Origin: Escherichia phage PHB11
Length of the DNA stretch: 64,000 bases
Sequence record: MK524176.1
Direction: 5' to 3' (one strand)
The notes beneath the pieces are model-generated. The model made no database searches. It worked only from the letters and a program-made list of their open reading frames with translations, and was not told the DNA's origin. Made by a program: the position numbers and the translations under genes. Shown here one piece after another: positions 1 through 64,000 of this stretch. How positions within the stretch are numbered: the first letter of the stretch is position 1; each line of letters begins with the position of its first letter.

Positions 1-273
1 GTAGCCAAGATGGGAGATGAGAAGGTTGGTGGTGTTTATTTACGTAACTCTTCCAGATTCAAGTCTCTGAAAGCTGTTTATGATGACCTTGTTAAAAGCT
101 CTGTTTCAGGACTGCCCTATGCAGGTGGTATTAATCAGTGCGATATTGACATGCGTCGTCAAAATCCTTGCTCTGTCAAGAAATACACAGAATATGGTGA
201 TGCTGCCAGATACGAAGGCAGAGATTACTGCAACCGTGTTAATGGCGTATTTATTATCGAGCGAGATGAATAA
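1..273 (+). CDS. C-terminal fragment of a structural-module protein; 5' end lies upstream of the window
   Basis: Frame open from base 1 to the stop at 271-273 (listed ORF 10..273 is the in-window part); first of a same-strand run of tail genes; no motif recognised. Confidence 0.35.
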   Translation, partial: VAKMGDEKVGGVYLRNSSRFKSLKAVYDDLVKSSVSGLPYAGGINQCDIDMRRQNPCSVKKYTEYGDAARYEGRDYCNRVNGVFIIERDE

Positions 274-755
274 TGGTTAAAAGGGTTATTCACCCCGCTA
301 GAGCAAAATTAGTCGGGGCTATGAAGAACTTGCAAACGGCTAATGCTCAAGTTGGGTATTTTCGAGAACAAGGTCAACATAGCTCTGGTTTTTCTTATCC
401 TGCTTTAATGTATTTACAAGAAGTTATTGGGGTTCCTTCAGCTTCTGGTAAAGTATATCGTAGGTTGTTTGAAATCACTATGATGCTAAACAGACAGACC
501 TTGTTAGAGCAGACTAAGAAGAATCTATATAAGCAACTTAGCAGTCTCAACACAGACCCTTCAAATACCTTAGAAGCATTTGCAAAGAATGCTCAGAAGG
601 CAATTAAAAGAGGTTTTGGTAATTCTGCTATCCTCCCTCCTAACGCACCTTCCACAGTCAAGAAAAAAGGCTTTAATGCACCTCTTGTTGAGACAGGTGA
701 CTTAAGGGAGAACCTTGCTTATAAAATTTCTACTAAGAAGGGTATTAAAAAATGA
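273..755 (+). CDS. Hypothetical virion protein (head-tail joining or tail completion candidate, by position only)
   Basis: 160 aa ORF, start overlaps upstream stop (ATGA), packed in the late operon upstream of the sheath gene. Confidence 0.35.
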   Translation: MVKRVIHPARAKLVGAMKNLQTANAQVGYFREQGQHSSGFSYPALMYLQEVIGVPSASGKVYRRLFEITMMLNRQTLLEQTKKNLYKQLSSLNTDPSNTLEAFAKNAQKAIKRGFGNSAILPPNAPSTVKKKGFNAPLVETGDLRENLAYKISTKKGIKK

Positions 756-1153
756 GGCTCTTAAACAGACACAGCTTTATAGTAAAGCGTAAAGTCTCTG
801 AAGACGGTTATTATAATGATGATGGTGATTGGGTAGCTTCACAAGATATTGTAGAGGTTAACTGTAAAGGTAATATCCAGCCATATATCAAAGGTTCTGT
901 AAAGAATGGTACACAGATTGCTTTACCGGAAGGTATTAGGCTTACCGATACAAGAATCTTGTATACCACATATAAACTTAGAACTTCAGATGATGTAGAG
1001 TGGAATGAGTCTGATATTGTTATGATTGATGGTCATGAGTATGAAGTATTTATGACTATGGATTGGTCACAGCAATTAGCCCATACGTCCCATTATGAAT
1101 ATATCATTATTAGAAGGGATAAAATGAATGCAGTTAGAAACAGCAGAACTTGA
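752..1153 (+). CDS. Hypothetical virion protein
   Basis: 133 aa ORF with ATGA overlap to the upstream gene; late operon. Confidence 0.35.
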   Translation: MRLLNRHSFIVKRKVSEDGYYNDDGDWVASQDIVEVNCKGNIQPYIKGSVKNGTQIALPEGIRLTDTRILYTTYKLRTSDDVEWNESDIVMIDGHEYEVFMTMDWSQQLAHTSHYEYIIIRRDKMNAVRNSRT

Positions 1154-1727
1154 AAAAGGTCTAGTTAGAACCTTAGTGGATGTTATTGGTCACAGACTAG
1201 CTCGTGATAAGAATAATAGACCAAACGTAATTAGAGCTTACCCTTCTGATAACTCAAATGACAAAGGTTTAAAACCTGACCAGCCATTTATTACCGTATA
1301 TTGTCAAGATGCTGCAACACCTTATGGTTGGGTTCTTGATAAGTTTGTTGAGGATGATGTAGTTTGCTACAGAATTGCTTTTCAGATTCCAGTATTAATT
1401 ACGGTAAATGGTAAAGGTGCTCACAGTATTATGCTTGAGCTTAAACAACGATTAGAGATGAGTTCAGTCAGAGATTTAATTCTTGAAGAGACAGGAGCTA
1501 CAGTTCTAGATACTGGAGCTATCCCAAATGACTATACTTATCTTAATACAGATTTCGAAAATTCTGCACCTCTTGTTGTAACTCTTGTAAAAAATTCAGT
1601 CCTGAAAGATGAACGTGGAGGTATTATTGAACGTGTCATCGTTGATGGTGAATTAGTTTACGAAGAAGGACAAGAGCCACCAGAATATACTATCCATCTA
1701 GATGTAGACTCCAAAGGGGTAAAATAA
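1128..1727 (+). CDS. Hypothetical virion protein (tail completion candidate)
   Basis: 199 aa ORF immediately upstream of the putative sheath gene. Confidence 0.35.
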   Translation: MQLETAELEKGLVRTLVDVIGHRLARDKNNRPNVIRAYPSDNSNDKGLKPDQPFITVYCQDAATPYGWVLDKFVEDDVVCYRIAFQIPVLITVNGKGAHSIMLELKQRLEMSSVRDLILEETGATVLDTGAIPNDYTYLNTDFENSAPLVVTLVKNSVLKDERGGIIERVIVDGELVYEEGQEPPEYTIHLDVDSKGVK

Positions 1728-3080
1728 ATGTGGAATCCAATTGTTAATGTAGATATTACATTGAACACCGCAGGAACTACAAGAGAAGGTTTTGGGCTAC
1801 CACTATTTTTAGCTTCAACAGATAACTTTGAAGAAAGAGTCCGTGGTTACACTTCCTTAACTGAAGTTGCTGAAGATTTCGATGAAAATTCTGCTGCATA
1901 TAAGGCTGCTAAACAACTTTGGAGTCAGACTCCTAAAGTAACCCAGCTTTATATTGGTAGACGTGCTATGCAGTACACTGTATCAATTCCTGACTCTGTT
2001 AATGAAAGTACCGATTATTCTTTAACTGTAGCTGTGGGCGGTGGAGTTTCTCAACCATTCCAGTACACTTCACAGTCAAAAGATACTGCTGAGAAGGTGT
2101 TACAGCAGCTTAAAACACAGATTGAAGCTGACCCAACAGTTAAAGATAAGGTCACTGTCAATGTAACTGGTGCTGGCGGTTCAGCCACAATGGTAATCAC
2201 CAAAGCTGGTGTGAACGACTTCGTGAAGGTTACTTCTACAGCACAAACAGTGTCAATTGCAAGTACAACTGCTGACACAGCATCTACTGCTTTGGCAGCT
2301 ATTGAAGCTTATTCAACTGACTGGTATTTCATTGCAGCAGAAGACAGAACTCAACAGTTTGTCTTAGCAATGGCTTCTGAGATTCAAGCTCGCAAGAAGA
2401 TTTTCTTTACAGCTAACTCTGATGTAACAGCACTGCAAGGTACAGAATTAGCCAGTGCAAATGATGTTCCAGCACAACTTGCTAAGAATAAATACACTCG
2501 TACAGTTTGCTTGTGGCATCACACAGCAGCAGAAGACTATCCAGAAATGGCATACATTGCTTATGGTGCTCCATATGATGCAGGTTCAATTGCTTGGGGT
2601 AACGCACAGTTAACTGGTGTAGCTGCTTCTCTACAACCATCTAATCATAGACCTCTGACAAGTATTCAGAAGTCAGCTTTAGATGCACGTCACTGTAACT
2701 TTATTGACCTTGATGGTGGTGTTCCAGTGGTTCGTAGAGGGATTACTTCTGGTGGGGAATGGATTGATATCATCCGTGGTGTTGACTGGTTAGAATCAGA
2801 CCTGAAAACTTCTCTGAGAGACTTGCTAATTAATCAGAAGGGTGGTAAGATTACTTATGATGATACTGGTATTACCCGTATTCGTCAAGTCATTGAAACC
2901 TCTCTACAGAGAGCAGTCAACAGAAACTTCCTGTCATCTTACACAGTTAATGTTCCTAAAGCCTCTCAAGTTGCTTTAGCAGACAAGAAAGCTCGTATCC
3001 TGAAAGATGTTACCTTCTCAGGTATCTTAGCAGGGGCTATCTTGGATGTTGACTTGAAAGGTACAGTGGCTTACGAATAA
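1728..3080 (+). CDS. Putative tail sheath protein
   Basis: 450 aa; position directly upstream of a ~150 aa tube candidate, a frameshifted chaperone pair and the tape measure gene (P2/Mu-like contractile tail order). Confidence 0.5.
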   Translation: MWNPIVNVDITLNTAGTTREGFGLPLFLASTDNFEERVRGYTSLTEVAEDFDENSAAYKAAKQLWSQTPKVTQLYIGRRAMQYTVSIPDSVNESTDYSLTVAVGGGVSQPFQYTSQSKDTAEKVLQQLKTQIEADPTVKDKVTVNVTGAGGSATMVITKAGVNDFVKVTSTAQTVSIASTTADTASTALAAIEAYSTDWYFIAAEDRTQQFVLAMASEIQARKKIFFTANSDVTALQGTELASANDVPAQLAKNKYTRTVCLWHHTAAEDYPEMAYIAYGAPYDAGSIAWGNAQLTGVAASLQPSNHRPLTSIQKSALDARHCNFIDLDGGVPVVRRGITSGGEWIDIIRGVDWLESDLKTSLRDLLINQKGGKITYDDTGITRIRQVIETSLQRAVNRNFLSSYTVNVPKASQVALADKKARILKDVTFSGILAGAILDVDLKGTVAYE

Positions 3081-3095
3081 TAGAGGTAAATTGGA

Positions 3096-3542
3096 ATGGC
3101 TATGTATCAGCAATATTCCCCTAAAGACGTTGTATGTAGCTGGAATGGCATTGCTATTGAAGGCTTTGCTCCAGATTCATTCTTGCGTCTACAGAGAACA
3201 TCACCACTTATTACACCAGTTGTAGGTGCGGGTGGTCAGGTTGCTCTGACAAGAAATGCAGACAAGACAGGTACTATTGAGATTGAGCTAATGCAGACTT
3301 CTCTCTCTAATCAGATGCTTTCTGCAATTCAAGCTAAACAAGACAATATGGAACTTGAAGAAGATATCTCTTCTAACTTCGTAATCTACGACCCATCAGG
3401 CTCTGTTCTGGCAACTGGTATTAATGCTTGGTTGCAGGAACTACCGCAGATTGAACTTGGTCGTGACCAGAACTCTAAGACTTGGATTTTTGGTTGTGAG
3501 AAGCTAGACTACACTTCTACAATTCCAGCGTCAAGTGTTTAA
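3096..3542 (+). CDS. Putative tail tube protein
   Basis: 148 aa, between sheath candidate and chaperone pair; followed by an intrinsic terminator. Confidence 0.45.
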   Translation: MAMYQQYSPKDVVCSWNGIAIEGFAPDSFLRLQRTSPLITPVVGAGGQVALTRNADKTGTIEIELMQTSLSNQMLSAIQAKQDNMELEEDISSNFVIYDPSGSVLATGINAWLQELPQIELGRDQNSKTWIFGCEKLDYTSTIPASSV

Positions 3543-3554
3543 TAAATCCTATAA

Positions 3555-3588
3555 GGGGGAGACTTTAAAAGGTCTTCCCCTTTTTTGT
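3555..3588 (+). terminator. Intrinsic terminator after the tube gene
   Basis: GGGGGAGAC-TTTAAAA-GGTCTTCCCC hairpin followed by a T-run. Confidence 0.6.
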
Positions 3589-3615
3589 TTCTTTTAAAAG
3601 TATTAAGGAATCACA

Positions 3616-4014
3616 ATGAAAACAGAAGCTAGAGTAATTAATGGTAAGAAAGTAAATATCATTCTGCTTGGGGCAAGAGATGGTATTAAGATGTCTATGA
3701 AGTTGGGTAAAATTGTTGTTCCAACTTTTGCACAGATGCTATCAAGTCTGACTGATAAAGATAAGAAAGAAGTTCCAATGGTTCCATTTAAAGAACTTGT
3801 TGAGGCTTGTTTTGACAGAATTGAAGAAATTAACCTTGAAGAAATGGCTACCCTGCTATTTCAAGGGGCAACTGTTGATGACTTCCCACTTAATATTGAT
3901 ACATACTTCCAAGCAAACTATGGCGAATTTATTGATTACTTAGCATTTGCGCTGGAGGCAAACTTCGGAAGTTTTTTCGAAGCAAGCATTTTCAAAAGCC
4001 TAACTTCTCAGTAA
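3616..4014 (+). CDS. Tail assembly chaperone (gpG-like, zero-frame product)
   Basis: 132 aa ORF immediately upstream of the tape measure gene; contains slippery heptamer TTTTTTC near its 3' end. Confidence 0.5.
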   Translation: MKTEARVINGKKVNIILLGARDGIKMSMKLGKIVVPTFAQMLSSLTDKDKKEVPMVPFKELVEACFDRIEEINLEEMATLLFQGATVDDFPLNIDTYFQANYGEFIDYLAFALEANFGSFFEASIFKSLTSQ

Positions 4015-4255
4015 ACATGGGTAACACTCTACAGACACCACTAACTGATGCTGCTGTAGAGGCAACCTATGAAGAAGCAGACGAGATGAAATTTGTGCTT
4101 GCTATTTATGGTATGGAAGGGTGTAAAGAAACACTTGACCAACTCTTTGCTATGACATTCTCTGATTTATTATCATTGAGACAATTTCTTGAAATTCAGA
4201 GGTCGTATAAAGAGGAAATTGCTTACAACGAACTTAGAAGAGCAGGAAAAATGTA

Positions 4256-4256
<1 letters not shown>
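3616..4256 (+). CDS. Predicted G-T-like chaperone fusion made by -1 frameshifting at 3972-3978
   Basis: ORF 4017..4256 is in the -1 frame relative to 3616..4014 and that frame has no stop between the slip site and 4256. Confidence 0.45.
3972..3978 (+). other. Candidate -1 programmed ribosomal frameshift site (slippery heptamer T_TTT_TTC)
   Basis: In-frame X_XXY_YYZ heptamer; the -1 frame is open from 3978 through ORF 4017..4256. Confidence 0.5.
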
Positions 4257-9619
<5,363 letters not shown>

Positions 9620-9620
<1 letters not shown>

Positions 9621-11089
9621 TGGCAGGACTAACTACAACAGGATTACAAACTCTAAGATATCAGGAGATTTTTGATAATATCAAATCAAGACTTCTTAGA
9701 GATATTTCACCAAACCTTGACGTTTCTGAAGATAGTCAATTAGGACTCTTCCTAGCTTCAATTGCAAGGTCTTTAGCAGATACCCATGAGATTCTATCAG
9801 AAGTCTATGACGGTGGAACAATTGACAAGGCCGAAGGCTTTAACCTTGATGATATTACAGCTTTAAATGCTGTATATAGATATGTTGCTCAGGCAACAAG
9901 AGGTCAGGTAGAGTTTACTGGAACGACTGGTGCTACCATTCCTTCAACAACAAGACTAAGAAGTACTGCCGGAAATATCTTTTATCCAGTTAACAACATT
10001 ACCCTAACCCCATCATATTGTGTTGAAGCTGTCCTTGAAGTTAACTCTTTACGAACTGATGCAGATTATGTTATTATTATTGATAACGTCATTTTCTCAT
10101 ATAAACCAACCTCATCAGACACAATCACCACACTTCTAACAAAATTAGCAGAAGCTATTAATGGTGGTATTGTAGCAAAGGCAGAAGTCATTAATGATGG
10201 AGCATCATTAAGAGTCTATAAAGATGAGGGTGATATCATTGCCAGAACAAACCCTATGGTTGTCACTGCGACAACGTTTCTGACCTTTACAAAAATTACA
10301 ACTATTTCAGATGTAGTAGCTGAAGAGGTGGGTGCTACTCCTGCTTTGGCTGGTACACTTATTGAGATTGAGACAACTGTTGATGGCCTTGACAGTATTT
10401 ATAACAGGTATGACTTAACAACTGGTAGAAACGAAGAAACTGACACAGAACTTAGACAGAGATATTTAGAGTCCTTAGCAGTTACTGGTGTAGGAACTTT
10501 GGATGCAATTGTAGCTGCTGTTAAAAGAGTTCAAGGTGTCTCAGATGCTTCAGGTGTTGAAAATGATACTGAAGAGACAAACTCAGAAGGTCTTCCACCA
10601 AAATCTTTTAAGATTGTTGTAGTTGGTGGTCAAAATGATAATGTAGCTCAGGCAATCTGGGATACAAAGCCTGCTGGTATTAGGGCTTATGGCTCAATTT
10701 TTGGTACAGCCCACGATTTAGGTGGTTTGGCACATAATATTTATTTCAGCAGACCAACACCAAAATACGCATTTGTTAAGGTGTCTTACTCACTATATGA
10801 TGAAGAAAGCTTGACAATCCCTGAAGAGGATATCAGAGACAGTATTGTGCAAGGTATTAATGCCTACGGAAGAACTCTTAAGGTTGGTAATGATGTTATC
10901 CCTAACAGAATCTATGGACATATCTATGACGTAATTAAAGGTATTGAGATTAATGAAGTCAAGGTAGCATTATCAAACAGCCAATCAGTTCCACCTAGTG
11001 ACGGACAATATACTACAGGAAGAATTACTGTTGACGGTGACCAATATACTGTTTGGGAAAGTAGCCAGTATACCATCACTAAGGAGTAA
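9620..11089 (+). CDS. Putative baseplate J-like protein
   Basis: 489 aa ORF in canonical W-J-I order upstream of tail fibres. Confidence 0.45.
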
Positions 11090-11091
11090 TA

Positions 11092-11946
11092 ATGTTTGAA
11101 AAGATTGATAGTGTTTATTACAAAACACTTGATGAACGAACTGTAACACAGTTTAAAGATAAGTTTATCTACACAAGTATCTTGAAAGCAATCACTGATG
11201 AGTTACAAACATTAGAGGATGTTTGCTGGCAGATGCACACAGAGAGAAATATTAGGACGTCAGTAGGCCAACAACTTGATAATATTGGCTCACTGATTAA
11301 AGTTCCTAGACCTCTAGGTGCTGATGATGAAACATATAGAGCTATGCTTTATATCCAAATCTTCCTAAGACGCTCTGACACTACTCCAACATTCTTGCAA
11401 AAAGCAATTATGACACTATATGGTGCAACTTTCTCTCAGATTTTTGAGCATATTACTCCTAAGACTGGTGGTATCGTTATCCGTATTAACACCAGAAAAA
11501 ACGTTCTTGATGCTGCATACACGCTATCAAAGATTTCTGCAACAACAACTGGTTCTGCTGTTATCTTAAGAGATGTTACTTTAAAGGGGACTGCTTGGAC
11601 ACCTGTAGAGGTTGCTGATTCAGCACTTGCTATTGTTGATGATAAAGAGAACTGGTTCGTAACTGATGCTAACAGGGGTCTTGTTACAAATAACACTGGT
11701 GGCTCTCTGGAGTCCAACCTAGTAGGGAGTCTTGCAGATGCTGGTGTTATTGATGGTTACTTTAAGGTTGACAGAACAGCAAACTCACAGAGTGATGATT
11801 ACATGACTGTAGATAGGTCTAATAATAGTGGATATTTCATCGTTGGTAAAGAAGCTGTTGCAGGTGGTGCATACGGAATCATGGCTGAGGTTGCACAAAT
11901 TGTCAAAGGCAGAAAAGATAAATCACAACAAGAAGGAAATTCTTAA
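11092..11946 (+). CDS. Putative baseplate gpI-like protein
   Basis: 284 aa ORF between J-like gene and fibre genes. Confidence 0.4.
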
Positions 11947-12248
11947 TGGCAGTTTTAAATTGGTCTACAAATGAAGTGGATACTGATGGTAATCAGTTAA
12001 AAGTTTTACCACCACCGGAAATTCAAGAGACAGGTCTTTTAAAGGGTGAGCCTATGGGTAGACAGTGGTTCAACTATATTATCAACTACCTGCTGAATAA
12101 AGTAAACGGCACTGTTGGTGAAGTTCGCTCATATGCAACTGAGCAACCAGATTTAGTGGCTAATGGCTGGAATCTAATTAAGTCTGAGACAGGGACTGCA
12201 TCAACAAGCACAAGAAACCTTTACACATATGAATATGTAGGAGCTTAA
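11946..12248 (+). CDS. Hypothetical baseplate/fibre-associated protein
   Basis: 100 aa ORF, translationally coupled to neighbours. Confidence 0.35.
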
Positions 12249-12250
12249 TA

Positions 12251-13426
12251 ATGGCAGTAGGTGAAATTCAAATTAGTGCCTTGCCACAAGCGGCCTTACC
12301 AATTGATTTGAGTGATATCTTCCATCTTAAGCAAGGTGTTGAGGATAAAAGATGTACGCTTGAACAGTTGTTAGCACCTCACACATCTTTGAGGAATAAC
12401 CCTCATGGTGTAACTAAATCGCAAGTTGGTCTTGATAATGTTATTAACTCACTCCAATTGGTCGCAGCTAATAACTTGTCAGACATTGTAGATGTTGCTG
12501 AGGCAAGAGCAAATCTACAGATTATGTCGTCAGATGAAGTGAACAGTTTAATTCAGAGACATATCGACGACAAAAGTAACCCACACAATACAACGAAAGC
12601 ACAGGTAGGGTTAAGTAATGTTCAGAACTGGACAACATCCAACTTATACAATGAAGATGCTGATAAATATGCTACCGCGAGAGCAGTGAATAATCTATAC
12701 AAAGCTATCCAAGCATCATATCCAGTGGGGACTATTCATCTGTCTGTTAACTCTGCTAACCCATCCACTTACTTGCTTTGTGGAGGTACTTGGGAGTTGG
12801 TTTCTAAAGGTAGGGCGCTTGTTGGTTATGATACAGAAGCTAGACCTGTTGGTTCAACGTTCGGTTCTCAGACTGTAGCATTAACAAATAATAATTTACC
12901 AGCACACACCCACTCTATCTATTTAACAGGTGGTGGTCACACACACTCTGCAAGCGTATCTATCTCTAGTTTTGATTATGGTTCAAAAAGTACATCAACT
13001 TTTGATTACGGTACAAAAACGACTAATAGTGCTGGTGCTCACACTCACACGTTTAGCGGCACGACAAGTAATGATGGTAACCATAACCATAGAGTACCAC
13101 TGAGAGGTAATGATAGAAGTGGGGGGGATGCTATTACTGCATCTGCTTATGCTGGGGTTAATAATAATACGTATACTGATTTAGCAGGTGCTCACACCCA
13201 TAGCTTCTCAGGCACAACTGCATCATCTGGTGCTCATAACCATACTGTTGCAATTGGTGCTCATAGCCACACTGTTAATATTGGTTCACACAGTCATACG
13301 GGTGCTGTTACTGTCTCTAGCTCTGAACATACACACTCAGGAACATCTGGTTCTGTTGGTGGTGGTCAAGCTTTCAGTGTTGAGCAGCCATCTTTTGTCG
13401 TATATGTATGGCAGAGAACAGCTTAA
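12251..13426 (+). CDS. Tail fibre protein with His-rich (HxH) C-terminal tip
   Basis: C-terminal repeats AHTHTFSG, AHNHTV, AHSHTVNIGSHSHTG; C-terminus ...VWQRTA; N-terminus related to the next gene. Confidence 0.6.
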   Translation: MAVGEIQISALPQAALPIDLSDIFHLKQGVEDKRCTLEQLLAPHTSLRNNPHGVTKSQVGLDNVINSLQLVAANNLSDIVDVAEARANLQIMSSDEVNSLIQRHIDDKSNPHNTTKAQVGLSNVQNWTTSNLYNEDADKYATARAVNNLYKAIQASYPVGTIHLSVNSANPSTYLLCGGTWELVSKGRALVGYDTEARPVGSTFGSQTVALTNNNLPAHTHSIYLTGGGHTHSASVSISSFDYGSKSTSTFDYGTKTTNSAGAHTHTFSGTTSNDGNHNHRVPLRGNDRSGGDAITASAYAGVNNNTYTDLAGAHTHSFSGTTASSGAHNHTVAIGAHSHTVNIGSHSHTGAVTVSSSEHTHSGTSGSVGGGQAFSVEQPSFVVYVWQRTA

Positions 13427-13430
13427 TTTC

Positions 13431-13459
13431 TTTACAGGGGCTTTGTAGCCCCTTTTAAG
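13431..13459 (+). terminator. Hairpin with T-run between the two fibre genes
   Basis: CTTTACA-GGGGCTTTGTAGCCCC-TTTTAAG; same TTTACA + GGGGCTT...AAGCCCC unit as the early-region cassettes. Confidence 0.4.
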
Positions 13460-13472
13460 AGGAAAATTTATA

Positions 13473-15842
13473 ATGGCAGATTACAAATTGAGTCAATTAA
13501 ACTCAATCGACACAATTCGTTCAGAAGACCTATTGCACATCAGAGTTAAGAAAAGACCTGAAATGTTGGGTGACGAAGACCGTAGAATGACCTATCAAGA
13601 CTTCTTAGCTTCCTTCAAACTAGAAAGGTTTGTTCAGATTGCTGGGAGTACTATGGTTGGGGATTTAGGTATTGTCAAGTTACTTTACGGTGGCAAGGCT
13701 GTATTTGACCCAACAGATTCTTCTGAGATTACTATTGGGGATGTTTTAAAGACTTTTAAAATTAACGCAAATGGTCTTAAACTAACTATTGCAGATGCTT
13801 CAAGGTCGGCAACTGTTTATCATACTTTGAATAAGCCAAGCCCTAATGAGCTTGGGATGAGAACTAATGAAGAGAATGATGCAAGATATGCAAGGCTTGC
13901 TGTCACAAATAACTTCAGCATTAGGCAAGCAATCATAACTGATGGTGAGCAGTTAACTCTTAAGAAGGCAACCAATGCAGGTGCTTCATATATTCAAGGT
14001 AGAGATACTAATAACCAGCAAACTTGGTATGTTGGACAGGGAAATGCAAACAGCACTAATGTTTATTTGTACAATCATGCTACTGGTGCAATGTTAACCC
14101 TTGATGCAACAGCAGCATTTAATAAGTCACTTAGAATCACTGGACAAGTTCAACCTTCGGATTTCTCTAACTTAGATGCTAGATACTTCACTCAGACAGT
14201 TGCTAATCAGAGATTTGCACAGTTAGCTGGTAATAACACTTTTACAGGTGCTAATACATTTAATAACTATATCAGTGTGAACTCTAATGCTGCTGCTATC
14301 GTGCTAAAAAATAAGTCTGCTAATGAGTCTTTGTACATCCTAGCAAAAGATGTTGAAAACAATAATCTGTGGTTTATTGGTAAAGGTAGTGCAAATGACA
14401 ATATCACATTTTATGATTACAAGGGCAATACTTCTATTGTATTAAACTCGTCTGGTGCTGCATTCAGCAAGACTGTAAAAATCACTGGTCAAGTCCAACC
14501 TTCAGATTGGGCTAACATTGACTCTAGATATATTCCGGCAGATATTTTAAGCAATCTTGCTAAAATTAATGTAACTAACACATTTACCTCCCAGCAAATT
14601 ATCCAAGCAAATGGTGAAGCTATTAGGCTAAAAAACTCTTCTGAGAACTCACCATTGTATATCAGAGCACAGGACAACACTGGTGCTTATAGGTGGTATG
14701 TAGGTAATGGCTCGGGGAGTGATGATGTCACCATCCGCAATCACAAGACAGATTGTGAGGTTATCCTATCTAGTGTCGTTGCTATTAATAAAACATTAAG
14801 CATCACTGGTCAAGTTAAACCCTCAGATTTCTCTAACTTAGATGCTAGATATTACACGCAATCTACCGCAAACTCTAGGTATATGCTTGCTTACTCTTCT
14901 GGCAGTGGTACAGAGGTGGGTGAGAGTGATGGTATTGTTTGGAATGCTAAAACTGGTCTGTATAATGTGTATAATAAATCTGGTGGCTCAACACAGCTAG
15001 TCTACCATATGTATCAGGGTACAAGTTCTACACCATCTGCACAGTTTAAGTTTATCTACAGGAATGGTGGTATTTTTTACAGGACAGCACGAGATGGGTA
15101 TGGTTTTGAGCAGGCATGGGCTAAAATCTATACAGACCAAGATAAACCAACCCCTTCAGAGATTGGTGCGTACACTAAAGCTGAAACTGACCAGAAGATT
15201 GCAGAAGCGATTAGTGACTCTACAGACCTGAATAAAATCTATCCAGTAGGTATTGTGACGTGGTTTAACAGTAATGTTAACCCTAATACAGCACTTCCTG
15301 GGTTAACTTGGACGTACCTGAACAATGGTGTTGGTAGAACTATTAGAATTGCAGCAGCAAACGGTTCAGATGTTGCTACAACTGGTGGTTCAGATTCTGT
15401 AACACTATCTGTTGGTAACTTACCTTCACACACGCATAGTTTCTCTGCTACCACTTCATCATTTGATTATGGTACTAAGACGACAAATACGACTGGCAAC
15501 CATGCTCATGATAGAGGTAACATGGAAATTTCTGGTGTGTTTGGTTGGTTCAGAAGTGATAACGGTGCATTCTACACTGCTAGTGGTGCATTTGTGATGG
15601 GTGGTAGTCAGGCTTCGCATGGCTTCACAGGCTCTAACTTCACTTATGGTGCGCCTGTTGATTTCCACGCGTCAAGAACTTGGACAGGTGTAACCAACAC
15701 GACTGGTAACCACGCCCACAGTGTAGGTATTGGCGCTCACAGCCACACAGTTAGTGGTAACACAGGTGGTACTGGTTCTGGTTCAGCATTTAGTGTTACT
15801 AACCAGTTCTATAAGCTAATGGCTTGGGTAAGGACTGCTTAA
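13473..15842 (+). CDS. Tail fibre protein (long), paralogous to 12251..13426
   Basis: 789 aa; three internal repeats (...ITGQVQPSDFSNLDARY.../...ITGQVQPSDWANIDSRY.../...ITGQVKPSDFSNLDARY...); HxH motifs near C-terminus; ends ...AWVRTA. Confidence 0.6.
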   Translation: MADYKLSQLNSIDTIRSEDLLHIRVKKRPEMLGDEDRRMTYQDFLASFKLERFVQIAGSTMVGDLGIVKLLYGGKAVFDPTDSSEITIGDVLKTFKINANGLKLTIADASRSATVYHTLNKPSPNELGMRTNEENDARYARLAVTNNFSIRQAIITDGEQLTLKKATNAGASYIQGRDTNNQQTWYVGQGNANSTNVYLYNHATGAMLTLDATAAFNKSLRITGQVQPSDFSNLDARYFTQTVANQRFAQLAGNNTFTGANTFNNYISVNSNAAAIVLKNKSANESLYILAKDVENNNLWFIGKGSANDNITFYDYKGNTSIVLNSSGAAFSKTVKITGQVQPSDWANIDSRYIPADILSNLAKINVTNTFTSQQIIQANGEAIRLKNSSENSPLYIRAQDNTGAYRWYVGNGSGSDDVTIRNHKTDCEVILSSVVAINKTLSITGQVKPSDFSNLDARYYTQSTANSRYMLAYSSGSGTEVGESDGIVWNAKTGLYNVYNKSGGSTQLVYHMYQGTSSTPSAQFKFIYRNGGIFYRTARDGYGFEQAWAKIYTDQDKPTPSEIGAYTKAETDQKIAEAISDSTDLNKIYPVGIVTWFNSNVNPNTALPGLTWTYLNNGVGRTIRIAAANGSDVATTGGSDSVTLSVGNLPSHTHSFSATTSSFDYGTKTTNTTGNHAHDRGNMEISGVFGWFRSDNGAFYTASGAFVMGGSQASHGFTGSNFTYGAPVDFHASRTWTGVTNTTGNHAHSVGIGAHSHTVSGNTGGTGSGSAFSVTNQFYKLMAWVRTA

Positions 15843-15921
15843 TCCCTTGTTGACTGATTGTTAAGATGGTGTTAATATTCTTTATGGGTATTCTCACCAT
15901 CTTGGCTGATGAGGTGATTAA

Positions 15922-16119
15922 ATGCCTACAATCCTAGCAATTCTTCTAAAAAATCTAGGTAGCTTCTTCTGGAAACTCATTTTATCCCTTCTAAGTGAAT
16001 ACATGATTGAGAAAGTGTTCTTTAGGCTTGCAAGATACCTTGCGAGTAAAACAGACACACCTATTGATGATGAGTTCGTAGATAACTTAGAAAAAGCTTT
16101 TAAGGGGGAGAATAAATGA
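15922..16119 (+). CDS. Small membrane protein (unknown; holin-like topology not established)
   Basis: 65 aa with hydrophobic N-terminal segment ILAILLKNLGSFFWKLILSLL. Confidence 0.35.
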   Translation: MPTILAILLKNLGSFFWKLILSLLSEYMIEKVFFRLARYLASKTDTPIDDEFVDNLEKAFKGENK

Positions 16120-16487
16120 AGTGGCTAGAGGAAGCTTTTAAAAATAATATTGGTGCAATTGTAGTTGGTATTTTTAGTGTTATTGGGATGTACACCACCA
16201 TGCAAGTTTCGGATGGTAAACAAGAAGTGTCTATCACAACAAAGTTACAGCAGTTAGATAATTATTCCAAAAGTAATTATTCAGCTATTCGTGATTTACA
16301 GTCTGATATGAGGCTGCTTCAGCTAGGGATGGAGAACCAGAAAGTCCAGTTAGAGAATGTTAAGGGTGAGAACGCAAAACTTACTAAGACTCTTGATAAA
16401 TTCTCTGATAGTGTAAACAATCTGGCTCAATCAGTATCAGCCCTCCAAGCTATTACTGAAAAGAACACAAAGAATACTGAAAAGTAA
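16116..16487 (+). CDS. Membrane-anchored coiled-coil protein (unknown)
   Basis: N-terminal hydrophobic helix IGAIVVGIFSVIGMY followed by heptad-rich region. Confidence 0.35.
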   Translation: MKWLEEAFKNNIGAIVVGIFSVIGMYTTMQVSDGKQEVSITTKLQQLDNYSKSNYSAIRDLQSDMRLLQLGMENQKVQLENVKGENAKLTKTLDKFSDSVNNLAQSVSALQAITEKNTKNTEK

Positions 16488-16493
16488 AGTTTA

Positions 16494-16521
16494 AGGCTCC
16501 TTTTTACGGGAGCCTTTTTTG
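16494..16521. terminator. Intrinsic terminator at the convergent junction of the + late operon and the - strand block
   Basis: AGGCTCC-N8-GGAGCCT hairpin followed by TTTTTT on the + strand. Confidence 0.6.
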
Positions 16522-16523
16522 TT

Positions 16524-17423
16524 TTATTTACCTACTGACAAAGGTGCTTCAATCTTTCCTGCATGTTGATAGTTGCTAATACCACCAATAAAGTCACTTG
16601 CAGTGAGATGTTTTAAGTCACTTAAAGTGTTAAGTGGGATACCAATCTCAAAAGTTGGTGCATGGAACTCTTCATTGTTCATTAGTTCATAAACCTGCTT
16701 CATGTGGTTCTGATAAATCTGAGTATCTCCAAAGACACCTATCAAATATCGTGGAGTGTATCCAGTCATCTTACAAAGAACTTCCAGAATAAAACCATAA
16801 GATGCAATGTTAAACGGAAGTCCTAAAAAGGTGTCTACAGAACGCTGATACCATTGTAAGTCAACTTCACCCTCGTTAGTGATATAAATCTGAAACAGAA
16901 CATGACAAGGTGCTAGAGCCATTGAGTTTGCTGCAATATCTGCTGCATTCCAAGCATTAACAAGCATGTAACGGTCTGTGATATCACCCTTCATCTTCGT
17001 TACTAAGGTCTCTAACTGGTCTACAACACAACCATTATGACCTTCAAAGTTTCTCCACTGAACTCCATAGATTCTTCCACCTGCATCTTCTAACCAATCT
17101 TGTTCAGAAGAATAATTAGAGCTTAACCAACGTTTAAAATCATCTGACCAGATAGTCCAACGTTCTCCGTCATTTTCACCCCAAGTGCGGTAACGGAGTT
17201 CACCAAGCTTATTCTCACCATTCAGGAACCATAAAGCTTCTCCGATAACTTGCCGTGTAAACACCTGTTTAGATGTTAAGAGTGGGAAACCAGTTCGCAT
17301 ATCAAAACGAAACTGAGGTGGAGCAAATGCAGAGATAACATCTCCAGTTCGTGTGGTACGCAGTTCACCAACTGATAAAACATGGTTCAGGATATTTTTG
17401 TAACTCAAATCTGCTTGTGACAT
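16524..17423 (-). CDS. thyA: Thymidylate synthase
   Basis: ThyA-type active site MALAPCHVLFQIY and LGLPFNIAS (Asn retained, as in dUMP-specific enzymes); DHFR gene adjacent. Confidence 0.85.
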   Translation of the reverse strand: MSQADLSYKNILNHVLSVGELRTTRTGDVISAFAPPQFRFDMRTGFPLLTSKQVFTRQVIGEALWFLNGENKLGELRYRTWGENDGERWTIWSDDFKRWLSSNYSSEQDWLEDAGGRIYGVQWRNFEGHNGCVVDQLETLVTKMKGDITDRYMLVNAWNAADIAANSMALAPCHVLFQIYITNEGEVDLQWYQRSVDTFLGLPFNIASYGFILEVLCKMTGYTPRYLIGVFGDTQIYQNHMKQVYELMNNEEFHAPTFEIGIPLNTLSDLKHLTASDFIGGISNYQHAGKIEAPLSVGK

Positions 17424-17424
17424 A

Positions 17425-17970
17425 TCAAAAGTGCCCTTTTACTTGTGGAACATAAATTTCAAAAGTTGCTTTACCATCCTCTGATGGTTTTGACTGTACC
17501 TTTGTAAATACACGGTTATCATACAACTTTTCAAAGAAGTTTTCAAAAGGTAAATGAACAGTGGCCTCTTCAGTAACTTTATGGAAAACTGTATGGAACA
17601 CTACATCAGCATACGGTAAAGCATTGACAAGGACACCTGCACCACCAATTACAAAGACATCTTCATCAATAGAGCTATCAAGATACTTCAAAAATGCTCC
17701 AAATGACTCTTTACTGGCTTTAGCATACATTACCTCATCTTTGCCAAAGTCTATGCCTAAGTATGGTACAGAGTTTGTTAAGATGAGGTTTGCACGTTCT
17801 GGTAAGGGTTTACTACCCAGAGTCTTAAAAGTCTCATTCCCCATCACTACTAAGTTATTTTTAGTGAGTCTCTTAAACTCTTGCATATCCTGTTTATGTC
17901 GAGGCCACGGCATACCAGTTGGAGTACCAAACTCACCATTTTCACCACTTGCAAAGATTAGTTTAATCAT
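17425..17970 (-). CDS. frd: Dihydrofolate reductase
   Basis: 181 aa; MIKLIFA... N-terminus, GMPWP and VIGGAGVLVNALPYADVV blocks typical of phage/bacterial DHFR; coupled to thyA. Confidence 0.75.
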   Translation of the reverse strand: MIKLIFASGENGEFGTPTGMPWPRHKQDMQEFKRLTKNNLVVMGNETFKTLGSKPLPERANLILTNSVPYLGIDFGKDEVMYAKASKESFGAFLKYLDSSIDEDVFVIGGAGVLVNALPYADVVFHTVFHKVTEEATVHLPFENFFEKLYDNRVFTKVQSKPSEDGKATFEIYVPQVKGHF

Positions 17971-18227
17971 TTTATAAATCCTTTCTTAATAAACCAGTTG
18001 ATAACATTCTTCACAGCTTTATTGCTATGGTAGATTAAGTGTGGTGTAGGTTGGTATGAGCCATAGGCCCAGAATGATAGATGCTCACCACAACCAACAC
18101 ATGTAGTACTTTCTTCAGCTATATGACCATTAACAATCACATGAACTTCACCTTGCAAATCTGTACACCCACAATGTGGACAACGTATAGGTGTTCCATC
18201 AGACTCATAGCAGTGTTCAATTTTCAT
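17967..18227 (-). CDS. Small zinc-ribbon protein (unknown)
   Basis: CPHCGC ... CVGCGEH cysteine pairs. Confidence 0.4.
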   Translation of the reverse strand: MKIEHCYESDGTPIRCPHCGCTDLQGEVHVIVNGHIAEESTTCVGCGEHLSFWAYGSYQPTPHLIYHSNKAVKNVINWFIKKGFIK

Positions 18228-18743
18228 TTATTTAACCTCAAAAACTGGCTCAAGAGCCAATATAAAGTCTACACAGTCATCTTCTTCATCCAGAATACCA
18301 TCAAAGTTCTTAGGAACGAAGTCGAAGAGGCTCATAACAAAACAGTCAGAAGTAACCCTAATAGTGCCTCCCATATTCTCTACAGTCAACACTGTACGAC
18401 TTTCTTTTACCTCTCGCAGAAGATTGCTCACAAAGTCATCTAAGAAGTACTTCATCAGTGACTTAAAGCCTTTAGGGTAATCTGTACCAGAGTATGTTTC
18501 AATCTGAGGTACAAGCTTAACATTTATACTAGTCTTTGTTAAGAACGTGCTAGAGAACATGCTATCAGGTAATTTACAAACAATCTTTCCAGTGCCTTCA
18601 TGCTCAATCTCAACAAAACCAGCTTCATCACCACATGTAACTATTTTAAAAGATGCTTCATTCTCATACTGTGAAGCCATAAACTTTTTAAGCATCACTT
18701 TAAGGAAGTCTGCATGAGCATCTTGTAAGTAGATATCAATCAT
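18228..18743 (-). CDS. Hypothetical protein
   Basis: 171 aa ORF, translationally coupled in the - strand operon. Confidence 0.4.
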   Translation of the reverse strand: MIDIYLQDAHADFLKVMLKKFMASQYENEASFKIVTCGDEAGFVEIEHEGTGKIVCKLPDSMFSSTFLTKTSINVKLVPQIETYSGTDYPKGFKSLMKYFLDDFVSNLLREVKESRTVLTVENMGGTIRVTSDCFVMSLFDFVPKNFDGILDEEDDCVDFILALEPVFEVK

Positions 18744-18756
18744 AACTAATCACCTA

Positions 18757-19116
18757 TTATGGGAACAGACACTTAATGTCATCGTTTTTGAAAACGAAAC
18801 TTGTGTAGTTGTGACCATCAACATCCAGCCAAACAGCCTGAACATCTACACCATCAAGATTCTGGTAAAGCTCTTTGATGAAGTGGTCTTTTACAATCTG
18901 ACTGCTAGTTGTTTCCAGCTTAATGTTAGAGATTGCTGAACCTACAGCCATATAACCCATGACACGTTTCTTCTCAGTATGCTTAATCTTACCATCTTTG
19001 TAAGCCATAATGAGATTGGAAAGAATCTTCACACCATAATACTTTTCAAGGTGAGTCGGTACACCATAAAAACCTAATGCGAAGTTTTCAGAGTGGATAA
19101 TGTTTTCACGTTTCAT
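18757..19116 (-). CDS. Hypothetical protein
   Basis: 119 aa ORF directly downstream of the HTH gene. Confidence 0.4.
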   Translation of the reverse strand: MKRENIIHSENFALGFYGVPTHLEKYYGVKILSNLIMAYKDGKIKHTEKKRVMGYMAVGSAISNIKLETTSSQIVKDHFIKELYQNLDGVDVQAVWLDVDGHNYTSFVFKNDDIKCLFP

Positions 19117-19117
19117 A

Positions 19118-19417
19118 TTAATCTGCCAGCCTTAAATTAAAATTAACACCAAATTTTTCACATACTTCCAACATAAACTCAAGAGAGACATTACCAGTGA
19201 GATTAATTATGTTGGATACACGAGCCTGAGAGATACCACAAATTTTAGCAACTTGCTCTTGAGAAAGACCTCTGGATTTAATCTCTCTCTTAAAACGATG
19301 TGCAACGAAATCTCTCATTTCGTCTACATCCATTGGACAAATATAACTCTCCATTTCAGCCTCTCTGTCAGCCTCCCAACCATCTTGTGGAGCATAAGGG
19401 TCAAAAACCTCATTCAT
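19118..19417 (-). CDS. XRE-family helix-turn-helix DNA-binding protein
   Basis: HTH motif GLSQEQVAKICGISQARVSNIIN; start placed at internal Met (19417) that has an upstream GGAAGAAGAAAG SD-like sequence; the ORF track begins at 19447. Confidence 0.5.
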   Translation of the reverse strand: MNEVFDPYAPQDGWEADREAEMESYICPMDVDEMRDFVAHRFKREIKSRGLSQEQVAKICGISQARVSNIINLTGNVSLEFMLEVCEKFGVNFNLRLAD

Positions 19418-19622
19418 CTTTCTTCTTCCGTTTACGTGAAGTGTCAATCAATGAATCTATGTTTGTAGCCCTAACCTTTTCACGTTCATCGTTAAGATAA
19501 TCATCAAGAGCCTTCTCAATCTGTGAATCATCTTGACAGATAACTGTAAAGACTGTAAAGCCATCTGTATCATCAATTATCTTACCATAACCGCTTCTGG
19601 GATGTAACTTTTTAAGAGCCAT
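19410..19622 (-). CDS. Hypothetical small protein
   Basis: 70 aa ORF overlapping the HTH gene start. Confidence 0.3.
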   Translation of the reverse strand: MALKKLHPRSGYGKIIDDTDGFTVFTVICQDDSQIEKALDDYLNDEREKVRATNIDSLIDTSRKRKKKDE

Positions 19623-19623
19623 A

Positions 19624-20007
19624 TCAAATACCTGTGCAGCTTCTGTTTTCTAAGAAATACTCAACACCATACATAGCTTTTTGCATCAAATCTTCTTTAA
19701 ACTGAATACGATGATTAAGCATAGTCTGTACATCAATATCATCATGGTGCTTTTCTTTAATATTTGCAGATTGCAGGAAATACTCTCCAAGAACACGATA
19801 CTGATAGTCAGTTACCTTGTCAGTCATCTCTGTTAAAGACTCTTCAGAGATTGGTTTAAGTAACTCACCATTAGCCAAAGCAACACCTTTAACAATCTGA
19901 CAAGTGTCTTCTGGAACACCTGATAAGTCTACATTTGGAAGTTCTGTTGCATTGACTGGTAAATTCATTGCCATAACCATTGCAGCGGCTAATAAAACCT
20001 TTTTCAT
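19624..20007 (-). CDS. Secreted/periplasmic protein of unknown function
   Basis: N-terminal signal-peptide-like sequence MKKVLLAAAMVMAMNLPVNA. Confidence 0.45.
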   Translation of the reverse strand: MKKVLLAAAMVMAMNLPVNATELPNVDLSGVPEDTCQIVKGVALANGELLKPISEESLTEMTDKVTDYQYRVLGEYFLQSANIKEKHHDDIDVQTMLNHRIQFKEDLMQKAMYGVEYFLENRSCTGI

Positions 20008-20051
20008 AATAACCTCAAAGCTATATTAAATTTTGTATTACATTGAGTATA

Positions 20052-20080
20052 AAAATAGGCTATAACACCTGACTTGTCAA
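20052..20080 (-). promoter_or_regulatory. Sigma70-like promoter for the gene starting at 20007
   Basis: On the - strand: TTGACA, 17 bp spacer, TATTTT, about 45 nt upstream of the ATG. Confidence 0.4.
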
Positions 20081-20115
20081 CAGATTTTATAGCTTATTTG
20101 GCAGATTTTTTATAA

Positions 20116-20390
20116 GGCTACTGCCATCCTTCCATACATTACCTTACCTTACCTCACCTGACCTGACCTGACCCTACCTAACATTACCGTGCCACACCTC
20201 ACTTAAAAACCCTCTTAAAAGACTCTTAAGTGATGTAAGTCTCATTTTAATGTAGCTGAGACTAACTACCCATACCTGACCGAACATTACTAGGCCTTAC
20301 CAGACACTACAGAACAGGACAGCACCGCACCTTATTAAAAGACCCTGTTTAAAGACCTTTTAAAAAGGAGCCTCCGAAGAGGCTACCTAG
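20116..20390. repeat. Non-coding pentamer-periodic element E1 (copy 1 of 2)
   Basis: Starts GGCTACTGCCATCC; runs of NNACC pentamers (TTACC TTACC TTACC TCACC TGACC TGACC TGACC ...); conserved blocks C, B, A shared with 21519-21793; ends in GAGCCTC-CGAA-GAGGCTC hairpin. Confidence 0.7.
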
Positions 20391-20395
20391 TCAAC

Positions 20396-20836
20396 TTAGA
20401 AAGGTTTTCTACGTTGCTTGTTAATGTTAGCTTTCATAGCAGCTAAGTGGTTTTGCTGTTCAATCAGTCGTGAGCGTTCTTGATGGCTAAGTTCCATAGT
20501 GTTCACATTCTCAATAGCTTGAGTGGCTTGCTTTAAAGCTCGACCAATCTTACCAGACATTTTACGTTTTGCAATAGTTGCTTGATGTTTAGGTTCAACC
20601 ACACGATAACCAACACCCATTGAAGCAACCAGATAAATCTTCTCTTCTTTAAGAAGCTTCTCAATAAACTTCTCAAGTCGGTTTAGACGTGTAAGTGCAT
20701 AAGCCTTCATTTCATCTTCGTACTTAACAATGTCGCCTTGATAAGTTGGCTTCACAATACCTAAGAAGGTGTCCATCTCAGAATGTGATACAGTGTCACC
20801 GTAACTAAACTTTGCTGCTAATGCTTTTGTATTCAT
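20396..20836 (-). CDS. Hypothetical protein (cassette gene 2)
   Basis: 146 aa ORF, basic C-terminus; flanked by the E1/E2 repeat elements. Confidence 0.4.
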   Translation of the reverse strand: MNTKALAAKFSYGDTVSHSEMDTFLGIVKPTYQGDIVKYEDEMKAYALTRLNRLEKFIEKLLKEEKIYLVASMGVGYRVVEPKHQATIAKRKMSGKIGRALKQATQAIENVNTMELSHQERSRLIEQQNHLAAMKANINKQRRKPF

Positions 20837-20838
20837 AA

Positions 20839-21444
<606 letters not shown>

Positions 21445-21518
21445 TTAGTTGATTGTTAAGTTGTTTGTAAAGAACCCTCAACAGAAGACTCTTTAGAAAC
21501 TTGGTAGATTTTTAACGT

Positions 21519-21793
21519 GGCTACTACCATCCACCCATACCGTGCCACACCACACCGGACTATACCATGCCCAACCCTACTACACCAGACCTTATTAAAA
21601 GACCCTCTTAAAAGACCTTTTAAAAAGGTAAGTCTCATTTTAATGTAGTTGAGACTAACTACCCATACCTTACCGCACCGGACATTACCGGACCGCACAT
21701 CACCGCACCAAACCAAACATCACATTACCTGACCTCACCGCGCCTTACCATACCTCACTTAAAAACCCCTCTTAAAGATTCTTAAGTGATGCT
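21519..21793. repeat. Non-coding pentamer-periodic element E2 (copy 2 of 2)
   Basis: Starts GGCTACTACCATCC; NNACC pentamer runs (TTACC GCACC GGACA TTACC GGACC GCACA TCACC GCACC AAACC ...); same blocks as E1 but order A-B-...-C. Confidence 0.7.
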
Positions 21794-21821
21794 GGTGAGT
21801 ACCCGTTGGTTTATGCTGCTC

Positions 21822-21849
21822 AGTATACTCACCAAATTTTCTATGTCAA
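21822..21849 (-). promoter_or_regulatory. Sigma70-like promoter just downstream of the ligase stop, reading into E2 and the cassette
   Basis: On the - strand: TTGACA, 16 bp spacer, TATACT. Confidence 0.45.
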
Positions 21850-21855
21850 CAACTT

Positions 21856-22959
21856 TTATTCATAATCTCGTATAACGAGGCCAACAGGGAACTGTAAAGA
21901 ACCTTTACGAGTCATCTTCTGGAACTGAACCGTCAAAGGTTTCCCGATAAACTCTTCAGGATGTTCAGCAAGATACTGTTTCTTCTCATGAGTAGTCTTC
22001 CATGAGACATCTACAAAGACGTTAGGAAGAGTCTCTACAACGAACTTGCCATGACCACGCTTATCAGTCTTTACACCAGTCACTTTAAACTCTTCAGTGT
22101 GCATCTTCTTGTGCTTAATCAAGAAGTATGAACGGTGACAACACTCATAGAAGGAGTCTTCAGAGATTGAACGGTACATTGCACCTTCAAACTTGGCTTC
22201 AACCCACTTATCATGAGCTTCATCAAACTCTTCCCAAGAATTTACACGACGAGACTTAACAGGAACAACTTTACAGCCGTCTCTAAAGTCATTCAATGGT
22301 GAAGTCTCAATAATATCTCTACGCTCAGGCCACGTCTTAGTACTGTCACAGATATCATACCAGTAAAACTTGAGCAAGTGTCTGTCAGGATTGTCTTCAT
22401 TTTTAATCATGGAGACGATATCTTCTAAGTCCCACCCATGAGCATAAATCTCTCCATCAAATTCATCAACATCTTTGTGGAGCCTTAACATTGCCATAAT
22501 GTCAGGTATTAGTTCAGTAGGGATTTTATAAACAGTATTCTCACGAGAATATGCTGTAAACACACTACCAATACTCAAGTGTCTTGAAATCCTACAACGT
22601 ACACCATCAAGCTTCGGTTGAGCATCAGCAGGGAACTTCAGATACTTTGCATGACTAACCTTTGCAGCATCATGAGCAAGCTGTACACCTACCTTCTCAG
22701 TATTCTGTGCAGACTCTTTTGTGTAAGCATAGCCTTTGCGGTCAACTTGCTTTTTATACTTAGCAGCAACTTCAAAGAGAGCTTGCTGTTCAGCATTACG
22801 CTCATTCTTTTTACCGATGTTTTTAGGTTCTGCTGTATACTCTTCAAACATCATCTTGCCATTTTCTTTACCGTAGGTTGTAATAACTTTGTCACCTACA
22901 GCAACGCATGACCAGACGTTAAAAGAGCCGTCTTTATTTTGTTTGTACAGAATTGTCAT
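21856..22959 (-). CDS. ATP-dependent DNA ligase
   Basis: KxDG adenylation motif in ...AQPKLDGVRCRIS...; size (367 aa) typical of T7-type ligases. Confidence 0.75.
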   Translation of the reverse strand: MTILYKQNKDGSFNVWSCVAVGDKVITTYGKENGKMMFEEYTAEPKNIGKKNERNAEQQALFEVAAKYKKQVDRKGYAYTKESAQNTEKVGVQLAHDAAKVSHAKYLKFPADAQPKLDGVRCRISRHLSIGSVFTAYSRENTVYKIPTELIPDIMAMLRLHKDVDEFDGEIYAHGWDLEDIVSMIKNEDNPDRHLLKFYWYDICDSTKTWPERRDIIETSPLNDFRDGCKVVPVKSRRVNSWEEFDEAHDKWVEAKFEGAMYRSISEDSFYECCHRSYFLIKHKKMHTEEFKVTGVKTDKRGHGKFVVETLPNVFVDVSWKTTHEKKQYLAEHPEEFIGKPLTVQFQKMTRKGSLQFPVGLVIRDYE

Positions 22960-23162
22960 TTTCTCTTACCACCAATTTCTACGTCAATAACTTGAACATC
23001 ACCAGCAACATCAAACTTATGAATGATGCTTTCCACAGTGTAAGTCCAACCTTCGATGCGAACCAACTCACCTTCTCGTGGGACGATTGGGTTACGTTGA
23101 GCTACCGTTGTAGTGGAGTGAACAACATCATAACGGTAGATATAGTTTACTAAGACTTGCAT
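22956..23162 (-). CDS. Hypothetical small protein
   Basis: 68 aa ORF coupled to the ligase gene. Confidence 0.35.
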   Translation of the reverse strand: MQVLVNYIYRYDVVHSTTTVAQRNPIVPREGELVRIEGWTYTVESIIHKFDVAGDVQVIDVEIGGKRK

Positions 23163-23171
23163 ATCTTCACC

Positions 23172-23378
23172 TTAAAAGAATAAGTCAGATGCTTTTGGGT
23201 TTGTCTGTTCACGATAATCTAACTCTCTGTATGTTTTCAGATAGTGGGTAATTTGTGCAGGCAATTCATGGCTTTTAACATCTGAACGTAGTAGTTGCCA
23301 ATCAAAACCTTTACCGACTCTCCCATATAAACTAAATAATTTTACTTTGCTTTTCATTTTGGTATCCCCAATACTCAA
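23172..23378 (-). CDS. Hypothetical small protein
   Basis: 68 aa ORF. Confidence 0.3.
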   Translation of the reverse strand: MSIGDTKMKSKVKLFSLYGRVGKGFDWQLLRSDVKSHELPAQITHYLKTYRELDYREQTNPKASDLFF

Positions 23379-23587
23379 AAGTCAATACTGATACGTTCAC
23401 CCTTAAGAACACCTGTACGGTCTCTTGCAATCTTACCGTCAACGATAAGGATATGCGCGACCTTTAAAGCCTCACGATTAAAACCTTTTACGAACTTACT
23501 AGGCATCACCACAATAAGCATCTCTTGAATCAACTCTGGAGTGTAGCAATTATCGTGAAGTTGCTGAATAACGTCTGAAAGTGTCAT
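23375..23587 (-). CDS. Hypothetical small protein
   Basis: 70 aa ORF. Confidence 0.35.
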   Translation of the reverse strand: MTLSDVIQQLHDNCYTPELIQEMLIVVMPSKFVKGFNREALKVAHILIVDGKIARDRTGVLKGERISIDF

Positions 23588-23638
23588 ATAGCCTCCTATA
23601 TAAGATATTGTATAAGGTACTCTTCCATGAGCACCTTG

Positions 23639-24154
23639 TCAACTTAGTTTTGCAAACTCTCCGTGGAGTTTTATCGCAGCTTCACAGTAAGCTTTATGGG
23701 CCTCTTCTTCTGTTGTGTACGTCCCGATATGTATAGTCTTACCATTATGGCTAATCTGGGCTTTCCACTTACCAGACTTACTTCTACTTGTACCTTTTAA
23801 GTTTTTTGATGTTCTAGGTTGCCTCCTATTAGACATGTTCTGTTCTTTTGTGGCCTCTCTAAGATTGTCCCAAGCATTATTCAAACCGTTCCCGTCTTTG
23901 TGGTCAATATGATTGTCAGGCCACTTACCTGTCATCCAGAACCAAGCAATTCGGTGATTGCCTGTCCTGTATCCTAAAATCTGGGTTTGCATATACACAC
24001 CAGACCTTGTGCGCTTGATTGTACCAGCCTGTCTTCCAATCACCACCCTACTGCTATGTGGAGGTCTGCCAATCCAAGTCAAGACCCCTGTTTCGGGGTC
24101 GTAGTCTAACCAAGATTTTAACTGTTCATGTGTGAATCCACAATCTCTCATCAA
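23639..24154 (-). CDS. HNH homing endonuclease with AP2 DNA-binding domain
   Basis: HNH_3-type motif HIDHKDGNGLNNAWDNLREAT and AP2-like block GKWKAQISHNGKTIHIGTYTTEEEAHKAY; 4 nt overlap with the DNA polymerase gene. Confidence 0.7.
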   Translation of the reverse strand: MMRDCGFTHEQLKSWLDYDPETGVLTWIGRPPHSSRVVIGRQAGTIKRTRSGVYMQTQILGYRTGNHRIAWFWMTGKWPDNHIDHKDGNGLNNAWDNLREATKEQNMSNRRQPRTSKNLKGTSRSKSGKWKAQISHNGKTIHIGTYTTEEEAHKAYCEAAIKLHGEFAKLS

Positions 24155-26850
24155 TGTACCTCATACCACGATTTACCAACCTTACCAGTACCTGTAACAA
24201 GTGTTTCTTTCTTTAGTCCTAAGTTTTTAGAAGCTTGTCCATAATACCAATCAGTGACAGCTTTCACCTCTGCCGTCATACTTTCTGGGCATTCCCAACT
24301 CGTCTCATCGTGATAGGAGCACAATAAACGAGCACCTATAGCTGGTTTGCGACCGTTTAACTTCATCAAACCTTCGTCAATCATACGACGACAAGCGAGG
24401 TTAATTGCTTCATTCTGAATCTGGCTTTCCGAACCCATGAGCAAATAATTCAATAACTTATGTGGAGATTTACACCACAACCAAGCTCCAGCAACCTTTA
24501 CAAAACCCCCTTTAGAGATTGCAGCAGTCTTACCAAACACCTCTTCAAGTGCCTTTTTAGTCGCTTTGTAGTCAGCTTCCAAGTCATCTAGTAGCTTCTT
24601 AATCTTAGGCAAACGGATAAAGTAAGTCTGTTTAGTCAGTGCACCTTCCTGAGTAGTTGCAGCTTTAATTGTCTTAGCAAACTTCTCATCACCTGCACCA
24701 AACAGTAGTGCATAGATACCATTCTTAGCTTTCTTACGACCCTTGCTAATCTCATGAAGAAGGTTCTCATCCTGAGTAGCTCGACAAGTCAAGATATCCT
24801 GCTCATCATTCAAGCTAAAGTAAATACTATTCAGTGTGTGTGCATCAGTCCCTGAATAGACAACGTAAAGGTCATTCTCAGAGTCATAACGCAGATACTT
24901 GTCAACTTCTGGGTTAAGGTACTCATCAAAATGTTTGCAGTAATAGCGTCCATCTTCTTGACGAATAAACTCAATCTCTTCTTTACCTTGCGTTACCGCT
25001 TTGGTGAAGTCTTTGTCACCCATAAAGTTACAAAGGAGAACTAGCTGGGCTGAGTTCATGTCTACAGAGACAACGTTAGTACCTTCTTCACAAATCCACA
25101 CTGCCCTCATTGGCTCACCGTAAACAGCAGCACCAGAAGGTACGTTTACAATACCATACTGAGTCATACGTCCAGTAGAAGTACCAAACACCATTGCACC
25201 AGCACTAAGGCGACCATCAGGACGAATCTGGTTCAACCAACCTTTTTCATCATCTTTTGAGTTCTCAATAGTTCTGCGTCGGTGCATCAAAGTATAGTAT
25301 TTAGCAATCTTCTGTCCAAGCTCACCTTCAATCGTATCATAAGATGATTCAGTAAGTTTTGGTGAAGTACGGATTAAGCAAGGCTCAAGCAAATCTGTGT
25401 ACTTCTTCACAGACCAGTTATGCTCAATGTACTGGACACCTTCGTGTTCAACATAACTCAAGCCACATCGTTCAACCATCTCCTGCCACTTAGGATGCTT
25501 TGTAATCATCTTTTTGTTGTCTTTGAAACGACAAACTTTGACAGGACGACCGTCAGAGTCTTTCTTGTAGTTCCAGTCATCTGGAATCCAACCAACTGAT
25601 TTCAAGTAATCTTTAACAACTGCTACCTGAGTCATACGAGAAACTTCGAACTCAATTGGTGTATATGGTGCATCAATCAAACCTGTGTAGCGACTTGACT
25701 CAAGCTCAAAGTGGTTAACGACATGGCTGTTATAGTACTTCACAGTTTTAACTGTTTTTACTGGCTTCCAGTCTTTGCACTTCTTACCAATCTTTGCATT
25801 CAACTCATTGCAAATTGCACGAGCATCCTTCATTGCTACAAAACCTTCCTTGTACTCTTCACCAGTTACAGAGTTGGTTGGTGTATAGCAATTCCGCTTT
25901 TCAATGTTAAAAATCTTTGTAGTTGGCTTACCAAATGGCTTGATTTCGTATGTCTGCATCTCACCGTTACGTACCTGTTGACGATACTTTGTCTTAGGGT
26001 ACTTGGTAATTCTCTTCAGTCCATCTGCATGACCGAATGCTTCAACATACTCATTCCAAGCTTTTGCAAACTCTTCTCCAGTGACTTTACCTTTGGTCTT
26101 AATAGTTGGAGGAAGATGTGGTTCAACCTCTGAAGCAAGCTCATTAGTCAACTTGTCAAGTTCCTTTACATGGAACTCCATAAGCTCTTTATCAGCTTTC
26201 CAACCATTGATAGCTTGTTGACTCATCCAGAAAGATGTTTCTTTAGCTCGCATATAGGTTTCATAGGTATCTATGCCACACTTCTTTAGCTTGAGATATT
26301 CATTATCCAGTGCACGTTTAGTTTTGGCGTTAATACGGATATCTTCTACAACACGAGTGAAGATTTCTGCATTCCACACACCCCAATGTTCAATCTCTGG
26401 TTTACGTACACCAACACGAGCACCCCATGCTGCCAAGCCATGAGCACCTTTATAGCCCTTTGGAGTTGGTCTATCCATCCACTGAACACGAGACTGGATA
26501 AGAGAATCCTGAAAGAAATTACTCCACGGCTTACACTTTGGATTATCAAAGTTCCACAAATCAGGTGCAATGTGATTGAAAACCCACCAGTCATATCCCA
26601 GACCATTATGGATGCAAAGTCGTTTTGCCTTTAACGCAAACTCAACACCTTCACGCAAGCCACCCTTAATGTACTTGGTATACTTGTGACCGAGGATAGG
26701 CTCATCTGTAAAGACCCATACAGGTGGCTCTTCATCGTCAGATTTATAGTCTGCGAAAGCCATTACGTGCACTTTAGTGAACTCAAGGAGTAAACCATCA
26801 GTTTCTGTATCACCAACTAAATGTAAGTTTTTAAAATCTACGTTTTCCAT
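24151..26850 (-). CDS. DNA polymerase, family A (T7 gp5-like) with 3'-5' exonuclease domain
   Basis: Exo I VGDTETDG; motif A DMNSAQLVLL; motif B RKKAKNGIYALLFGAG; motif C SYHDE; start set at the Met preceded by GAGGGAG SD (ORF track begins at 26880). Confidence 0.85.
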   Translation of the reverse strand: MENVDFKNLHLVGDTETDGLLLEFTKVHVMAFADYKSDDEEPPVWVFTDEPILGHKYTKYIKGGLREGVEFALKAKRLCIHNGLGYDWWVFNHIAPDLWNFDNPKCKPWSNFFQDSLIQSRVQWMDRPTPKGYKGAHGLAAWGARVGVRKPEIEHWGVWNAEIFTRVVEDIRINAKTKRALDNEYLKLKKCGIDTYETYMRAKETSFWMSQQAINGWKADKELMEFHVKELDKLTNELASEVEPHLPPTIKTKGKVTGEEFAKAWNEYVEAFGHADGLKRITKYPKTKYRQQVRNGEMQTYEIKPFGKPTTKIFNIEKRNCYTPTNSVTGEEYKEGFVAMKDARAICNELNAKIGKKCKDWKPVKTVKTVKYYNSHVVNHFELESSRYTGLIDAPYTPIEFEVSRMTQVAVVKDYLKSVGWIPDDWNYKKDSDGRPVKVCRFKDNKKMITKHPKWQEMVERCGLSYVEHEGVQYIEHNWSVKKYTDLLEPCLIRTSPKLTESSYDTIEGELGQKIAKYYTLMHRRRTIENSKDDEKGWLNQIRPDGRLSAGAMVFGTSTGRMTQYGIVNVPSGAAVYGEPMRAVWICEEGTNVVSVDMNSAQLVLLCNFMGDKDFTKAVTQGKEEIEFIRQEDGRYYCKHFDEYLNPEVDKYLRYDSENDLYVVYSGTDAHTLNSIYFSLNDEQDILTCRATQDENLLHEISKGRKKAKNGIYALLFGAGDEKFAKTIKAATTQEGALTKQTYFIRLPKIKKLLDDLEADYKATKKALEEVFGKTAAISKGGFVKVAGAWLWCKSPHKLLNYLLMGSESQIQNEAINLACRRMIDEGLMKLNGRKPAIGARLLCSYHDETSWECPESMTAEVKAVTDWYYGQASKNLGLKKETLVTGTGKVGKSWYEVH

Positions 26851-26910
26851 TTTTACTCCCTCTAAAATCATTAACCCCATACATTACTGCAAAAAATTAT
26901 AAAAAGCAAG

Positions 26911-26940
26911 TTGACAATGTACTTGACAAGGTGTTAATCT
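26911..26940 (+). promoter_or_regulatory. Candidate rightward promoter(s) in the divergent pol / 27108 intergenic region
   Basis: Two TTGACA hexamers (26911-26916, 26923-26928) with only weak -10 candidates (TTAATC/TAATCT); a perfect TATAAT on the - strand at 26896-26901. Confidence 0.3.
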
Positions 26941-27107
26941 TTGCGAAGTGGGTTTTTACTTAAAAGGTTACTTAACAGTTTAACTATACAGATACTTTAA
27001 AACTCTTAAAAGATTATTTAATAGCTTTTAAAAAGCTTTAAAGTATAACGTATAGAATACGTTAAGATAAAAGATTAAAACTTAATAGTTACTTAAAAGA
27101 GGCTTAC

Positions 27108-27530
27108 ATGCAGAAAATGTTTGTTCACCCAGACATAGCTGACTTTGTTAGAGCTTTGCAGAAGTTGGAAGAACTTGACATTGCTGCTCAACGGGAATAT
27201 GCTCACCATCACAGGAGAATGGTTGATATACAACATGAAATAGAGTTGTCTGAAAACTATGAAGATGACTTAAAATGCTCTGTGTTTGAGCATATGAAAG
27301 ATGTTGCTACAGCGAGACGTAAAGCTAAAGACACAGTTGCTTTACTAGATTCTCTTAAAAAGAGGTTGCAAAGTGGTACAGACCTGTGTAATCTAGCGTC
27401 ACTGATTAACGATGTTGAAACTTCTTGGGATAGGCATTACTATCCACGTTCTGAAAAGACACTTGACTTTTCTTCATCTGAAAACTTAAAATGTTCTAGA
27501 AAGAAACTTAACCAACTGAGAGAGAAATAA
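27108..27530 (+). CDS. Hypothetical protein
   Basis: 140 aa ORF, first gene of the rightward operon. Confidence 0.4.
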   Translation: MQKMFVHPDIADFVRALQKLEELDIAAQREYAHHHRRMVDIQHEIELSENYEDDLKCSVFEHMKDVATARRKAKDTVALLDSLKKRLQSGTDLCNLASLINDVETSWDRHYYPRSEKTLDFSSSENLKCSRKKLNQLREK

Positions 27531-27531
27531 T

Positions 27532-28344
27532 ATGAATACTACTGTAGACCAGATGCTTGAAGAAAAAGGTATTGACGAAGCATTCTTAATCAATGCCGTA
27601 GAAAGCATGGCTATGATTCTTCGTGGAAACAACTACACAGAACAGTTTATGCCTGCAAGCTATAACTTGCCTAAAGACAAGTCTGATAACGGTGCTTTTG
27701 CAGAACAGGTTAATATGATGCTGTGTGATAAAACACTTGCTTTAGCATCTATCGTTGTAGGTGTTGATGCTCTTGCAGAGTTCATTTTCTATGAGATGCA
27801 GAAAAATGACTATATTGCCATGACCTTTGAAGAAAAAGACTCGCTACTGCTCTTAGGTTATGATGAGCTAGTTGACCTGTTAATCTCGTCAACGAGTGCT
27901 GTTATGGCTGCTCTTGAGAAGCGAATGGAAGAGAAGCTGTCACGGTATGAAAAACTTGATTGGGGTGTAGAAGAGTTAAACCCACGAATCAAAGAGATTA
28001 TCCAGCAAACTAAAGACTCTTTAGCAGAAGCCGTGAAAGATGATTCTGTAGCTGATGTAGAACCACTACAGGTTAAGGTTGCTCTGATGATTCCTGCTAT
28101 CTCTACAATGATGAATATCGTTGCACTAATCCAACTTTCTCAGATGTTGGGTGTAACCATTGAGTTCGTTGAGGAGATGACTGGTGGTGTCAGTATGCAA
28201 GCAATTAATGATGTTTTGGTAAACATTGGCGCTTCAATCATTGAAGAGAAGCTTCGCATTAACTTTGGTGACGATTTTGTGAAGCAAGTCTCAGATATGG
28301 CTGAAAAAGAGCAATCACAGATTACTAGTGACCAACTGCACTAA
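27532..28344 (+). CDS. Hypothetical acidic protein
   Basis: 270 aa ORF starting 2 nt after the upstream stop. Confidence 0.4.
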   Translation: MNTTVDQMLEEKGIDEAFLINAVESMAMILRGNNYTEQFMPASYNLPKDKSDNGAFAEQVNMMLCDKTLALASIVVGVDALAEFIFYEMQKNDYIAMTFEEKDSLLLLGYDELVDLLISSTSAVMAALEKRMEEKLSRYEKLDWGVEELNPRIKEIIQQTKDSLAEAVKDDSVADVEPLQVKVALMIPAISTMMNIVALIQLSQMLGVTIEFVEEMTGGVSMQAINDVLVNIGASIIEEKLRINFGDDFVKQVSDMAEKEQSQITSDQLH

Positions 28345-28361
28345 GTCTTTATAAATCTTAC

Positions 28362-28387
28362 AAGCCTCCTTAGTTGGGGGCTTTTTA
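28362..28387 (+). terminator. Intrinsic terminator
   Basis: AAGCCTCC-N6-GGGGGCTT hairpin followed by TTTTT. Confidence 0.5.
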
Positions 28388-28405
28388 GTAATTAAGGGAG
28401 ATAAA

Positions 28406-29149
28406 ATGAGTAATATTATTGCATTTACTGGAAAGGCACGTTCTGGAAAAGACACCTCATGTTCTATTGTTAAGAATATCTTAGAAGATGAGTATGGCTA
28501 CAATGTTGCAGTAATGGCCTATGCAGACAATCTTAAGCTATCTGCATCAAAGATATTTGACTTGACATGGAATGACCTGTACGGTGAAACTAAAGAGACT
28601 CCACAGGTCTTTGATTTATCATACTCTGAACTTATGACTAAAGTTACGGAAGCTATGGAGTTCACCTTCAGAGATGAACGTTACCATATGGACTTTAAGC
28701 TTATGTCAGAGTTAACCGGACGATTAATCATGGAACTTAAGAAGGTTGCTAAACCGACTCTATTGACACGTCTGGGATTTAGCAAAAAGTATAAATTCTC
28801 ATCAAGACAAATTCAACAGATTTGGGGCACTGAAGTAATCCGTAAAGTTATGGGTGACAAGTTCTGGTCTAAAGACCTTGAAAAAAGAATGGTAAACTTC
28901 TTTGACGTTTGCTCACTTAGGAATCAAGAAGGTGTTGTTTTAATCAGTGACTTAAGGTTTGACTCTGAAGCTGAGTGGCTGAGCAGATTTGCACACCAAA
29001 CTATTGAAGTAAAAAGAGACAATGTGGACAAGGTTTCATCACATGTTTCAGAAAATGGAATTTCTACCAAATATGCGCGTGACATTATCCATAATAATGG
29101 TACTCTTGAAGACCTTGAAAGCAAGCTAAGAGCTATCCTGAAAATTTAA
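28406..29149 (+). CDS. Deoxynucleoside monophosphate kinase (T4 gp1-like)
   Basis: P-loop FTGKARSGKDT and C-terminal HNNGTLEDLESKL resembling T4 dNMP kinase. Confidence 0.6.
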   Translation: MSNIIAFTGKARSGKDTSCSIVKNILEDEYGYNVAVMAYADNLKLSASKIFDLTWNDLYGETKETPQVFDLSYSELMTKVTEAMEFTFRDERYHMDFKLMSELTGRLIMELKKVAKPTLLTRLGFSKKYKFSSRQIQQIWGTEVIRKVMGDKFWSKDLEKRMVNFFDVCSLRNQEGVVLISDLRFDSEAEWLSRFAHQTIEVKRDNVDKVSSHVSENGISTKYARDIIHNNGTLEDLESKLRAILKI

Positions 29150-29157
29150 AAGAGAGA

Positions 29158-29358
29158 ATGAAGATGAGAGTAAAAGATAATTTTAAAGTTATTGACCATC
29201 GTTTAGTGGAACTCTCATCTCTTTCCAATGAGGTAATGATTGAACGTCTTAAGAGAGTTGAATCACGAAGGAAAGAGATTGCAGATGAAATTCATGAACT
29301 GGACAAGATTGAAAACGGATTGAAGGCAGAACTACAACGAAGAGGTGCTAATGTCTAA
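29158..29358 (+). CDS. Hypothetical coiled-coil protein
   Basis: 66 aa ORF. Confidence 0.35.
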   Translation: MKMRVKDNFKVIDHRLVELSSLSNEVMIERLKRVESRRKEIADEIHELDKIENGLKAELQRRGANV

Positions 29359-31336
29359 AGGTCGTAAATTGAAAGAGGCTGGTCAGTTTATTGGTCATTG
29401 TGCATGTCCACGTTGTGGTTCATCAGATGCTGGTTCAATCTACCATCATGACGATGATTCTTATTCGATGACTTGCTTTAGCTGTAACAAAGGTTTCCCA
29501 GAGTGGGATTTTGATAAAGGACAAATCGTGAGCACTTATTCTACTGGTTCAGATAATAAAAACCGTACTTTCCGTGGAATGGATTTAGACGATGTAAAAG
29601 AAAACCTAGAAGCAATGGACTTGAAAGACAGGAAGATTCCTGCAAAAGTTCTTGAACGCTTAGGTATCAAGGTTGACATTGACAGTGACGGCGAAATTGA
29701 CGCACATTTCTATCCAACTTACAAACGTAATGAAGATGGTAAGCTAGAGCACGTCGGTTATCGTGTACGTCACCGTTACCCAGAAGACCACCCAAAAGAA
29801 CATCTACGCGGTAAGTTAAAAGACTTTTCAGGTGGTGTTGGGGACATTAAAGGTGAACTGGCAATGTTCGGTTCATGGATTGCTCCAGAAGGCGGTAACC
29901 GTCTATTCATTTGGGAAGGTGAGATGGAATGTGCCACAGCAATCTACATGACTTCTCTGGCGATTAAAGATAAGTCTCGTCGTAAGAATTACTGTCACGT
30001 ATCTGTTCCATCAGGTGCAAACATTAAGTCTATCAAAGACAACTATCAGTACATTACATCATTTGATGAGATTTACTTGTGCTTTGATAACGATGAAGCA
30101 GGTGCTAAAGCTACCAAAGAAGCTGCTGGTATCCTACCTATTGAAAAGGTTCGTTTATTCCAGTATCCAGAAGGTGTAAAAGACCTTAACGAATGGTGGA
30201 CAAAGTTCTATAAAGAGAAAGACACAGTTCTGGAAGGATTTAAACAGCGTATCTACAACGCACCTCGTTACTGCCCTGCTGGTATCAAGAACTTCGCAGA
30301 TGGTTTTGAGGCAATGAAGAATCGTGGTCAGATTCCATTGATTCCTTTCCCAGAATCTTTCGGGGATTTGAACAGGTTGACTTATGGTGGTTACGGTTTA
30401 GGTGAGATTACAACTCTGGCAGCACCATCTTCAGTAGGTAAATCAGCATATACCCGTGAAATGATTTACACTGCTTGGAAGGAAACCGATTATAATATTG
30501 GTGTAATTCCTGTAGAAGATACCTATGAAGAGTTGATGGAGATGCTCTGTGCAATTCATCTAAGCAAGCAGATTTCTGAGATTCCTTATGATGAACGTGA
30601 TTGGGATGAATTGAAGGAAGCACACGCAGAACTATCTAAAGGTCGTCGTATCCATATCGTTGACCATCAAGGGGCAATTGACCAAGATAACCTACTGGAA
30701 TTTGTTGACTATCTTGTTAACAGTTTAGACTGTAAGATTATTATTCTTGACCCTATCACGTTAGCTCTGTCACGTTCAGATACGGATGAAGAGGAAGTTT
30801 TGTCTGAGCTATTGCGTCGTTGCAAACGCTACCAGTATGCACAGGTAAACGTATGTCACGTTCGTAAGAGTGCAGGTGGTCAGAAAGCTAACTCTGAAGG
30901 TGGAGATATCTCTGAAGAGGATATTAAGGGTTCTGGTGCATACTTCCAGATTTCCATGAACAACATTCTGTTAATGCGTAACAAGGTTGACCCAGACCCT
31001 GTTAAGAAAAACTTGACAAAAATCAAGTTAACTAAGTGTCGTCGTCATGGTAAGTCAACAGGTATTGCTGGTCATACTTGGTACAATCCAGATACAGGAC
31101 GTCTTATCAAAGCTTCTGGATGTGGTGTTGACATTGATGGTGCAGCAGAAAATATTCGTCAACAGTTTGGCATTGGTGAAGCTGAAGACCATTATGATGA
31201 CTCTTTACCTCATTATGAGGATGAAGTGTTTGACCGTGAGACTGGTGAAGTCTATACTGAAGAACAGCGTCAAAGCTCAACGATTCCGCCTGTATTAAGT
31301 GAGGATGCAGATGACTGCCCGTTTGAAACTGAGTGA
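29345..31336 (+). CDS. Bifunctional DNA primase-helicase (T7 gp4-like)
   Basis: N-terminal zinc ribbon CPRCGSS...CFSCNKG; Walker A APSSVGKS in a DnaB-like C-terminal domain. Confidence 0.8.
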   Translation: MLMSKGRKLKEAGQFIGHCACPRCGSSDAGSIYHHDDDSYSMTCFSCNKGFPEWDFDKGQIVSTYSTGSDNKNRTFRGMDLDDVKENLEAMDLKDRKIPAKVLERLGIKVDIDSDGEIDAHFYPTYKRNEDGKLEHVGYRVRHRYPEDHPKEHLRGKLKDFSGGVGDIKGELAMFGSWIAPEGGNRLFIWEGEMECATAIYMTSLAIKDKSRRKNYCHVSVPSGANIKSIKDNYQYITSFDEIYLCFDNDEAGAKATKEAAGILPIEKVRLFQYPEGVKDLNEWWTKFYKEKDTVLEGFKQRIYNAPRYCPAGIKNFADGFEAMKNRGQIPLIPFPESFGDLNRLTYGGYGLGEITTLAAPSSVGKSAYTREMIYTAWKETDYNIGVIPVEDTYEELMEMLCAIHLSKQISEIPYDERDWDELKEAHAELSKGRRIHIVDHQGAIDQDNLLEFVDYLVNSLDCKIIILDPITLALSRSDTDEEEVLSELLRRCKRYQYAQVNVCHVRKSAGGQKANSEGGDISEEDIKGSGAYFQISMNNILLMRNKVDPDPVKKNLTKIKLTKCRRHGKSTGIAGHTWYNPDTGRLIKASGCGVDIDGAAENIRQQFGIGEAEDHYDDSLPHYEDEVFDRETGEVYTEEQRQSSTIPPVLSEDADDCPFETE

Positions 31337-31592
31337 TAGTTATAAAAGAGAGGGGTTCATACCCTTCTTTGAAGAAAAAAGTTTAAATAAATTTCAGGAA
31401 GAGTGTTTGACAAAGATTGATAGGTTCTATAGAATGCTCCTCATGAAATGCGATGGTGAGGTTGCTATAAAAGAAGACTCCTACCAAAGCACGATTACAG
31501 TCATCATTACACTGCCTCAGCATAATATTAGTTGGCTGTTTATAATTAAAGAAAATGTGTTTGAATATCAAGTATATCGGAGAATATCATGA
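31299..31592 (+). CDS. Hypothetical protein
   Basis: 97 aa ORF overlapping the primase-helicase 3' end. Confidence 0.3.
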   Translation: MRMQMTARLKLSDSYKREGFIPFFEEKSLNKFQEECLTKIDRFYRMLLMKCDGEVAIKEDSYQSTITVIITLPQHNISWLFIIKENVFEYQVYRRIS

Positions 31593-31738
31593 AACACTCT
31601 AAAGCATTTGAAAAAGTTTTTGGGGATTCCTTAAAAGCCACTGCTGGCAAACCAGCAAAATACTATGAAGAGAAGCGTGTAAGAACTGGAAAAACTGCAC
31701 GCAAAGCAGCTTCTAAAGATAAGCACAACTTCCAGTAA
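31589..31738 (+). CDS. Small basic protein (not in ORF track, 49 aa)
   Basis: ATG at 31589 preceded by GGAGAA; translation MKHSKAFEKVFGDSLKATAGKPAKYYEEKRVRTGKTARKAASKDKHNFQ. Confidence 0.3.
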   Translation: MKHSKAFEKVFGDSLKATAGKPAKYYEEKRVRTGKTARKAASKDKHNFQ

Positions 31739-31745
31739 TTAATGT

Positions 31746-31774
31746 TTGACAATAGAGTATCAACAAATTAGAAT
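31746..31774 (+). promoter_or_regulatory. Near-consensus sigma70-type promoter upstream of the SSB-like gene
   Basis: TTGACA, 17 bp spacer, TAGAAT. Confidence 0.55.
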
Positions 31775-31810
31775 TGGTACTCTTCATAAATTGAGATAGA
31801 GGTTTAAATA

Positions 31811-32668
31811 ATGTCTAAAGTTGTTAAAATGAAAGCTCCGGTAGAGAAGTACAATGGTACTGAACGTCAAACTCTGCGTTACCTGCTGAAAGATGTTTGG
31901 TTTTATTACCTGAACACTTCACCACGTCCGGGAAAAGGTAAGTCCATTGATAAGAAATTCCCAGGAAAAGACTGCAACTACAGTGTTTCAATTCTGGCAG
32001 AAGACGGTAACAAGCTGTTTAAAGAATTTACTAAGTCTAAGAAAAACCCAGAAGGTTGGGATAAAGTTACTACTGAAGCGGTTGATGCAGACGACTTCGA
32101 AGAGAAGTTTGGTTGCAAACCACCATTTGAAGCAGACACTTACTACATCTTGAAAGTAAGTCGTGCAGCAGCTTATAAAGATGGTGCTGTGTGGACAGCT
32201 AAACAGTCATTCCCTGTAATGCTGATTGAAGAAGTAAATGGTAAGCGTGTAGCTGTTAAACAGCCGATGAAGAAAATCAAAGCTCAAGCATCTGATAAGC
32301 ATGAAGATGACAAGAACTATGATGTAATTCATCCAGATATTGCAGTTGGTAACGGTTCTTTTGGTAGTGTGATTCTTTCTACTCACTTCTACACCTTTGA
32401 GAACAATGTTCTGACAAAACCTATTCAGGAACAGTTTATCATTGATACTCTTGTACCTTACACTGGTGGTAACGGTGCTAATGGCGAACCTGAACTGGAT
32501 GAAGACGAACTGGCTATGCTTGGTCTTGATGGTGTTGAAGATAACGGTGAAATCACTGAAGAAGATGCAAAAGACCACAAACCTTCGAATGATTCTGATG
32601 ATGGTGACGATGAAGACTTGCCAGACCCAGATGACGAAGAAGATGAAGACTTCGATACAGAAGACTAA
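31811..32668 (+). CDS. Single-stranded DNA-binding protein (T7 gp2.5-like) candidate
   Basis: Highly acidic C-terminal tail ...DDEDLPDPDDEEDEDFDTED with aromatic residue; location in the replication module. Confidence 0.5.
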   Translation: MSKVVKMKAPVEKYNGTERQTLRYLLKDVWFYYLNTSPRPGKGKSIDKKFPGKDCNYSVSILAEDGNKLFKEFTKSKKNPEGWDKVTTEAVDADDFEEKFGCKPPFEADTYYILKVSRAAAYKDGAVWTAKQSFPVMLIEEVNGKRVAVKQPMKKIKAQASDKHEDDKNYDVIHPDIAVGNGSFGSVILSTHFYTFENNVLTKPIQEQFIIDTLVPYTGGNGANGEPELDEDELAMLGLDGVEDNGEITEEDAKDHKPSNDSDDGDDEDLPDPDDEEDEDFDTED

Positions 32669-32686
32669 TCTCTAAAAGTTACTTTA

Positions 32687-32715
32687 AAGCCCTGTACTTA
32701 GTATGGGGCTTTTTC
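32687..32715 (+). terminator. Intrinsic terminator
   Basis: AAGCCC-N13-GGGCTT hairpin followed by TTTTT. Confidence 0.5.
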
Positions 32716-32730
32716 ATATGGAGAGTCACA

Positions 32731-33771
32731 ATGGAGAAGTATACGCTAACAAAACTTCCCGATTCAGTTACACATGTCTTTATTGACTCTGACAGTATTG
32801 CCTATAAAGGTGCTTGTGTAGTTGAGAAAGCAAAATATAAATATGTCAATAAACTCACAGCAGAAGAATCTGAACCATTTGATAATGCAAAAGATGCCGC
32901 AAGATGGTTAGCAGACCAGAGAATCCTTGTAGAAGAGCTTGGCCTAGCATTTGATGAAGATGAATGGGAAAGACAGACTTGGAAAGAAGCTAAGAGTGAA
33001 AAAGAAGCTATCATGGCTACTCAGCAGGTTCTTCAGGAATGGCTTAAGGTTGTTGGTAAAGAAAGAACTTGGGTAGGTTACTTAACAGAGAAAGGTGTGC
33101 ATAAGCATAAAGACGTTAAAGGTCTTGAGCACCAATATCAAGGTAACCGTAAAGATGCTGTCACACCAACACACTTAGTTGCTTGTCGTGAATATCTCCT
33201 GTCAAGACCAGAGTTCAAACTCTTAAAGGGTGGCTTCGAAGCCGACTCAATCGTTATTGCTAAAGCTGAAAAGATGGGTAAGAAAGCTGCTCTTATGAGT
33301 ATTGACAAAGACCTTCGACAAGCTGAAGGTACTTATTGTATTGATATGACTTATGAAAAGTCACCACTAATTTTTATTGCTGATAATAATGTTGGTGATA
33401 TCTGGGATTGCCCTATCAAATCAAAACCAAAAGCTGCAAAAACAGTTGGTGTAGGTTTTAAATTCTTGTGTTATCAGGCTGTTGCTGGAGATAATGCAGA
33501 CAACTACTTCGGACTTAAAGGTGCTGGAAAAGTAGCTGTGATGAATGCTTTAGATGGTAAAGAGACTTATAAAGAGTGTCTTGATGCTATCTATGAACTC
33601 TATGCTAAAAAAGAGTCTTATACCTATGTATCATGGGATGGACAGACTGTTACCAAAACACCATTAGAGTTAATGGAACAGCATTTCTGGATAGCATATC
33701 AAGAGAGAAATCCAAAAGATAATTTCTCTTTTAAGAAATATAATTGGGAGCCGTGTATGAATGAAGATTAA
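32731..33771 (+). CDS. 5'-3' exonuclease (T7 gp6-like)
   Basis: Blocks VFIDSDSIAYKGA, MSIDKDLRQ and GDNADNYFGLKGAGKV matching the T7 gene 6 exonuclease pattern. Confidence 0.6.
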   Translation: MEKYTLTKLPDSVTHVFIDSDSIAYKGACVVEKAKYKYVNKLTAEESEPFDNAKDAARWLADQRILVEELGLAFDEDEWERQTWKEAKSEKEAIMATQQVLQEWLKVVGKERTWVGYLTEKGVHKHKDVKGLEHQYQGNRKDAVTPTHLVACREYLLSRPEFKLLKGGFEADSIVIAKAEKMGKKAALMSIDKDLRQAEGTYCIDMTYEKSPLIFIADNNVGDIWDCPIKSKPKAAKTVGVGFKFLCYQAVAGDNADNYFGLKGAGKVAVMNALDGKETYKECLDAIYELYAKKESYTYVSWDGQTVTKTPLELMEQHFWIAYQERNPKDNFSFKKYNWEPCMNED

Positions 33772-34258
33772 AGGATTTGGCAATTGCCCTACCTATGGTC
33801 ATTGGGTATCTTTATGTGGGGAAGTTGACCCCACTAAACATTTTGGTTTTGTCTATTTAGTACACTGTAAGAAGACCGGACAATATTATATCGGAAAGAA
33901 ACAGCTTAATAGTGTGACCAAAAGAAAAGTTGCTGGCAAGACTCGGAAGAAGGTAGTCACTAAGGAGAGTGATTGGGTGACTTATGAGACTTCTTCTGAG
34001 TATATTAAAAAAGATATTGAGAGCTTTGGAAAAGAATTTTTTGACTTTTACATTATCCAAACCTACTACACGAAAGGTGGTCTAGTTTATGGTGAAGCAA
34101 ACCTCCAACATAAATTCGATGTAATGACAAAAAGGATTGACTCTAAGCTCAGACTCTTCTACAATGCCAATATTGCAGCAATTAAGTTTATCACTAAAGA
34201 AACTTATGAAGATGCTGAAAAAAGAATCCATAAGGTAATGAAAGCAAATTGTGCTTGA
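33761..34258 (+). CDS. GIY-YIG-like (T5orf172-type) domain protein, possible nuclease
   Basis: N-terminal FGFVYLVHCKKTGQYYIGKK resembles the GIY...YIG motif pair; remainder unassigned. Confidence 0.35.
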   Translation: MKIKGFGNCPTYGHWVSLCGEVDPTKHFGFVYLVHCKKTGQYYIGKKQLNSVTKRKVAGKTRKKVVTKESDWVTYETSSEYIKKDIESFGKEFFDFYIIQTYYTKGGLVYGEANLQHKFDVMTKRIDSKLRLFYNANIAAIKFITKETYEDAEKRIHKVMKANCA

Positions 34259-34264
34259 TAACTA

Positions 34265-34510
34265 TTGAGAGAGAATAAAATGTTTAACAAAAGTAAAGCT
34301 GTGAGTCATGTAGCAAAGGTTGACAGCAAGATTGAAGAACTTGAGCGCATTCTTGCAAATGCCAGAGAGTCAATAATTAAAGAAGTTGAAGCTGTTGAAT
34401 CTCAAATGCAGCACCTAATGCTTAAACGTCAAGAGTTACGTGAGCATCTGGAATATATTGAAACACGAGAGCTAAAAGTTAACAGATTTTTAAGGAGTCC
34501 AAATGTTTAA
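34265..34510 (+). CDS. Hypothetical coiled-coil protein
   Basis: 81 aa ORF. Confidence 0.35.
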   Translation: MRENKMFNKSKAVSHVAKVDSKIEELERILANARESIIKEVEAVESQMQHLMLKRQELREHLEYIETRELKVNRFLRSPNV

Positions 34511-35258
34511 CTCAAGAGAATCAGTAAAAAACTGGAATCTTCGTTGCGGAAACACCCAAAAGCAACCTTACAGTGATGAGTATTGGGAATCTTTGAAATC
34601 CCAGTCTCTGTGTATGCTTGAAGAAGCGAAAGAGCTTGTAAAAGCAATTGAAGAGAAAGACCCCATTGAGACATTGGATGCTCAGGCAGATTTGCAATAT
34701 GTTCTTGACGGTCTAATTTATCTGTCACAACATGACCACAATGGCGCTATGGAAGCTGTTTGCCATAATAATGACCTGAAGTACACAGATGACTATGAAG
34801 AAGCTTTAAAACGTCTTGCAGATATTGAGAAGCGTACTGGTCAAGAGTGTATTATCAGAATGTCAGTAGTTGATGGTAAAGAGTGGTATGCGATTGTCCG
34901 TGCAGCAGATGGGAAGATTATGAAGCAATCAAATCTCCCTAAAGTACAGCTTGGTGAATACATTGTAGAGCTTGAAAGCCAAGAACTTTTTGTGGTAGTA
35001 TCTGAGACATGCGTTATCTGCAAAGGTATTGTAGGTAGCTTAAAGGATTTGGGTGTAGATGGTTTTGTAGAAGTTAATCCAATTACCTCTAAAGCAGATA
35101 AAGATTTCTGTAAAGAGAATGGACTATGGATTGCAGATATTGTCTACTACGATGGTGAGCAGTTCCATGTAACCTCATACCCGAAACTGAATTATGATGC
35201 TAATAACCTGAAGTGCTGGTTAAAAGGGGTTGGTTATGATGGATTCACAGAACATTAA
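34503..35258 (+). CDS. MazG-like nucleotide pyrophosphohydrolase domain protein (N-terminal third)
   Basis: EEAKELVKAIEE ... DAQADLQYVLDGLIYL resembles the MazG EExxE/ExxD helix pair; C-terminal 140 aa unassigned. Confidence 0.35.
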   Translation: MFNSRESVKNWNLRCGNTQKQPYSDEYWESLKSQSLCMLEEAKELVKAIEEKDPIETLDAQADLQYVLDGLIYLSQHDHNGAMEAVCHNNDLKYTDDYEEALKRLADIEKRTGQECIIRMSVVDGKEWYAIVRAADGKIMKQSNLPKVQLGEYIVELESQELFVVVSETCVICKGIVGSLKDLGVDGFVEVNPITSKADKDFCKENGLWIADIVYYDGEQFHVTSYPKLNYDANNLKCWLKGVGYDGFTEH

Positions 35259-35562
35259 TAAAGAAGGTGTGGCTCAGAAGAGCCACTTCTCAAACTACAA
35301 TATTTCTATGACGGTGTTTATGTATGACCCGTTACTTGAGAAGTATGGTGAGACTCCAGATACACTTCTGGATAATGAACAAGTTTTAAAAGCAGTCCTG
35401 TACAAATATGGGATTGATATTGAGAAAGAGTATTCCTTTGAAATCTGCCAACACAGAAATACTTTTGGTAAAGTTGTGATGGCTCCACTCTTCATGGGTG
35501 TAGAAAGAACTGACTATGGTTGGTTATATCTAAAAAGAAACTTGGAGAAATACCGTGTCTAA
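35230..35562 (+). CDS. Hypothetical protein
   Basis: 110 aa ORF. Confidence 0.3.
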   Translation: MVMMDSQNINKEGVAQKSHFSNYNISMTVFMYDPLLEKYGETPDTLLDNEQVLKAVLYKYGIDIEKEYSFEICQHRNTFGKVVMAPLFMGVERTDYGWLYLKRNLEKYRV

Positions 35563-35896
35563 AGCAAAAAAGTTATCTTATGATGACATTATCTCAGGTG
35601 CTAAGTTAGGTGTTGACAGTATCGGACAAGACGTTAAGCACGGAGACACAGTTATGTACTGTGATGACCGAAGAGGGAGAAGTGCAATCTTGTTTGGAAG
35701 AATTGTTTGCAAGATGCGAGGTAATTACGTTGTTGCAGACATGGATGTGAACGTTACACAAAAACTTGAAACACTTATGGATGATAATACATCATCATCA
35801 TGGTTCTTCCTGAATTGTATGCACACTTCTTCAGTCACAAAAGTAAGTGATAAGTTTTACGATATGTGGCAGAATGAGCAAATTTTCAAGATTTAA
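35555..35896 (+). CDS. Hypothetical protein
   Basis: 113 aa ORF followed by a terminator. Confidence 0.35.
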   Translation: MSKAKKLSYDDIISGAKLGVDSIGQDVKHGDTVMYCDDRRGRSAILFGRIVCKMRGNYVVADMDVNVTQKLETLMDDNTSSSWFFLNCMHTSSVTKVSDKFYDMWQNEQIFKI

Positions 35897-35902
35897 ACTA
35901 GT

Positions 35903-35925
35903 GAGCCTCTTCGGAGGCTCTTTTC
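35903..35925 (+). terminator. Intrinsic terminator upstream of nrdA
   Basis: GAGCCTC-TTCG-GAGGCTC hairpin followed by TTTT. Confidence 0.6.
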
Positions 35926-35942
35926 ATCTGTAGGATTCAAAA

Positions 35943-38177
35943 ATGATTAAGACAATTAAAAAATCAAACGGTACAGTAGTAAGCTTTGACCCAGAAAGAC
36001 TGAATAAGTGGGCATCATGGGCAGATAAGCGTGGAATTATCTGGTCAGAAGTCACTATGGAAGCCATGAAACGTGTCTATGAGGGTTGCACTACAAAAGA
36101 GATGCACCAAGCCATGATTGATGTTTGTGTTGATAAGCAAACTCAAGAGTACTCAGACATGGCTGGACGGCTACTTCTGGGAATTATCTACAAAGAAGCC
36201 TTTGGAGGCTTTACTAAGGTTCCTACGCTGGTTACCTTCGTTAAAAATATGGAGAGAGCAGGACTTTGGGAGAAGATGGACTATTCTCAGGAAGAGCTTG
36301 AATATCTGCAAGGGTACATTGTGCACTCAAAAGATATCTCTTATGGTTATGCAGTCCTGAAACAGTTCAGAGACAAGTATGGTATTCGTGATATCAAAAC
36401 GGGAAGACTTTTTGAGTCACCACAATTTATGTTTATGGGTATGGCTATGAAAGCCTTTGAGAAGCAACCAAAGCACCGTAGACTGCAAGATGTTATCAAG
36501 CTGTACACTTACCTATCTGACCTGAAGATTAATGCTCCTACACCTTATCTGAATGGTTTAAGAGCTACTAAATCGGGTTATGCGTCATGCTGTTTGATTA
36601 AGGCGAATGATACCGCTGAATCACTCGGTATTGCTGCAAAGGTTGCTTATGATATGACTACAAAGCAAGCTGGTATCGGGATGCTGATGGAGACTCGTAC
36701 TATTGGTGATGGTATCCGTCAAAATACTATTGAGCACATGGGTAAACTACCTTATTACAAGCTTGTACGTTCATCTGTAGAGGCAAACAAACAGAAGAGT
36801 CGTGGTGGTTCAGCTAACAACTTCTACACTGCTCTAGACCCACAGATTGAAGATTTACTGCGTTTGAAGCACCCTACAACGGTTCCTTCGAAACGTATTA
36901 ACGAGATGGACTACTCATTCGGCACAAATGATTATTTCTGGCAGTGTGTTCAATATGATACAGACTGGTTGCTTTTCTCTTACAAGGATGCACCAAAGCT
37001 CTATGACATGTTCTACACAGCATCTGCTGATGAGTTTGCTATGGCAGTTGGTCACGCAGTACATTCAGGTGTTAAGCACAGACGGGTGAAGGCTCGTGAA
37101 ATTGCTAAACTGTTTATCCAGCAGCGTTATGCAACAGGCCGTGTGTACCCATTCTTCACGAATAATGCAAACACACATACACCATTTAAAGAGCCTTTGA
37201 AGATGTCAAACCTTTGTATGGAAATTGTGTTGCCAGTGTACGGCTTTGAGAAAGAGACAGACCTTTACAGAGATGATGCTGTGAAAGAGGATGGTGAGGT
37301 AGCTCTTTGCTTCCTAGCTAGTTTGGTTGCAGGGAGAATTTCGGAAGATGAATACGCTGACGTTGCTTATTATGCTCTTGCAATGGTTGACTCCGTTATT
37401 GACCTTATGGATTATCCGTATCCGTCGATGCGCAACCATGTTCAGAAGCGTCGTTCTGTTGGTATTGGCCTTACAAATGTGGCTCATTACCTTGCAAAAA
37501 ATTACGTGAACTACTCTTCAAGAGCAGGTAAGACAAAGCTTCATGAGCTTGCTGAAATGCACTCTTACTACTTACACGAAGCTTCTTTAAGACTTGCTAA
37601 AGAACGTGGTGTACCTGAGTATATGCAGTTCACTAAGTATCCTGAAGGTTGGGTTCCTCCGAAGACAGCTAACAGGAAGATTGATGAGAAGCATGATGCA
37701 AAACTTCGTTATGATTGGGATGACTTAGCACAACGTATTAAAGAAAATGGTGGAATCCGTAACTCTGTATTAGAAGCTTACATGCCTAATGAGAGTTCTT
37801 CACTGGCAACTAATACGACAAATGGCTTGTATCCAATTCGTGACTTTATTTTAACTAAAAAGTCTGCAACTGGTAACGTACTGTTTATTGTTCCAGATTA
37901 CGAAGAGTTGAAGTATGTCTATGAAATTGCTTGGGATATTGACACCTTTGACCTGATTGATTGTTATGCAATTGTTCAAAAGTTCACTGGTCAAGCTATT
38001 TCTTCAGATTTCTATGTTGACTACGCAAAAGCTAAGAAGGTATCATTGGCTCAAGCTTTGAAGTACATGATTTATGCCAACTCAGTAGGTATGAAAACCA
38101 TGTACTACCTTAACAGTCGCATCGGTGTAGGTAAATCTGCACTACAAGATGCTTATTGCGAGGGTTGTGGTGTTTAG
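35943..38177 (+). CDS. nrdA: Ribonucleotide reductase class I large subunit
   Basis: N-terminal ATP-cone, active-site SNLCMEIVLP, tyrosine pair ...TMYYLN..., C-terminal cysteine pair CEGCGV. Confidence 0.85.
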   Translation: MIKTIKKSNGTVVSFDPERLNKWASWADKRGIIWSEVTMEAMKRVYEGCTTKEMHQAMIDVCVDKQTQEYSDMAGRLLLGIIYKEAFGGFTKVPTLVTFVKNMERAGLWEKMDYSQEELEYLQGYIVHSKDISYGYAVLKQFRDKYGIRDIKTGRLFESPQFMFMGMAMKAFEKQPKHRRLQDVIKLYTYLSDLKINAPTPYLNGLRATKSGYASCCLIKANDTAESLGIAAKVAYDMTTKQAGIGMLMETRTIGDGIRQNTIEHMGKLPYYKLVRSSVEANKQKSRGGSANNFYTALDPQIEDLLRLKHPTTVPSKRINEMDYSFGTNDYFWQCVQYDTDWLLFSYKDAPKLYDMFYTASADEFAMAVGHAVHSGVKHRRVKAREIAKLFIQQRYATGRVYPFFTNNANTHTPFKEPLKMSNLCMEIVLPVYGFEKETDLYRDDAVKEDGEVALCFLASLVAGRISEDEYADVAYYALAMVDSVIDLMDYPYPSMRNHVQKRRSVGIGLTNVAHYLAKNYVNYSSRAGKTKLHELAEMHSYYLHEASLRLAKERGVPEYMQFTKYPEGWVPPKTANRKIDEKHDAKLRYDWDDLAQRIKENGGIRNSVLEAYMPNESSSLATNTTNGLYPIRDFILTKKSATGNVLFIVPDYEELKYVYEIAWDIDTFDLIDCYAIVQKFTGQAISSDFYVDYAKAKKVSLAQALKYMIYANSVGMKTMYYLNSRIGVGKSALQDAYCEGCGV

Positions 38178-38232
38178 TTTTAATAACTATGAGGGTCGTA
38201 AAAGACCCTCTAAAATTAACTTTGGAGAAACT

Positions 38233-38490
38233 ATGAAAGACCTAATAGAAAAACATGAGAGACCAATATACTTGTTCTACAAACCCCGCAAAACATTATA
38301 CTACGTGAGCAGCACAGGCATCATGATAAAGCAGAATGATGACTTATGGGTAACTGGAGCCTCTTACATCTCTACAGCAGATGGTAAAATCTACGCAAGA
38401 CCTTACGAGATGTTCAATGAAGAAAATTGGGAAGTTTTAGACAGAAAACAAGCCTTAGAGATGATAAAGAAAGGAGAAATCACACTATGA
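38233..38490 (+). CDS. Hypothetical protein between nrdA and nrdB
   Basis: ATG at 38233 preceded by GGAGAA; the ORF track start at 38149 overlaps nrdA. Confidence 0.35.
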   Translation: MKDLIEKHERPIYLFYKPRKTLYYVSSTGIMIKQNDDLWVTGASYISTADGKIYARPYEMFNEENWEVLDRKQALEMIKKGEITL

Positions 38491-39560
38491 TTAACCAACA
38501 CCCAATCTTTTTAGGTGGTGAAAGAAAAACATTTGACTCCCTTAATAAACACTACCCAAAAATCTTTGAGCTATACAAACAACAAAAAGCGCAAGACTGG
38601 TCAGAAGATGAGTTCCCTTTTGAACAATCACGTCTTGATTTTGAGAGTGTGCCAGCATCAATGTCAGGTGTAATGCTTGAGATTCTTAAGTGGCAGTGGG
38701 AAGCAGATACCCAAGTTGCTAAGAGTTTAGCGTTTGCCTTTGCACCATTTATCTCTGATGACATTTATGCAACTGCAATTATGAAGCAGTCTGAGATTGA
38801 AAACCTACATGCTCTCACTTACTCGGAGATTGTAAGGCAATGTATTAAAAACCCTGAAACAATCTTAGATGAGATTAACCAGAATATTGCTGTGCAAGAC
38901 CGATTAAAAACTGTGAATCGTGTTCTTGAAGAATTGCTGGACGAAGGTATAAACTATCGGCTGAGTTATGTCCGTGACTCACTTCTGGACAAAGACCCTT
39001 TACACTTCCATAAAGTGATTTTAAAAGGTCTATTTGCAGTGACTGCACTTGAAGGTATATCTTTTATGGCATCCTTTGCGTGTACTTTTGCACTTGATGC
39101 TCAAGATAAATTTCAAGGTATTGCTCAAGCTGTCCAGAAGATTATGCTTGATGAAATCCTTCACACTAAAATTGATATTGAAGTTTTAAAAGAAACTTTA
39201 AGAGATGATGAGTGGCAAAAAGCTTTCCAACAAATTCTTCCAGAGATTAAAGTAATCTTAGATGAAGTAGTTGAAAGTGAAGAGAAATGGTCGTATTATA
39301 TCTTCTCCGAAGGACGTGCTGTAGTTGGGTTAAATACAAAGCTTCTTCATGAGTGGGTTTACTATAATGCTGCCCCACTGTATGATATGTTTGGCATTCC
39401 CAGAGATTTTGTAGCTCCTAAAGAACCACCTTTGAAGTATATGATTAAGAAGATGGAAATTGATAAAGAGCAGAATGCTAATCAGGAGCAACAGAACGGT
39501 GCGTATTTATTGAATACTGTTGTAGATGATTTGAATAGTGGATTTTTAGAGGTTCCTTAA
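38487..39560 (+). CDS. nrdB: Ribonucleotide reductase class I small subunit
   Basis: Di-iron/tyrosyl radical blocks SEIENLHALTYSE and DEILHT; start set at MINQHP (38487, AAAGGAGAAA upstream). Confidence 0.8.
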   Translation: MINQHPIFLGGERKTFDSLNKHYPKIFELYKQQKAQDWSEDEFPFEQSRLDFESVPASMSGVMLEILKWQWEADTQVAKSLAFAFAPFISDDIYATAIMKQSEIENLHALTYSEIVRQCIKNPETILDEINQNIAVQDRLKTVNRVLEELLDEGINYRLSYVRDSLLDKDPLHFHKVILKGLFAVTALEGISFMASFACTFALDAQDKFQGIAQAVQKIMLDEILHTKIDIEVLKETLRDDEWQKAFQQILPEIKVILDEVVESEEKWSYYIFSEGRAVVGLNTKLLHEWVYYNAAPLYDMFGIPRDFVAPKEPPLKYMIKKMEIDKEQNANQEQQNGAYLLNTVVDDLNSGFLEVP

Positions 39561-39802
39561 TGACTTATGTAATTTACTCCAAAACTGGATGCCCTCAGTG
39601 TGAGACTGCAAAGAATTTTGCAAAAGCTCGTGGTATTGACCATGTTGTAAGAATGTTGGGGCAGGATTATGAACTGTCAGACCTGATTGATATTGCACAG
39701 ATGCCAGTTCGTCAGATGCCATTCATCATGAAAACTGATGGTCAAAATCTAAAACCTGTTGGAACGCTACAGAATTTCATGGCAGAGGTGAATAATGCTT
39801 AA
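39560..39802 (+). CDS. Glutaredoxin/thioredoxin-like redoxin (RNR reductant candidate)
   Basis: CPQC active-site motif in an 80 aa protein directly after nrdB. Confidence 0.6.
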   Translation: MTYVIYSKTGCPQCETAKNFAKARGIDHVVRMLGQDYELSDLIDIAQMPVRQMPFIMKTDGQNLKPVGTLQNFMAEVNNA

Positions 39803-40001
39803 ACGCCTTTGGGAAGGCTTGGTTGTTGATGCACCAGCCATTGTGATTGGTATGCTTGTTGTTAACCTATTTACTGATTTTGAACAAGGTTCATTGTTTG
39901 GAGCCATGTTACTATGGGTTATCTTTGAAATATTAGAGATACAGCTAGGCATTACTGAAAAACTAAGAAAACTTGTTTCGAAGTTTTCTAAAAAGATTTA
40001 A
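39795..40001 (+). CDS. Small membrane protein
   Basis: Two hydrophobic segments (AIVIGMLVVNLF, AMLLWVIFEIL). Confidence 0.35.
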   Translation: MLKRLWEGLVVDAPAIVIGMLVVNLFTDFEQGSLFGAMLLWVIFEILEIQLGITEKLRKLVSKFSKKI

Positions 40002-40008
40002 AATGAAA

Positions 40009-40031
40009 AGGTCTCTTCGGAGACCTTTTTA
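40009..40031 (+). terminator. Intrinsic terminator upstream of nrdD
   Basis: AGGTCTC-TTCG-GAGACCT hairpin followed by TTTTT. Confidence 0.6.
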
Positions 40032-40049
40032 GCATGTAAAGGGGCAATA

Positions 40050-42194
40050 ATGAACAAAGTACAGATTATTAAAAAGAACGGCTCACTTGAAGAACCTGAT
40101 ATCAAAAAAGTTTTAGCAGCAGTAACTAAGTCAGCTAACAGAGTTGGGTATAAAGAACTCCCACCAGATGTTACCCAAGCTCTTGAGTCAGCATTTATGA
40201 GGATTCTGGTAAAGTCCACTAAGCAGAATAATTTGCTCATCTCGGTAAACGATATTCACAGTATTGTTGAAGGTGCTTTGGCAGAAGTCAATCACGAGAT
40301 TTATGAGTCTTACTCAACATACAGAAATTACCGTAAAGAGGTTGCTCAAAATTGGGATGAGCTTTACCAAAAGACTAAAGACACACTCTTCTTAGGTGAC
40401 CGTGAAAACGCTAACTTTGACAGTAGTTTAATTTCTACAAAAGGCTCAATTATTCGTGGTTACCTGACTAAAGAAATCTTTAAACAGTACCATTTAACAC
40501 CAGAGGAACTTGAAGCCATTGAAAAAGGGTTTATCTACATCCATGACTTAAGAGACCTAATTTTTGGTGGGATTAACTGTTGCCTGTTTGACATTGGTAG
40601 AGTACTGAAAGGTGGCTTTGAAATGTCTGGCATCGAATACTGTGAACCGAAGTCTGTACTGTCAGCCTTACAGGTTATCGGTGATGTAGTTCTTTCAGCA
40701 ACTGCACAGCAATTTGGTGGCTTTACTTTAGCAGAGATTGACAAGGTGCTTGTACCGTATGCTAAGAAGTCTCTACGCTATCATGCTGAGAAAGCAGCAT
40801 CTTACGGTATTCCTAAAGAACATTACCATAATTATGTCATGGAGCAGCTACAGATTGAATTAACTCAAGGTTTCCAGTCACTAGAGATGAAGCTAAATAC
40901 TGTACCTTGTAGCCGTGGTGATTTCGCATTCACAACTTTAACATTTGGTTTACTTGACTCAGACATGTCTAATGAAGACAACCGACTACAATACATGATT
41001 GCAAACACCATTCTTGATGTTCGCATGAATGGACAAGGTAAGAGCAAGAAGCCTGTTGTATTCCCTAAACTGGTTTATATTCATGACCAGAAGAGACACG
41101 ATGAGAATATCTGTCAAGGTCAACTGTACAGTAAAGCTATTGAGTGTTGCTCTAAAGCTATGTATCCAGATTTCTTAAGTGTATCTGGTCATGGTGCTGC
41201 AGCAGAGGCTTTTGAGCGTTCTGGCAAGGTAATTTCACCGATGGGTTGCAGAGCTTTCTTATCCCCATATTTTAACGAGAATGGAGAAGAGTTCTACGTT
41301 GGACGTGCTAACATTGGTGCTGTATCTTTGAACTTGCCAATGATTTACCAGTATTCTAAAGAGAATGGTTTAGATTTCTGGAAAGAGCTTGATAAGTACC
41401 TAGAGATGATTCGCAGCTTCCACAAGAAACGCTACGAAATGATTGCTAATATGCCAGCAAGCTCTAACCCTCTTGCATTCACACAAGGTGGTCTGTACAA
41501 AGGGACTAAGAAACCTACTGACAAGGTTGGTTGGGATATCGTGAAGTCTTTCACAGCTTCTTTTGGGGTTACTGCACTTGATGAGTTATCTGTTCTTGCT
41601 GAGGGTAAACGACTTCATGAAGTTGGAAGCTGTAGTTTTGCATACGATGTTCTGGCATACATTAACATGAAAACTGAAGAGTTTAAGAACGAAGATGGCT
41701 TCTTGTATGCGGTATATGGCACTCCAGCAGAGTCATTGTGTGGAACTCAGCTAAAACAGTTCAGAGATATGTTTGGCGTTATCAAAGGTGTTTCTGATAA
41801 GGAATATTTTACAAACAGTTTCCATATGAATGTTGCAGCAGATATCTCACCATTTGAGAAGCAGGACTTAGAAGAACCATTCTTCCATATCTGTAGAGGT
41901 GGTAGAATCCAGTATGTAAGGGTAGCTAACCCAGAAAACTTACCAGCACTTAAAAGTTGTATTACAAGAGGGATGTTGAAAGGTTTTTATCAGGGACTTA
42001 ACTTTGACTTAGCAATCTGTGAACATTGTGGTAACAGACCAAAGGCTGATGTTGAAGAATGTGAGGTTTGCCATTCACATGACATCTCTGTGATTAACAG
42101 GGTGTGTGGGTATCTTGGGTGGACTAAGATTAAAGGCGAATCCCGAATGAACGATGCAAAAATTGCTGAGATTCGTGATAGAGTCTCTATGTAA
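40050..42194 (+). CDS. nrdD: Anaerobic ribonucleotide reductase (class III)
   Basis: N-terminal ATP-cone, C-terminal zinc ribbon CEHCGN...CEVCH and glycyl-radical motif RVCGYLGW. Confidence 0.85.
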   Translation: MNKVQIIKKNGSLEEPDIKKVLAAVTKSANRVGYKELPPDVTQALESAFMRILVKSTKQNNLLISVNDIHSIVEGALAEVNHEIYESYSTYRNYRKEVAQNWDELYQKTKDTLFLGDRENANFDSSLISTKGSIIRGYLTKEIFKQYHLTPEELEAIEKGFIYIHDLRDLIFGGINCCLFDIGRVLKGGFEMSGIEYCEPKSVLSALQVIGDVVLSATAQQFGGFTLAEIDKVLVPYAKKSLRYHAEKAASYGIPKEHYHNYVMEQLQIELTQGFQSLEMKLNTVPCSRGDFAFTTLTFGLLDSDMSNEDNRLQYMIANTILDVRMNGQGKSKKPVVFPKLVYIHDQKRHDENICQGQLYSKAIECCSKAMYPDFLSVSGHGAAAEAFERSGKVISPMGCRAFLSPYFNENGEEFYVGRANIGAVSLNLPMIYQYSKENGLDFWKELDKYLEMIRSFHKKRYEMIANMPASSNPLAFTQGGLYKGTKKPTDKVGWDIVKSFTASFGVTALDELSVLAEGKRLHEVGSCSFAYDVLAYINMKTEEFKNEDGFLYAVYGTPAESLCGTQLKQFRDMFGVIKGVSDKEYFTNSFHMNVAADISPFEKQDLEEPFFHICRGGRIQYVRVANPENLPALKSCITRGMLKGFYQGLNFDLAICEHCGNRPKADVEECEVCHSHDISVINRVCGYLGWTKIKGESRMNDAKIAEIRDRVSM

Positions 42195-42349
42195 AACTTG
42201 ACAAGGTGGTGTGGGTCTTGATAGGCTTACATCACCTTTTTTTATTGGATGTTAGATATGGCAGAGAGTATTATTGGGTTGTTCATAGGTTCTGTCTTAC
42301 TAGGGTTCTTTTTAGGACTTTCTTATTGTGAATTGAGAGATAAGTTAAA

Positions 42350-42550
42350 ATGTTTAAAATATCAAAAACGTTGATATACATACTCCACATTCTAATCTTC
42401 TTCTTTGGGGTTAGTGTTATGGTATGGGGTTTTTCAGACCCACAATGGAGTTTATCATATCATGGACAAATGGATTTATGGTCATGCTTCAAACCATTTT
42501 TAGGGTTAGTTATAGCATTCAGTGCATTACCAACTAGGGTGAAATTATGA
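42350..42550 (+). CDS. Small membrane protein
   Basis: 66 aa with two hydrophobic segments. Confidence 0.3.
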   Translation: MFKISKTLIYILHILIFFFGVSVMVWGFSDPQWSLSYHGQMDLWSCFKPFLGLVIAFSALPTRVKL

Positions 42551-42942
42551 TTAAGTTGAACCAAAAACAGTTAGAGTGGATTAAAGACTACGCCTCAGAG
42601 TGTGGCTCTTGCGAAAAGAATCACGTAAAATACTCAACATTCCATACAATCTTCACATTGTACATCAGCGACAATGTTCTAAGTGATTCCGTGGAAGACG
42701 GTGTAGCGTTACCTAATGAGTTACTTGATAAACTAGCTGTAGTCACTGGAACTTGGTCTGAAGAAGACGGTCATGAATTATCTGATGATGTTGTCTTCTA
42801 CACTCTTGAAAACATCATGAATCCAGAGTACATTATGCTAATGACTTGTGCACAAGACTGTGTGCCATTACAAAACTTCATTAAAGAACACTGTGAAGAG
42901 TTTATTACTAAACAGGTTCCTTGTCAGGTAGTGTTTGAATAA
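42547..42942 (+). CDS. Hypothetical Cys-rich protein
   Basis: 131 aa ORF between nrdD and nrdG. Confidence 0.35.
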   Translation: MIKLNQKQLEWIKDYASECGSCEKNHVKYSTFHTIFTLYISDNVLSDSVEDGVALPNELLDKLAVVTGTWSEEDGHELSDDVVFYTLENIMNPEYIMLMTCAQDCVPLQNFIKEHCEEFITKQVPCQVVFE

Positions 42943-42977
42943 GTAAAACAATTAAATAATATTGGTGAGGTAACTAG

Positions 42978-43463
42978 ATGAATTACATGGAGATTCGACC
43001 ATTTGACACAGCTAATGGTGAAGGGGTTCGTGTAAGCCTCTTCGTAGCTGGCTGTAAACATCACTGTGAAGGCTGCTTTAACAGGGAGTCTTGGAAGTTT
43101 AATGCTGGTAAAGAGTTTACTTATGCAAACCTCTACGGCATCATCAAGTTAATGGATGATAATGCTATCAGTGGGCTGTCAATACTGGGTGGGGAGCCTC
43201 TGGATGACAGAAACATTCAAGAGGTCACCAACATATGCAAGCGTATTAAAACTGTTTATCCAGAAAAGTCTATATGGCTTTGGACAGGTTTTCAACTACA
43301 CGAAAAAATCCACTTAGATGTGATGAAATATGTTGACGTGGTAATTGATGGTAAGTATGATTCTTCTAAACCAACAGTTAAACCATACCGTGGCTCTGAT
43401 AACCAAAACCTCTGGAGAAAAGAATATGGGTGGCAAGGCGATTGTCAATGGCGAGCAGAATGA
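42978..43463 (+). CDS. nrdG: Anaerobic RNR activating enzyme (radical SAM)
   Basis: CxxxCxxC cluster CKHHCEGC near the N-terminus; position after nrdD. Confidence 0.75.
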   Translation: MNYMEIRPFDTANGEGVRVSLFVAGCKHHCEGCFNRESWKFNAGKEFTYANLYGIIKLMDDNAISGLSILGGEPLDDRNIQEVTNICKRIKTVYPEKSIWLWTGFQLHEKIHLDVMKYVDVVIDGKYDSSKPTVKPYRGSDNQNLWRKEYGWQGDCQWRAE

Positions 43464-43701
43464 TTATTCTGGCAAGTGGACTTATGACATCAACAAGTTA
43501 GATGCCTGGATTATTTATACAAGAGAAAAATTTGGTGCACATTCATTATGTGCTCTTGCAACGATTGTAAAGAATGTAACCTTTGTCATACACGAGTCAG
43601 ATAAATTTGGAGACTTCTACAGGATTCAAAACATGAGAGAGGGTATCACTCCAATAGGAATCACTGAAGAAGAACTTCATAAGTTCTGCATTAAACTTTA
43701 A
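43426..43701 (+). CDS. Hypothetical protein
   Basis: Internal Met with GGAGAA upstream; ORF track start at 43345 overlaps nrdG. Confidence 0.3.
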   Translation: MGGKAIVNGEQNDYSGKWTYDINKLDAWIIYTREKFGAHSLCALATIVKNVTFVIHESDKFGDFYRIQNMREGITPIGITEEELHKFCIKL

Positions 43702-43716
43702 TGAGAGAGACTAAAA

Positions 43717-43983
43717 ATGGGAATTTTAGGTAATATGAAGGCTGGCTTCTTGAAGGCACTGGCAAAAGCAGCAGCAATCATTTCTATGACTGGAAAGCAG
43801 GTTGGTGTAGATGCTTCAGCAGTTGCACAAGTTCTTGCAAGCCAAATTGAACAGCAGCCTTACATCCACGTAGGACGTGGGAAAGGTGGTAAAAAACAAT
43901 CACATCGACCAACTGGTGCAGCAGCAATTAAACGTGCAGCTAAAAAAGCTCGTAACCGTAAACGTAACAAGAAGGCTAAATAA
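43717..43983 (+). CDS. Small basic protein (possible nucleic-acid-binding)
   Basis: Lys/Arg-rich C-terminus ...RAAKKARNRKRNKKAK. Confidence 0.35.
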   Translation: MGILGNMKAGFLKALAKAAAIISMTGKQVGVDASAVAQVLASQIEQQPYIHVGRGKGGKKQSHRPTGAAAIKRAAKKARNRKRNKKAK

Positions 43984-43985
43984 TC

Positions 43986-44306
43986 ATGAGCAAAATTTAT
44001 AACACTCGTAAATTACAGATTTTCGTACTGTGCCAGTTTATGGCTAAAGAGTATAACTGCTACTATTGTGGTACAGGGTTCATTAGTGATAATGACGGCT
44101 CATATCTACCATTCAAAGAGGCTGTAAAACTCTTCAATGAAGAGAAAAGCTCTAAGAAAGATATTGAAAAGGTTAAGCTAACCTACAGCAAGAAAGATAA
44201 GAAGATTATCTGCCTAGATAACTTTGTAAAAGTTACTGGAGAAGCAAAAGAGTTTATGGATGAGAGTGAAATCTCATTCACAAGCATCTTGAAAGTAGCT
44301 CAGTAA
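43986..44306 (+). CDS. Hypothetical protein
   Basis: 106 aa ORF followed by a hairpin/T-run. Confidence 0.35.
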   Translation: MSKIYNTRKLQIFVLCQFMAKEYNCYYCGTGFISDNDGSYLPFKEAVKLFNEEKSSKKDIEKVKLTYSKKDKKIICLDNFVKVTGEAKEFMDESEISFTSILKVAQ

Positions 44307-44360
44307 ACAGATACTATAAGGGGACTGTAAAGGTTCCCTTTTTATTTTTATGGAGATACT

Positions 44361-44876
44361 ATGTACCTGTCAAACCTGAAACGTTCGGCTGCAATGTCAG
44401 TTCTAAGACTCAGCTTTGAGGAACGTCAAGAGTTCATTGACTCCCACCAATACGACCCTTCTAACTCAAACCACATGATTCTCTGGAATCGTGATAACTT
44501 CCGTGAAAGAGCACTTGTCCGTTATTACCCACACTACACAATAGATAACCTGTATGAATGGTGTGTCGTGAAGAACACTATTACAACACTGAACAATCTT
44601 TGCAGGTATACAGGTAAGCAAACATTCACACTAGGCCACCATAAACCTATTACAAAAGGTGGTGAGCATCACTGTGCGAACTGGTTTATCCAAACTAAAG
44701 CTGATAACCAGAAGCAAGGAGATAGACTTCTAAGCACCCCTAAGATGACCTATGAAGAACAAGAGAAATATATCAAAAATAATATGCCAGATGTGCTTGA
44801 CAACAACTATACAGATTTGGCAATATCTCTCCTGTTGAAGTACGAGACAGTTTATAGGGCAACTTACAATGGCTAA
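44361..44876 (+). CDS. HNH-like nuclease motif protein
   Basis: GHHKPITKGGEHHCANW resembles the HH-P-GG-N core of HNH nucleases; the downstream Cys/His part is not evident. Confidence 0.4.
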   Translation: MYLSNLKRSAAMSVLRLSFEERQEFIDSHQYDPSNSNHMILWNRDNFRERALVRYYPHYTIDNLYEWCVVKNTITTLNNLCRYTGKQTFTLGHHKPITKGGEHHCANWFIQTKADNQKQGDRLLSTPKMTYEEQEKYIKNNMPDVLDNNYTDLAISLLLKYETVYRATYNG

Positions 44877-45147
44877 AGAGAAGTGGGAGATTTTACCATT
44901 AGTGAGTGAAGGTGGTAACGGTTGTGAGATGTACATGATACGTGGTCATGTCCCAGAACCAATTGCACTTGAGATGGTAAACAATTTTACAGATGGTTCT
45001 TACAAAGATTTAGGAGAGCCAACTATAAAGCATCAATGGGTCAAACCTGTACCAGACAGCACAGGTAACTGTAGTGTACTTTATCACGTTGTAGACCCTG
45101 CAAAATGCAAATCTGCAATGGCAGTAACAAACGTAACTTTTGATTGA
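44869..45147 (+). CDS. Hypothetical protein
   Basis: 92 aa ORF coupled to the Prs-like gene. Confidence 0.35.
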   Translation: MAKEKWEILPLVSEGGNGCEMYMIRGHVPEPIALEMVNNFTDGSYKDLGEPTIKHQWVKPVPDSTGNCSVLYHVVDPAKCKSAMAVTNVTFD

Positions 45148-45158
45148 GAGAGAAAACT

Positions 45159-46040
45159 ATGAAAACATCTATCCGTGTTACAGTTCATTCACCAACTAAA
45201 GGGACTCATGAAGAAGAGTTTAACATCATCCAATTCCCTTCTGGTGAGATTGGTGGACACTTTTCACCAGAGTTTGTTGACTTCACTGCTTATGCAGCAT
45301 CATCTATCAACAATGTGATTATGATTGTAAAAGGTTATGATAAAGATACATTGTTTGCTGTGGCACTTGCTAAAGAGGCAGTGGACAACTTAGTACCTCA
45401 TAAGTTTGCTATGAAGACTGTCATCTTTTACTATTTACCAAATGCACGTTACGACCGTCACATGTTTAAAGGTGATGCAGCAGCTTTGAAAGTGTTTGCA
45501 CAACAGGTTAATGCAATGGGTTTTGATGCAGTTTGTGCAGTTGACCCTCACAGCTATGTACCAGATAACCTGTTTAACTGTTTCCAGAGTATTCCTCAAA
45601 AGGAAATTGCAGTCCACTATGCAAATGACCCACTGGTTGATTACTTAGTAGCCCCAGATGCAGGTGCTGCTAAGAAGATTGCAGAAACTGCTAAAGAGGT
45701 GGATAAACCATATATCACAATGTCTAAAGTACGTGACCTTAAGACTGGTGAAATTACTGGTATGCGAATCCTTGATGATGTTGATTTGACAGATAAAACC
45801 GTTATGATTCTTGATGATATCTGTGATGGAGGACGAACCTTCATAGAAGCAGCTAAACATCTTCGCGAAGCAGGTGCAAAACGTGTGGAACTGTACGTAA
45901 CACATGGTATCTTCTCTAAAGATGTTGAAAACCTTCTTGACAATGGTATTGACCACATCTACACTACAAACTCTTTAGGGGAAGCTAAAGACCGTGGATT
46001 AACACATTATAGTCAAGTTACTGTAGCAAACCTTGATTAA
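45159..46040 (+). CDS. Ribose-phosphate pyrophosphokinase (Prs) family protein; candidate ADP-ribose pyrophosphate synthetase (Adps-like)
   Basis: PRPP-binding loop VMILDDICDGGRT...AGAKRV...THGIFS typical of Prs; ATG 45159 with GAGAG upstream (track uses TTG at 45144). Confidence 0.65.
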   Translation: MKTSIRVTVHSPTKGTHEEEFNIIQFPSGEIGGHFSPEFVDFTAYAASSINNVIMIVKGYDKDTLFAVALAKEAVDNLVPHKFAMKTVIFYYLPNARYDRHMFKGDAAALKVFAQQVNAMGFDAVCAVDPHSYVPDNLFNCFQSIPQKEIAVHYANDPLVDYLVAPDAGAAKKIAETAKEVDKPYITMSKVRDLKTGEITGMRILDDVDLTDKTVMILDDICDGGRTFIEAAKHLREAGAKRVELYVTHGIFSKDVENLLDNGIDHIYTTNSLGEAKDRGLTHYSQVTVANLD

Positions 46041-46049
46041 AACTTTATA

Positions 46050-46070
46050 GGGGCTTTAAGCCCCATTTTG
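46050..46070 (+). terminator. Short hairpin between Prs-like and NAMPT-like genes (weak terminator/processing signal)
   Basis: GGGGCT-TTA-AGCCCC followed by ATTTTG. Confidence 0.3.
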
Positions 46071-46084
46071 AGAGAGATTAAAAG

Positions 46085-47866
46085 ATGACTAAATCACTTT
46101 ATGCAGTACCAGCAGGTTTAAACGCAGATGCTTACAAATCTGGTCACATTTACCAGTATCCTAGCGCAACAGAATACTTGATGTTCAACCTGACACCACG
46201 TAGTGATAAATGGTTTAACAGTCCTTTAGCAATTGACGGTGTGGTGGCTTTTGGTATTCAACGTTTTGTTAAAGACTACTTAATAGACCACTGGAACGCC
46301 ACCTTCTTCGAACGTGACAAAGAAGAAGCAATTGACGAAATCTTAGAAGTCATGAACGGTGTTCTGGGTAAAGATGCTATTGGCCGTGAACATTGGGAAG
46401 CACTTCACGACTTAGGTTATCTACCAGTTGAAGTATACGCTGTAGAAGAAGGCACAGTTGTTCCTATGCGTGTACCAATGATTGTCTTCCAGAACACTGT
46501 TTCAGGTTTCCATTGGGTAGCGGGGTATCTGGAAGATGCTTTCTCTGCTGAGATTTGGAAGGCTTGTACCATTGCAACTATTGCATTGCACTACAAACGT
46601 ATCTGTAAGAAGTGGTCTGACCTTACTTGTGATAACGACTTACATTTGCCTTATCAGTGCCATGACTTTGCTATGCGTGGTATGTCCGGCTTTACCGATG
46701 ACGCATTTAACGCTGTAGGCCACTTAACCAGCTTTAAAGGAACTGATAGCTTCCCTGCTGTATATACAGCTAAACGCATCTATGGACAGTCCTACCCAAT
46801 CTCTGATATTGGTAGCTCTGTACCAGCCACTGAGCACTCTGTAATGTGTGCAAACATTGCTTGGGAAGGTGGTAATGAGTTGATTGAAGAAGAAAGACGC
46901 TTTAAAGGTGAGTTACAGACCTTCCGTCGTTTCTTAACAGAAACTTACCCAACTGGTATTGCAAGTGTTGTTTCAGACACTTATAACTTTTGGAGAACTG
47001 TGTCAGAAATCTTACCAGCACTTCGTAAAGAGATTATGGAACGTGATGGCAAACTGGTCATTCGTCCTGACTCTGGCGACCCTGTACATATTGTCACAGG
47101 TTATAAAGCAATCCACTTAGAGTGTGCTAAAAAGGCTTATTACGAACACCTAAGCAAGCTGGAAGCCAGCGACACAATGCTGAATGCTGTTCTGAACATG
47201 AAGCTTGAAAACATCAACTATGGTATTGCTGGATGGCTACTGTCAGAAGGCTACGAAATGGTTGTTGACAGAGAAGACTTTGAAGTTGCTGATACAGTGC
47301 TGTTGAAAAATGCTTATATGGTTGGTTCTGCAAACGTTGTAACACGTCCTGTAGCAGAGATTGATGGGGCTATTAAGACCCTGTATAACATCTTTGGAGG
47401 GACTATCAACTCTAAAGGTTTTAAGGTACTGGATGAGCACATCGGCCTTATTTATGGTGACTCTATCACGTTGGAACGTGCAAACGAAATCCTTAAGCGT
47501 TTGTATGAAATGGGTTTTGCAAGCTCTAACGTAGTGTTTGGTGTAGGTTCTTACACTTACCAGTATATGACTCGTGACACCTTTGCATTTGCTGTCAAAG
47601 CAACTCTTGCAAGCATTGGTGGTAAAGAGATTATGCTTGCAAAAGACCCTAAAACAGATAGTGGTGTTAAGAAGTCTGCTTTTGGTGGTGTAGCACCTAT
47701 GTGGGATGGTGATAAGCTGAAAGCTGTAGATGGCTATGGATTCCAGAGCTTTGAAGATGTACTTGAGCATCCAGCTTGTGCTTTACGTTTAGTCTTTAGC
47801 GAATCTGAGCAGTTTGGCTACACAACTCTTGGTGATATTCGAAATAATATTGACAAGCAACTCTAA
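46085..47866 (+). CDS. Nicotinamide phosphoribosyltransferase (NAMPT) family protein; candidate Namat-like enzyme
   Basis: 593 aa with NAMPT signature block HLTSFKGTDSFPA and GDS-containing C-terminal region. Confidence 0.7.
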   Translation: MTKSLYAVPAGLNADAYKSGHIYQYPSATEYLMFNLTPRSDKWFNSPLAIDGVVAFGIQRFVKDYLIDHWNATFFERDKEEAIDEILEVMNGVLGKDAIGREHWEALHDLGYLPVEVYAVEEGTVVPMRVPMIVFQNTVSGFHWVAGYLEDAFSAEIWKACTIATIALHYKRICKKWSDLTCDNDLHLPYQCHDFAMRGMSGFTDDAFNAVGHLTSFKGTDSFPAVYTAKRIYGQSYPISDIGSSVPATEHSVMCANIAWEGGNELIEEERRFKGELQTFRRFLTETYPTGIASVVSDTYNFWRTVSEILPALRKEIMERDGKLVIRPDSGDPVHIVTGYKAIHLECAKKAYYEHLSKLEASDTMLNAVLNMKLENINYGIAGWLLSEGYEMVVDREDFEVADTVLLKNAYMVGSANVVTRPVAEIDGAIKTLYNIFGGTINSKGFKVLDEHIGLIYGDSITLERANEILKRLYEMGFASSNVVFGVGSYTYQYMTRDTFAFAVKATLASIGGKEIMLAKDPKTDSGVKKSAFGGVAPMWDGDKLKAVDGYGFQSFEDVLEHPACALRLVFSESEQFGYTTLGDIRNNIDKQL

Positions 47867-47880
47867 AAGTATATGATAAG

Positions 47881-47905
47881 AGGCTCCTACGGGAGCCTTT
47901 TTAAT
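47881..47905 (+). terminator. Intrinsic terminator
   Basis: AGGCTCC-TAC-GGGAGCCT hairpin followed by a T-run. Confidence 0.6.
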
Positions 47906-47919
47906 TTCTGGAGAAGATT

Positions 47920-48255
47920 ATGAAAATCAAAGAAATGAATATCAATATTGTCTTAGAAGAACGTTGGGAGAACATCAAGAAGCCTGAAAATGGTCATAAG
48001 TTCCTCAACAAAATCTTAGTAGCAGCTAAAGAAGAACTGACTGGCAAGGTTGCAGCAGCAATCACAATAAAGGTCTGTGTAAAAGGTCTTCCAGACAATC
48101 ACCAATTTGCACTTGACGAGTTTAAAGAAAGCTTCTACAATCCAAACAAACAGATGCTTGAAAGTAACTTTGCAGTATCTACAAGTATCGTCCATGACAG
48201 AAGCTTTATCCTTTACAAGAATATGAGAGGTGAGTCATGCAAGCATATTGGATAG
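47920..48255 (+). CDS. Hypothetical protein
   Basis: 111 aa ORF. Confidence 0.35.
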   Translation: MKIKEMNINIVLEERWENIKKPENGHKFLNKILVAAKEELTGKVAAAITIKVCVKGLPDNHQFALDEFKESFYNPNKQMLESNFAVSTSIVHDRSFILYKNMRGESCKHIG

Positions 48256-48414
48256 AAATTTTACTGTCACTTGGTAGTGTAGCAGTGTTTGTTTACCTTC
48301 TTTGCAAGTACTATGCAGAGCACAAAAAATGTGACTTCTGTAATGGAGAAGGTTATACAAGAGCAGGTTGTTGCCCTATGTGTGGTGGTTCTGGTAAAAT
48401 GTTTAATAAGTAAT
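48238..48414 (+). CDS. Small membrane zinc-ribbon protein (not in ORF track, 58 aa)
   Basis: MQAYWIEILLSLGSVAVFVYLLCKYYAEHKKCDFCNGEGYTRAGCCPMCGGSGKMFNK: hydrophobic helix plus CxxC...CxxC. Confidence 0.3.
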
Positions 48415-48441
48415 TTAACAGTAAACTAAGAGGAAAGTATT

Positions 48442-50808
48442 ATGCGCATGGTAAATGACCACGCAGAAGTGATTAAGAGTTCAACTTCTTTAGAGACATC
48501 TCAAGCACAGATTACAATGACACCTGAAATGTTCAGCCTTCTGAGTTCTGGTGTATATACCTTTAAAGAGCGAGCAGTAATTCGTGAACTGTCATGTAAC
48601 GCAGTAGATGCTCAGAAAGAAGCTGGAAAAGAGGACATCCCGTTCCATGTGCATTTACCTACTCGTTTTGAGCCTTACTTTGAAGTTCGTGATTTTGGAA
48701 CTGGATTGACTCATGATAAAGTTATGAGTTTGTATCTAAATTACGGGGCTTCTACGAAGAATGACTCTAATGATTACATTGGTGCAATGGGTATCGGTTC
48801 AAAATCTCCATTTGCAATCGCTCAGTCATTCACAGTATCTAGCTATGTTGATGGTGTTGTTAATAAGTACTCTGTTTACCTTGAGAATGGCATCCCTCAA
48901 GTAACTAAGCTGACCACCAACCCAACAAAAGAACCTAATGGTTTAGCTGTACGTGTAGCAGTTGCTGACCATCGTATTTCAAAGTTCTTTGAAGAAGCTG
49001 GTCACGTATACTCATACTTTGCTGTAAAACCAGAAAGTAATATCGAGTATGACGATGTATTAGCAGACATGAATGTCATTGCCCGTGAAGAAGGTGTTTA
49101 TGATGCCATGATTCACAAACAAAGCTGGCGTTCTAGTGGCAACAGGACAGAGTTTAATGTGGTGATGGGTAACATTGCCTACCCAGTTAACATGGAAGCA
49201 TTACTTGGTGATGATTTCTTCAAAGTCTTGCCAGAGTTTTTCCGTAGGAGCGTAGACCTTGTAAACATCTATATGCCTATTGGTTCAGTTGCTATTGCAG
49301 CTTCTCGTGAAGCATTGCAGATGAATGATACAACAAAAAATGTTATCATTGAGGCTACTAAAAAGATAACTGAAGCAATTACAAAGGATGTTATCAAGAA
49401 AGTTAATAGCCAACCTACACTCATGGATGCTGCACAGGCTTATGCTGAGTTACGTTTAAACTCACGAGAGATGTTTAATGCTGTGTGTCCAAAACTAGAG
49501 TGGGGAGGCGTTAAGCTTGATTCTTTGGAAGAAGAATTGCTAAACATTCGTCGTGGAATTATCTACGCAGAAGACGGCTCAGTTATCTATGAACGTGATG
49601 GTAAAGGTAATATTAAGGTTGATAGGAACGGAAACAATATCCCTAAAGTAGATTATCTTTATAATCCAGTTGCTTATGTTAAGTTCAACTCTTTAGAAAG
49701 TAAGATTCGTGCAACAGCACTTTCCTACACTCAAGAGGCAAGTATGTTCAATATCTTTGGCGCAATGCGTAAAAGTCAAATTGAACAGTTTTTGTTTGTT
49801 ATAAATGACCGTCGCAATAAAAATGGTACTGAGAAGACTGTAGGACGCAATCAGATTCTGCGTGGTGCATGTCGAGACTATGCCAGCGAGTCAAGTCTGT
49901 TTCACAGATACAATGGTATTGTCTTTGTATTCTCTAATGAGGAAGAGCTAGATGATTTAATCAATCTGCACAAACTTGATAAAAGCTTGTTAAAGATTGT
50001 GAAGATGTCTGATAAGGAACATCATTATCAGCGTAAAGAAGCTGTAAGAGGTGTTGTAAAACTTTGGAAAGCTGTTCCAGCAGAAGGTGTAGCTTCATAC
50101 AAAGAGGTGTCAGAAGACTTAGATACGATTGAGGAGCCTCAGCTTTATATTAAGGCAGTAGGCGACACAGTTGATGGCGAATGTTTTTGCTCATCTCCAG
50201 AAGATGTAGCTAAGTCAGTTGCCAATGTCATTGGAAAGACAGTATATGTTTTCCGAAAAGCAAATTGGAAAAAGATACCAGAAGACTGGATTGAAGTAGA
50301 TGAGAAGCTCTTGAACGACAGCTTAACTGATGTTCACTGGATTAATCATAACAGGTATATGACACGTATCTATATGAATGGTGTCCTAGACCTGACAAGC
50401 AGTTGGATTATTGCCAGAAACTTTACGTTCAATAACAGGAAGATTTCTCGTGGTTATTGCTATTCACGAGACACAAACAAAACTATCTTCTTAGAAGGTA
50501 ATGAAGATGCTGTTGAGGCAATGTTTGGTAAAATCCAATACGTTGCTGCACCGTTTGCATACACTTATACTGTTAGCAGGTTGCAAACTTTGAAAGAATG
50601 CCTTGACAATGATACAAAGCTGTACAAGAAAATCAAGAAAGCTGGTGACCGTATGGTCATTAAGGTGACAAACTATCTTTCAAAAAGAAAACAAGAAAAC
50701 TTCTTGCTTTCTCATTTAGATTGGAATAAAGTGTCACCCATCGAAGTGAGTAAGTTCTTAGGCTTTGATGTGAAGTGTGTTCCAGAAGGGACTACAATTT
50801 ACGATTAA
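48442..50808 (+). CDS. rIIA: rIIA-like protein with GHKL-type ATPase domain
   Basis: Bergerat-fold boxes RELSCNAVDA (N box), DFGTGL (G1), GAMGIGSKS (G2); followed by an rIIB homologue. Confidence 0.6.
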   Translation: MRMVNDHAEVIKSSTSLETSQAQITMTPEMFSLLSSGVYTFKERAVIRELSCNAVDAQKEAGKEDIPFHVHLPTRFEPYFEVRDFGTGLTHDKVMSLYLNYGASTKNDSNDYIGAMGIGSKSPFAIAQSFTVSSYVDGVVNKYSVYLENGIPQVTKLTTNPTKEPNGLAVRVAVADHRISKFFEEAGHVYSYFAVKPESNIEYDDVLADMNVIAREEGVYDAMIHKQSWRSSGNRTEFNVVMGNIAYPVNMEALLGDDFFKVLPEFFRRSVDLVNIYMPIGSVAIAASREALQMNDTTKNVIIEATKKITEAITKDVIKKVNSQPTLMDAAQAYAELRLNSREMFNAVCPKLEWGGVKLDSLEEELLNIRRGIIYAEDGSVIYERDGKGNIKVDRNGNNIPKVDYLYNPVAYVKFNSLESKIRATALSYTQEASMFNIFGAMRKSQIEQFLFVINDRRNKNGTEKTVGRNQILRGACRDYASESSLFHRYNGIVFVFSNEEELDDLINLHKLDKSLLKIVKMSDKEHHYQRKEAVRGVVKLWKAVPAEGVASYKEVSEDLDTIEEPQLYIKAVGDTVDGECFCSSPEDVAKSVANVIGKTVYVFRKANWKKIPEDWIEVDEKLLNDSLTDVHWINHNRYMTRIYMNGVLDLTSSWIIARNFTFNNRKISRGYCYSRDTNKTIFLEGNEDAVEAMFGKIQYVAAPFAYTYTVSRLQTLKECLDNDTKLYKKIKKAGDRMVIKVTNYLSKRKQENFLLSHLDWNKVSPIEVSKFLGFDVKCVPEGTTIYD

Positions 50809-50813
50809 AGTGT

Positions 50814-50843
50814 TTGACAAGGGGCTTCAAAGCCCCTTAAAAT
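50814..50843 (+). promoter_or_regulatory. Promoter-like element with a hairpin in the spacer, upstream of rIIB
   Basis: TTGACA, then AGGGGCTTCAAAGCCCC (GGGGCT/AGCCCC stem), then TAAAAT. Confidence 0.4.
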
Positions 50844-50887
50844 AGCCTCACAAAATAATTTATTAACTAACAAGAGAGAGTAATAAG

Positions 50888-51997
50888 ATGACTACTAAAA
50901 CTAAAGCACAGATTGACGCAGAAATTTACAAACTGGTTAAAGAAGGTAAGCTGACTAAAACAGCTATTGCACAGAAGTTCAATACTTCAACCCGTTCAGT
51001 TGGTCGTGCTGTAGAGCGCCATGAAGCAACCTTAAAGGGTAAGAAAAAGATAGCTTCTAAACCAGCTACGAAGACTTTGAAGCAAGTTGCTAAATCAGTT
51101 AAAAAGAAAACTGGAAAACCAGTTGAAAAGGCCGTTAAAGACACTGTACAAAAGGCTCCGGTAAATAAACTGCACGAAGCTATGCAGAAAGATAACAAGA
51201 TTGAGTACATGATTACTGGCGACTCTGTAATTATGACTTACGGTTCAGAATCTGAAATTGTTGAGTCTACTCATCCGAACTATCAAGAGATTGTAGTTCA
51301 TGTTGTGAAAGGTGAGTTCAAGAAAGCCTTTGAACTGATGAACATTCGTAAGTCTATCGAAAACTTTACTCAGGGTGCTATCACAATCAAAGGTGACAAG
51401 TTATTCTACGGTGCTGTTGAGATGCGTTCTACTCTGGTTGACCGTATCCTTCACATGATGAAGACTGGTGATAAAGGTTTTGAACGACTTGTAATGTTCT
51501 TCGAAAAACTGATGGAAAACCCATCTAAAGACTCTGTAGAACAACTTTGGGGATTTGTATCTCACCTTGATGTTGAAATTGATGAAGAAGGCTACATCAT
51601 TGGTTGGAAGAAAGCCTCTACTCGTGAAGGCAAGCTGGTTGACTCTCACACCTACAAAGTACCTAATGATTTGGGTAACATTGTAGAAATGCCACGTTGG
51701 ATGGTTGATAACAACCGTAACGTGACTTGCTCTCAGGGTCTTCATGTTGGTGCTTGGGACTATGTCCGTTGCTTCTCAGGTGATACAATTCTGAAGGTTC
51801 GTGTCCATCCACGAGATGTTGTATCTGTTCCAACTGATTACAACGATATGAAGATGCGTTCGTCCCGTTATGAAGTTGCAGCAATCGTTGATAATCAACG
51901 TAAAGTGCTGAAAGCATGGGACGGTAAGACTGAAGCTTTGCATGTCATCGTTGGCACTGCTGGTGAACTTATCTCTCAACGTAAGCGTGAAATCTAA
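50888..51997 (+). CDS. rIIB: rIIB-like protein
   Basis: Blocks KLFYGAVEMRSTLVDRIL and KVRVHPRDVVSVPTDYNDMKMRSSRYEV closely match my recollection of T4 rIIB. Confidence 0.7.
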   Translation: MTTKTKAQIDAEIYKLVKEGKLTKTAIAQKFNTSTRSVGRAVERHEATLKGKKKIASKPATKTLKQVAKSVKKKTGKPVEKAVKDTVQKAPVNKLHEAMQKDNKIEYMITGDSVIMTYGSESEIVESTHPNYQEIVVHVVKGEFKKAFELMNIRKSIENFTQGAITIKGDKLFYGAVEMRSTLVDRILHMMKTGDKGFERLVMFFEKLMENPSKDSVEQLWGFVSHLDVEIDEEGYIIGWKKASTREGKLVDSHTYKVPNDLGNIVEMPRWMVDNNRNVTCSQGLHVGAWDYVRCFSGDTILKVRVHPRDVVSVPTDYNDMKMRSSRYEVAAIVDNQRKVLKAWDGKTEALHVIVGTAGELISQRKREI

Positions 51998-52014
51998 TAA
52001 GTAATTTCTTAAAA

Positions 52015-52036
52015 GGCTGCTTCGGCGGCCTTTTTT
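52015..52036 (+). terminator. Intrinsic terminator after rIIB
   Basis: AGGCTGC-TTCG-GCGGCCT hairpin followed by TTTTTT; a TATAAT hexamer follows at 52061-52066. Confidence 0.55.
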
Positions 52037-52097
52037 ATTTGTATTTTGTGCAGAGTGCTGTATAATTGTTGTCACGATAAACTAAACAGGAGAACCA

Positions 52098-52646
52098 ATG
52101 AAGAAGTTGATTCTAGGTTTGTGCTTAATGTTTACAGCACACTTATCTTATGCAGTTGACTGCCCAGAGCTATCAATTAGCCAAAAAGTAAACATGTTAA
52201 AAGCTTACCAGTATGGTGAGAATAATATGGGTAAAGGTTGGGGTATCACTCTAGCTGCTATAGCCTTACAAGAGTCAGAGTTAGGTCTGAAGGTAGAGAA
52301 TAAAAAGACCCATGACTATGGTATCTTCCAGAATCACTTGAAGACTGTTGTAAAGCGTAACAAAATCAGTCCTAATGTGGCTAAAAAGAAACTCTTAAAA
52401 GACTTTGACTATGCTGCAAAGGAAACACACAAAGAGCTTGAGTTTTGGACTAAGGTACATGGTCAACCAAAGTCAAAGAAGACTTTACAAAAAGTTTTAG
52501 CGTCATATAATGCTGGGTATTCGTACAAAATCCCTAAAGCTAAGAAATACTCTCAAGATGTTTACAACAATATGAAAGTCATCGCTCAATGTGAATTTGC
52601 AACAAACATTTCTAAGGTAAACCATGAAAAAATTAAGAAAGTCTGA
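52098..52646 (+). CDS. Secreted lytic transglycosylase (SLT domain); endolysin candidate
   Basis: Signal peptide MKKLILGLCLMFTAHLSYA; SLT motifs ALQESELG, YGIFQ, SYNAGYSY. Confidence 0.6.
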   Translation: MKKLILGLCLMFTAHLSYAVDCPELSISQKVNMLKAYQYGENNMGKGWGITLAAIALQESELGLKVENKKTHDYGIFQNHLKTVVKRNKISPNVAKKKLLKDFDYAAKETHKELEFWTKVHGQPKSKKTLQKVLASYNAGYSYKIPKAKKYSQDVYNNMKVIAQCEFATNISKVNHEKIKKV

Positions 52647-53319
52647 TGAAGTCCTGTGCCATGCTTACGACTTGCACCCTCATGAGTTAGGTCTTGATTC
52701 CTGTGTATGGACTCCAGAACAGTGCAGAGATTTTGAAGATACTGCAAGAGAAGTTGTATGTTCACTTGAAGAGTTCCACACATCAGAACCAATTGTGAGC
52801 GTTGTGGACAAAGAGACTGGACAATCTATAGGTGTAAGACGTGACAGTTTAGTCATAGTCAATAAAGACCTTGTAGAAAAAGGTAACCTCATCTTAGCAG
52901 ACATTGATGGTGTTCTTACAAATTTTAATCACGAAGATTGCTCAACAGAATTGATTGATGGGTCATTTTCACAGTACACTAATTTGCTTGACTCTGTAAG
53001 AGCAAAACCAACGTATGTTTTCAATATTATTGATGCAATTGCTAACCATGCTGCCATTGGACTCTTGACAGCGAGGGGTGAATCTCAGAGAATACCTACT
53101 GAGATGTTTTTAAGGCATTACATAGAGCATGATTACATGCTTTTCATGCGTGGTTTTGGAACTAACTCTATAGATGCAGAAAGTTTGAAAGTGAGGATGA
53201 TTCAGTCTTGCATTCTTCCTTACTTTAATATAGTATGTTTTATAGAAGATACAGAGAAGAATGTTCAGAAGGTAAACAGAATCCTTCCGCACATTAAAAC
53301 TATGTTAGTAAAACATTGA
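52624..53319 (+). CDS. HAD-superfamily 5'(3')-deoxyribonucleotidase-like phosphatase
   Basis: Motif I LADIDGVLTNF (DxDGVLxxF) typical of NT5C/HAD nucleotidases. Confidence 0.45.
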   Translation: MKKLRKSDEVLCHAYDLHPHELGLDSCVWTPEQCRDFEDTAREVVCSLEEFHTSEPIVSVVDKETGQSIGVRRDSLVIVNKDLVEKGNLILADIDGVLTNFNHEDCSTELIDGSFSQYTNLLDSVRAKPTYVFNIIDAIANHAAIGLLTARGESQRIPTEMFLRHYIEHDYMLFMRGFGTNSIDAESLKVRMIQSCILPYFNIVCFIEDTEKNVQKVNRILPHIKTMLVKH

Positions 53320-53329
53320 GAGAAAACTT

Positions 53330-53794
53330 ATGAACAATATCATTACGGTAGCACTGGACGTTACGGCAAACAAATCTGAAGTAGTTCGTAACATTATCAA
53401 AAGCAACTTTGAGGGTAAAATCTTCCGTGCTGTCAATGTAAAAGCAGACGGTAACATCCGAGAGTATCGTGCTCTTCTGAATGTTAAGAAACACGTCAAA
53501 GGTGCTGGTTCAACGACTGCACACAAAGAAAACCTGATGACTATCTATGATATGGGTATGGCTTCAGAGTTAGGTGCTGAAGGTATCGTTAAAGAAGGTG
53601 CTCCGTATCGCTCTTTCAATCTGGAAACTGCTCTTATGCTTTCCTTTACAAGTGGTTCTAAAACAACTACTTATCTCTTTACTGATGCTGCAACGGTATC
53701 TGCTATCAAGGATAGCACCGTCAAAGCTGGGGTAGCTGCTGCTGCAAAAGCTTCTTCGATGGCTGCAAATGTCCTTGCTAAAGTCCTCGGTTAA
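53330..53794 (+). CDS. Hypothetical protein
   Basis: 154 aa ORF followed by a terminator. Confidence 0.35.
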   Translation: MNNIITVALDVTANKSEVVRNIIKSNFEGKIFRAVNVKADGNIREYRALLNVKKHVKGAGSTTAHKENLMTIYDMGMASELGAEGIVKEGAPYRSFNLETALMLSFTSGSKTTTYLFTDAATVSAIKDSTVKAGVAAAAKASSMAANVLAKVLG

Positions 53795-53805
53795 GGTTAA
53801 GATAC

Positions 53806-53829
53806 AGGCTCCTTCGGGAGCCTTTTTCA
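53806..53829 (+). terminator. Intrinsic terminator
   Basis: AGGCTCC-TTCG-GGAGCCT hairpin followed by TTTTT. Confidence 0.6.
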
Positions 53830-53846
53830 TTTCAGGAGATTGTTAA

Positions 53847-54194
53847 ATGACATTTAAAGAGTTCTGCCAAGCTACTTTCATAATTGTTTTCTTAGTTGGA
53901 GCAGGTGTCTGGGGAGGATACTCTTACAGAGACTACCAAGTTGCTGAAGCTGAGCTAAATAATGAGAAACTAATAAGTGTTGCTAAAGATGCTTATCAGG
54001 AAGGTTTAGCCACACTCAGCACCAATTACAAAAATGATTTGAAAGACGTGCTTGCTAAGAATAAGCACACAAAAGAGGTACTAACATATGAAAAGACTAA
54101 GCCAGAGTTTTATAATGTTTGTGTTACTGATAATTATGTCAGGGTGTTCAACGAACAAAGTGAACAGTACATTCAAAAACTCCCAAGTAAGTGA
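53847..54194 (+). CDS. Inner-membrane spanin (Rz-like) candidate
   Basis: N-terminal TM helix FIIVFLVGAGVWGGYSY followed by periplasmic coiled-coil; overlaps an out-of-frame lipoprotein ORF. Confidence 0.45.
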   Translation: MTFKEFCQATFIIVFLVGAGVWGGYSYRDYQVAEAELNNEKLISVAKDAYQEGLATLSTNYKNDLKDVLAKNKHTKEVLTYEKTKPEFYNVCVTDNYVRVFNEQSEQYIQKLPSK

Positions 54195-54357
54195 GGGTGA
54201 CAAGTACACTCAAGAAGAGTCAAGATTCACTGTCAAAGGTAATACTGGTAGTGATGTGGCAGCAGCCCTTGAGTTTTATCGTGATGGTTTTTACCAGTGC
54301 ACAATCAAAGCTAATAACCTTATTGACATGATTTTATTAGGGAACAAACAGCAATGA
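54088..54357 (+). CDS. Outer-membrane spanin (Rz1-like lipoprotein) candidate, overlapping the i-spanin gene
   Basis: Signal peptide with lipobox-like IIMSGC; start embedded in the 3' part of 53847..54194 in another frame. Confidence 0.45.
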   Translation: MKRLSQSFIMFVLLIIMSGCSTNKVNSTFKNSQVSEGDKYTQEESRFTVKGNTGSDVAAALEFYRDGFYQCTIKANNLIDMILLGNKQQ

Positions 54358-54623
54358 CAGAGAATGAAGACACTTTCTATGTAGAAGGGTACTTACTGCT
54401 ACCACGACCAAAAGAAACTTATATGCGGGTTGATTTCTCACCAACCATTATGGACAACGTGATGTGTCATATCTTTATGCAAGGTGTCACAGCACAGCTT
54501 AAGCATGTTGGTAAAGAGTGTAAAATAAAGGTTGACACTCATCCAGAAATCAAAGAGAATCACTACACATGGTTCTTACCAGACTCTAAAGAAATCTTAG
54601 CAGTTCTTAAAACGAGGAAGTGA
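54354..54623 (+). CDS. Hypothetical protein
   Basis: 89 aa ORF. Confidence 0.35.
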   Translation: MTENEDTFYVEGYLLLPRPKETYMRVDFSPTIMDNVMCHIFMQGVTAQLKHVGKECKIKVDTHPEIKENHYTWFLPDSKEILAVLKTRK

Positions 54624-54952
54624 CTATGCAGATTAACGGAAGAGATTTTGTAGCCGTTTACTACGAGAAAGATAAAGAAGTTGGCGTAGCACAAGTATCT
54701 TATGGCAATGGTAAGTGGTTGTATGGGACAATCGCAGTAGTTGGAACAAGAAGTGATACAAAAACTTTTAAAGATTGTGTTGACCTTCTTGAAGAATCCA
54801 TCCACAATCATTGGTGTCTGATATGGATGACTGACAACGAAGTGATAGAACGCTTCAAAAAGATTGGTATCAACATTGATAGTATTGAGCATGTTGATTT
54901 ATACGAACTAACTGAGAAGGTAAACTATGAGAGTAATACTAGCCAGAGATAA
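54620..54952 (+). CDS. Hypothetical protein
   Basis: 110 aa ORF. Confidence 0.35.
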   Translation: MTMQINGRDFVAVYYEKDKEVGVAQVSYGNGKWLYGTIAVVGTRSDTKTFKDCVDLLEESIHNHWCLIWMTDNEVIERFKKIGINIDSIEHVDLYELTEKVNYESNTSQR

Positions 54953-55160
54953 AAAGACCCGTAAGATTGTACGTTCAGCAGTATTCATAGGGAGAGATGA
55001 AGTCGTCCCGTTTGCAGGGGAAGATGTGCTAACTTATAAGAAGGGTTTAAAACGTAAATTCAGTGACCGTTTACGTGGCTTCATCTCTGAACCATTAGAA
55101 GATTTCAAAAGTCGCTGTGGCGAAGGCATCATCATTCAAGAGGCAATTATTCATGGCTGA
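54927..55160 (+). CDS. Hypothetical protein
   Basis: 77 aa ORF. Confidence 0.3.
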   Translation: MRVILARDKKTRKIVRSAVFIGRDEVVPFAGEDVLTYKKGLKRKFSDRLRGFISEPLEDFKSRCGEGIIIQEAIIHG

Positions 55161-55353
55161 TTTCTGCAAAGATTGTGCTATCGAAATGTTTGGACGTGAT
55201 ACAGGTGACTTAAAAGGTCTTATCACTGAAGATGACTTTAAAGCTGGTTATGCAATGCCAGTAATCTGTGAAGGTTGTGGATGTATCTGGGTAGACCACG
55301 AAGGACAGCGTGTAAAACCTTCAGAAGATAAAGAATCTTGGGAGAGATGTTAA
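55153..55353 (+). CDS. Small zinc-ribbon protein
   Basis: MADFCKDC...ICEGCGC; start at internal ATG with AAGAGG upstream (track start 55117). Confidence 0.3.
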   Translation: MADFCKDCAIEMFGRDTGDLKGLITEDDFKAGYAMPVICEGCGCIWVDHEGQRVKPSEDKESWERC

Positions 55354-56139
55354 ATGGGTATTGTAAAAATTATCAAAGGCAACATCTTTGACGCATTTGA
55401 TAAAGGTAAGTTTGATATCATTGGTCATGGTTGCAACTGTATGAATTTCATGGGTGCAGGTATTGCAGCAACTATTTCTAAGCGTTATCCAAAAGTATAT
55501 GATACTGATACAGAAGTTTACCTGTTTGCAGGTGGTATTCGTCACAAACCATGTGAAAATCTGCTAGGTAATTTCTCTGTAACACGTTTAAAACAAGGCC
55601 GTATAGCCAATCTTTACACCCAGCTTCATACCGGTAAAGATGCCCGATATAGTGCTTTAGAGTCATCTTTGAAACAGCTTAACAGATACTGTGAAGTTAA
55701 TCAGTTGAAGAAAGTTGGGTTACCTATGATTGGTGCAGGTATCGGTGGACTAGACCCTCAAGCCGTCACAGTTATCATTAATCAGGTGATGAAGAGTGTA
55801 GATGTTTACCTGTATGTCTATGAGACAGAGATGTACAACGAGTTACACTCAGGTTGGAAGAACTACTGTGAACCAGAATACTTTGCAGGTGTAGTAGTGT
55901 TCACTGATGATGCAGTTACCCTCTTCAGACGAAGAAAAGGCAAGATACATCAAAGTAACCCTCCGGTTGAAAAGATGTCTCTAAGTAACGCTCTAGTTAC
56001 CCACCTGTCGAAGAGCAATCACAGAATTGCAGTAACATTTGGCAGTGATGCAGATACATATATCTATGCAAGAACTGATGAGGATATCGAGACGGTCTTC
56101 TCTTCACCGGAAGTAACCTTCTTAGACGCAAAGAACTAA
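55354..56139 (+). CDS. Macro-domain protein (ADP-ribose binding/processing) with C-terminal extension
   Basis: Macro-like blocks IIKGNIFDA, DIIGHGCNCMNFMGAGIAATI and VGLPMIGAGIGGLDP. Confidence 0.55.
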   Translation: MGIVKIIKGNIFDAFDKGKFDIIGHGCNCMNFMGAGIAATISKRYPKVYDTDTEVYLFAGGIRHKPCENLLGNFSVTRLKQGRIANLYTQLHTGKDARYSALESSLKQLNRYCEVNQLKKVGLPMIGAGIGGLDPQAVTVIINQVMKSVDVYLYVYETEMYNELHSGWKNYCEPEYFAGVVVFTDDAVTLFRRRKGKIHQSNPPVEKMSLSNALVTHLSKSNHRIAVTFGSDADTYIYARTDEDIETVFSSPEVTFLDAKN

Positions 56140-56207
56140 GAAACTCTGTAGAATATTCACAATAGGTTAAGCCTTTCTTATCTGGTAAATTTTTCAGGTA
56201 AGGAGGG

Positions 56208-56406
56208 CTTTTTCATTTCAGGATTGTGCAGGTAGAGTTCTGGACAGAAATCTGTAGAGAAAATTTTGAACTCCAAAGAGAAAATTCATTTTCAAACTGT
56301 GCAGGTAATCTCCAAAGAGCTTTTTCATTTTCAAAACGTGCAGACCCCGCTCAGGTCGGGCAAGAAAAATCATTTTAGAATTGTGCAGGTAGGTGGGTGC
56401 AGGTGG
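56208..56406. repeat. Iteron-like direct repeat array in non-coding DNA
   Basis: Four to five copies of TTCATTT(T)CA-N4-5-TGTGCAGGTA (TGTGCAGGTA at 56225, 56298, 56382; degenerate CGTGCAGAC at 56337; GTGCAGGTG at 56397); adjacent 38-39 bp tandem pair starting CTCCAAAGAG at 56271 and 56310. Confidence 0.6.
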
Positions 56407-56568
56407 GGATGTCGCCATTTCTCACAAGGCTACCACATCTGAAAAGAAAAGTCAACAGAAAAATTTGTAGCGGATTGAAAAATAATTCTTGATTGTAGTT
56501 CTGTTTTGTGGTAGTCGCGTGCGCCCGTTTCATTACAGTTTTTGCAAAAAATATTTTTAAAATTCCTA

Positions 56569-56597
56569 TTGACTCTTTGAATATGGTTATCTAATAT
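56569..56597 (+). promoter_or_regulatory. Sigma70-like promoter for the first early gene
   Basis: TTGACT, 17 bp spacer, TAATAT, about 50 nt upstream of ATG 56648. Confidence 0.45.
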
Positions 56598-56647
56598 TTG
56601 CATCAGACGGGCAATCAAGCCCACTTCCTAAACTGGAGAATCAAAAA

Positions 56648-56854
56648 ATGCTTTACAGTCGTGAATTGATGGTTACAACTAACGTTAACACAAAGGTAAA
56701 ACGTTTTTATATGCAAGTGTGCGGCGCATGGCGTAGAATATCAGAAGCTGACTATTGCAACTATGTAGAAACGGCTATTAATTCTAATTGCTACCTTACA
56801 ATAAACACTAAGAAGTTTACAAGACAGACAGCAATTTACTACTACGATAAATAA
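56648..56854 (+). CDS. Small early-region protein, unknown
   Basis: 68 aa; TIR CCTAAACTGGAGAATCAAAAAATG. Confidence 0.4.
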   Translation: MLYSRELMVTTNVNTKVKRFYMQVCGAWRRISEADYCNYVETAINSNCYLTINTKKFTRQTAIYYYDK

Positions 56855-56945
56855 AAAAGTACTTTACAGGGGGCTTAAAAGCTGATATCTTAAGCCCCAG
56901 ATAAAGAGCTTTACTAAACTAACCCTTAAACTAGGAGATTCAAAA
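56855..56945 (+). promoter_or_regulatory. Early cassette, class A
   Basis: AAGTACTTTACA, hairpin GGGGCTTAA-N11-TTAAGCCCC (TTTACA-17-TATCTT overlaps it), AGATAAAGAGCTTTAC, TIR ...CTAGGAGATTCAAAAATG. Confidence 0.45.
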
Positions 56946-57326
56946 ATGGCTTATCGTGCACCTAAATTCATCAACAAAGACAACTTTCGCAACGCACTGG
57001 AGAAGTCACTTGATGAAAATTTTAAAGGTAATATTATCGTTGTTCACGCATTCAATTTTAAGTATGATGTAAACGGGAATAGAATCAACCATTACACAGC
57101 AACCATGTTAGATGGTACGCTATCAAGTGAAAAAGCTGTACTGAATGCACTTGCAGGACGTGGTAAAAACCTGATAAGATGCGATAAGAGACGTTATCAG
57201 GGTGGCGCATATGGTTATGATGATGCTGTTTATCATCTTGAAAATATGGGCTATTCAGTGGAAAAAGCTGGAGTGTCTCAAATAATCGGCAGTGACGGCT
57301 ATGTGACAATTTTCAAAATTAACTAA
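56946..57326 (+). CDS. Small early-region protein, unknown
   Basis: 126 aa ORF preceded by a class A cassette. Confidence 0.45.
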   Translation: MAYRAPKFINKDNFRNALEKSLDENFKGNIIVVHAFNFKYDVNGNRINHYTATMLDGTLSSEKAVLNALAGRGKNLIRCDKRRYQGGAYGYDDAVYHLENMGYSVEKAGVSQIIGSDGYVTIFKIN

Positions 57327-57414
57327 TAAAGTACTTTACAGGGGGCTTATAGTTCGATAAAGTAAGCCCCAGATAAAGAGCTTTACCACTAAATCCTAAA
57401 TTGGAGATTCAAAA
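57327..57414 (+). promoter_or_regulatory. Early cassette, class A
   Basis: TAAAGTACTTTA palindrome overlapping the upstream stop, GGGGCTTA...TAAGCCCC hairpin, conserved TIR. Confidence 0.45.
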
Positions 57415-57705
57415 ATGGCTATTATTAAAAACGTTGTAATTCCTGCAAAAACTCGTGATGACGCTCGCATCATGGCGAAAAAGTTAGGCGGGAAAGTGGT
57501 TGACAACGGAAAACAAACTGCTGTAAGGTGGAACGTGAAGGCGGATAAACAAATGAATTTAAAAAATTCACCAATAAACCTTTTTACATGTGTAAACACT
57601 ATCGGGAAAACGAATGTATACACTAAAAAGGCATATATCAGACGCATCGCCATGACGTCACCTATTCGCACAATGAGAAGTCATGCAAAGCTGAAAATTA
57701 AGTAA
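57415..57705 (+). CDS. Small early-region protein, unknown (basic)
   Basis: 96 aa ORF preceded by a class A cassette. Confidence 0.45.
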   Translation: MAIIKNVVIPAKTRDDARIMAKKLGGKVVDNGKQTAVRWNVKADKQMNLKNSPINLFTCVNTIGKTNVYTKKAYIRRIAMTSPIRTMRSHAKLKIK

Positions 57706-57795
57706 TAGAGTACTTTACAGGGGGCTTAAAAGCTGATATCTTAAGCCCCAGATAAAGAGCTTTACCACTCAATCCTTAAACTAGGAGATTCAAAA
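57706..57795 (+). promoter_or_regulatory. Early cassette, class A
   Basis: GAGTACTTTACA, GGGGCTTAA...TTAAGCCCC hairpin, conserved TIR. Confidence 0.45.
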
Positions 57796-58308
57796 ATGAA
57801 AACTGTAGACGCTACCTTTGAAGTTGTAAAAGAAAAATTTTCCATCATTTACGAAGCTGTCAATTGCTACGAAGCAAGCCATAATCTTGATAATTGGAAG
57901 TTTACAGATGACCATCAAGGCGGTGTGACTATTAAAAACCCCAACTGTCAGCGTAATGGATTTAAATATGCAATTCCTTTACATTACAGCCTTAAACAGC
58001 TTTCAATTGACTATGCAAAACAAGGCCGGGAAAATCCATCGAAAGAGGCTTACATCAGCTTACAGAAAGAACTAGAAAGAGATTTAGAGGCTTCAGAATA
58101 TAACATCGCCGCGAAAGTTGTAGATGCAAACGGTAGCACGGTTTTAGAGAGTTTTTATATTGGTTATGCTTTCGATTGGTGCTACAGTGACGGCGATGAT
58201 TTAGATGACAGACTAAAAGAGGAAGTGAACAACGCAGACGCAGAATCTGAAGTATTAGAACGCTTGGAAGCATTAAAAGATTCAGTGATGAATATCTTTA
58301 AGAACTAA
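57796..58308 (+). CDS. Small early-region protein, unknown (acidic C-terminus)
   Basis: 170 aa ORF preceded by a class A cassette. Confidence 0.45.
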   Translation: MKTVDATFEVVKEKFSIIYEAVNCYEASHNLDNWKFTDDHQGGVTIKNPNCQRNGFKYAIPLHYSLKQLSIDYAKQGRENPSKEAYISLQKELERDLEASEYNIAAKVVDANGSTVLESFYIGYAFDWCYSDGDDLDDRLKEEVNNADAESEVLERLEALKDSVMNIFKN

Positions 58309-58399
58309 ATAGATTTCTTTACACGGGGCTAACAAGCGGATATGATAGCCCCAGATAAAGAGATTTATCAAATTAACCCTTAAACTAGGAGATTCAAAA
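58309..58399 (+). promoter_or_regulatory. Early cassette, class A variant
   Basis: TTTACA, 17 bp spacer, TATGAT with compensating hairpin GGGGCTA...TAGCCCC; conserved TIR. Confidence 0.45.
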
Positions 58400-58696
58400 A
58401 TGAAATTATCAAATAAAGTTAGGGAAAACCTTAGCAAATTACTCAACAAAATTGATTTTATAGAGACATCAAGGAATAGTCATGATGTTATGGAATGGTT
58501 ACACGGCAAAATAAAAGGCCGTCGTGTAGTGATTTGCTTATGGAATAGTTGCAGGGAGTATAAAAAGCCTGTATTGCAAATTAATGTTTATGATGATACT
58601 TTTAAAAGTCCTGTAAAGTCTAAAAGCGATTTATTAGAATCCTATGAGATAACTGTAAATGGCAAAGTATCACGTAAAGAGGAAACACCATGTTAA
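58400..58696 (+). CDS. Small early-region protein, unknown
   Basis: 98 aa ORF preceded by a class A cassette. Confidence 0.45.
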   Translation: MKLSNKVRENLSKLLNKIDFIETSRNSHDVMEWLHGKIKGRRVVICLWNSCREYKKPVLQINVYDDTFKSPVKSKSDLLESYEITVNGKVSRKEETPC

Positions 58697-59022
58697 TGAC
58701 TGGTATCACTGCAATCATTGCCATTTTCGCGCTATATAAGGCATATAAAGCCTATAATCTAGCAAATAAGGCAATCACACAGCAAGTTAGCAATAACCTT
58801 GTAGAGAGCTTTCTAGGGCGTTTAAGTGATGAGCAAATAAAGCGGCTAGAGATGAGCTTCAGATATAAAGCGAAAACCTATCAGATAAGTGACATCTTCA
58901 AAGATGATTTCCAGTTAGTTGATGATTATAATTCTCTGATAAATGCTTTAAACATCAGTGACTTGAAAGACTATCACGCTGTAATTGTTCAAGAATTGAG
59001 CAAACGAAAACAAAGTGTTTGA
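58690..59022 (+). CDS. Small early-region protein, unknown
   Basis: 110 aa ORF overlapping the upstream stop; N-terminal hydrophobic helix. Confidence 0.4.
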   Translation: MLMTGITAIIAIFALYKAYKAYNLANKAITQQVSNNLVESFLGRLSDEQIKRLEMSFRYKAKTYQISDIFKDDFQLVDDYNSLINALNISDLKDYHAVIVQELSKRKQSV

Positions 59023-59113
59023 CACTGATTTTTAGATAGGTTAAATTACACATCAACGGGGAGGGGATGACCTTCCCCACTAAATAAAGTCCTTAAACTA
59101 GGAGATTCTAAAA
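59019..59113 (+). promoter_or_regulatory. Early cassette, class B (promoter, 5' UTR hairpin, TIR)
   Basis: TTGACA, 17 bp spacer, TAAATT, ATCAACGGGGAGGGGATGACCTTCCCC hairpin, ACTAAATAAAGTCCTTAAACTAGGAGATTCTAAAAATG. Confidence 0.5.
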
Positions 59114-59272
59114 ATGTTTTGTGCAGGTGATAAAGTTGTCTGGAATGATATAGATGACGGTTTATGTACGAAAGTTGTTGTTATCTTAGAAATTGATTAT
59201 ATCACTGGTGTTGCAACTGTAGCAGATAATGATATAATCTTTGATGTCTTAATTAGTGAACTGTCAAAATAA
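59114..59272 (+). CDS. Small early-region protein (not in ORF track, 52 aa)
   Basis: ATG right after a class B cassette; translation MFCAGDKVVWNDIDDGLCTKVVVILEIDYITGVATVADNDIIFDVLISELSK. Confidence 0.4.
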   Translation: MFCAGDKVVWNDIDDGLCTKVVVILEIDYITGVATVADNDIIFDVLISELSK

Positions 59273-59297
59273 AGTCCTTAAACTAGGAGATTCAAAA
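59273..59297 (+). promoter_or_regulatory. TIR-only module (no own promoter), operonic with 59114..59272
   Basis: AAAGTCCTTAAACTAGGAGATTCAAAAATG immediately after the upstream stop. Confidence 0.45.
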
Positions 59298-59570
59298 ATG
59301 TACACTACTAACAACGGTCGCACCTTAAATGCAACCCTACGCCACTATGTGAACGGTGTAATGCACTTCGAGGATTTACAAGCTGAACAGCACATTTTGG
59401 ATTGGCAACTTGCAGGATTCCAAAAAACTGCTACCGGATACGGGAAAAAGATTCCAACTAGCTGGAAAGTATACTACGAAGGCCGTTTGCGTAGAATTTA
59501 TCAAGATGTATGCGGCAATAGCGCATCAAGTTACATCATAGTAAAAGGCAAAAAGCTGCATTTAGCATAA
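59298..59570 (+). CDS. Small early-region protein, unknown
   Basis: Start set at MYTTNNG (59298); the track start 59256 reads through the conserved TIR. Confidence 0.45.
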   Translation: MYTTNNGRTLNATLRHYVNGVMHFEDLQAEQHILDWQLAGFQKTATGYGKKIPTSWKVYYEGRLRRIYQDVCGNSASSYIIVKGKKLHLA

Positions 59571-59655
59571 AGTACTTTACAAGGGGCTTATAAGTCTGTA
59601 CAGTAAGCCCCAGATAAAGAGCTTTACCACTAAATCCTAAATTGGAGATTCAAAA
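59571..59655 (+). promoter_or_regulatory. Early cassette, class A
   Basis: TAAAGTACTTTA palindrome, GGGGCTTA...TAAGCCCC hairpin, conserved TIR. Confidence 0.45.
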
Positions 59656-60060
59656 ATGGCTATTAATAATCGTGAGTTATCTATCTTAAAAGCACGTTTG
59701 ACCGTTAACCGGATTAATGTTATCACATCAGCAGCACCGGATGAAACACTGCAAAACATTATTGGGAAGATTCAAAGTGTTATCTTAGACGTTGAAAGCG
59801 TAAAAAACTCATTGGCTGACGTTGCAGCCGGTATCACGCTAGACGGTGCACAACATGAGATGGCCGACATGTTAGGCAAATCAAAGGTAATGAATAAAGA
59901 ATTAGACTTGAAAATGTTTCGATTTGCTGTTAAAGTGTGGCTATCCGTCGAGTATGACGCTAATTTTGCAATCGCTGATTTCTTTGCCACTTGGTTACAA
60001 CGTAACTTAACAAATCATGATTTCCGTGATGTCTGTGATGCAATCTACGCAGAACTTTAA
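59656..60060 (+). CDS. Small early-region protein, unknown
   Basis: 134 aa ORF preceded by a class A cassette. Confidence 0.45.
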   Translation: MAINNRELSILKARLTVNRINVITSAAPDETLQNIIGKIQSVILDVESVKNSLADVAAGITLDGAQHEMADMLGKSKVMNKELDLKMFRFAVKVWLSVEYDANFAIADFFATWLQRNLTNHDFRDVCDAIYAEL

Positions 60061-60160
60061 AAAGATGTTGACACTGATTTTTAGATAGATTAAATTACTC
60101 ATCAACGGGGAGGCAATAACCTCCCTACTAAATAAAGTCCTTAAACTAGGAGATTCTAAA
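60061..60160 (+). promoter_or_regulatory. Early cassette, class B
   Basis: TTGACA (60068-60073), 17 bp spacer, TAAATT, ATCAACGGGGAGG...CCTCCC hairpin, conserved TIR. Confidence 0.5.
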
Positions 60161-60358
60161 ATGGCTATTATTAACGGCTTAACCATTGAAACAACACACA
60201 TCAAAGATATCAAAGTTGGTGATGTAGTCCTTTCCCACGGCGTAGAAAAAACTGTCACTGCAAAGGATATCAAAGAGGATTCTTTCATGGGTAGAACTCT
60301 CTTCGGTGATTCTTATTGCTTAGGTTATCTTGCAGTTTTAAAAGTTGTCAAAAATTAA
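60161..60358 (+). CDS. Small early-region protein, unknown
   Basis: 65 aa ORF preceded by a class B cassette. Confidence 0.4.
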   Translation: MAIINGLTIETTHIKDIKVGDVVLSHGVEKTVTAKDIKEDSFMGRTLFGDSYCLGYLAVLKVVKN

Positions 60359-60450
60359 GTAATAAAGTACTTTACAAGGGGCTTAAAAAGTTGGTATCTT
60401 AAGCCCCAGATAAAGAGCTTTACACAGTCCTTAAACTAGGAGATTAAAAA
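60359..60450 (+). promoter_or_regulatory. Early cassette, class A
   Basis: TAAAGTACTTTACA, GGGGCTTAA...TTAAGCCCC hairpin, TIR variant CTAGGAGATTAAAAAATG. Confidence 0.45.
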
Positions 60451-60699
60451 ATGATGAATTATTTAAACATTCCCGACACTTGCAAACTGTTAACGCAACC
60501 AGAAAATTTAGGTAAGGCTTACCTATACCATATGCCAAATAATACGGCAAAAACTTATAGTTACACTGTTAACCGATTCACGGCATACGCTGCAAAAAAC
60601 GGTTACAAGGTTGTTACTCAAAAAGTAACACTGTTTACAACTGTTGAGGAACTCCCCACGGTTGCAGTTAAACTGATTTTTTCAAAGAAAACTAAATAG
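60451..60699 (+). CDS. Small early-region protein, unknown
   Basis: 82 aa ORF preceded by a class A cassette. Confidence 0.45.
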   Translation: MMNYLNIPDTCKLLTQPENLGKAYLYHMPNNTAKTYSYTVNRFTAYAAKNGYKVVTQKVTLFTTVEELPTVAVKLIFSKKTK

Positions 60700-60784
60700 A
60701 TTTCTTTACACGGGGTTATCAAGCTGATAAGATAGCCCCAGATAAAGAAATTTATCAAATAAATCCTAAACTGGAGATTCAAAA
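60700..60784 (+). promoter_or_regulatory. Early cassette, class A variant
   Basis: TTTACA, 17 bp spacer, TAAGAT with hairpin GGGGTTATC...GATAGCCCC; conserved TIR. Confidence 0.45.
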
Positions 60785-61327
60785 ATGAAATGTTTTCACG
60801 GTACTACTCAAGAAAACTTTATCAACCTGATTAATAACGGTGATAAACCATCAGGCGCATGGAATTGTTCTGATATGGATGGGAATTTTTACGTTTACCC
60901 AGAGAATAAAATCTATGGCGACGATGAGGAAGAAATAATCTTTGAAGGTATCCAGCAAGCTCTGGGCAATGCCACTATCACCGCAGCTTTTCAGATGAAA
61001 ACTCAAAACATTGTTATCTTGGAACTTGAGATTCCAGAAGATGAGCTAAACGATGATTATTCTTGTGATAATATGTCGAGCGTGGCAAGTTTTACAGAAT
61101 ATTTCGATTTAAATTGGATTAAAAAGGTTTACATCACTGAATTTAATGCTATGTATTCGCCTTTTTGTCTTCCTTCACTGGATAACCCAAATATGAATTA
61201 TCTTGATGAGACATTAGAACTACTTGCTAAAAGTGTTCAACAATCGGACAGTATTCAGGTTTTTTGTGACATCATGGACACACTAACGGAAAACATCGCA
61301 GAAGAGGATTTAAAGAGCTTTTTCTAA
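60785..61327 (+). CDS. Small early-region protein, unknown (acidic)
   Basis: 180 aa ORF preceded by a class A cassette. Confidence 0.45.
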   Translation: MKCFHGTTQENFINLINNGDKPSGAWNCSDMDGNFYVYPENKIYGDDEEEIIFEGIQQALGNATITAAFQMKTQNIVILELEIPEDELNDDYSCDNMSSVASFTEYFDLNWIKKVYITEFNAMYSPFCLPSLDNPNMNYLDETLELLAKSVQQSDSIQVFCDIMDTLTENIAEEDLKSFF

Positions 61328-61359
61328 AAACCTATGCAATCACATTATAAACACTATTC

Positions 61360-61380
61360 AGCCCCTTGTAGGGGCTTTTA
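61360..61380 (+). terminator. Intrinsic terminator inside the early array
   Basis: GCCCC-TTGTA-GGGGC hairpin followed by TTTT. Confidence 0.55.
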
Positions 61381-61393
61381 AGAGGCTTAAATC

Positions 61394-61627
61394 ATGCTTA
61401 CAACCGTTTATCTTATCCTTTCTATATGTAATGGTCATTCATGCGATTTTAAAGGGCTTGAAGAGTTTACAGGAAGTAAAGAAAATGCTATTCAAGTTTG
61501 CCAGATAGCGAGACAAGACTATCCCGCAAGTGATGATATTCAGTGTTACTTTAAGACAGAAGATGAAGACGGTATCTATTTTGACAGTGTAGATGGTCAA
61601 TATGAAATTATCATTGAAAAAGACTAG
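61394..61627 (+). CDS. Small early-region protein, unknown
   Basis: 77 aa ORF with AGAGG SD; lacks the conserved cassette. Confidence 0.4.
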   Translation: MLTTVYLILSICNGHSCDFKGLEEFTGSKENAIQVCQIARQDYPASDDIQCYFKTEDEDGIYFDSVDGQYEIIIEKD

Positions 61628-61716
61628 ACAAGCCTGATAAAAGTCTGTAAATTGTCAATCAACGGGAGGGATGACCTTCCCCACTAAATAAAGTCCTTAA
61701 ACTAGGAGATTCAAAA
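61625..61716 (+). promoter_or_regulatory. Early cassette, class B
   Basis: TAGACA, 17 bp spacer, TAAATT, ATCAACGGGAGGGATGACCTTCCCC hairpin, conserved TIR. Confidence 0.45.
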
Positions 61717-62058
61717 ATGGCTTATGTAACCGTAATTACCGATAAAGCTGGCGCATCTTGGTCAACTCAAGTAAGCGATAAGATGTCACCTATGCAGTGC
61801 CTAAAATACTTTGAGCAATGGAACAAAGGCGAGGAAACAAGCCCCTTTCAAGTAATGCAGATTATCCATACAGATAACGAAGGGAAGAAAACTGTTTTGA
61901 ATAGTGAGTACTACGCAACCAGATTTGAAACGAGAAGTAAAGCAATGAAGCTCTTACGTGAATCCGGTTATTCTCATATTGCCGCGCTAATCTGGGATGA
62001 CCTCCTAAAAAGTCAGCGTATCAGCTACGTAAAACCTGAAAAAATATTCATCAGCTAA
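61717..62058 (+). CDS. Small early-region protein, unknown
   Basis: 113 aa ORF preceded by a class B cassette. Confidence 0.45.
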   Translation: MAYVTVITDKAGASWSTQVSDKMSPMQCLKYFEQWNKGEETSPFQVMQIIHTDNEGKKTVLNSEYYATRFETRSKAMKLLRESGYSHIAALIWDDLLKSQRISYVKPEKIFIS

Positions 62059-62090
62059 TCAATAACTTACAAAAAACTTTTAAAAAAGTG

Positions 62091-62119
62091 TTGACAATAC
62101 CCCTTGACATTGGTAATGT
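62091..62119 (+). promoter_or_regulatory. Additional promoter-like element with tandem TTGACA boxes
   Basis: TTGACA at 62091 and 62104; TAATGT 17 bp after the first. Confidence 0.35.
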
Positions 62120-62187
62120 TGTTCGAGGGGGTTTATCTAAAAGGGATTCACTTAAAAGATTCTTTATAGATAAACTGAAAAAATTGC

Positions 62188-62278
62188 TTGCAATCAGATA
62201 TCAAAGCAAGTAAATTACTAATCAACGGGAGGGATGACCTCCCCACTAAGTAAAGTCCTTAAACTAGGAGATTCTAAA
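62188..62278 (+). promoter_or_regulatory. Early cassette, class B
   Basis: TTGCAA, 17 bp spacer, TAAATT, ATCAACGGGAGGGATGACCTCCCC hairpin, TIR ...CTAGGAGATTCTAAAATG. Confidence 0.45.
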
Positions 62279-62809
62279 ATGAACAAGTTCAAAGCTATCA
62301 ATTACATTCGTTCAAATAGTGTTATGTCAAAACCTGTTAAAGACACTTACGAATTCCGTTGCAATGGTGTACACTTCGCAACCATCACCAAATCAGAAAA
62401 CGGGGCTTATTACGTCCATCGCCGTAATGTTGCAACTGTTGTAGTCTCTCATTTTATGCAAGCTATCGCGGAATTATTACCGTTATTCTTAGAGATTTAT
62501 CTAGATGATTGTAAAAACGTTCACAATCACGTTAAAAACCTTTTAAATGGTTATAAAATGGCTTATGAACGTTCTATCAAGTCCTTGAACAAGTTCTATA
62601 AAGCCCCTGTAAATACCGTTTCAATGGCCTACGGTATAGGTGGCTGGACTGTTAACCTTTCTCTAGTGGAAGAAATCGAACTTTATGATTTACGTCCTAG
62701 CGGTTACTCTAAGACACTGGGAGAAGGTTTAACGTTCAATATCAAGAACTTAGAAAAAACTTTAAAAGATATTGAAAAAGATATTGACGAGACAATCAAA
62801 AATCTGTAA
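62279..62809 (+). CDS. Small early-region protein, unknown
   Basis: Start set at MNKFKAI (62279); the track start 62234 reads through the TIR. Confidence 0.45.
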   Translation: MNKFKAINYIRSNSVMSKPVKDTYEFRCNGVHFATITKSENGAYYVHRRNVATVVVSHFMQAIAELLPLFLEIYLDDCKNVHNHVKNLLNGYKMAYERSIKSLNKFYKAPVNTVSMAYGIGGWTVNLSLVEEIELYDLRPSGYSKTLGEGLTFNIKNLEKTLKDIEKDIDETIKNL

Positions 62810-62878
62810 ATTGTCAATCAACGGGGAGGGGATGACCTTCCCCACTAAGTAAAGCCCTTAAACTAGGAGATTCAAAAA
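62784..62878 (+). promoter_or_regulatory. Early cassette, class B; promoter embedded in the 3' end of the upstream gene
   Basis: TTGACG, 17 bp spacer, TAAATT (overlapping stop codon), ATCAACGGGGAGGGGATGACCTTCCCC hairpin, conserved TIR. Confidence 0.45.
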
Positions 62879-63127
62879 ATGGCAACTATCCGCGCAACTG
62901 TTAACGAATTTGGCTTCTACTCTCTGGATGTTAAATTTGACCTTGTAGGCACTAACAACGCCTTTGAAATGGTGAAAGGCCTTATCAGTCAGATAATCAA
63001 AGATTATAATCCTTCGGATGAGTTCTGGGAAGAAACAAAACAGGAAGTTTTTACGCATGGTCACACTTATTACTATTGGGGAGAAAAAATCGTCTCCTTG
63101 TACTACGATAAACAAGGTTGCAACTAA
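62879..63127 (+). CDS. Small early-region protein, unknown
   Basis: 82 aa ORF preceded by a class B cassette. Confidence 0.45.
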   Translation: MATIRATVNEFGFYSLDVKFDLVGTNNAFEMVKGLISQIIKDYNPSDEFWEETKQEVFTHGHTYYYWGEKIVSLYYDKQGCN

Positions 63128-63165
63128 TCAACGCAACGGGGCTAAATAGCCCCAGATACCTGAAC

Positions 63166-63191
63166 AGCCCCTATTTAAAGGGGCTTTTTTA
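63166..63191 (+). terminator. Intrinsic terminator closing the early array
   Basis: AGCCCCT-ATTTA-AAGGGGCT hairpin followed by TTTTTT. Confidence 0.6.
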
Positions 63192-63529
63192 CGTCTAGCG
63201 AATCCTTATACAATCCCTTTCCACCTCCTTTCTAGAATCTTATCAGACCTTAAAAAGCAATAACTCTATAGCTTACTCTATAGCCCCTTATCAAATCAAC
63301 TTAAATATAAGCCCATAACCCGAAAGGGAAGGGCAACCATTAATTGGTATTGTTACCAATCCCTAAAACGCTCTATAAAGCTCTATAACAGCCTTATCAA
63401 TCTAACTTAAGGGATTGCATTACCTCACCCTTAAAAGCCCTTTATAGAGCTTCCCAGAGCCTTAAAAGAATCTTATAAGGGTGTGAGCTTTATCATCTCG
63501 TTAGCTATCTTGTGAATAACTAAAAAGGG

Positions 63530-63994
63530 CTTGTTAGTGTCTTAAAAGTATGTTATAGGGGCTTAAAAGTTACTTTGAAGTAGCTTAAAAGTTACTTTGA
63601 AGTAGCTTAAAAGTTACGTAAATGCTAGCCCCCTTAACATTTTCTTAACAATTTCTTAACAAACCCTACATAGTTATGCTTTTAAGGCACTTGTTAGCAA
63701 CTTGTTAGCCCCTTGTTAAATCTCTGTTAATACCTCGTAAAAGCCTTGTAAGAGCCTTTGGCATAGCCTTTAAAGCCCCTGTAAAGCCCTATAAAGAGCT
63801 TTCTATATAGTTGGGGTGTAATTACTAGAAAGAGACTAAAAAGAGCTTATAAGGAGCTATAAAGGGCTTTTAAGAGGGCTATTTAAAAGGTCACTAAGAG
63901 GGAAAGGGAACGATAAGAAAAGAGATAGTGACCATGTTAACAGCTTGTTAAAAAGATTAAACACTTGTTAGGAACTTGTTAATTATCTTAACAA
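63530..63994. repeat. Cluster of CTTGTTA(R) motifs in both orientations in non-coding DNA
   Basis: CTTGTTAG/CTTGTTAA at 63530, 63690, 63701, 63712, 63944, 63964, 63975; inverted CTTAACAA at 63644, 63655, 63987. Confidence 0.6.
63561..63617. repeat. Tandem direct repeat, 22 bp unit, about 2.6 copies
   Basis: GCTTAAAAGTTACTTTGAAGTA at 63561 and 63583, partial copy at 63605. Confidence 0.7.
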
Positions 63995-64000
63995 AATAAC

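What the first reader, a model, noticed from the sequence alone, without database searches (positions are those of the whole stretch)
3616..4256. Canonical -1 programmed frameshift in the tail assembly chaperone pair
The 3616..4014 ORF contains an in-frame slippery heptamer T_TTT_TTC (3972-3978). The -1 frame is open from the slip site into ORF 4017..4256. Both ORFs sit immediately upstream of the tape measure gene, the conserved position for G/GT chaperones.
Basis: partly seen in the sequence, partly recalled or inferred. Interest (0 to 1): 0.4.

Follow-up and report, generated by a model that had tools for sequence, protein, structure and literature searches.

The report
Tail chaperone -1 frameshift, Felix O1-like phage
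This is the usual programmed -1 ribosomal frameshift that lets a tailed phage (here a Felix O1-like myovirus) make a short and a long tail-assembly chaperone from one gene; it is real and strongly conserved, but already annotated in close relatives, so it is ordinary.

Summary
ORF1 (3616-4014) carries T_TTT_TTC at 3972-3978 in its zero frame. The -1 frame is open from 3936 to the stop at 4254-4256, and the pair lies between the tail tube gene and the tape measure gene of a Felixounavirus.

- The heptamer T_TTT_TTY is present in all 61 distinct relatives examined. These form about 22 clades, reach down to about 25% protein identity, and include genomes with 60-66% G+C.
- Every relative has a 76-124 codon -1 extension, which encodes a conserved domain.
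- The ATG of ORF2 is not conserved. It is ATA in one close relative, and absent or far downstream in most clades.

The predicted products are a 132-aa G-like chaperone and a 213-aa GT-like fusion.

I found no conserved downstream RNA structure. The only candidate stimulator is a Shine-Dalgarno-like GGAGG (3954-3958) 13 nt upstream of the heptamer; its GAGG core is kept in 18 of 22 clades.

The frameshift is already annotated in GenBank for phages Meda and Mordin. It is also stated in the genome papers for the Felix O1-like phages Moogle and Michonne. Verdict: already known, low interest.

The parts
3616..4014 (+). ORF1, the G-like tail assembly chaperone (132 aa). AAGGA ribosome-binding site at 3605-3609.
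   Evidence: Pfam Phage_TAC_15 E=5.7e-19 and phrog_1613 'tail assembly chaperone' E=6e-48. Sequence read.
3954..3958 (+). Internal Shine-Dalgarno-like GGAGG (within CTG GAG GCA = Leu-Glu-Ala), 13 nt 5' of the heptamer. Candidate frameshift stimulator (inferred).
   Evidence: GAGG is at this fixed spacing in 55 of 61 distinct contexts and 18 of 22 clades, against a background GAG share of about 40-44% (binomial p = 3e-4). The review PMC5009743 gives a 9-14 nt spacing for SD stimulators of -1 frameshifting.
3972..3978 (+). Slippery heptamer T_TTT_TTC in the ORF1 zero frame.
   Evidence: Present as T_TTT_TTY in all 17 GenBank relatives with an intact ORF1 and in all 74 IMG/VR loci. H_HH.U_UU.Y motifs are among the efficient ones in E. 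coli (PMC4066793).
3978..4256 (+). -1 frame extension (92 codons plus stop TAA 4254-4256), read after the slip. The fusion is residues 1-121 of ORF1 plus these 92 residues, 213 aa (GT-like).
   Evidence: Translation. Phage CL1, with one extra T, encodes exactly this 213-aa protein as one ORF. The extension peptides align across clades with a conserved C-terminal domain.
3978..4014 (+). Dual-coding overlap (ORF1 C-terminus EASIFKSLTSQ* and -1 frame RSKHFQKPNFSV).
   Evidence: No variable site at 3972-4014 among 25 distinct Felixounavirus sequences. The 33 bases from AAG to AAAA that contain the heptamer are identical in every aligned Ounavirinae sequence except one G-for-A change in Mordin, including phages with 39-48% ORF1 identity.
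4017..4256 (+). ORF2 as usually annotated (79 aa; T-like domain). No SD upstream of its ATG.
   Evidence: phrog_4963 'tail assembly chaperone' E=3e-55, no Pfam hit. The ATG is ATA in L030 and absent or displaced in most clades.
4256..6463 (+). Tail tape measure protein gene (context).
   Evidence: Pfam TMP_3 E=9e-17 and phrog_4036.
3096..3542 (+). Tail tube gene (context). The sheath gene 1728-3080 lies upstream of it.
   Evidence: phrog_280 and Pfam KPP10_Orf10 for the tube; phrog_205 'tail sheath' for the sheath.
3553..3591 (+). Intrinsic terminator-like hairpin plus T-run between the tube gene and ORF1 (context).
   Evidence: 13-bp stem followed by TTTTTGTTT. Annotated as a terminator in Meda and Mordin.

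Best explanation
The window comes from a Felix O1-like myovirus (genus Felixounavirus). Genes 3616-4014 and 4017-4256 form one translational unit for the tail assembly chaperones.

Most ribosomes read ORF1 to its stop and make a 132-aa G-like chaperone (Phage_TAC_15 family). A minority slip back one base when the two tRNA-Phe sit on UUU_UUC of U_UUU_UUC (3972-3978). They re-pair on UUU_UUU, continue with CGA at 3978, and make a 213-aa GT-like fusion ending at 4254-4256.

By analogy with lambda gpG/gpGT, the shared N-terminal part binds the tape measure protein. The -1-encoded C-terminal domain recruits the tube protein. The fixed low ratio of long to short product is set by the slip efficiency. 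Neither product stays in the virion.

The slip is probably helped by pairing of the 16S rRNA anti-SD with GGAGG (3954-3958), 13 nt upstream. There is no downstream hairpin or pseudoknot.

Shown here: the sequence anatomy, family membership, conservation of the site, frame and extension, and dispensability of ORF2's ATG. Inferred: that the slip is ribosomal, its efficiency, the role of the SD-like element, and the binding partners.
For: 1. Anatomy.

2. Family and gene order.

3. The FF dipeptide is invariant in ORF1 homologues down to 25% identity.

4. T_TTT_TTY is present in all 61 distinct contexts, about 22 clades, including relatives at 60-66% G+C. In the same ORFs only 46% of Phe codons are TTT and 36% of Ser codons end in T, giving 0.17^22 = 7e-18.

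5. The -1 extension is 76-124 codons in every relative, while the +1 frame is short and erratic.

6. The extension peptides share a conserved domain across clades. They evolve as coding sequence in the -1 frame: 81-89% amino-acid identity with about 30% synonymous changes against Suspvirus and Mooglevirus.

7. ORF2's ATG has no SD. It is ATA in the close relative L030. Three clades have no ATG in the extension at all, and in most others the first ATG lies in its second half.

8. Position 7 is C in 67 of 74 loci, which caps the T-run at 6. This fits a ribosomal heptamer rather than selection for a long homopolymer.

9. A GAGG/GGAGG motif sits at fixed 13-nt spacing, inside the 9-14 nt range for -1 stimulators.

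10. U_UU.U_UU.C is among the efficient motifs in E. coli.

11. The Felix O1 virion proteome contains gp63, 64, 67, 68 and 69 but not gp65 or gp66, which are the chaperone pair.

12. Meda and Mordin carry the joined CDS, and the Moogle and Michonne papers state the frameshift.
Against: No direct detection of the fusion protein in any Ounavirinae phage was found in the literature searched.

The 74 IMG/VR loci were retrieved with a peptide pattern that includes [SC]FF. Relatives that lost FF would therefore not have been seen. The GenBank set from tblastn did not have this bias.

In Felixounavirus itself, the ORF1 stop and the ORF2 ATG are only 2 nt apart. Some independent ORF2 translation by coupling therefore cannot be excluded.

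Four clades lack the SD-like motif, so it is not essential.
Confidence: 0.9

Rival explanations
1. ORF2 is made only as a free 79-aa protein. Ribosomes that terminate at the ORF1 stop (TAA 4012-4014) re-initiate at ATG 4017. There is no fusion, and the heptamer is just the codons for Ser-Phe-Phe.
For: The stop and the ATG are 2 nt apart. Most GenBank records annotate two separate CDSs.
Against: There is no SD before the ATG. The ATG is ATA in L030, and it is missing or displaced by tens of codons in most clades, while the -1 frame stays open from the heptamer in all of them. Synonymous choices at the heptamer are fixed in 22 of 22 clades.
Confidence: 0.04
2. The fusion arises from transcriptional slippage. 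RNA polymerase inserts one extra U on the T6 run, and standard translation of that minority mRNA gives the 213-aa protein.
For: A one-base insertion gives exactly the fusion, as in the CL1 record with T7. A weak hairpin plus T-run was flagged at 3952-3978.
Against: The run is only 6 T in most relatives and is capped by C in 67 of 74 loci. Efficient bacterial slippage is described for runs of about 9 (PMC5009743). The run is always in the X_XXY_YYZ register. The upstream hairpin is not conserved, with z near 0 in most clades. The conserved upstream element is SD-like, which acts on ribosomes.
Confidence: 0.05
3. Chance. The heptamer and the open -1 frame are coincidental, and ORF2 is unrelated to ORF1.
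For: About 0.1 in-frame heptamers are expected in the overlap from this window alone.
Against: Conservation across about 22 clades and a conserved -1-encoded domain.
Confidence: 0.01

Closest known systems
Phage lambda gpG/gpGT and the conserved tail-assembly frameshift of dsDNA tailed phages (Levin 1993; Xu, Hendrix and Duda 2004, as cited in PMC5009743)
   Same: Two overlapping ORFs lie between the major tail/tube gene and the tape measure gene. A -1 slip near the end of the first ORF gives a short and a long product that share an N-terminus. The chaperones are absent from virions. There is no required downstream structure.
   Different: The heptamer is U_UUU_UUC rather than lambda's G_GGA_AAG. 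The phage is contractile-tailed. The chaperone belongs to Pfam Phage_TAC_15, with no detectable sequence similarity to gpG tested here. A conserved upstream SD-like element is present.
Annotated 'tape measure chaperone frameshift product' of Salmonella phage Meda (MH586731) and Citrobacter phages Mordin, Moogle and Michonne (Ounavirinae)
   Same: Same genes and the same heptamer. For Meda the local sequence is identical.
   Different: Nothing of substance. Those are predictions as well, not experiments.
E. coli dnaX -1 frameshift (A_AAA_AAG with an upstream SD-like stimulator and a downstream hairpin)
   Same: An internal SD-like sequence lies within the 9-14 nt range upstream of a heptamer.
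   Different: There is no downstream hairpin here. The heptamer differs. The expected efficiency is a few per cent rather than about 50%. This is a resemblance in mechanism only, with no homology.

Membership tests
G/GT-type tail assembly chaperone frameshift (Xu, Hendrix and Duda 2004) | Two ORFs lie directly between the major tail (tube) gene and the tape measure gene, with the second ORF in the -1 (or +1) frame and overlapping the end of the first. | tested here: met
   Tube 3096-3542, ORF1 3616-4014, -1 frame open 3936-4256, TMP 4256-6463.
G/GT-type tail assembly chaperone frameshift (Xu, Hendrix and Duda 2004) | A slippery sequence in the correct register inside the overlap. | tested here: met
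   T_TTT_TTC 3972-3978 in the ORF1 zero frame. It is the only heptamer in the overlap.
G/GT-type tail assembly chaperone frameshift (Xu, Hendrix and Duda 2004) | The slip site and the extension frame are conserved among diverged relatives. | tested here: met
   61 of 61 distinct contexts and 22 of 22 clades. The -1 extension is 76-124 codons in all.
G/GT-type tail assembly chaperone frameshift (Xu, Hendrix and Duda 2004) | Both a short product and a frameshifted fusion are made, in a fixed ratio. | not testable with these tools
   Needs a western blot or mass spectrometry of infected cells, or a reporter assay.
G/GT-type tail assembly chaperone frameshift (Xu, Hendrix and Duda 2004) | The products are required for tail assembly but absent from mature virions. 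| tested here: inconclusive
   The published Felix O1 virion proteome lists gp63, 64, 67, 68 and 69 but not gp65 or gp66. This is consistent with absence, though absence from a top-17 list is weak evidence. The requirement for assembly was not tested.
Pfam PF21822 Phage_TAC_15 | Score above the curated gathering cut-off (22 bits) over most of the model. | tested here: met
   69.3 bits, E=5.7e-19, model positions 1-124 of 127.
dnaX-type SD-stimulated -1 frameshift | A sequence complementary to the 16S anti-SD lies 9-14 nt 5' of the heptamer. | tested here: met
   GGAGG 3954-3958, with 13 nt to the heptamer. The GAGG core is conserved in 18 of 22 clades.
dnaX-type SD-stimulated -1 frameshift | Mutating the SD-like element lowers frameshift efficiency. 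| not testable with these tools
   Needs a reporter assay.
dnaX-type SD-stimulated -1 frameshift | A stimulatory stem-loop lies 5-9 nt 3' of the heptamer. | tested here: not met
   The window's downstream 67 nt folds at -4.4 kcal/mol, z +0.4. RNAalifold gives -1.3 kcal/mol with no covariation. The only hairpin starts 37 nt downstream.

The most novel reading that the evidence does not exclude
The whole Phage_TAC_15 chaperone family uses one fixed recoding cassette. This covers Ounavirinae, Vequintavirinae and many uncultured relatives, including GC-rich ones. The cassette is U_UUU_UUY plus a Shine-Dalgarno-like GAGG/GGAGG(UGA) exactly 13 nt upstream, embedded in the invariant peptide L-E-[AV]-N-[FY]-[GS]-[SC]-F-F. 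In Felixounavirus, the SD-like element rather than any downstream structure would set the G:GT ratio. That would make this a phage example of a purely 5'-stimulated -1 frameshift conserved over deep divergence.
Probability: 0.45. Interest if true: 0.3.

Novelty: already known. Interest (0 to 1): 0.15.

Why it matters
For annotation, most of the roughly 300 public Felixounavirus-like records list two separate 'hypothetical' or 'chaperone' genes and omit the 213-aa fusion. The joined CDS should be added.

Biologically, this is one more instance of a rule known since 1993 and 2004. It does show how rigidly the slip site is kept: the same six T's are held even in genomes of 66% G+C. It also offers a clean natural system, with an SD-like element and no 3' structure, for measuring how a 5' stimulator alone tunes a chaperone ratio.

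Tried and rejected
**Downstream stimulatory structure.** Single-sequence folds, RNAalifold on 8 Ounavirinae sequences and per-clade folds with shuffles gave nothing conserved. Nothing lies near the site in this window.

**Terminator-like hairpin just upstream of the T-run.** It was flagged but is not conserved.

**Known RNA families.** Rfam gave only a chance-level hit, E 0.94.

**+1 frameshift.** The +1 frame closes within 7 codons.

**Extra constraint on ORF2 synonymous sites.** There is a within-genus diversity trough, but it does not persist at deeper divergence. I treat it as local history, not a hidden element. My first version of the test was circular, because the sequences had been selected by the conserved stretch itself, and I discarded it.

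**Solved structures and NCBIfam for the fusion.** No matches.

**Literature.** I looked for experimental proof in Felix O1-like or rV5-like phages and found none.

**Not run.** I did not run the large protein-database searches or structure prediction, because the answer did not depend on them.

Full report
**What the window is.** The region 3000-6500 is 95-98% identical at the nucleotide level to about 200 Escherichia, Salmonella and Shigella phages of the genus Felixounavirus (Ounavirinae; Felix O1-like myoviruses). The gene order is as follows.
- Tail sheath, 1728-3080: phrog_205; Pfam DUF3383.
- Tail tube, 3096-3542: phrog_280; KPP10_Orf10.
- ORF1, 3616-4014: Pfam Phage_TAC_15, 69 bits, E 5.7e-19; phrog_1613 'tail assembly chaperone'.
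- ORF2, 4017-4256: phrog_4963 'tail assembly chaperone'; no Pfam hit.
- Tape measure protein, 4256-6463: Pfam TMP_3; phrog_4036.

**Checking the observation.** ORF1 codons around the site are AGT(3970-3972) TTT(3973-3975) TTC(3976-3978). TTTTTTC at 3972-3978 is therefore a heptamer in the X_XXY_YYZ register.
- The -1 frame is open from 3936 to the TAA at 4254-4256 and includes ORF2. The +1 frame closes after 7 codons.
- After a -1 slip the next codon is CGA at 3978. The product has 121 residues of ORF1 plus 92 residues, 213 aa in total (...EANFGSFF-RSKHFQKPNFSVNMGNT...).
- Taken alone, the sequence is only suggestive. In-frame X_XXY_YYZ heptamers occur at 0.0038 per codon in the window's long ORFs, so about 0.1 is expected in the 26-codon overlap. 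This is, however, the only in-frame TTTTTTC in any ORF of at least 100 aa in the window.

**Comparative evidence for the slip site.** I collected 17 GenBank loci through tblastn and blastn hits. I also collected 74 IMG/VR loci found with the ORF1 alignment.
- Together these give 61 distinct sequence contexts. They fall into about 22 clades at 60% identity and reach down to about 25% ORF1 identity. They include Vequintavirinae (CR8, Av-05) and many uncultured phages whose ORF1 is 60-66% G+C.
- Every locus with an intact ORF1 has T_TTT_TTY in the ORF1 zero frame. Among the IMG/VR loci, 67 have TTTTTTC and 7 have TTTTTTT.
- The Phe-Phe dipeptide is invariant in the protein alignment.
- Given the peptide [S/C]-F-F, the heptamer also needs the Ser/Cys codon to end in T and the first Phe codon to be TTT. 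In these same ORFs only 36% of Ser codons end in T and 46% of Phe codons are TTT. That is about 0.17 per independent clade, against 22 of 22 observed.
- One caveat: the IMG/VR search pattern contained [SC]FF, so relatives without FF could not be seen in that set. The tblastn-derived set was not biased in this way.

**Comparative evidence for the extension.**
- The -1 extension from the heptamer is 76-124 codons in every relative, while the +1 frame is short and erratic.
- The extension peptides align across clades, with a conserved C-terminal domain of the form ...tL.EL...W..slDDl..A...LD....
- Against Suspvirus and Mooglevirus relatives, ORF2 keeps 81-89% amino-acid identity with about 30% synonymous change. 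This is the same as ORF1 and the tape measure gene, so ORF2 is ordinary coding sequence in the -1 frame.

**ORF2's own start codon is dispensable.**
- In the window the ATG at 4017 lies 2 nt after the ORF1 stop and has no SD-like sequence in the 18 nt before it.
- An otherwise 97%-identical Felixounavirus contig (L030) has ATA there.
- Mooglevirus and Suspvirus records start ORF2 at a different ATG.
- In the Erwinia, Hafnia and Pectobacterium phages, and in most distant clades, the first ATG of the extension lies in its second half. Three clades have none at all.
- Some annotators accordingly found no ORF2, for example in phage Tian.
- The extension can therefore only be expressed generally as a fusion.

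**Ribosomal or transcriptional slippage.**
- A single extra T gives exactly the fusion. The GenBank record of phage CL1 has T7 and one 213-aa CDS, which is probably a homopolymer error.
- Several features point to the ribosome. The run is only six T's. It is capped by C in 67 of 74 loci. It is always in the heptamer register. The conserved neighbouring element is Shine-Dalgarno-like.
- The review PMC5009743 describes bacterial transcriptional slippage for runs of about nine.
- Sharma et al. (PMC4066793) place H_HH.U_UU.Y heptamers, which include U_UU.U_UU.C, among the efficient motifs in E. coli.

**Stimulators.**
- I found no downstream structure. The 67 nt after the site fold at -4.4 kcal/mol (z +0.4).
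- The only notable hairpin (4016-4071, z -2.2) begins 37 nt downstream.
- RNAalifold on eight Ounavirinae sequences gives -1.3 kcal/mol with no covariation.
- Rfam has nothing.
- Several distant clades do have strong hairpins right after the heptamer: L065 z -5.9, L078 z -3.2, L066 z -2.9, L079 z -2.8. Stimulators therefore seem to be clade-specific.
- Upstream, the invariant Glu codon of L-E-[A/V]-N is GAG followed by G. This gives GAGG in 55 of 61 contexts and 18 of 22 clades, and GGAGG in 35 of 61. In several clades it extends to GGAGGTGA. It always lies 13 nt before the heptamer.
- In the same ORFs GAG is only about 40-44% of Glu codons (binomial p = 3e-4 at clade level).
- The spacing falls within the 9-14 nt reported for SD-like stimulators of -1 frameshifting (PMC5009743).
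- This is an inference. Four clades (Erwinia Kolesnikvirus, the Hafnia phages, CR8 and L078) use GAA, so the element is not essential.

**Function.** By analogy with lambda gpG/gpGT (summarised in PMC5009743), the short product and the N-terminal part of the fusion would coat the tape measure protein. The -1-encoded domain would recruit the tube protein, and neither would remain in the virion. The Felix O1 virion proteome is consistent with this. It lists gp63 (49 kDa, sheath), gp64 (16 kDa, tube), gp67 (80 kDa, tape measure), gp68 and gp69, but not gp65 or gp66, which are the two chaperone ORFs. That paper does not mention a frameshift.

**What is already known.**
- GenBank records of Salmonella phage Meda (Felixounavirus; note 'Tape measure chaperone frameshift product') and Citrobacter phage Mordin (Mooglevirus) carry the joined CDS.
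- Most other records, including the Felix O1 RefSeq, list two separate genes.
- I found no experimental demonstration in this phage group.

**Verdict.** It is an already-known, ordinary feature, with interest 0.15. The only mildly new points are the family-wide invariance of U_UUU_UUY and the conserved upstream SD-like element in place of a downstream structure.

Noticed in passing
L004 (Escherichia phage CL1, OK040806) 957-963; equivalent to window 3972-3978: The record has seven T's instead of six, so the two chaperone ORFs are one 213-aa in-frame CDS identical to the predicted frameshift product. This is probably a homopolymer sequencing error. If real, the phage would make mostly the long form.
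   Followed up: partly
L030 (IMGVR_UViG_3300045988_004167), position equivalent to window 4017-4019: A 97%-identical Felixounavirus contig has ATA instead of the ATG that starts ORF2, with the rest of the -1 frame intact.
   Followed up: yes
window 3553-3591 (+): A strong intrinsic-terminator-like hairpin (13-bp stem plus T-run) lies between the tail tube gene and the chaperone gene. It is annotated as a terminator in Meda and Mordin. It would lower transcription of the chaperone and tape measure genes relative to sheath and tube.
   Followed up: partly
window 3940-4300: Among 25 Felixounavirus sequences, nucleotide diversity drops to 0.000-0.015 from the slip site through ORF2 to the start of the tape measure gene, against 0.04-0.05 on either side. 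Synonymous divergence to other genera is normal there, so this looks like local history rather than a hidden element.
   Followed up: partly
window 7245-7251 (+): An in-frame A_AAG_GGG lies three codons before the stop of ORF 6463-7260, with the -1 frame running into the next gene (7260-7601). It is most likely just that gene's ribosome-binding site at an ATGA-type overlap.
   Followed up: no
L065, L066, L078, L079 (IMG/VR relatives), the 70 nt after the heptamer: Some distant members of the same chaperone family have strong hairpins directly 3' of the heptamer (z -2.8 to -5.9), unlike the window. The stimulators appear to differ between clades.
   Followed up: partly
-1 frame just after the heptamer, window 3978-4000 and relatives: A short motif, R-x-(K/R)-(Y/H)-(W/F)-x-P (RSKHFQKP in the window; RYW.P in many distant clades), is conserved in the -1 frame immediately after the slip site. 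It may explain the very high nucleotide conservation of the overlap.
   Followed up: partly
GenBank GU169904 'Staphylococcus phage SA1' and MG065664 'Campylobacter phage A132': Both records contain DNA about 96% identical to this Felixounavirus tail region. The host labels are implausible, so the records are probably contaminated or mislabelled.
   Followed up: no
L003 (LR597663, Escherichia phage VpaE1_ev78): The product names are offset along the tail module. The tape measure gene is called 'Tail sheath protein' and the two chaperone ORFs are called 'Hc1 head closure' and 'Tc1 tail completion'.
   Followed up: no
L013 (Citrobacter phage BSwM KMM4, OP902293): ORF1 is broken into pieces (89-aa truncated CDS; three tblastn pieces), which suggests indel errors in that record.
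   Followed up: no

Follow-up and report, generated by a model that had tools for sequence, protein, structure and literature searches.

A short and a long baseplate fibre with related T4 gp37-type tips in a probable Felixounavirus genome

The closest described system is Bas63 (Escherichia phage JohannRWettstein), which has the same genus and gene order as the locus studied here and whose fibres gp26 and gp27 were described in 2025 (Sci Adv, PMC12609058). Cryo-EM of Bas63 shows exactly the architecture discussed below, with collar, needle, head and HxH motifs. Its two fibres attach at different baseplate sites, and the structure of its baseplate-binding domain is reported to be conserved without sequence similarity (PMC12609058). 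Sf14 belongs to a different genus (Mooglevirus, Ounavirinae; Commun Biol 2025, PMC11821841) and has two fibres equal in size to ours, gp52 (391 aa) and gp53 (792 aa). Both are retracted along the sheath, and each is a single protein with no Mu-type chaperone (PMC11821841). The Sf14 authors noted resemblance to gp10_C in one domain and to gp37 in the tip, named both fibres long tail fibres and assigned the C24-like domain to the middle of gp52 (PMC11821841). The fibres of VpaE1 and Felix O1 were also noted as gp37-like (PMC4690856, PMC3185647). In T4, gp37 is the 1026-aa distal segment of a four-protein fibre and needs gp38 and gp57A (PMC3004832), whereas the tips studied here are carried by single-protein fibres. 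The fibre-pair architecture is thus already published (Bas63 and Sf14 cryo-EM, 2025), and its finding here is real but ordinary.

The window, that is the whole 64-kb stretch of DNA analysed, is very probably the genome of a Felixounavirus (a Felix O1-like myophage), with the two ORFs under study being its two baseplate fibres with gp37-type tips. Over positions 1-25000, the nucleotide identity to the Felixounaviruses H12, D4, Shy and EC6 was 94-96%, and the fibre region was 95% identical to EC6. The genes follow the order wedge 2 (489 aa), wedge 1 (284 aa), a 100-aa protein, short fibre and long fibre, in agreement with the order and sizes of Bas63 gp23-gp27 (PMC12609058). The wedge 2 protein was near-identical, over its full length, to Bas63 PDB 9NDY_H (1013 bits). 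The 100-aa protein (11946..12248, + strand), encoded immediately 5' of the short fibre, had a full-length match to phrog_4141, of unknown function (E 7.8e-61), and no significant BLASTP match to T4 gp9. Its place in the gene order equates it with Bas63 gp25, which is the platform of the long fibre. Downstream of the fibres, two ORFs matched only PHROGs of unknown function. The T4 long-fibre assembly system (gp37 with the chaperones gp38 and gp57A) was considered as a class for the locus and was not assigned; a gp38-type neighbour is absent within the window, in which tblastn found no homologue of T4 gp38 (best E 0.78).

The preliminary description had proposed two tail fibre proteins, and these correspond to exact ORFs with full-length matches to fibre PHROGs. 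The short tail fibre gene (ORF A, 391 aa) lies at 12251..13426 (+; phrog_2097, E 5.5e-138) and the long one (ORF B, 789 aa) at 13473..15842 (+; phrog_4277, E 0). Their nearest cluster representatives were P0001 (94% identity) and P0121 (86% identity), respectively, and orthologues of ORF A carry a tail fibre annotation in EC6, Shy and others. Judging from sequence, ORF A is probably the equivalent of Bas63 gp26, Sf14 gp52, Felix O1 gp76 and VpaE1 gp74, and ORF B that of Bas63 gp27, Sf14 gp53, Felix O1 gp77 and VpaE1 gp75. By orthology to Bas63 gp26/gp27, as seen by cryo-EM, each fibre would be a homotrimer anchored via its N-terminus. The short fibre would attach to the wedge-2 protein, and the long fibre to the small platform protein whose gene immediately precedes the fibre pair. 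Between the two genes is a stem-loop (13436..13453, +), with a 7-bp GC-rich stem followed by TTTT. Its predicted RNA fold had -16.3 kcal/mol (z -3.3), a stability reached by none of 200 shuffles, and the bin holding it was 100% identical in EC6, ZX4221 and Shy. The ribosome-binding site AAGAGGA comes after this stem-loop.

The short fibre starts with an N-terminal motif (aa 1-45; 12251..12385, +), delimited by HHalign against the long fibre and by its invariant residues (M1, Q7, I8, L11, A14, P17 and G29). It is likely a baseplate-binding element. The shaft (12398..12622, +) has two copies of NPHxxTKxQVGLxNV, located by regular expression at aa 50-64 and 110-124, and helical segments in the AF2 model. 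The N-terminal half of the collar domain (aa 146-218; 12686..12904, +; YPVGTI...) was recognized by Pfam Gp10_C and by alignment with the T4 gp37 tip (PDB 2XGF). Then come the putative descending needle strands (aa 219-280; 12905..13090, +), with HxH motifs at 219, 230, 264 and 278, and the predicted distal head, where the chain would turn (aa 281-314; 13091..13192, +). The head is the most variable segment and aligns with the head region of T4 gp37. The putative ascending needle strands (aa 315-362; 13193..13336, +) have HxH motifs at 315, 329, 338, 347 and 360. The collar return (aa 363-391; 13337..13423, +) ends in ...VYVWQRTA, with Y385, W387 and R389 invariant, and its HHalign alignment with the long fibre extends to the last residue.

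In the long fibre, the putative N-terminal baseplate-binding region (aa 1-135; 13473..13877, +) was nearly invariant in the genus (conservation 0.89-0.99). A phmmer search with it against 1.84 billion representatives gave 22 matches, all of them long fibres. Three tandem repeat domains follow (aa 136-456; 13878..14840, +), confirming the three internal repeats of about 100 aa reported for the 789-aa fibre. The units (aa 136-234, 235-349 and 350-456; 99-115 aa long) had 38-43% pairwise identity, with Smith-Waterman z-scores of 20-32 against shuffles. All three were hit by PF20744 gp37_trimer (215.1 bits in three stretches, cut-off 21.7; E 9.5e-65). Their linkers (TGQVxPSD..DxRY), where a 76-nt DNA repeat is located, are conserved and their cores variable. 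The cores were modelled by AF2 with a pLDDT of 70-89. Foldseek related the repeats to T4 gp34 (4UXE/5NXH, E ~4e-5) and to T7 gp17 (4A0U, E 1e-3), and phmmer to T7 gp17 (4A0T/4A0U, E ~4e-5); superposition on T7 gp17 gave an rmsd of 1.6 Angstrom over 64 columns. The likeness to T4 gp34, T7 gp17 and PF20744 is accompanied by differences in copy number and host protein. By BLASTP, the long fibre had no similarity to T4 gp34 or gp36, and its repeats had none to gp37. The Bas63 long fibre also has beta-rich repeat domains, set apart by helix-turn linkers; five beta-helix domains were counted there structurally, compared with the three repeats detectable by sequence here.

The repeats are followed by a domain common with Mu/P2-type tail fibres (aa 473-584; 14889..15224, +), with a match to PF12604 gp37_C (79.6 bits, cut-off 22.5; E 1.9e-22). 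Residues 473-577 matched residues 324-427 of the Mu tail fibre S (8JU3) with a phmmer E-value of 1.6e-25, and Foldseek against 8JU3 gave 5.6e-7. Mu S ends shortly after this domain and needs a chaperone (U/U'). The long fibre carries it internally and continues into a gp37-type tip. Homology thus shows a shaft of three beta-rich repeats of the T4 gp34/T7 gp17-pyramid type, and then a Mu S-like domain. The N-terminal half of the collar (aa 585-652; 15225..15428, +; YPVGIV...) had a conservation of 0.98-1.0 and matched the short-fibre tip by HHalign with 99.8% probability. Its Gp10_C score (26.9 bits) was 0.1 bit below the 27-bit cut-off, and a precomputed PF21939 call is present in many long-fibre homologues. 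The putative descending needle (aa 653-679; 15429..15509, +) has HxH motifs at 653 and 677. The predicted head (aa 680-746; 15510..15710, +), as delimited by a three-way alignment with T4 gp37 and by a dip in conservation, is variable and enlarged, with 67 aa versus ~34 in T4. The last segment (aa 747-789; 15711..15839, +) combines the putative ascending needle, whose HxH motifs are at 747 and 756, with the collar return and ends in ...MAWVRTA. The terminus WVRTA was found in 117 of 118 long-fibre homologues.

Both C-termini are homologous to the receptor-binding tip of T4 gp37, with E-values against 2XGF of 7.5e-27 for short-fibre aa 146-362 and 9.5e-5 for long-fibre aa 647-768. They have the same order of collar, needle and head, HxH motifs placed position-for-position on both legs of the hairpin, and an R-x-A ending. 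The chain would leave the collar and descend as one of three descending strands in a six-stranded needle. It would then turn in a small distal head, climb back and finish in the collar (...W.RTA). This fold-back topology is drawn from the 2XGF homology and the variability map, the AF2 monomer models being poor, with a mean pLDDT of 59.7 (short) and 48.4 (long); the structure prediction suggested for the C-terminal domains reached a pLDDT of 79-87 in the short-fibre collar (aa 146-218). In 71 short-fibre homologues, identity to the query was 0.11-0.31 in aa 281-320 versus 0.5-0.8 elsewhere. Long-fibre conservation was 0.56-0.61 in aa 681-740 versus 0.98-1.0 in the flanking collar. In both fibres, the minimum coincides exactly with the stretch that separates the descending HxH motifs from the ascending ones, and the last 30 aa are near-invariant.

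If the chain folds back at a distal head, the W.RTA terminus would therefore form the final collar strand and not the tip, and the receptor-contacting head would lie mid-sequence, at aa 281-314 in the short and aa 680-746 in the long fibre. For the genus, which depends on LPS (PMC8594841), the receptor class would be LPS core or O-antigen. The conserved W(Q/V)RTA ending reported previously was recovered (WQRTA in the short, WVRTA in the long fibre), and an ...R-x-A ending is common to T4 gp10, gp11 and gp37. A metal-coordinating fibre tip had also been proposed; the fold is indeed homologous to 2XGF, but the proteins would end in the collar.

Nine HxH motifs were counted in the short and four in the long fibre, over the whole sequences; the needles of Bas63 have seven and six. 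Of the strings quoted earlier, AHTHTFSG is at short-fibre aa 263-270, AHSHTV at short-fibre aa 337-342 and long-fibre aa 755-760, and GNHAHSVGIGAHSHTV at long-fibre aa 745-760. In the three-way alignment, all seven T4 gp37 HxH motifs were kept in the short fibre, with two extra, and four of the seven in the long fibre. The descending motifs of the short fibre align with T4 gp37 883, 915 and 929, with one extra within an insertion, and the ascending ones with 966, 980, 989 and 998, again with one extra. Compared with T4, the tip of the long fibre would thus have a shorter needle, lacking three of the seven motifs, and a head of roughly double the length. The alignments support the view that the HxH clusters of both fibres belong to the tip fold that coordinates metal in T4 gp37. 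By analogy, the three chains would each supply a copy of every HxH, and the resulting six histidines would hold a divalent metal in octahedral coordination on the axis of the needle, giving nine stacked sites in the short and four in the long fibre. These predicted sites are modelled on T4 gp37, where the motifs bind Fe (PMC12609058). The metals would staple the interdigitated needle, a structural role without receptor binding. T4 gp12 has Zn at a single HxH.

The HxH clusters could instead be compositional noise in a low-complexity tail rich in Ser, Thr, Gly and His, with no structural role. The tip regions do contain 13-16% each of S, T and G and 7-9% His, and repetitive codons give rise to an out-of-frame ORF (13188..13448). 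However, composition-preserving shuffles had on average 1.4 (short) and 0.27 (long) motifs, and none of 20,000 reached the observed counts. Histidines 230, 232, 315, 317, 347 and 349 were invariant across 36 diverse short-fibre homologues, as were all eight HxH histidines across 28 long-fibre homologues; this invariance holds in homologues down to 40% identity, while the surrounding residues vary. With the one-to-one alignment to motifs in a solved T4 gp37 structure, the probability of noise is negligible. It is also very improbable that the 391-aa protein serves as a structural part of the baseplate, in the manner of gp10, and not as a receptor-binding fibre. Gp10_C (PF21939) was its sole Pfam match to pass the curated gathering threshold (27 bits), with 68.9 bits and E 1.1e-18, its collar matched T4 gp10 by BLASTP (E 3e-10), T4 gp10 PDB entries were matched with E-values of 5e-6 to 6e-5, and its top Foldseek matches, although weak, were gp10 homologues. 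The gp37-tip match is far stronger and spans the HxH needle absent from gp10. T4 gp10 and gp11, which are metal-free, end in ...WIRIA and ...FERTA, respectively, and both are without HxH. The collar fold is common to gp10, gp11, gp12 and gp37, and the orthologue forms a 430-Angstrom fibre in Bas63 and Sf14 cryo-EM (PMC12609058, PMC11821841).

The two proteins had been regarded as paralogues with related N-termini. Their alignment showed related C-termini by BLASTP (E 1e-11) and by profile-profile comparison, which reached the last residue (probability 99.8%, E 1.6e-28). The similarity covered the C-terminal ~200 aa, at 33-37% identity, and paralogy is demonstrable for this part only, the shafts being different. 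The N-termini matched each other with E 1.2 by BLASTP and with 12% probability in HHalign. With a more diverse alignment, HHalign gave a borderline motif of ~40 residues (53%, E 1.4e-4; short 6-45 vs long 4-49; reversed control E 0.61), and both AF2 N-termini were of low confidence. If one fibre gene had recently been duplicated in tandem, with full-length homology and copies kept for different receptors, this would account for adjacent genes on the same strand, the homologous tips and the borderline N-terminal motif, and the Sf14 authors also suggest that the fibres may bind different receptors (PMC11821841). Nevertheless, we consider such a recent duplication unlikely. Similarity is limited to the tip and the ~40-aa motif, the shafts are unrelated, and no DNA repeat longer than ~27 nt was found between the two fibre genes. 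The short/long gene pair recurs with the same sizes across Ounavirinae genera, and each fibre has a baseplate protein of its own as attachment site (PMC12609058). For these reasons, the pair is better read as an old two-fibre architecture with a common tip module.

The duplication had been suggested to reflect receptor-range diversification, which was not borne out. Judging from the mosaic of matches to Shy, EC6 and ZX4221, such diversification appears instead as horizontal module exchange between phages. The short fibre was 99-100% identical to Shy. In repeats 2-3 of the long fibre, EC6 was matched at 97-100% identity and Shy and ZX4221 at 48-85%, whereas the tip of this fibre was 98-100% identical to ZX4221 and 86-92% to EC6. 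Host range changes as related phages swap modules along domain boundaries.

We tentatively suggest, as a possibility somewhat short of even, that the long-fibre tip represents a distinct short-needle class, with four predicted metal sites and a ~67-aa head. It would be a horizontal cassette in E. coli/Shigella Ounavirinae, independent of the shaft, that sets specificity for E. coli/Shigella versus Salmonella LPS. If true, this would refine published work and not define a new kind of system. The suggestion is made because the head (aa 680-746) was 100% identical in ZX4221, although the ZX4221 shaft had 48-81% identity to that of the window, because the head was ~45% identical in Salmonella Felixounaviruses, and because a second tip class exists. 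Among the 118 long-fibre homologues, 80 had four HxH motifs and a large head, and 38 belonged to a separate class with six HxH motifs.

The fiber region was 95% identical to that of Escherichia phage EC6, with 235 matching phage records. Over window positions 1-25000, identity to the Felixounaviruses H12, D4, Shy and EC6 was 94-96%. The interval assigned to the fibers in the preliminary description corresponded exactly to two same-strand ORFs, A (short fiber, 12251..13426, +, 391 aa) and B (long fiber, 13473..15842, +, 789 aa). Each matched "tail fiber protein" families in PHROGs over its full length; NCBIfam gave zero matches for short fiber, long fiber, platform and spike. Upstream, a 489-aa protein (9620..11089) had a full-length match of 1013 bits to "Wedge protein 2 (gp023)" in the baseplate of the Felixounavirus Bas63 (PDB 9NDY). 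The window gene series of 489, 284, 100, 391 and 789 aa has the same order as Bas63 gp23-gp27: wedge 2, wedge 1, long-fiber platform, short fiber and long fiber (PMC12609058). A and B are orthologous to the Felixounavirus short and long fibers.

Similarity to T4 gp37 was reported for both Felix O1 fibers in 2010 (PMC3185647) and for the VpaE1 fibers in 2015 (PMC4690856). In 2025, cryo-EM revealed a shared baseplate-binding domain, a collar/needle/head tip with HxH (His-x-His) motifs, and repeat domains (PMC12609058, PMC11821841). The preliminary description was a correct reading of this known system, needing correction in tip topology, extent of paralogy and source of diversification. With the two-fiber architecture, gp37-like HxH tips and repeat shaft published in 2010, 2015 and 2025, the discovery value is small and the benefit lies in annotation. 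In the RefSeq genome of EC6 (NC_027369, record L003), the annotation divides the long fiber gene between two overlapping CDS, 1623..3248 ("tail fiber protein") and 3214..3993 ("tail protein"), unlike the single intact 789-aa ORF in the 95%-identical window. The split likely stems from a frameshift or a sequencing error in that RefSeq entry. ARAGORN found zero tRNA genes in the 64-kb window. Felix O1 has 22 reported tRNAs (PMC3185647), and the tRNA cluster must sit in the part of the genome beyond the window.

All quoted His-rich strings were located: AHTHTFSG at A263-270, AHSHTV at A337-342 and B755-760, and GNHAHSVGIGAHSHTV at B745-760. A terminates in WQRTA and B in WVRTA. Of the 24 histidines in A, 18 lie within nine HxH motifs (219, 230, 264, 278, 315, 329, 338, 347 and 360); B has four motifs, at 653, 677, 747 and 756. 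Compositional noise was rejected as their origin: shuffling (20,000 per protein) gave on average 1.4 motifs for A and 0.27 for B, the observed counts were reached in 0 shuffles, and the histidines are conserved. H230/232/315/317/347/349 were invariant in 36 short-fiber homologues with identities down to 40%, as were all eight B histidines in 28 long-fiber homologues. A larger set of 118 long-fiber homologues contained 80 proteins with four HxH and 38 with six. Within the His-rich part of the short fiber gene, an out-of-frame, Leu/Val/Ile-rich ORF (13188..13448, +, 86 aa) is a by-product of repetitive CAC/ACT codons and no gene.

The two tips are paralogous, as had been proposed. They aligned by BLASTP with E 1e-11 and 33% identity, and by profile-profile comparison with 99.8% probability and E 1.6e-28, reaching the final residue. 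The T4 gp37 tip (PDB 2XGF) matched A 146-362 (E 7.5e-27) and B 647-768 (E 9.5e-5). A gp10-like baseplate protein was considered for the short fiber, with A 143-240 matching T4 gp10 (E about 5e-6) and A 154-390 matching Pfam Gp10_C (E 1.1e-18). Gp10_C also reached B 587-689, at 26.9 bits against a cut-off of 27. This identity was rejected, since the gp37-tip match far exceeds that to gp10 and spans the HxH needle, which gp10 lacks. BLASTP of both fibers against T4 gp34, gp36, gp12 and gp9 gave no significant match.

In a three-way alignment of A, B and T4 gp37 residues 785-1026 (from NC_000866), all seven gp37 HxH motifs (883, 915 and 929 on one leg; 966, 980, 989 and 998 on the other) were kept in A, which has two more, one per leg. 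B kept four of the seven and lost those corresponding to 929, 966 and 998; its inter-HxH segment is 67 aa long versus about 34 in gp37. Both tips are thus homologous to gp37, with HxH motifs conserved and in register with T4. By analogy with T4 and Bas63, each fiber would be a homotrimer, in which the HxH motifs of three chains would form six-histidine metal sites on the needle axis, nine in A and four in B. The metals would serve as structural staples and the head would contact LPS. Fe is the metal in T4 gp37 (PMC12609058). The genus Felixounavirus depends on LPS and not on protein receptors (PMC8594841; for VpaE1, PMC4690856).

In gp37, the chain turns back at the head and comes home to the collar (PMC12609058). 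If so here, the receptor-contacting head would be mid-sequence, which the variability map supports. Identity to the query dropped to 0.11-0.31 across aa 281-320 in 71 short-fiber homologues and to 0.56-0.61 across aa 681-740 in the 118 long-fiber homologues; conservation of the final 30 residues was 0.8-1.0. With W.RTA, the chain probably completes the collar fold. T4 gp10 (...YRWIRIA), gp11 (...YHFERTA) and gp37 (...YIVRLA) end similarly, and gp10 and gp11 do so without any HxH, so the terminus is no metal-site signature. HxH clusters and W.RTA ends are present as described, but the tip topology needs correction: the head is probably mid-sequence, with the terminus in the collar. For annotation, the place to look for receptor-contacting residues is aa 281-314 in the short fiber and 680-746 in the long fiber, away from the C-terminus.

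The preliminary description also held the N-termini to be related. BLASTP of A against B gave E 1.2 there, and HHalign of the family alignments 12% probability over 29 columns. With B1-135 as query, a word-indexed homologue search returned only 7 near-identical fragments. A phmmer search of 1.84 billion representatives returned 22 proteins, long fibers of 700-1350 aa save a few fragments, and none was short-fiber-like. With a more diverse B alignment, HHalign placed A6-45 on B4-49 (53% probability, E 1.4e-4; reversed control E 0.61). A and B may thus share a borderline N-terminal motif of about 40 aa.

B does contain three internal repeats (aa 136-234, 235-349 and 350-456; pairwise identity 38-43%). 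Self-BLASTP of each fiber yielded the identity match only; Smith-Waterman comparison of the repeats against shuffles gave z-scores of 20-32. Their linkers (TGQVxPSD...DxRY) were detectable even at the DNA level, as a 76-nt repeat. The repeats matched PF20744 (gp37_trimer) three times (E 9.5e-65), and their cores T7 gp17 (4A0T/4A0U) at about 4e-5. Downstream, B 475-584 matched PF12604 (gp37_C; E 1.9e-22) and B 473-577 Mu tail fiber S (8JU3; E 1.6e-25). In the short-fiber shaft, NPHxxTKxQVGLxNV occurs at aa 50-64 (12398..12442) and 110-124 (12578..12622), and probably corresponds to "triple alpha helix and turn" linkers; KPxPxExG linkers of similar kind flank long-fiber domains (aa 121-128, 558-565).

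AF2 models were computed for monomers only, with mean pLDDT of 59.7 (A) and 48.4 (B); values of 70-89 were confined to the collar of A and, in B, to the three repeat cores and the Mu S-like domain. In Foldseek searches, the A model gave nothing at E < 0.001, the best matches being gp10 homologues (E 0.07-0.24). The B model matched Mu 8JU3 (5.6e-7), T4 gp34 (4UXE/5NXH/4UXG, about 4e-5) and T7 gp17 (4A0U, 1e-3; one chain, rmsd 1.6 Angstrom over 64 columns), in agreement with the gp34-like repeat domains of Bas63. For the C-terminal domain, these low-confidence monomers did not confirm the fold-back needle.

A duplication serving receptor range had been suggested. The tips are paralogs and diversification is visible, but the paralogy is limited to the tip and the source is module exchange. 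No DNA repeat above about 27 nt is shared by the two genes, protein similarity is confined to the tip, and the Mooglevirus Sf14 has a corresponding pair (391/792 aa). The fiber pair is therefore old, and recent whole-gene duplication was rejected. Diversification appears instead as mosaicism, with modules exchanged between phages. The short fiber gene was closest to Shy, with 99-100% identity across most bins and 92-97% across two. Long-fiber repeats 2-3 (about 14200-15100) were closest to EC6 (97-100%), with Shy and ZX4221 at 48-85%, and the long-fiber tip (15250-15842) to ZX4221 (98-100%), with EC6 at 86-92%. The break points coincide with domain boundaries, the starts of repeat 2 (nt 14175) and of the collar (nt 15225), which are natural junctions for host-range engineering in Felix O1-type biocontrol phages. 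Segment B660-770 had at least 60% identity in 58 phage records, those sampled all being E. coli or Shigella phages; Salmonella Felixounaviruses among the matches listed had about 45%. Longer long fibers of 849 aa (+60) exist in ZX4221 (OR498728, record L004, 1623..4172) and as homologues P0210 and P0239. Every HxH is offset by +60, so the added length precedes the tip, partly at odds with the statement in the Bas63 study that large indels do not account for long-fiber divergence (PMC12609058).

Between the fiber genes, a GC-rich stem-loop (13436..13453, GGGGCU-UUGU-AGCCCC plus an A-U pair) is followed by UUUU and the ribosome-binding site AAGAGGA. Its fold energy is -16.3 kcal/mol (z -3.3). 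Fully conserved (100% identity) in EC6, ZX4221 and Shy, the stretch could act as a leaky terminator or as an RNA stabilizer, setting the short-/long-fiber expression ratio. A promoter/terminator scan of 11800-16600 showed no enrichment over shuffles. T4 gp37 requires the chaperones gp38 and gp57A (PMC3004832). The 64-kb window has no gp38 homologue, and Mu-type chaperones were reported absent from Sf14 (PMC11821841). Two ORFs 3' of the long fiber gene, 15922..16119 (+, 65 aa, hydrophobic) and 16116..16487 (+, 123 aa, N-terminal hydrophobic stretch and long polar tail), had PHROGs matches solely to families without a known function (phrog_402, phrog_4038). They could encode lysis or membrane proteins, or an unrecognized fiber chaperone. 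A strong terminator-like hairpin (16493..16516) lies where a convergent minus-strand block meets the plus-strand genes. Two genes upstream of wedge 2, a 207-aa protein (8578..9201, +) carries HTH at aa 188-190, near its C-terminus. The numbering agrees with the H188/H190 di-histidine of the Bas63 central puncturing apparatus, a proposed iron binder (PMC12609058), and the motif is a putative third HxH metal site of this tail module.

Follow-up and report, generated by a model that had tools for sequence, protein, structure and literature searches.

In Escherichia phage PHB11, the DNA polymerase gene is followed directly, at its stop codon, by a short open reading frame that looks like a nuclease gene, and the question it raises is whether this is a mobile gene that has inserted here and, if so, how it moves. 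An earlier note, made from the sequence alone, had read it as a free-standing homing endonuclease of the HNH-AP2 kind. We have followed this up by computational analysis of a 64,000-nucleotide stretch of the phage genome (record MK524176.1), which is referred to as the window and to which all coordinates refer unless another locus is named.

The gene and its neighbours

The 5.2 kb around the gene (21800..27000) were matched in a GenBank comparison by 261 phage records at approximately 90–97% identity, nearly all of them from Felixounavirus. The felixounaviruses are Felix O1-like myoviruses of the Ounavirinae, whose hosts are Salmonella, Escherichia, Shigella and Citrobacter. Felixounavirus DNA from the pol, HNH and intron regions, at 81–99% identity, also occurs in two records named for Campylobacter phages (A132, MG065664.1, and A126, MG065668.1) and in one named for Staphylococcus. 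These records carry the names of unrelated hosts and are probably mislabelled or contaminated assemblies.

The locus lies on the minus strand, in the order family-A DNA polymerase gene (pol), HNH-AP2 ORF, three small ORFs and ATP-dependent DNA ligase gene. The window pol (24151..26880, given as the longest ORF; PF00476, E 1.2e-14) is uninterrupted and has no intron, and is annotated at 2700–2733 nt in relatives. Its stop codon TGA (24153..24151) is the immediate upstream neighbour of the HNH gene. On the other side, the three small ORFs (23375..23587, 23172..23378 and 22956..23162) separate the HNH gene from the ligase gene (21856..22959), so that the gene does not lie directly at a pol-ligase junction, the term used in the earlier note. 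Across all the loci compared, the small ORFs of this interval (window 22956..23587) form a shuffled set. One family, c0 (PHROG 4230, 70–72 aa), is present in one or two paralogous copies per locus, which have the common 5' end ATGACACTTTCAGA, and the ORFs c8, c6, c7 and c4 are optional.

The HNH-AP2 gene, which we call type A, extends over 23639..24151 and encodes 170 aa, from an ATG at 24151 to the stop codon TGA at 23641..23639. Read from the first in-frame TTG, the ORF is also intact (23639..24154, 171 aa), and it was in this form that it had been described as overlapping the pol stop by 4 nt. This is correct for the TTG, but not for the ATG (24151..24149), which is the codon after it and shares 1 nt with the pol stop in the arrangement TGATG. 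The ATG is the likelier start, because of this arrangement, because a Shine-Dalgarno-like GAGGT (24162..24158) lies 6 nt before it and merely 3 nt before the TTG, and because the RefSeq gene of Salmonella phage SP116, which is 98.8% identical, is annotated as 513 nt, that is, from the ATG. The real protein probably has 170 aa.

Both of the domains recognised in the earlier note are matched well above the curated Pfam thresholds: HNH_3 (PF13392) with E 1.9e-14 and 53.5 bits against a cut-off of 24.8, at aa 67–107, and AP2 (PF00847) with E 2.1e-9 and 38 bits against a cut-off of 33.3, at aa 123–165 (171-aa numbering). In 170-aa numbering, the protein consists of an N-terminal region (aa 1–60), HNH_3 (approximately aa 66–106) and AP2 (approximately aa 122–164). 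PHROG 99, 'HNH endonuclease', is matched at 8.7e-64. A tblastn search of the window found no second HNH-AP2 copy.

Comparison with solved structures matches the AP2 part to plant AP2/ERF domains (WRI1, 7wq5, E 2.7e-8) and the HNH motif to the homing endonuclease I-HmuI (1u3e, E 0.018). The latter alignment runs residue by residue through DHKDGN..NN...NLR..T...N, and places D83, H84, N96 and N105 on D74, H75, N87 and N96 of I-HmuI, which we take to be the catalytic His and the metal-binding Asp/Asn residues to which they correspond. The four residues are invariant among six distinct type A sequences. An AlphaFold model calculated from the single sequence has a mean pLDDT of 50.8 and is usable in the AP2 part alone. 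Here residues 121–164 have a pLDDT of 78–90 and an AP2-like E-E-E-H topology, with a three-stranded sheet and a helix, while residues 27–115 have a pLDDT below 50 and the HNH part is unreliable. A Foldseek search of the PDB with the model gave AP2 matches only, with weak E-values, the best being the AP2 domain of TEM1 (rmsd 1.8 Å over 42 columns).

Occupied and empty alleles

An uninterrupted empty junction of 54 nt is present in 103 of the 261 GenBank relatives. The type A gene is present, over at least 80% of its length, in 49 of them, and in 58 the same slot holds a diverged HNH-AP2 gene, called type B (at least 80% of the gene found in phage dune, where a 47% identical HNH-AP2 occupies the equivalent position). 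SP116 has the gene after pol as the window does, at 98.8% nucleotide and 99.4% amino acid identity; Shy and SP3_SHan have small ORFs directly after pol and no nuclease gene. Endonuclease-free alleles are thus common, and the comparison of junctions in related phages that the earlier note had proposed shows both presence and absence of the gene, where universal presence without such alleles had been named there as the refuting outcome.

We classified 34 loci, including the window and 29 from IMG/VR, and found 16 to be empty, 8 to be type A, 8 type B and 2 to carry a third type, C, though some of the IMG/VR loci are GenBank phages over again (for example, L027 is SP116) and the counts are not independent samples. 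Amino acid identity to the window gene is 86–100% for type A, 43–48% for type B and 39% for type C.

The boundaries of the insertion are precise. Alignment of the junctions shows that 508 nt (23643..24150, minus strand) stand where empty alleles have the 6 nt TTAGTA, which amounts to a net gain of 502 nt, and correspondingly a downstream TTGACA stands at an offset of 511 from the end of pol where the locus is type A and of 9 where it is empty. The coding strand of the empty allele reads ...AAA AGC TGG CTT GAA GTA CAC TAA TTAGTA TTGACAAGGTGCTCATGGAAGAGTACCTT..., and the empty junction of, for example, phages wV8, Shy or SP3 contains ...GGTAAAAGCTGGCTTGAAGTACACTAATTAGTATTGACAAGG.... The type A allele reads ...AAA TCG TGG TAT GAG GTA CAT TGA TG AGA... 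on the pol side and ...AAA CTA AGT TGA CAAGGTGCTCATGG... at the HNH end. The pol stop of the empty alleles is the same aligned codon.

The downstream boundary consists of the TTGACA together with a 9-bp hairpin (23610..23642, minus strand; arms 23637..23629 and 23622..23614). The HNH gene has its stop codon within the TTGACA, and the element is intact in empty as well as occupied alleles, following the pol stop in the former and the HNH stop in the latter. It is unique in the window, with 0 chance matches, and near-invariant across the loci, and its consensus fold has 2 compensatory pairs in the distant Erwinia-phage-like loci L024 and L025. A simple scan recognised the element neither as a sigma-70 promoter nor as an intrinsic terminator.

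On the upstream side the difference between the alleles extends into pol. The window pol agrees with empty-type pol through GGTAAA and then switches at TCG, giving a tail made up of the last 8 codons and part of the stop (24152..24177, minus strand; ...TCG TGG TAT GAG GTA CAT TGA). The sequence TGG TAT GAG GTA CAT TGA is common to all 8 type A loci, irrespective of what lies upstream, and is absent from 15 of the 16 empty ones. Its changes create the GAGGT in front of the HNH start and turn pol residue −4 from Leu to Tyr. They also make the carrier allele (TAT GAG GTA CAT TGA) different from the empty allele (CTT GAA GTA CAC TAA followed by TTAGTA) next to the insertion site, which is where a target site would be expected, as far as this can be placed from the linked substitutions only. 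The tail is a probable remnant of a disrupted target site, and its changes would be expected to block cleavage of the carrier allele.

One empty locus, L019 (IMGVR_UViG_2706796270_000001, approximately 3880–3910), combines the type-A-linked TAT GAG codons with CAC TAA TTAGTA. This could be the footprint of a lost endonuclease gene or a cleavage-resistant empty allele, and because of it the tail signature is imperfectly tied to the gene.

The window is without two small ORFs that are present in Shy and SP3, and one could suppose that the HNH insertion had deleted them. This idea was rejected, since in the empty loci L005, L028 and L031 the downstream genes are arranged as they are in the window. 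The insertion was therefore clean, and the two-ORF difference from Shy and SP3 is unrelated mosaicism.

The gene and the DNA next to it have different histories. Comparison of the window with SP116 gives 98.8% identity for the HNH gene (dS 0.03) and 75.8% for the last 900 nt of pol (dS 1.8), with identity climbing from approximately 0.7 to 1.0 at a point about 30 nt ahead of the HNH start. These are thus copies of the same cassette in different backgrounds, because the flanking 3' end of pol is only about 76% identical. When pol backgrounds were defined as clusters of the 510 nt of pol directly upstream of the tail, type A was present in six of them, and type A, type B and empty states were mixed inside single clusters; the window's own cluster contains one empty and three type B alleles. 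In the distant metagenomic phage L026, the 3' end of pol is 65% identical and the downstream region is unrelated, and homology to the window, at 91.6%, extends from 24 nt before the pol stop to approximately 12 nt before the HNH stop. These limits indicate a mobile unit of about 525 bp, consisting of the ORF and the last 7–8 pol codons.

All the type A copies examined are intact and 170 aa long, with dN/dS of 0.04–0.25, and by this measure the gene is under purifying selection. The frequency of endonuclease-free relatives, the precise boundaries and the decoupling from pol support the description of the gene as a mobile insertion in the earlier note, and the comparison with relatives shows a cassette of about 0.5 kb with precise limits, gained and lost independently of its flanks.

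Other explanations and the polymerase intron

The most serious alternative is that the gene has been shuffled by general homologous or illegitimate recombination only, and that its product, whether a nuclease that has decayed or been domesticated or a DNA-binding regulator of the AP2 type, no longer homes. The catalytic D-H...N...N are kept in all copies, and the low dN/dS applies to the whole ORF, HNH part included, neither of which fits well with decay. We therefore think it unlikely, although Barth et al. (PMC10448857) caution that sequence alone is insufficient to infer homing, and although the small non-nuclease ORFs between pol and the ligase gene are likewise variable in presence and rearranged and the 3' kilobase of pol is generally mosaic. 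Since the whole pol-ligase interval is mosaic, ordinary recombination could explain part of the pattern. It does less well with the remaining observations, namely that the cassette ends are identical in unrelated flanks (L026), that the type A gene is consistently accompanied by a pol tail in which the site is altered, and that three diverged nuclease lineages converge on one slot.

The 3' kilobase of pol just mentioned (window 24212..25170, minus strand) is a mosaic hot spot, with an identity to SP116 of 58–85%, as against 98% for the part of pol upstream of 25172. It includes the site at which an intron is inserted in many relatives, and may thus reflect repeated co-conversion by intron and homing endonuclease elements. 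The intron is of group I (Rfam RF00028, 60.3 bits, E 8.8e-15), is found in pol of about 102 relatives, and lies approximately 555 nt before the pol stop. It occupies 3867–4201 in L035 (Salmonella phage NJ12), corresponding to approximately 24705–24710 in the intron-less window, and occurs either without an ORF (272 nt) or with an ORF annotated as 'endonuclease VII' (approximately 763 nt).

With a group I intron in pol of 102 relatives, and in at least 17 of the 49 type A records, it is worth considering whether homing is collaborative, with the HNH protein cutting the intron site about 555 nt upstream and either mobilising the intron or depending on it. Precedents are F-CphI at psbA in cyanophages and MobE in T4, according to references cited in PMC10448857. 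All four combinations of intron and type A gene occur, however, which amounts to independent assortment: type A is found without the intron in the window and SP116, and the intron is found with an empty slot in JH2, FSL SP-012 and SP4. A cut 555 nt away would also carry the intervening pol along, and type A carriers differ there by 15–35%, their homology beginning just 24–30 nt before the pol stop. Because the 555 nt are not co-inherited and the two elements assort independently, we consider a distant cut at the intron site very improbable.

The remaining suggestion, that the ORF is not free-standing and belongs to a 3'-terminal intron or intein of pol, has practically nothing to recommend it beyond the fact that the ORF adjoins and overlaps pol and that relatives have an intron elsewhere in that gene. 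It was rejected, since the end of pol falls on the same codon when empty alleles are aligned, Rfam gave no match in 22800..27200, and the HNH ORF is in another frame, after the pol stop codon.

Proposed homing mechanism and related nucleases

We consider it likely that this is a free-standing HNH-AP2 homing endonuclease gene, located in a recurrent slot right after the Felixounavirus pol stop and spreading by homing. The steps proposed here are modelled on what is established for free-standing phage homing endonucleases (T4 Seg/Mob, F-CphI, I-HmuI) and on PMC10448857.

The gene would have no promoter of its own and would be co-transcribed with pol. A consensus scan found no promoter or terminator between pol and the HNH gene, with overall counts at the level of shuffled sequence, and the record of phage ASO1B has annotated promoters upstream of pol only and a terminator after the ligase gene only. 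The possibility of a separate promoter or terminator for the HNH gene was therefore discarded, and it is because the scan and the ASO1B annotation agree in placing neither in this position that co-transcription is suggested. Translation would be coupled to the pol stop through TGATG, using the GAGGT embedded in the final pol codons.

In a mixed infection, the AP2 domain, probably with the N-terminal region, would recognise the empty allele at the junction of the pol stop and TTGACA, and a single ββα-metal site (D83, H84, N96, N105) would nick or cut it. I-HmuI nicks one strand, which makes nicking plausible for the window protein. Recombinational repair from the carrier genome would then copy in the gene and, by co-conversion, a short tract next to it, and the change of CTT GAA GTA CAC TAA to TAT GAG GTA CAT TGA would destroy the site, so that the carrier is immune. 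Cleavage, homing and the exclusion of co-infecting relatives, the last of which the earlier note had held such genes able to mediate, are thus predicted activities of the window protein.

ORFs of Felix O1 are reportedly among the HNH-AP2 examples given by Magnani and colleagues in 2004. HNH-AP2 is a recognised family of homing endonucleases (Magnani, Sjölander & Hake 2004, Plant Cell 16:2265, as cited in PMC10448857), and the window protein resembles its members in having HNH_3 followed by a C-terminal AP2 and in being phage-borne and free-standing, with no essential difference. HNH-AP2 genes are often neighbours of DNA polymerase genes in phages, and for IPA-HNH and related HNH-AP2 genes the proportion is 29% (Barth et al., PMC10448857), homing endonuclease genes mark boundaries of genetic exchange (PMC10448857), and felixounaviruses have 2–6 of them per genome (PMC8300805). 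Near-identical genes at this position are annotated as 'HNH endonuclease' or 'HNH homing endonuclease' in dozens of GenBank and RefSeq records; YP_009146338.1 of Salmonella phage SP116 (NC_027329), ASO1B_094 and the gene in BPS17L1 are annotated versions of the window gene. Given the recognised family and these annotations, the finding is already known, in kind and in instance, and what is added is the population-level anatomy of the slot.

I-HmuI of Bacillus phage SPO1 (PDB 1U3E) is similar in its HNH motif, its monomeric size, its one active site and its association with a pol gene. It differs in being intron-encoded and in having a helix-turn-helix C-terminal domain where the window protein has AP2, and similarity outside the motif is weak (E 0.018). 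T4 Seg/Mob and the IPA-HNH and T5orf172 homing endonuclease genes of ICP1 (PMC10448857), which are free-standing and show intronless homing with co-conversion, are alike in their placement between or next to essential genes. T4 Seg/Mob and the ICP1 genes also have in common with the window gene that the allele with the gene differs in sequence, which protects it in their case and would do so here, that recombination boundaries are marked, and that distinct endonuclease genes occur at one locus (PMC10448857). There are two differences: the catalytic domains of IPA-HNH have diverged too far to be matched by the HNH_3 profile, of which the window protein has a canonical example, and in the window cassette co-conversion appears to have covered a very short tract on the side of pol (approximately 18–30 nt).

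Types A, B and C end alike in ...EEAHKAYCEAAIKLHGEFAKLS and have one 3' boundary. In type C (L022 and L023, approximately 3881–4390), the ATG lies inside pol, whose last 17 nt are overlapped out of frame. It is possible, though we put it forward only tentatively, that several alleles contend for the slot after the pol stop, where at least three HNH-AP2 lineages, A, B and C (39–48% identical), with a homogenised 3' end in common, replace each other or the empty state. If so, homing endonuclease genes would be competing against one another, each variant targeting the alleles of the others, and each lineage would be rewriting the last codons of an essential polymerase (Leu to Tyr, or the 17-nt overlap of type C). 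Such competition could also account for the hypervariable 3' kilobase of pol.

The gene has little importance beyond annotation, except as what looks like a clear natural case of intronless homing with sharp cassette ends. The many empty, occupied and replaced alleles would make the felixounaviruses convenient for measuring homing, co-conversion length and the turnover of homing endonuclease genes. As felixounaviruses are used in biocontrol of Salmonella and E. coli, HNH nucleases may bias which genome wins in cocktails and mixed infections.

Two other ORFs in the window had been grouped with the HNH-AP2 gene as further nucleases of this kind. The ORF at 33761..34258 (plus strand, 165 aa) does have a GIY-YIG domain of the SegE type (PF19835, 1.4e-27), but is present in 261 relatives, and also in Erwinia phages, which argues against mobility; it has the look of a GIY-YIG protein that has become fixed or domesticated, and not of a mobile homing endonuclease. 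No DNA-binding domain was detected in it. It overlaps the end of an upstream exonuclease-like gene by 11 nt, and is annotated as 'NAD synthetase' in databases. The ORF at 44361..44876 (plus strand, 171 aa) belongs to PHROG 3500, of unknown function, has a weak match to the HNH family PHROG 2214 (2.2e-6) and no HNH match in Pfam, and is present in 240 relatives, and its inclusion among mobile nucleases is not upheld. Being present in 261 and 240 relatives, the two ORFs behave as core genes, and polymorphism is thus not general to the nuclease-like genes of this genome. One record labels a stretch homologous to the ORF at 44361..44876 as 'attP'.

Follow-up and report, generated by a model that had tools for sequence, protein, structure and literature searches.

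It is quite possible that gpA and gpB, two genes of a Felix O1-type phage (Felixounavirus), are non-virion genes of a T7-like replication module, and that gpB acts inside the cell as a replication accessory; this is the leading reading of the data and is held tentatively. The reality of the two genes, their location, their cassette structure, their family restriction, the fold class and the evolutionary rates are established by the analysis of the 64,000-nucleotide stretch of DNA that carries them (the window) and of its relatives.

The locus, its control region and its relatives

Both genes lie on the plus strand of the window, where gpA is the open reading frame at 27108..27530 (140 aa) and gpB that at 27532..28344 (270 aa), with coordinates and strand as given in the preliminary description of this DNA. 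The ATG of gpA has AAAAGAGG upstream, and a single nucleotide separates its stop codon from the start of gpB (TAAtATG); the AHHHRR patch noted earlier is found within residues 31-40 of gpA (YAHHHRRMVD). Given that more than 250 phage records contain orthologues (about 258 public genomes carry gpB) and that dN/dS within the genus is low (0-0.05 for gpA and 0.10-0.18 for gpB), the two are, on the evidence of their sequences, genuine genes under purifying selection, and chance reading frames are ruled out. By the same comparison they are already known as genes: in Felix O1 their orthologues are the pair that comes after the DNA polymerase gene (Felix01p180/p181, which would be gp97/gp98 with the polymerase counted as gp96). 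wV8 (genes 104/105), SUSP1 (agp047/agp048) and Moogle (gp35/gp34) likewise have direct orthologues, with position and order unchanged, and in Moogle the two overlap by 17 nt.

The surrounding genes resemble the replication genes of T7. Divergent from gpA, on the minus strand, lies a family-A (T7-like) DNA polymerase of 909 aa (24151..26880), recognised from its reading frame, the annotation of related records and a PDB match to T7 gp5 (E 1e-10). On the plus strand, gpB is followed by a dNMP kinase (28406-29149; PF21448, E 4e-23, with Pfam and PHROG matches), a 66-aa reading frame (29158-29358) and a gp4-type primase-helicase (Toprim/DnaB; 29345-31336, Pfam and PHROG matches), and the module further holds a 285-aa SSB-like protein with an acidic tail and an exonuclease-annotated gene. 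The parts of T7 to which these can be compared are the gp5 polymerase with host thioredoxin, the gp4 primase-helicase, the gp1.7 dNMP kinase, the gp2.5 SSB and the gp6 exonuclease; T7 is not known to have a counterpart of gpA or gpB.

This gene order, with the polymerase on the minus strand and gpA, gpB, the dNMP kinase, the small reading frame and the primase-helicase on the plus strand, is kept in Felixounavirus, Suspvirus and Mooglevirus. Metagenomic relatives of gpB with 21-26% identity still lie directly upstream of the dNMP kinase and primase-helicase genes, and in one related metagenomic lineage (L006) the gpB relative directly follows the divergent polymerase and gpA is absent. Relatives from Erwinia and Pectobacterium keep gpA and have, in the place of gpB, a non-homologous acidic protein of similar size (pI 4.4-4.7). 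Alignment of the gpB profile by hhalign with the same-position proteins of Arno162 and Erwinia Coenus gave probabilities below 1%, and IMG/VR scans for relatives of these two proteins added nothing. Given that the L006 lineage has gpB alone and the Erwinia and Pectobacterium relatives have gpA alone, the gene content indicates that gpA and gpB are not an obligate pair.

The intergenic region between the polymerase and gpA (26881..27107) is the presumed divergent promoter and leader, judging from its sequence, repeats and conservation. It contains tandem TTGACA boxes at 26911-26916 and 26923-26928 followed by an AT-rich stretch, CTTAAAAG/CTTTAAAG repeats at 26959, 27005, 27036 and 27092, and an imperfect 27-nt palindrome at 26992-27046. 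Among 21 Felixounavirus loci, nucleotide diversity over 26800-27200 is 0.003-0.014, compared with about 0.03-0.06 in the flanking genes, and in the alignment the region is also conserved across genera. This architecture recurs at 62091-62175 of the window and is present in L006 as well. The divergent promoter region placed beside gpA by the preliminary description therefore coincides with a strongly conserved, promoter-like region, and divergent promoters were likewise assumed at this position in the Felix O1 paper. A scan of the window and of the locus against Rfam gave no match.

Directly 3' of gpB, on the plus strand, there is an intrinsic-terminator-like hairpin (28362-28386; AAGCCTCC-ttagtt-GGGGGCTT, then T5), for which the terminator scan and folding give a dG of -13.4 kcal/mol and a z of -2.9; the wV8 and Moogle records have a terminator annotated at the equivalent site. 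Because this hairpin stands between gpB and the dNMP kinase gene, gpA and gpB look like a separate two-gene cassette that heads the rightward transcription unit, and not just the first two cistrons of an operon. The position at the head of the unit, as first described, is retained, while the direct continuation into the dNMP kinase and primase-helicase genes appears to be interrupted by the hairpin.

Sequence, predicted structure and possible role of gpB

The strongly acidic character attributed to gpB is borne out by a pI of 4.23 and by 47 D+E versus 21 K+R, which give a net charge of -26 (acidic by composition, 17% D+E). Its AF2 model (pLDDT 83, pTM 0.84) is a compact, all-alpha globule of 13 helices. 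The protein matches PHROG 4251 with E 4.3e-142 over profile positions 2-265 of 266. Foldseek found nothing specific for the model in the PDB (best E 0.07, TM 0.2) and only its own family in BFVD, and a profile HMM search of 1.84 billion protein representatives gave 10 hits only, all from its own family; judged from the model, the fold is apparently new. For gpA and gpB alike, whether single sequences or all alignment members were used, no Pfam, NCBIfam or PADLOC family was found, with sub-threshold coiled-coil noise only. Among all PHROGs no characterised family was matched beyond their own PHROG 4039 and PHROG 4251, and PDB sequence searches with single sequences and profiles gave nothing below E 0.1. 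The preliminary description could assign no family and proposed a check by remote homology and structure prediction; with that check made, neither protein falls in a characterised family. A membrane location of gpB, considered for two helices with a Kyte-Doolittle 19-residue mean of 1.5-1.96, was dropped given a conserved Asp in one of them, polar residues in both among homologues and the compact globular model.

Within the replication module, gpB is the fastest-evolving gene. It evolves about 10 times faster than the polymerase and primase-helicase (omega 0.34 versus 0.03-0.04), and gpB sequences share 84-98% identity inside the genus, while across genera the figure is about 42%, compared with 92-96% for the polymerase and primase-helicase; the dN/dS values of the Moogle polymerase and primase-helicase are alignment artefacts and were ignored. 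Residues 94-120 (27811..27891, plus strand), which correspond to helix 99-107 and the start of helix 110-133 in the model, form a hypervariable segment. Diversity over 27700-27900 reaches 0.12-0.26 in the 21 Felixounavirus loci, compared with about 0.05 elsewhere, and among 45 cluster representatives this hotspot has 17 alleles, with identity down to 37% versus at least 81% in the remaining protein. The window carries one of the rarer alleles, IAMTFEEKDSLLLLGYDELVDLL. For residues 90-123, dN is 0.05-0.41, dS 0.25-2.3 and omega 0.15-0.56. Positive selection on the hotspot was considered and dropped, given the omega values below 1 and the high dS, a combination that points to old recombining alleles. 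Near-identical gpB alleles are shared by Escherichia and Salmonella phages. Residues 5-33, 77-86, 123-145 and 240-258 form conserved faces.

Knock-down of the gpB orthologue has a phenotype. In the published CRISPRi-ART screen of SUSP1, performed in the laboratory E. coli host NEB10Beta, agp048 is Fit (fitness 1.58, p 0.029, 7 guides) and is one of 19 fitness genes. Most of these are structural; apart from agp048, the non-structural Fit genes whose role is named or can be recognised encode the polymerase (agp046), the SSB-like protein (agp054), the exonuclease (agp055) and NrdA (agp061). Given that the primase-helicase itself scored Not Fit, false negatives occur in this screen. The Fit phenotype in a laboratory host argues against a purely conditional role of gpB, and it would fit an essential function in morphogenesis or host shutoff just as well. 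The published RT-PCR of Felix O1 places ORFs 96-99 and 101 in one class with a maximum at 25 min; since its classes mix structural and replication genes (the capsid gene 58 peaks at 5 min), this timing is weak evidence.

In the replication reading that we prefer, the conserved divergent control region beside the polymerase gene would drive gpA and gpB together as a short bicistronic cassette. Even in a laboratory host, efficient infection would require the lineage-restricted, acidic, all-alpha gpB, most likely as a protein-binding accessory of phage DNA replication inside the cell, with its conserved faces holding a conserved partner and the patch 94-120 free to vary. The link to replication and any binding partner are what we infer from these data. 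In favour are the linkage to the polymerase and primase-helicase genes, kept down to 21-26% identity, the cassette structure, the lack of gpB in virion inventories, the shared RT-PCR class, weak as that evidence is, and the company of polymerase, SSB-like protein and exonuclease in which agp048 scored Fit. Against it, neither gpA nor gpB has homology or a fold match to any known replication protein, with no SSB, clamp, loader or thioredoxin-like accessory found in Pfam, NCBIfam, PDB or Foldseek searches, and the rate at which gpB evolves is about tenfold that of the polymerase and primase-helicase that it would serve. T7-type replisomes are not known to depend on a gpB-like factor. An argument for a processivity factor based on a thioredoxin-binding domain was dropped, given that the alignment to T7 gp5 is too fragmentary.

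Between the two roles first suggested, host takeover and replication accessory, the linkage and the Fit orthologue make the second the best reading for gpB; the examples then offered, a helicase loader or an RNAP modifier, gained no direct support, and this phage has a primase-helicase of the T7 gp4 type. Primase-helicases of this type are known to load themselves. A bolder version, which is rather less likely, is that gpB is a previously unrecognised component of a T7-like replisome of Ounavirinae, with a fold absent from the PDB and with gpA as its modulator. As one example, it might then serve the enlarged 909-aa polymerase, or the primase-helicase, as a coupling or processivity factor.

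T7 gp2 is an example of an essential host inhibitor, and a host-takeover role of gpB, unlikely as it is, survives better than the other alternatives. Here gpB would act as an acidic nucleic-acid mimic (a decoy), or would inhibit a host DNA- or RNA-binding protein that would otherwise block phage replication (a nuclease, a nucleoid protein or RNA polymerase), and the hypervariable patch would mirror an arms race. Such a role is consistent with the net charge of -26 and pI of 4.2, with the fast evolution and hypervariable surface segment, with the acidic non-homologous proteins that hold the gpB position in the Erwinia and Pectobacterium relatives, and with a Fit phenotype that resembles that of essential host inhibitors. 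The evolutionary data can also be turned against it, given that in the hotspot an omega below 1 with high dS indicates old recombining alleles and that near-identical alleles occur in Escherichia and Salmonella phages. Mimics of the Ocr, ArdA and lambda Gam type are conditionally useful. gpB is like them in being helical, in its model, and strongly acidic, but it has no sequence or fold relation to these or similar mimics in PHROG, PDB or BFVD, and it differs in being a core gene at a fixed position, not in a variable accessory locus, with an orthologue that is needed in a laboratory host. Its charge density (17% D+E) is moderate, and classical DNA mimics are denser in charge. The lack of a PADLOC match says little, given that this library holds defence and not anti-defence proteins.

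gpA and its possible role in the control of transcription

Full-length agreement with PHROG 4039 (E 2.9e-83 over 1-140/140) defines the family of gpA, whose homologues were found in Ounavirinae only, in database searches and the IMG/VR scan. Within the genus its sequence is 99-100% identical and dN is 0 in four of five comparisons; identity falls to 62-76% in Suspvirus and Mooglevirus. Its synonymous diversity is about a third of that in neighbouring genes. The term "ultra-conserved" was nonetheless dropped, given that 100% within-genus identity is common to the polymerase (in some genomes), the primase-helicase, the 66-aa reading frame and the SSB-like protein, and that between genera gpA diverges faster than those genes. 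The AF2 model (pLDDT 71) predicts a long helical hairpin (helices 8-50 and 53-88, pLDDT 78-89), with the invariant block HRRMVD[VI]QHEIELSE adjoining its acidic tip. In a 9-sequence alignment E44, E46 and E49 are invariant and positions 52-54 mostly acidic; in Arno162, E49 is Gly. Two other candidate identities were dropped: a Gam-like protein, given that the match to PHROG 259 is weak (E 0.09), and a MazG/HD-type metal enzyme, for which there were no profile matches.

That gpA, possibly with gpB, regulates the temporal programme of the phage is decidedly unlikely. gpA might be a coiled-coil factor that works like Gre and DksA, with its acidic tip entering host RNA polymerase, or might be an autoregulator acting on the conserved control region before its own gene. 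No timing regulator is known for Felix O1, and such a function would suit the predicted antiparallel hairpin of about 40 residues (pLDDT 80-89), with its invariant H35-E49 and acidic tip ELSE-x-Y-[DE][DE], as well as the low synonymous diversity and the place of the gene immediately after the strongly conserved region that carries the CTTAAAAG repeats. The predicted long hairpin, the conserved acidic residues near its putative tip and the similar size recall GreA/GreB, DksA and TraR, whereas the zinc finger and the Gre-type C-terminal domain are lacking in gpA; at the level of the model this is a resemblance only. Foldseek against the PDB returned generic hairpins (best E 0.12), with no Gre or DksA entry among the 50 matches listed; no Gre or DksA/TraR profile was found in Pfam at E <= 1 or in PDB sequence searches, and no match to DNA-binding families was found by sequence or Foldseek. 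The L006 lineage keeps the conserved motif array yet lacks gpA, and gpA cannot therefore be its obligate reader. As to charge, the pI of gpA is close to neutral (6.7), and the acidity of gpB is far too high for DNA binding. The orthologue agp047 scored Not Fit in SUSP1, which suggests that the phage can do without gpA, that gpA is a regulator, or that the screen missed it (a false negative). In the preferred replication reading, gpA, with the invariant segment beside the acidic tip of its predicted coiled-coil hairpin, would probably be an auxiliary or regulatory partner.

The 'minor tail protein' label

Most annotated records among the matches listed call gpB a 'minor tail protein', and so does PHROG 4251, whose profile it fits end to end. 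The earliest use of the label is in the wV8 record, where it is accompanied only by the note 'similar to Felix O1 hypothetical protein'; nothing in the wV8 paper supports the assignment. The shotgun list of Felix O1 virion proteins does not include gpB, and neither do the virion proteins of VpaE1 determined by LC-MS/MS, whose authors call it hypothetical; the available part of the Bas63 cryo-EM paper, which reports 23 virion gene products, mentions no gpB-like protein. The authors of the CRISPRi-ART screen counted agp048 as a "tail protein", with the annotation 'Ambiguous, PHROGS' and without their 'FelixO1 MS' tag. Two things are shown by the literature: gpB is missing from the virion inventories that have been published, and knock-down of its SUSP1 orthologue has a phenotype. 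The gene lies outside the tail/baseplate module, between the polymerase and the dNMP kinase and primase-helicase genes in every relative examined, separated from the structural genes by the leftward transcription unit, and the protein has no sequence or fold match to a characterised tail protein in Pfam, NCBIfam, PDB or BFVD. 'Minor tail protein' is a propagated label, behind which no virion, structural or positional evidence was found. The preliminary description held that confident homology to a well-characterised housekeeping phage protein of unrelated function would refute its proposals; such a protein exists in name, and the evidence behind the name was not found.

That gpB belongs to the virion, as a minor tail protein or otherwise, or that morphogenesis requires it as an assembly chaperone, is the most improbable of these readings: besides the label and the predominance of structural genes in the SUSP1 Fit list, it could appeal to a helical C3 density at the spike tip of Bas63 that has no assigned protein in the available part of that paper, and a protein of which each virion has three copies might be missed by shotgun mass spectrometry, but the same part of the paper ascribes the density to a gene in the baseplate module.

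With the tail label removed, the SUSP1 dataset reads differently, the scorers of the replication module being the polymerase, the SSB-like protein, the exonuclease and the gpB orthologue. Felix O1-type phages are classical Salmonella typing phages, and many of the retrieved records were isolated against E. coli O157 and Salmonella. Replication and the timing of gene expression in these phages are still undescribed, and gpB, with its apparently new fold, is a concrete candidate for a missing replication or host-shutoff function. If gpB were a replisome component, it would have been hidden for more than 15 years by a wrong label. The practical outcome is an annotation correction for PHROG 4251 and for most of the roughly 258 public genomes with gpB.

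The gpA-gpB locus and its control region

The two ORFs, 27108..27530 (+) (gpA, 140 aa) and 27532..28344 (+) (gpB, 270 aa), were found exactly as in the preliminary description, and the His/Arg patch of gpA (YAHHHRRMVD) and the acidity of gpB (pI 4.23, net charge -26) were confirmed. The gpA start has a good Shine-Dalgarno sequence (AAAAGAGG), the gpB start lies one base past the gpA stop, and conservation of both genes extends to more than 250 genomes. Within the genus, gpA has a dN/dS (omega) of 0-0.05 and gpB of 0.10-0.18. Both are clearly genuine genes, already known as Felix O1 gp97/gp98, as PHROGs 4039 and 4251, and as SUSP1 agp047/agp048; what is added here is the removal of an unsupported label from gpB, the cassette structure, a highly conserved control region upstream of gpA, a hotspot within gpB and the tie of gpB to an existing fitness phenotype (SUSP1 agp048). 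The pair is a reasonable experimental target, not a surprising finding.

By megablast, 254 phage records match 26800-29400, mostly with 90-99% identity, nearly all being Felixounavirus phages of Escherichia, Salmonella, Shigella and Citrobacter, with Escherichia phage KEP2 as the best match (99%). The GC-skew sign flips near 17000 and 27000, in agreement with the published layout of Felix O1, where the DNA polymerase gene closes a leftward unit and a rightward one begins just past it. The neighbour of the pair on the opposite strand is a family-A DNA polymerase (909 aa), and gpB is followed by a dNMP kinase (PF21448), a 66-aa ORF and a Toprim/DnaB primase-helicase.

The 227 bp between the polymerase and gpA contain two TTGACA boxes 12 nt apart and, 3' of these, an AT-rich stretch in which a CTTAAAAG/CTTTAAAG motif occurs four times, together with a 27-nt imperfect palindrome. 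Among 21 distinct Felixounavirus loci, the nucleotide diversity of 26800-27200 is 0.003-0.014, versus approximately 0.03-0.06 in adjacent coding sequence, and this nearly invariant stretch of about 400 bp spans the intergenic region and the 5' ends of the polymerase and gpA genes. Between genera, gpA has reached saturation at its synonymous sites (dS 1.3-2.6), yet the intergenic region is still recognisable in the related genera Suspvirus and Mooglevirus and in one distant metagenomic relative. The stretch has the look of a cis-acting control element, an origin being the other possibility, and the intergenic region fits a putative conserved promoter of host type, with a long leader and a weak -10 (TAAnnT); in the Felix O1 paper, no obvious promoter is reported for the polymerase-gp97 region. 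The same architecture is repeated at 62091-62175 (AAAAAG..TTGACA-N7-CTTGACA..GGGGTTTA..CTAAAAGG..CTTAAAAGATT), upstream of a gene starting near 62280, and a third copy is found in the metagenomic relative L006 (~7690-7800). It may be a phage-specific early-promoter module.

Directly after gpB comes a hairpin with a T run behind it (28362-28386; dG -13.4 kcal/mol, z -2.9), and the equivalent site is annotated as a terminator in the wV8 and Moogle records. Given the control region upstream and this terminator-like hairpin, gpA and gpB look like a short bicistronic cassette. Their proposed place at the head of the rightward operon holds as regards position before the dNMP kinase and primase-helicase, while, with the hairpin, they appear to be more than the opening genes of a single long operon.

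Several minor features were observed. Sigma-70-like matches occur within gpA (27175-27203 and 27463-27492). Nucleotide diversity is 0.016 in gpA and 0.013 in the 66-aa ORF (29158-29358), approximately threefold below that of the primase-helicase (0.046), while all three proteins are ~100% conserved; for this reason, either the synonymous sites of gpA and the 66-aa ORF are under unusual constraint or the two segments have undergone recent homogenisation. Short repeats are packed densely into about 500 bp at 63380-63900, with a phasing of 10-11 and 22 nt. Their units include CTTAAAAG, CTTATAAG, CTTGTTAG, CTTAACA and CTATAAAG, and a 22-mer is present in 2.6 perfect copies at 63561-63617; this iteron-like array may be an origin, a site for packaging or an array with a regulatory role. 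CTTWAAAG occurs 51 times in the whole window versus 10.8 expected (51 was reached in 0 of 100 shuffles), with copies clustered at 26959-27099 and 63430-63874.

Folds and evolution of the module

The earlier view that neither protein could be assigned to a family was borne out, given that sequence, profile and structure-model searches reached no characterised family. Single-sequence or profile queries with gpA and gpB returned nothing significant in Pfam, NCBIfam, PADLOC or PDB sequences; gpA belongs to PHROG 4039 (unknown function) and gpB to PHROG 4251 ("minor tail protein"). Homologues of gpA are confined to the Ounavirinae, and the gpB profile had only 10 matches among 1.84 billion representative proteins, every one in the same family. 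The AlphaFold2 model of gpA consists of a long helical hairpin (helices 8-50 and 53-88, pLDDT ~80-89 there and 71 overall), for which Foldseek returned only generic hairpins (ROP, ESCRT-III, BAR; best E 0.12). The gpB model is a confident 13-helix globule (pLDDT 83, pTM 0.84) without a PDB match (best E 0.07, TM 0.2), its own family being the sole match in BFVD. Gre/DksA-type hairpins with acidic tips resemble gpA in shape only, and gpA as a factor of this type, a lead taken from shape, failed all the sequence and fold tests run. At the gpB C-terminus (28315-28341) a low-confidence tail (pLDDT <50) precedes the end, and nearly all examined homologues terminate in [LIV]-[HQ] (QLH, QIH, TLH, VLH, RLQ, TIQ); the non-homologous protein at this position in the relative Arno162 terminates in VVH and the phage polymerase in EVH. 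These ends may represent a terminal docking motif, or a coincidence.

Within the genus, gpA, the 66-aa ORF, the primase-helicase, the SSB-like protein and the polymerase are mostly 99-100% identical (polymerase 92-100%), the dNMP kinase 93-100% and gpB 84-98%. Identities to SUSP1 and Moogle, with omega for the window versus SUSP1, are 93-95% for the polymerase (omega 0.03), 92-96% for the primase-helicase (0.04), 89-94% for the SSB-like protein, 90-92% for the exonuclease, 62-76% for gpA (0.12), 59-68% for the dNMP kinase (0.19) and 42% for gpB (0.34). Given their lower identities and higher omegas than the polymerase and primase-helicase, gpA, gpB and the dNMP kinase form a fast-evolving island within a slow module.

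Residues 94-120 of gpB are a hotspot with a nucleotide diversity of 0.12-0.26 and 17 alleles among 45 cluster representatives, identity falling to 37% versus at least 81% in the rest of the protein. Both dN and dS are high there, which suggests either old alleles that recombine or a relaxed constraint; positive selection is not demonstrated, given an omega of 0.15-0.56 and the high dS. Near-identical gpB alleles are found in Escherichia as well as Salmonella phages, and blocks 5-33, 77-86, 123-145 (AVMAxLEKRM..K..RY.KLDWG) and 240-258 are kept even where overall identity is as low as 21-29%. Neither gene depends on the presence of the other, since the metagenomic lineage L006/L007 carries a gpB relative directly 3' of the polymerase control region and lacks gpA, while Erwinia and Pectobacterium relatives retain gpA (44-50% identical) with unrelated-looking acidic proteins (273-283 aa, pI 4.4-4.7) at the gpB position. 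Beside the module, an HNH/AP2-like homing-endonuclease ORF (23639-24154, minus strand) adjoins the polymerase gene 3' end, and the very high apparent diversity among genomes at 24100-25100 (0.15-0.34) probably reflects endonuclease presence or absence and alignment artefacts.

Role of gpB and gpA

In the published CRISPRi-ART knock-down screen of SUSP1 (138 genes, host NEB10Beta), 19 genes were "Fit". These include the gpB orthologue agp048 (42% identical; fitness 1.58, p 0.029, 7 guides), the DNA polymerase agp046 (2.72, p 0.009), the SSB-like protein agp054 (2.82, p 3e-7) and the exonuclease agp055 (1.87, p 0.005). The gpA orthologue agp047 (76% identical; 0.39, p 0.59), the dNMP kinase agp049 (0.33, p 0.57), the 66-aa ORF orthologue agp050 (-0.47, p 0.75) and the primase-helicase agp051 (0.93, p 0.17) were Not Fit. 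A polar effect is unlikely to explain agp048, given that agp049 downstream was Not Fit. The CRISPRi-ART paper itself reports false negatives, and agp051 is probably one of them; therefore, the result for agp047 argues only weakly that gpA is dispensable. The gene agp054, with the strongest Fit score of those listed here, lies at the position of a 285-aa ORF (31811-32668; pI 4.5) that ends in DDEEDEDFDTED and is annotated as hypothetical in the records examined. Its end is similar to the acidic C-terminal tail found in T7 gp2.5-type SSBs.

The preliminary description proposed host takeover or a replication accessory. Our tentative preference is for gpB as an intracellular replication-linked accessory, of which a conserved face would bind a partner while the other face varies, with gpA as a possible auxiliary or regulatory coiled-coil partner. 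The linkage of gpB to polymerase and primase-helicase is fixed even in very distant relatives, knock-down of its SUSP1 orthologue gives a phenotype in a laboratory host, as does that of polymerase, SSB-like protein and exonuclease, and it is absent from published virion inventories. By RT-PCR, its Felix O1 counterpart shares a class with genes 96, 99 and 101; the timing table (Table 3, PMC3185647) gives a 25-min peak for polymerase gene 96 and a 5-min peak for capsid gene 58. Given that a capsid gene sits in the 5-minute class of the same table, this class is weak evidence on the role of gpB, and the classes of this dataset, which mix structural with replication genes, should not be used for early/late calls. 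Host takeover, with gpB as a decoy or inhibitor, stays the main rival to a replication-linked gpB and is rather unlikely: the acidity and rapid evolution of gpB, and the analogous proteins that take its place in sister genera, speak for it, and the fixed core position and an omega below 1 speak against it. Transcription control centred on gpA appears improbable.

The "minor tail protein" label

In most of the annotated records listed, gpB goes by this name. The earliest record found with this label is wV8 gene 105, with the sole note "similar to Felix O1 hypothetical protein", and the wV8 paper does not mention it. Given that the Felix O1 polymerase is gp96 and the primase-helicase gp101, gpA and gpB are gp97 and gp98 by position, and neither is in the Felix O1 virion shotgun list. 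The 22 proteins detected by LC-MS/MS in VpaE1 virions correspond, as its authors state, to the Felix O1 set with gp54, gp58 and gp68 added, and the counterparts of gpA and gpB (gp096/gp097) are annotated there as hypothetical. In the available passages of the Bas63 cryo-EM paper, 23 virion gene products are described, a gpB-like protein was not found, and the one helical spike-tip density without an assigned gene is attributed to a baseplate-module gene. In the SUSP1 screen, agp048 is classed as "virion, Ambiguous, PHROGS" and lacks the "FelixO1 MS" tag of proteins confirmed by mass spectrometry. The gpB gene lies outside the morphogenesis module and no tail-like fold was found for its product. 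The label is unsupported, and a virion or assembly role is improbable, with a small residual chance for one at low copy. Among the records, GU169904 (Staphylococcus phage SA1, one source name of which bears an UNVERIFIED_ORG flag) and MG065668 (Campylobacter phage A126) hold Felix O1-type sequence with 88-99% protein identity, likely through contamination or mis-assignment.
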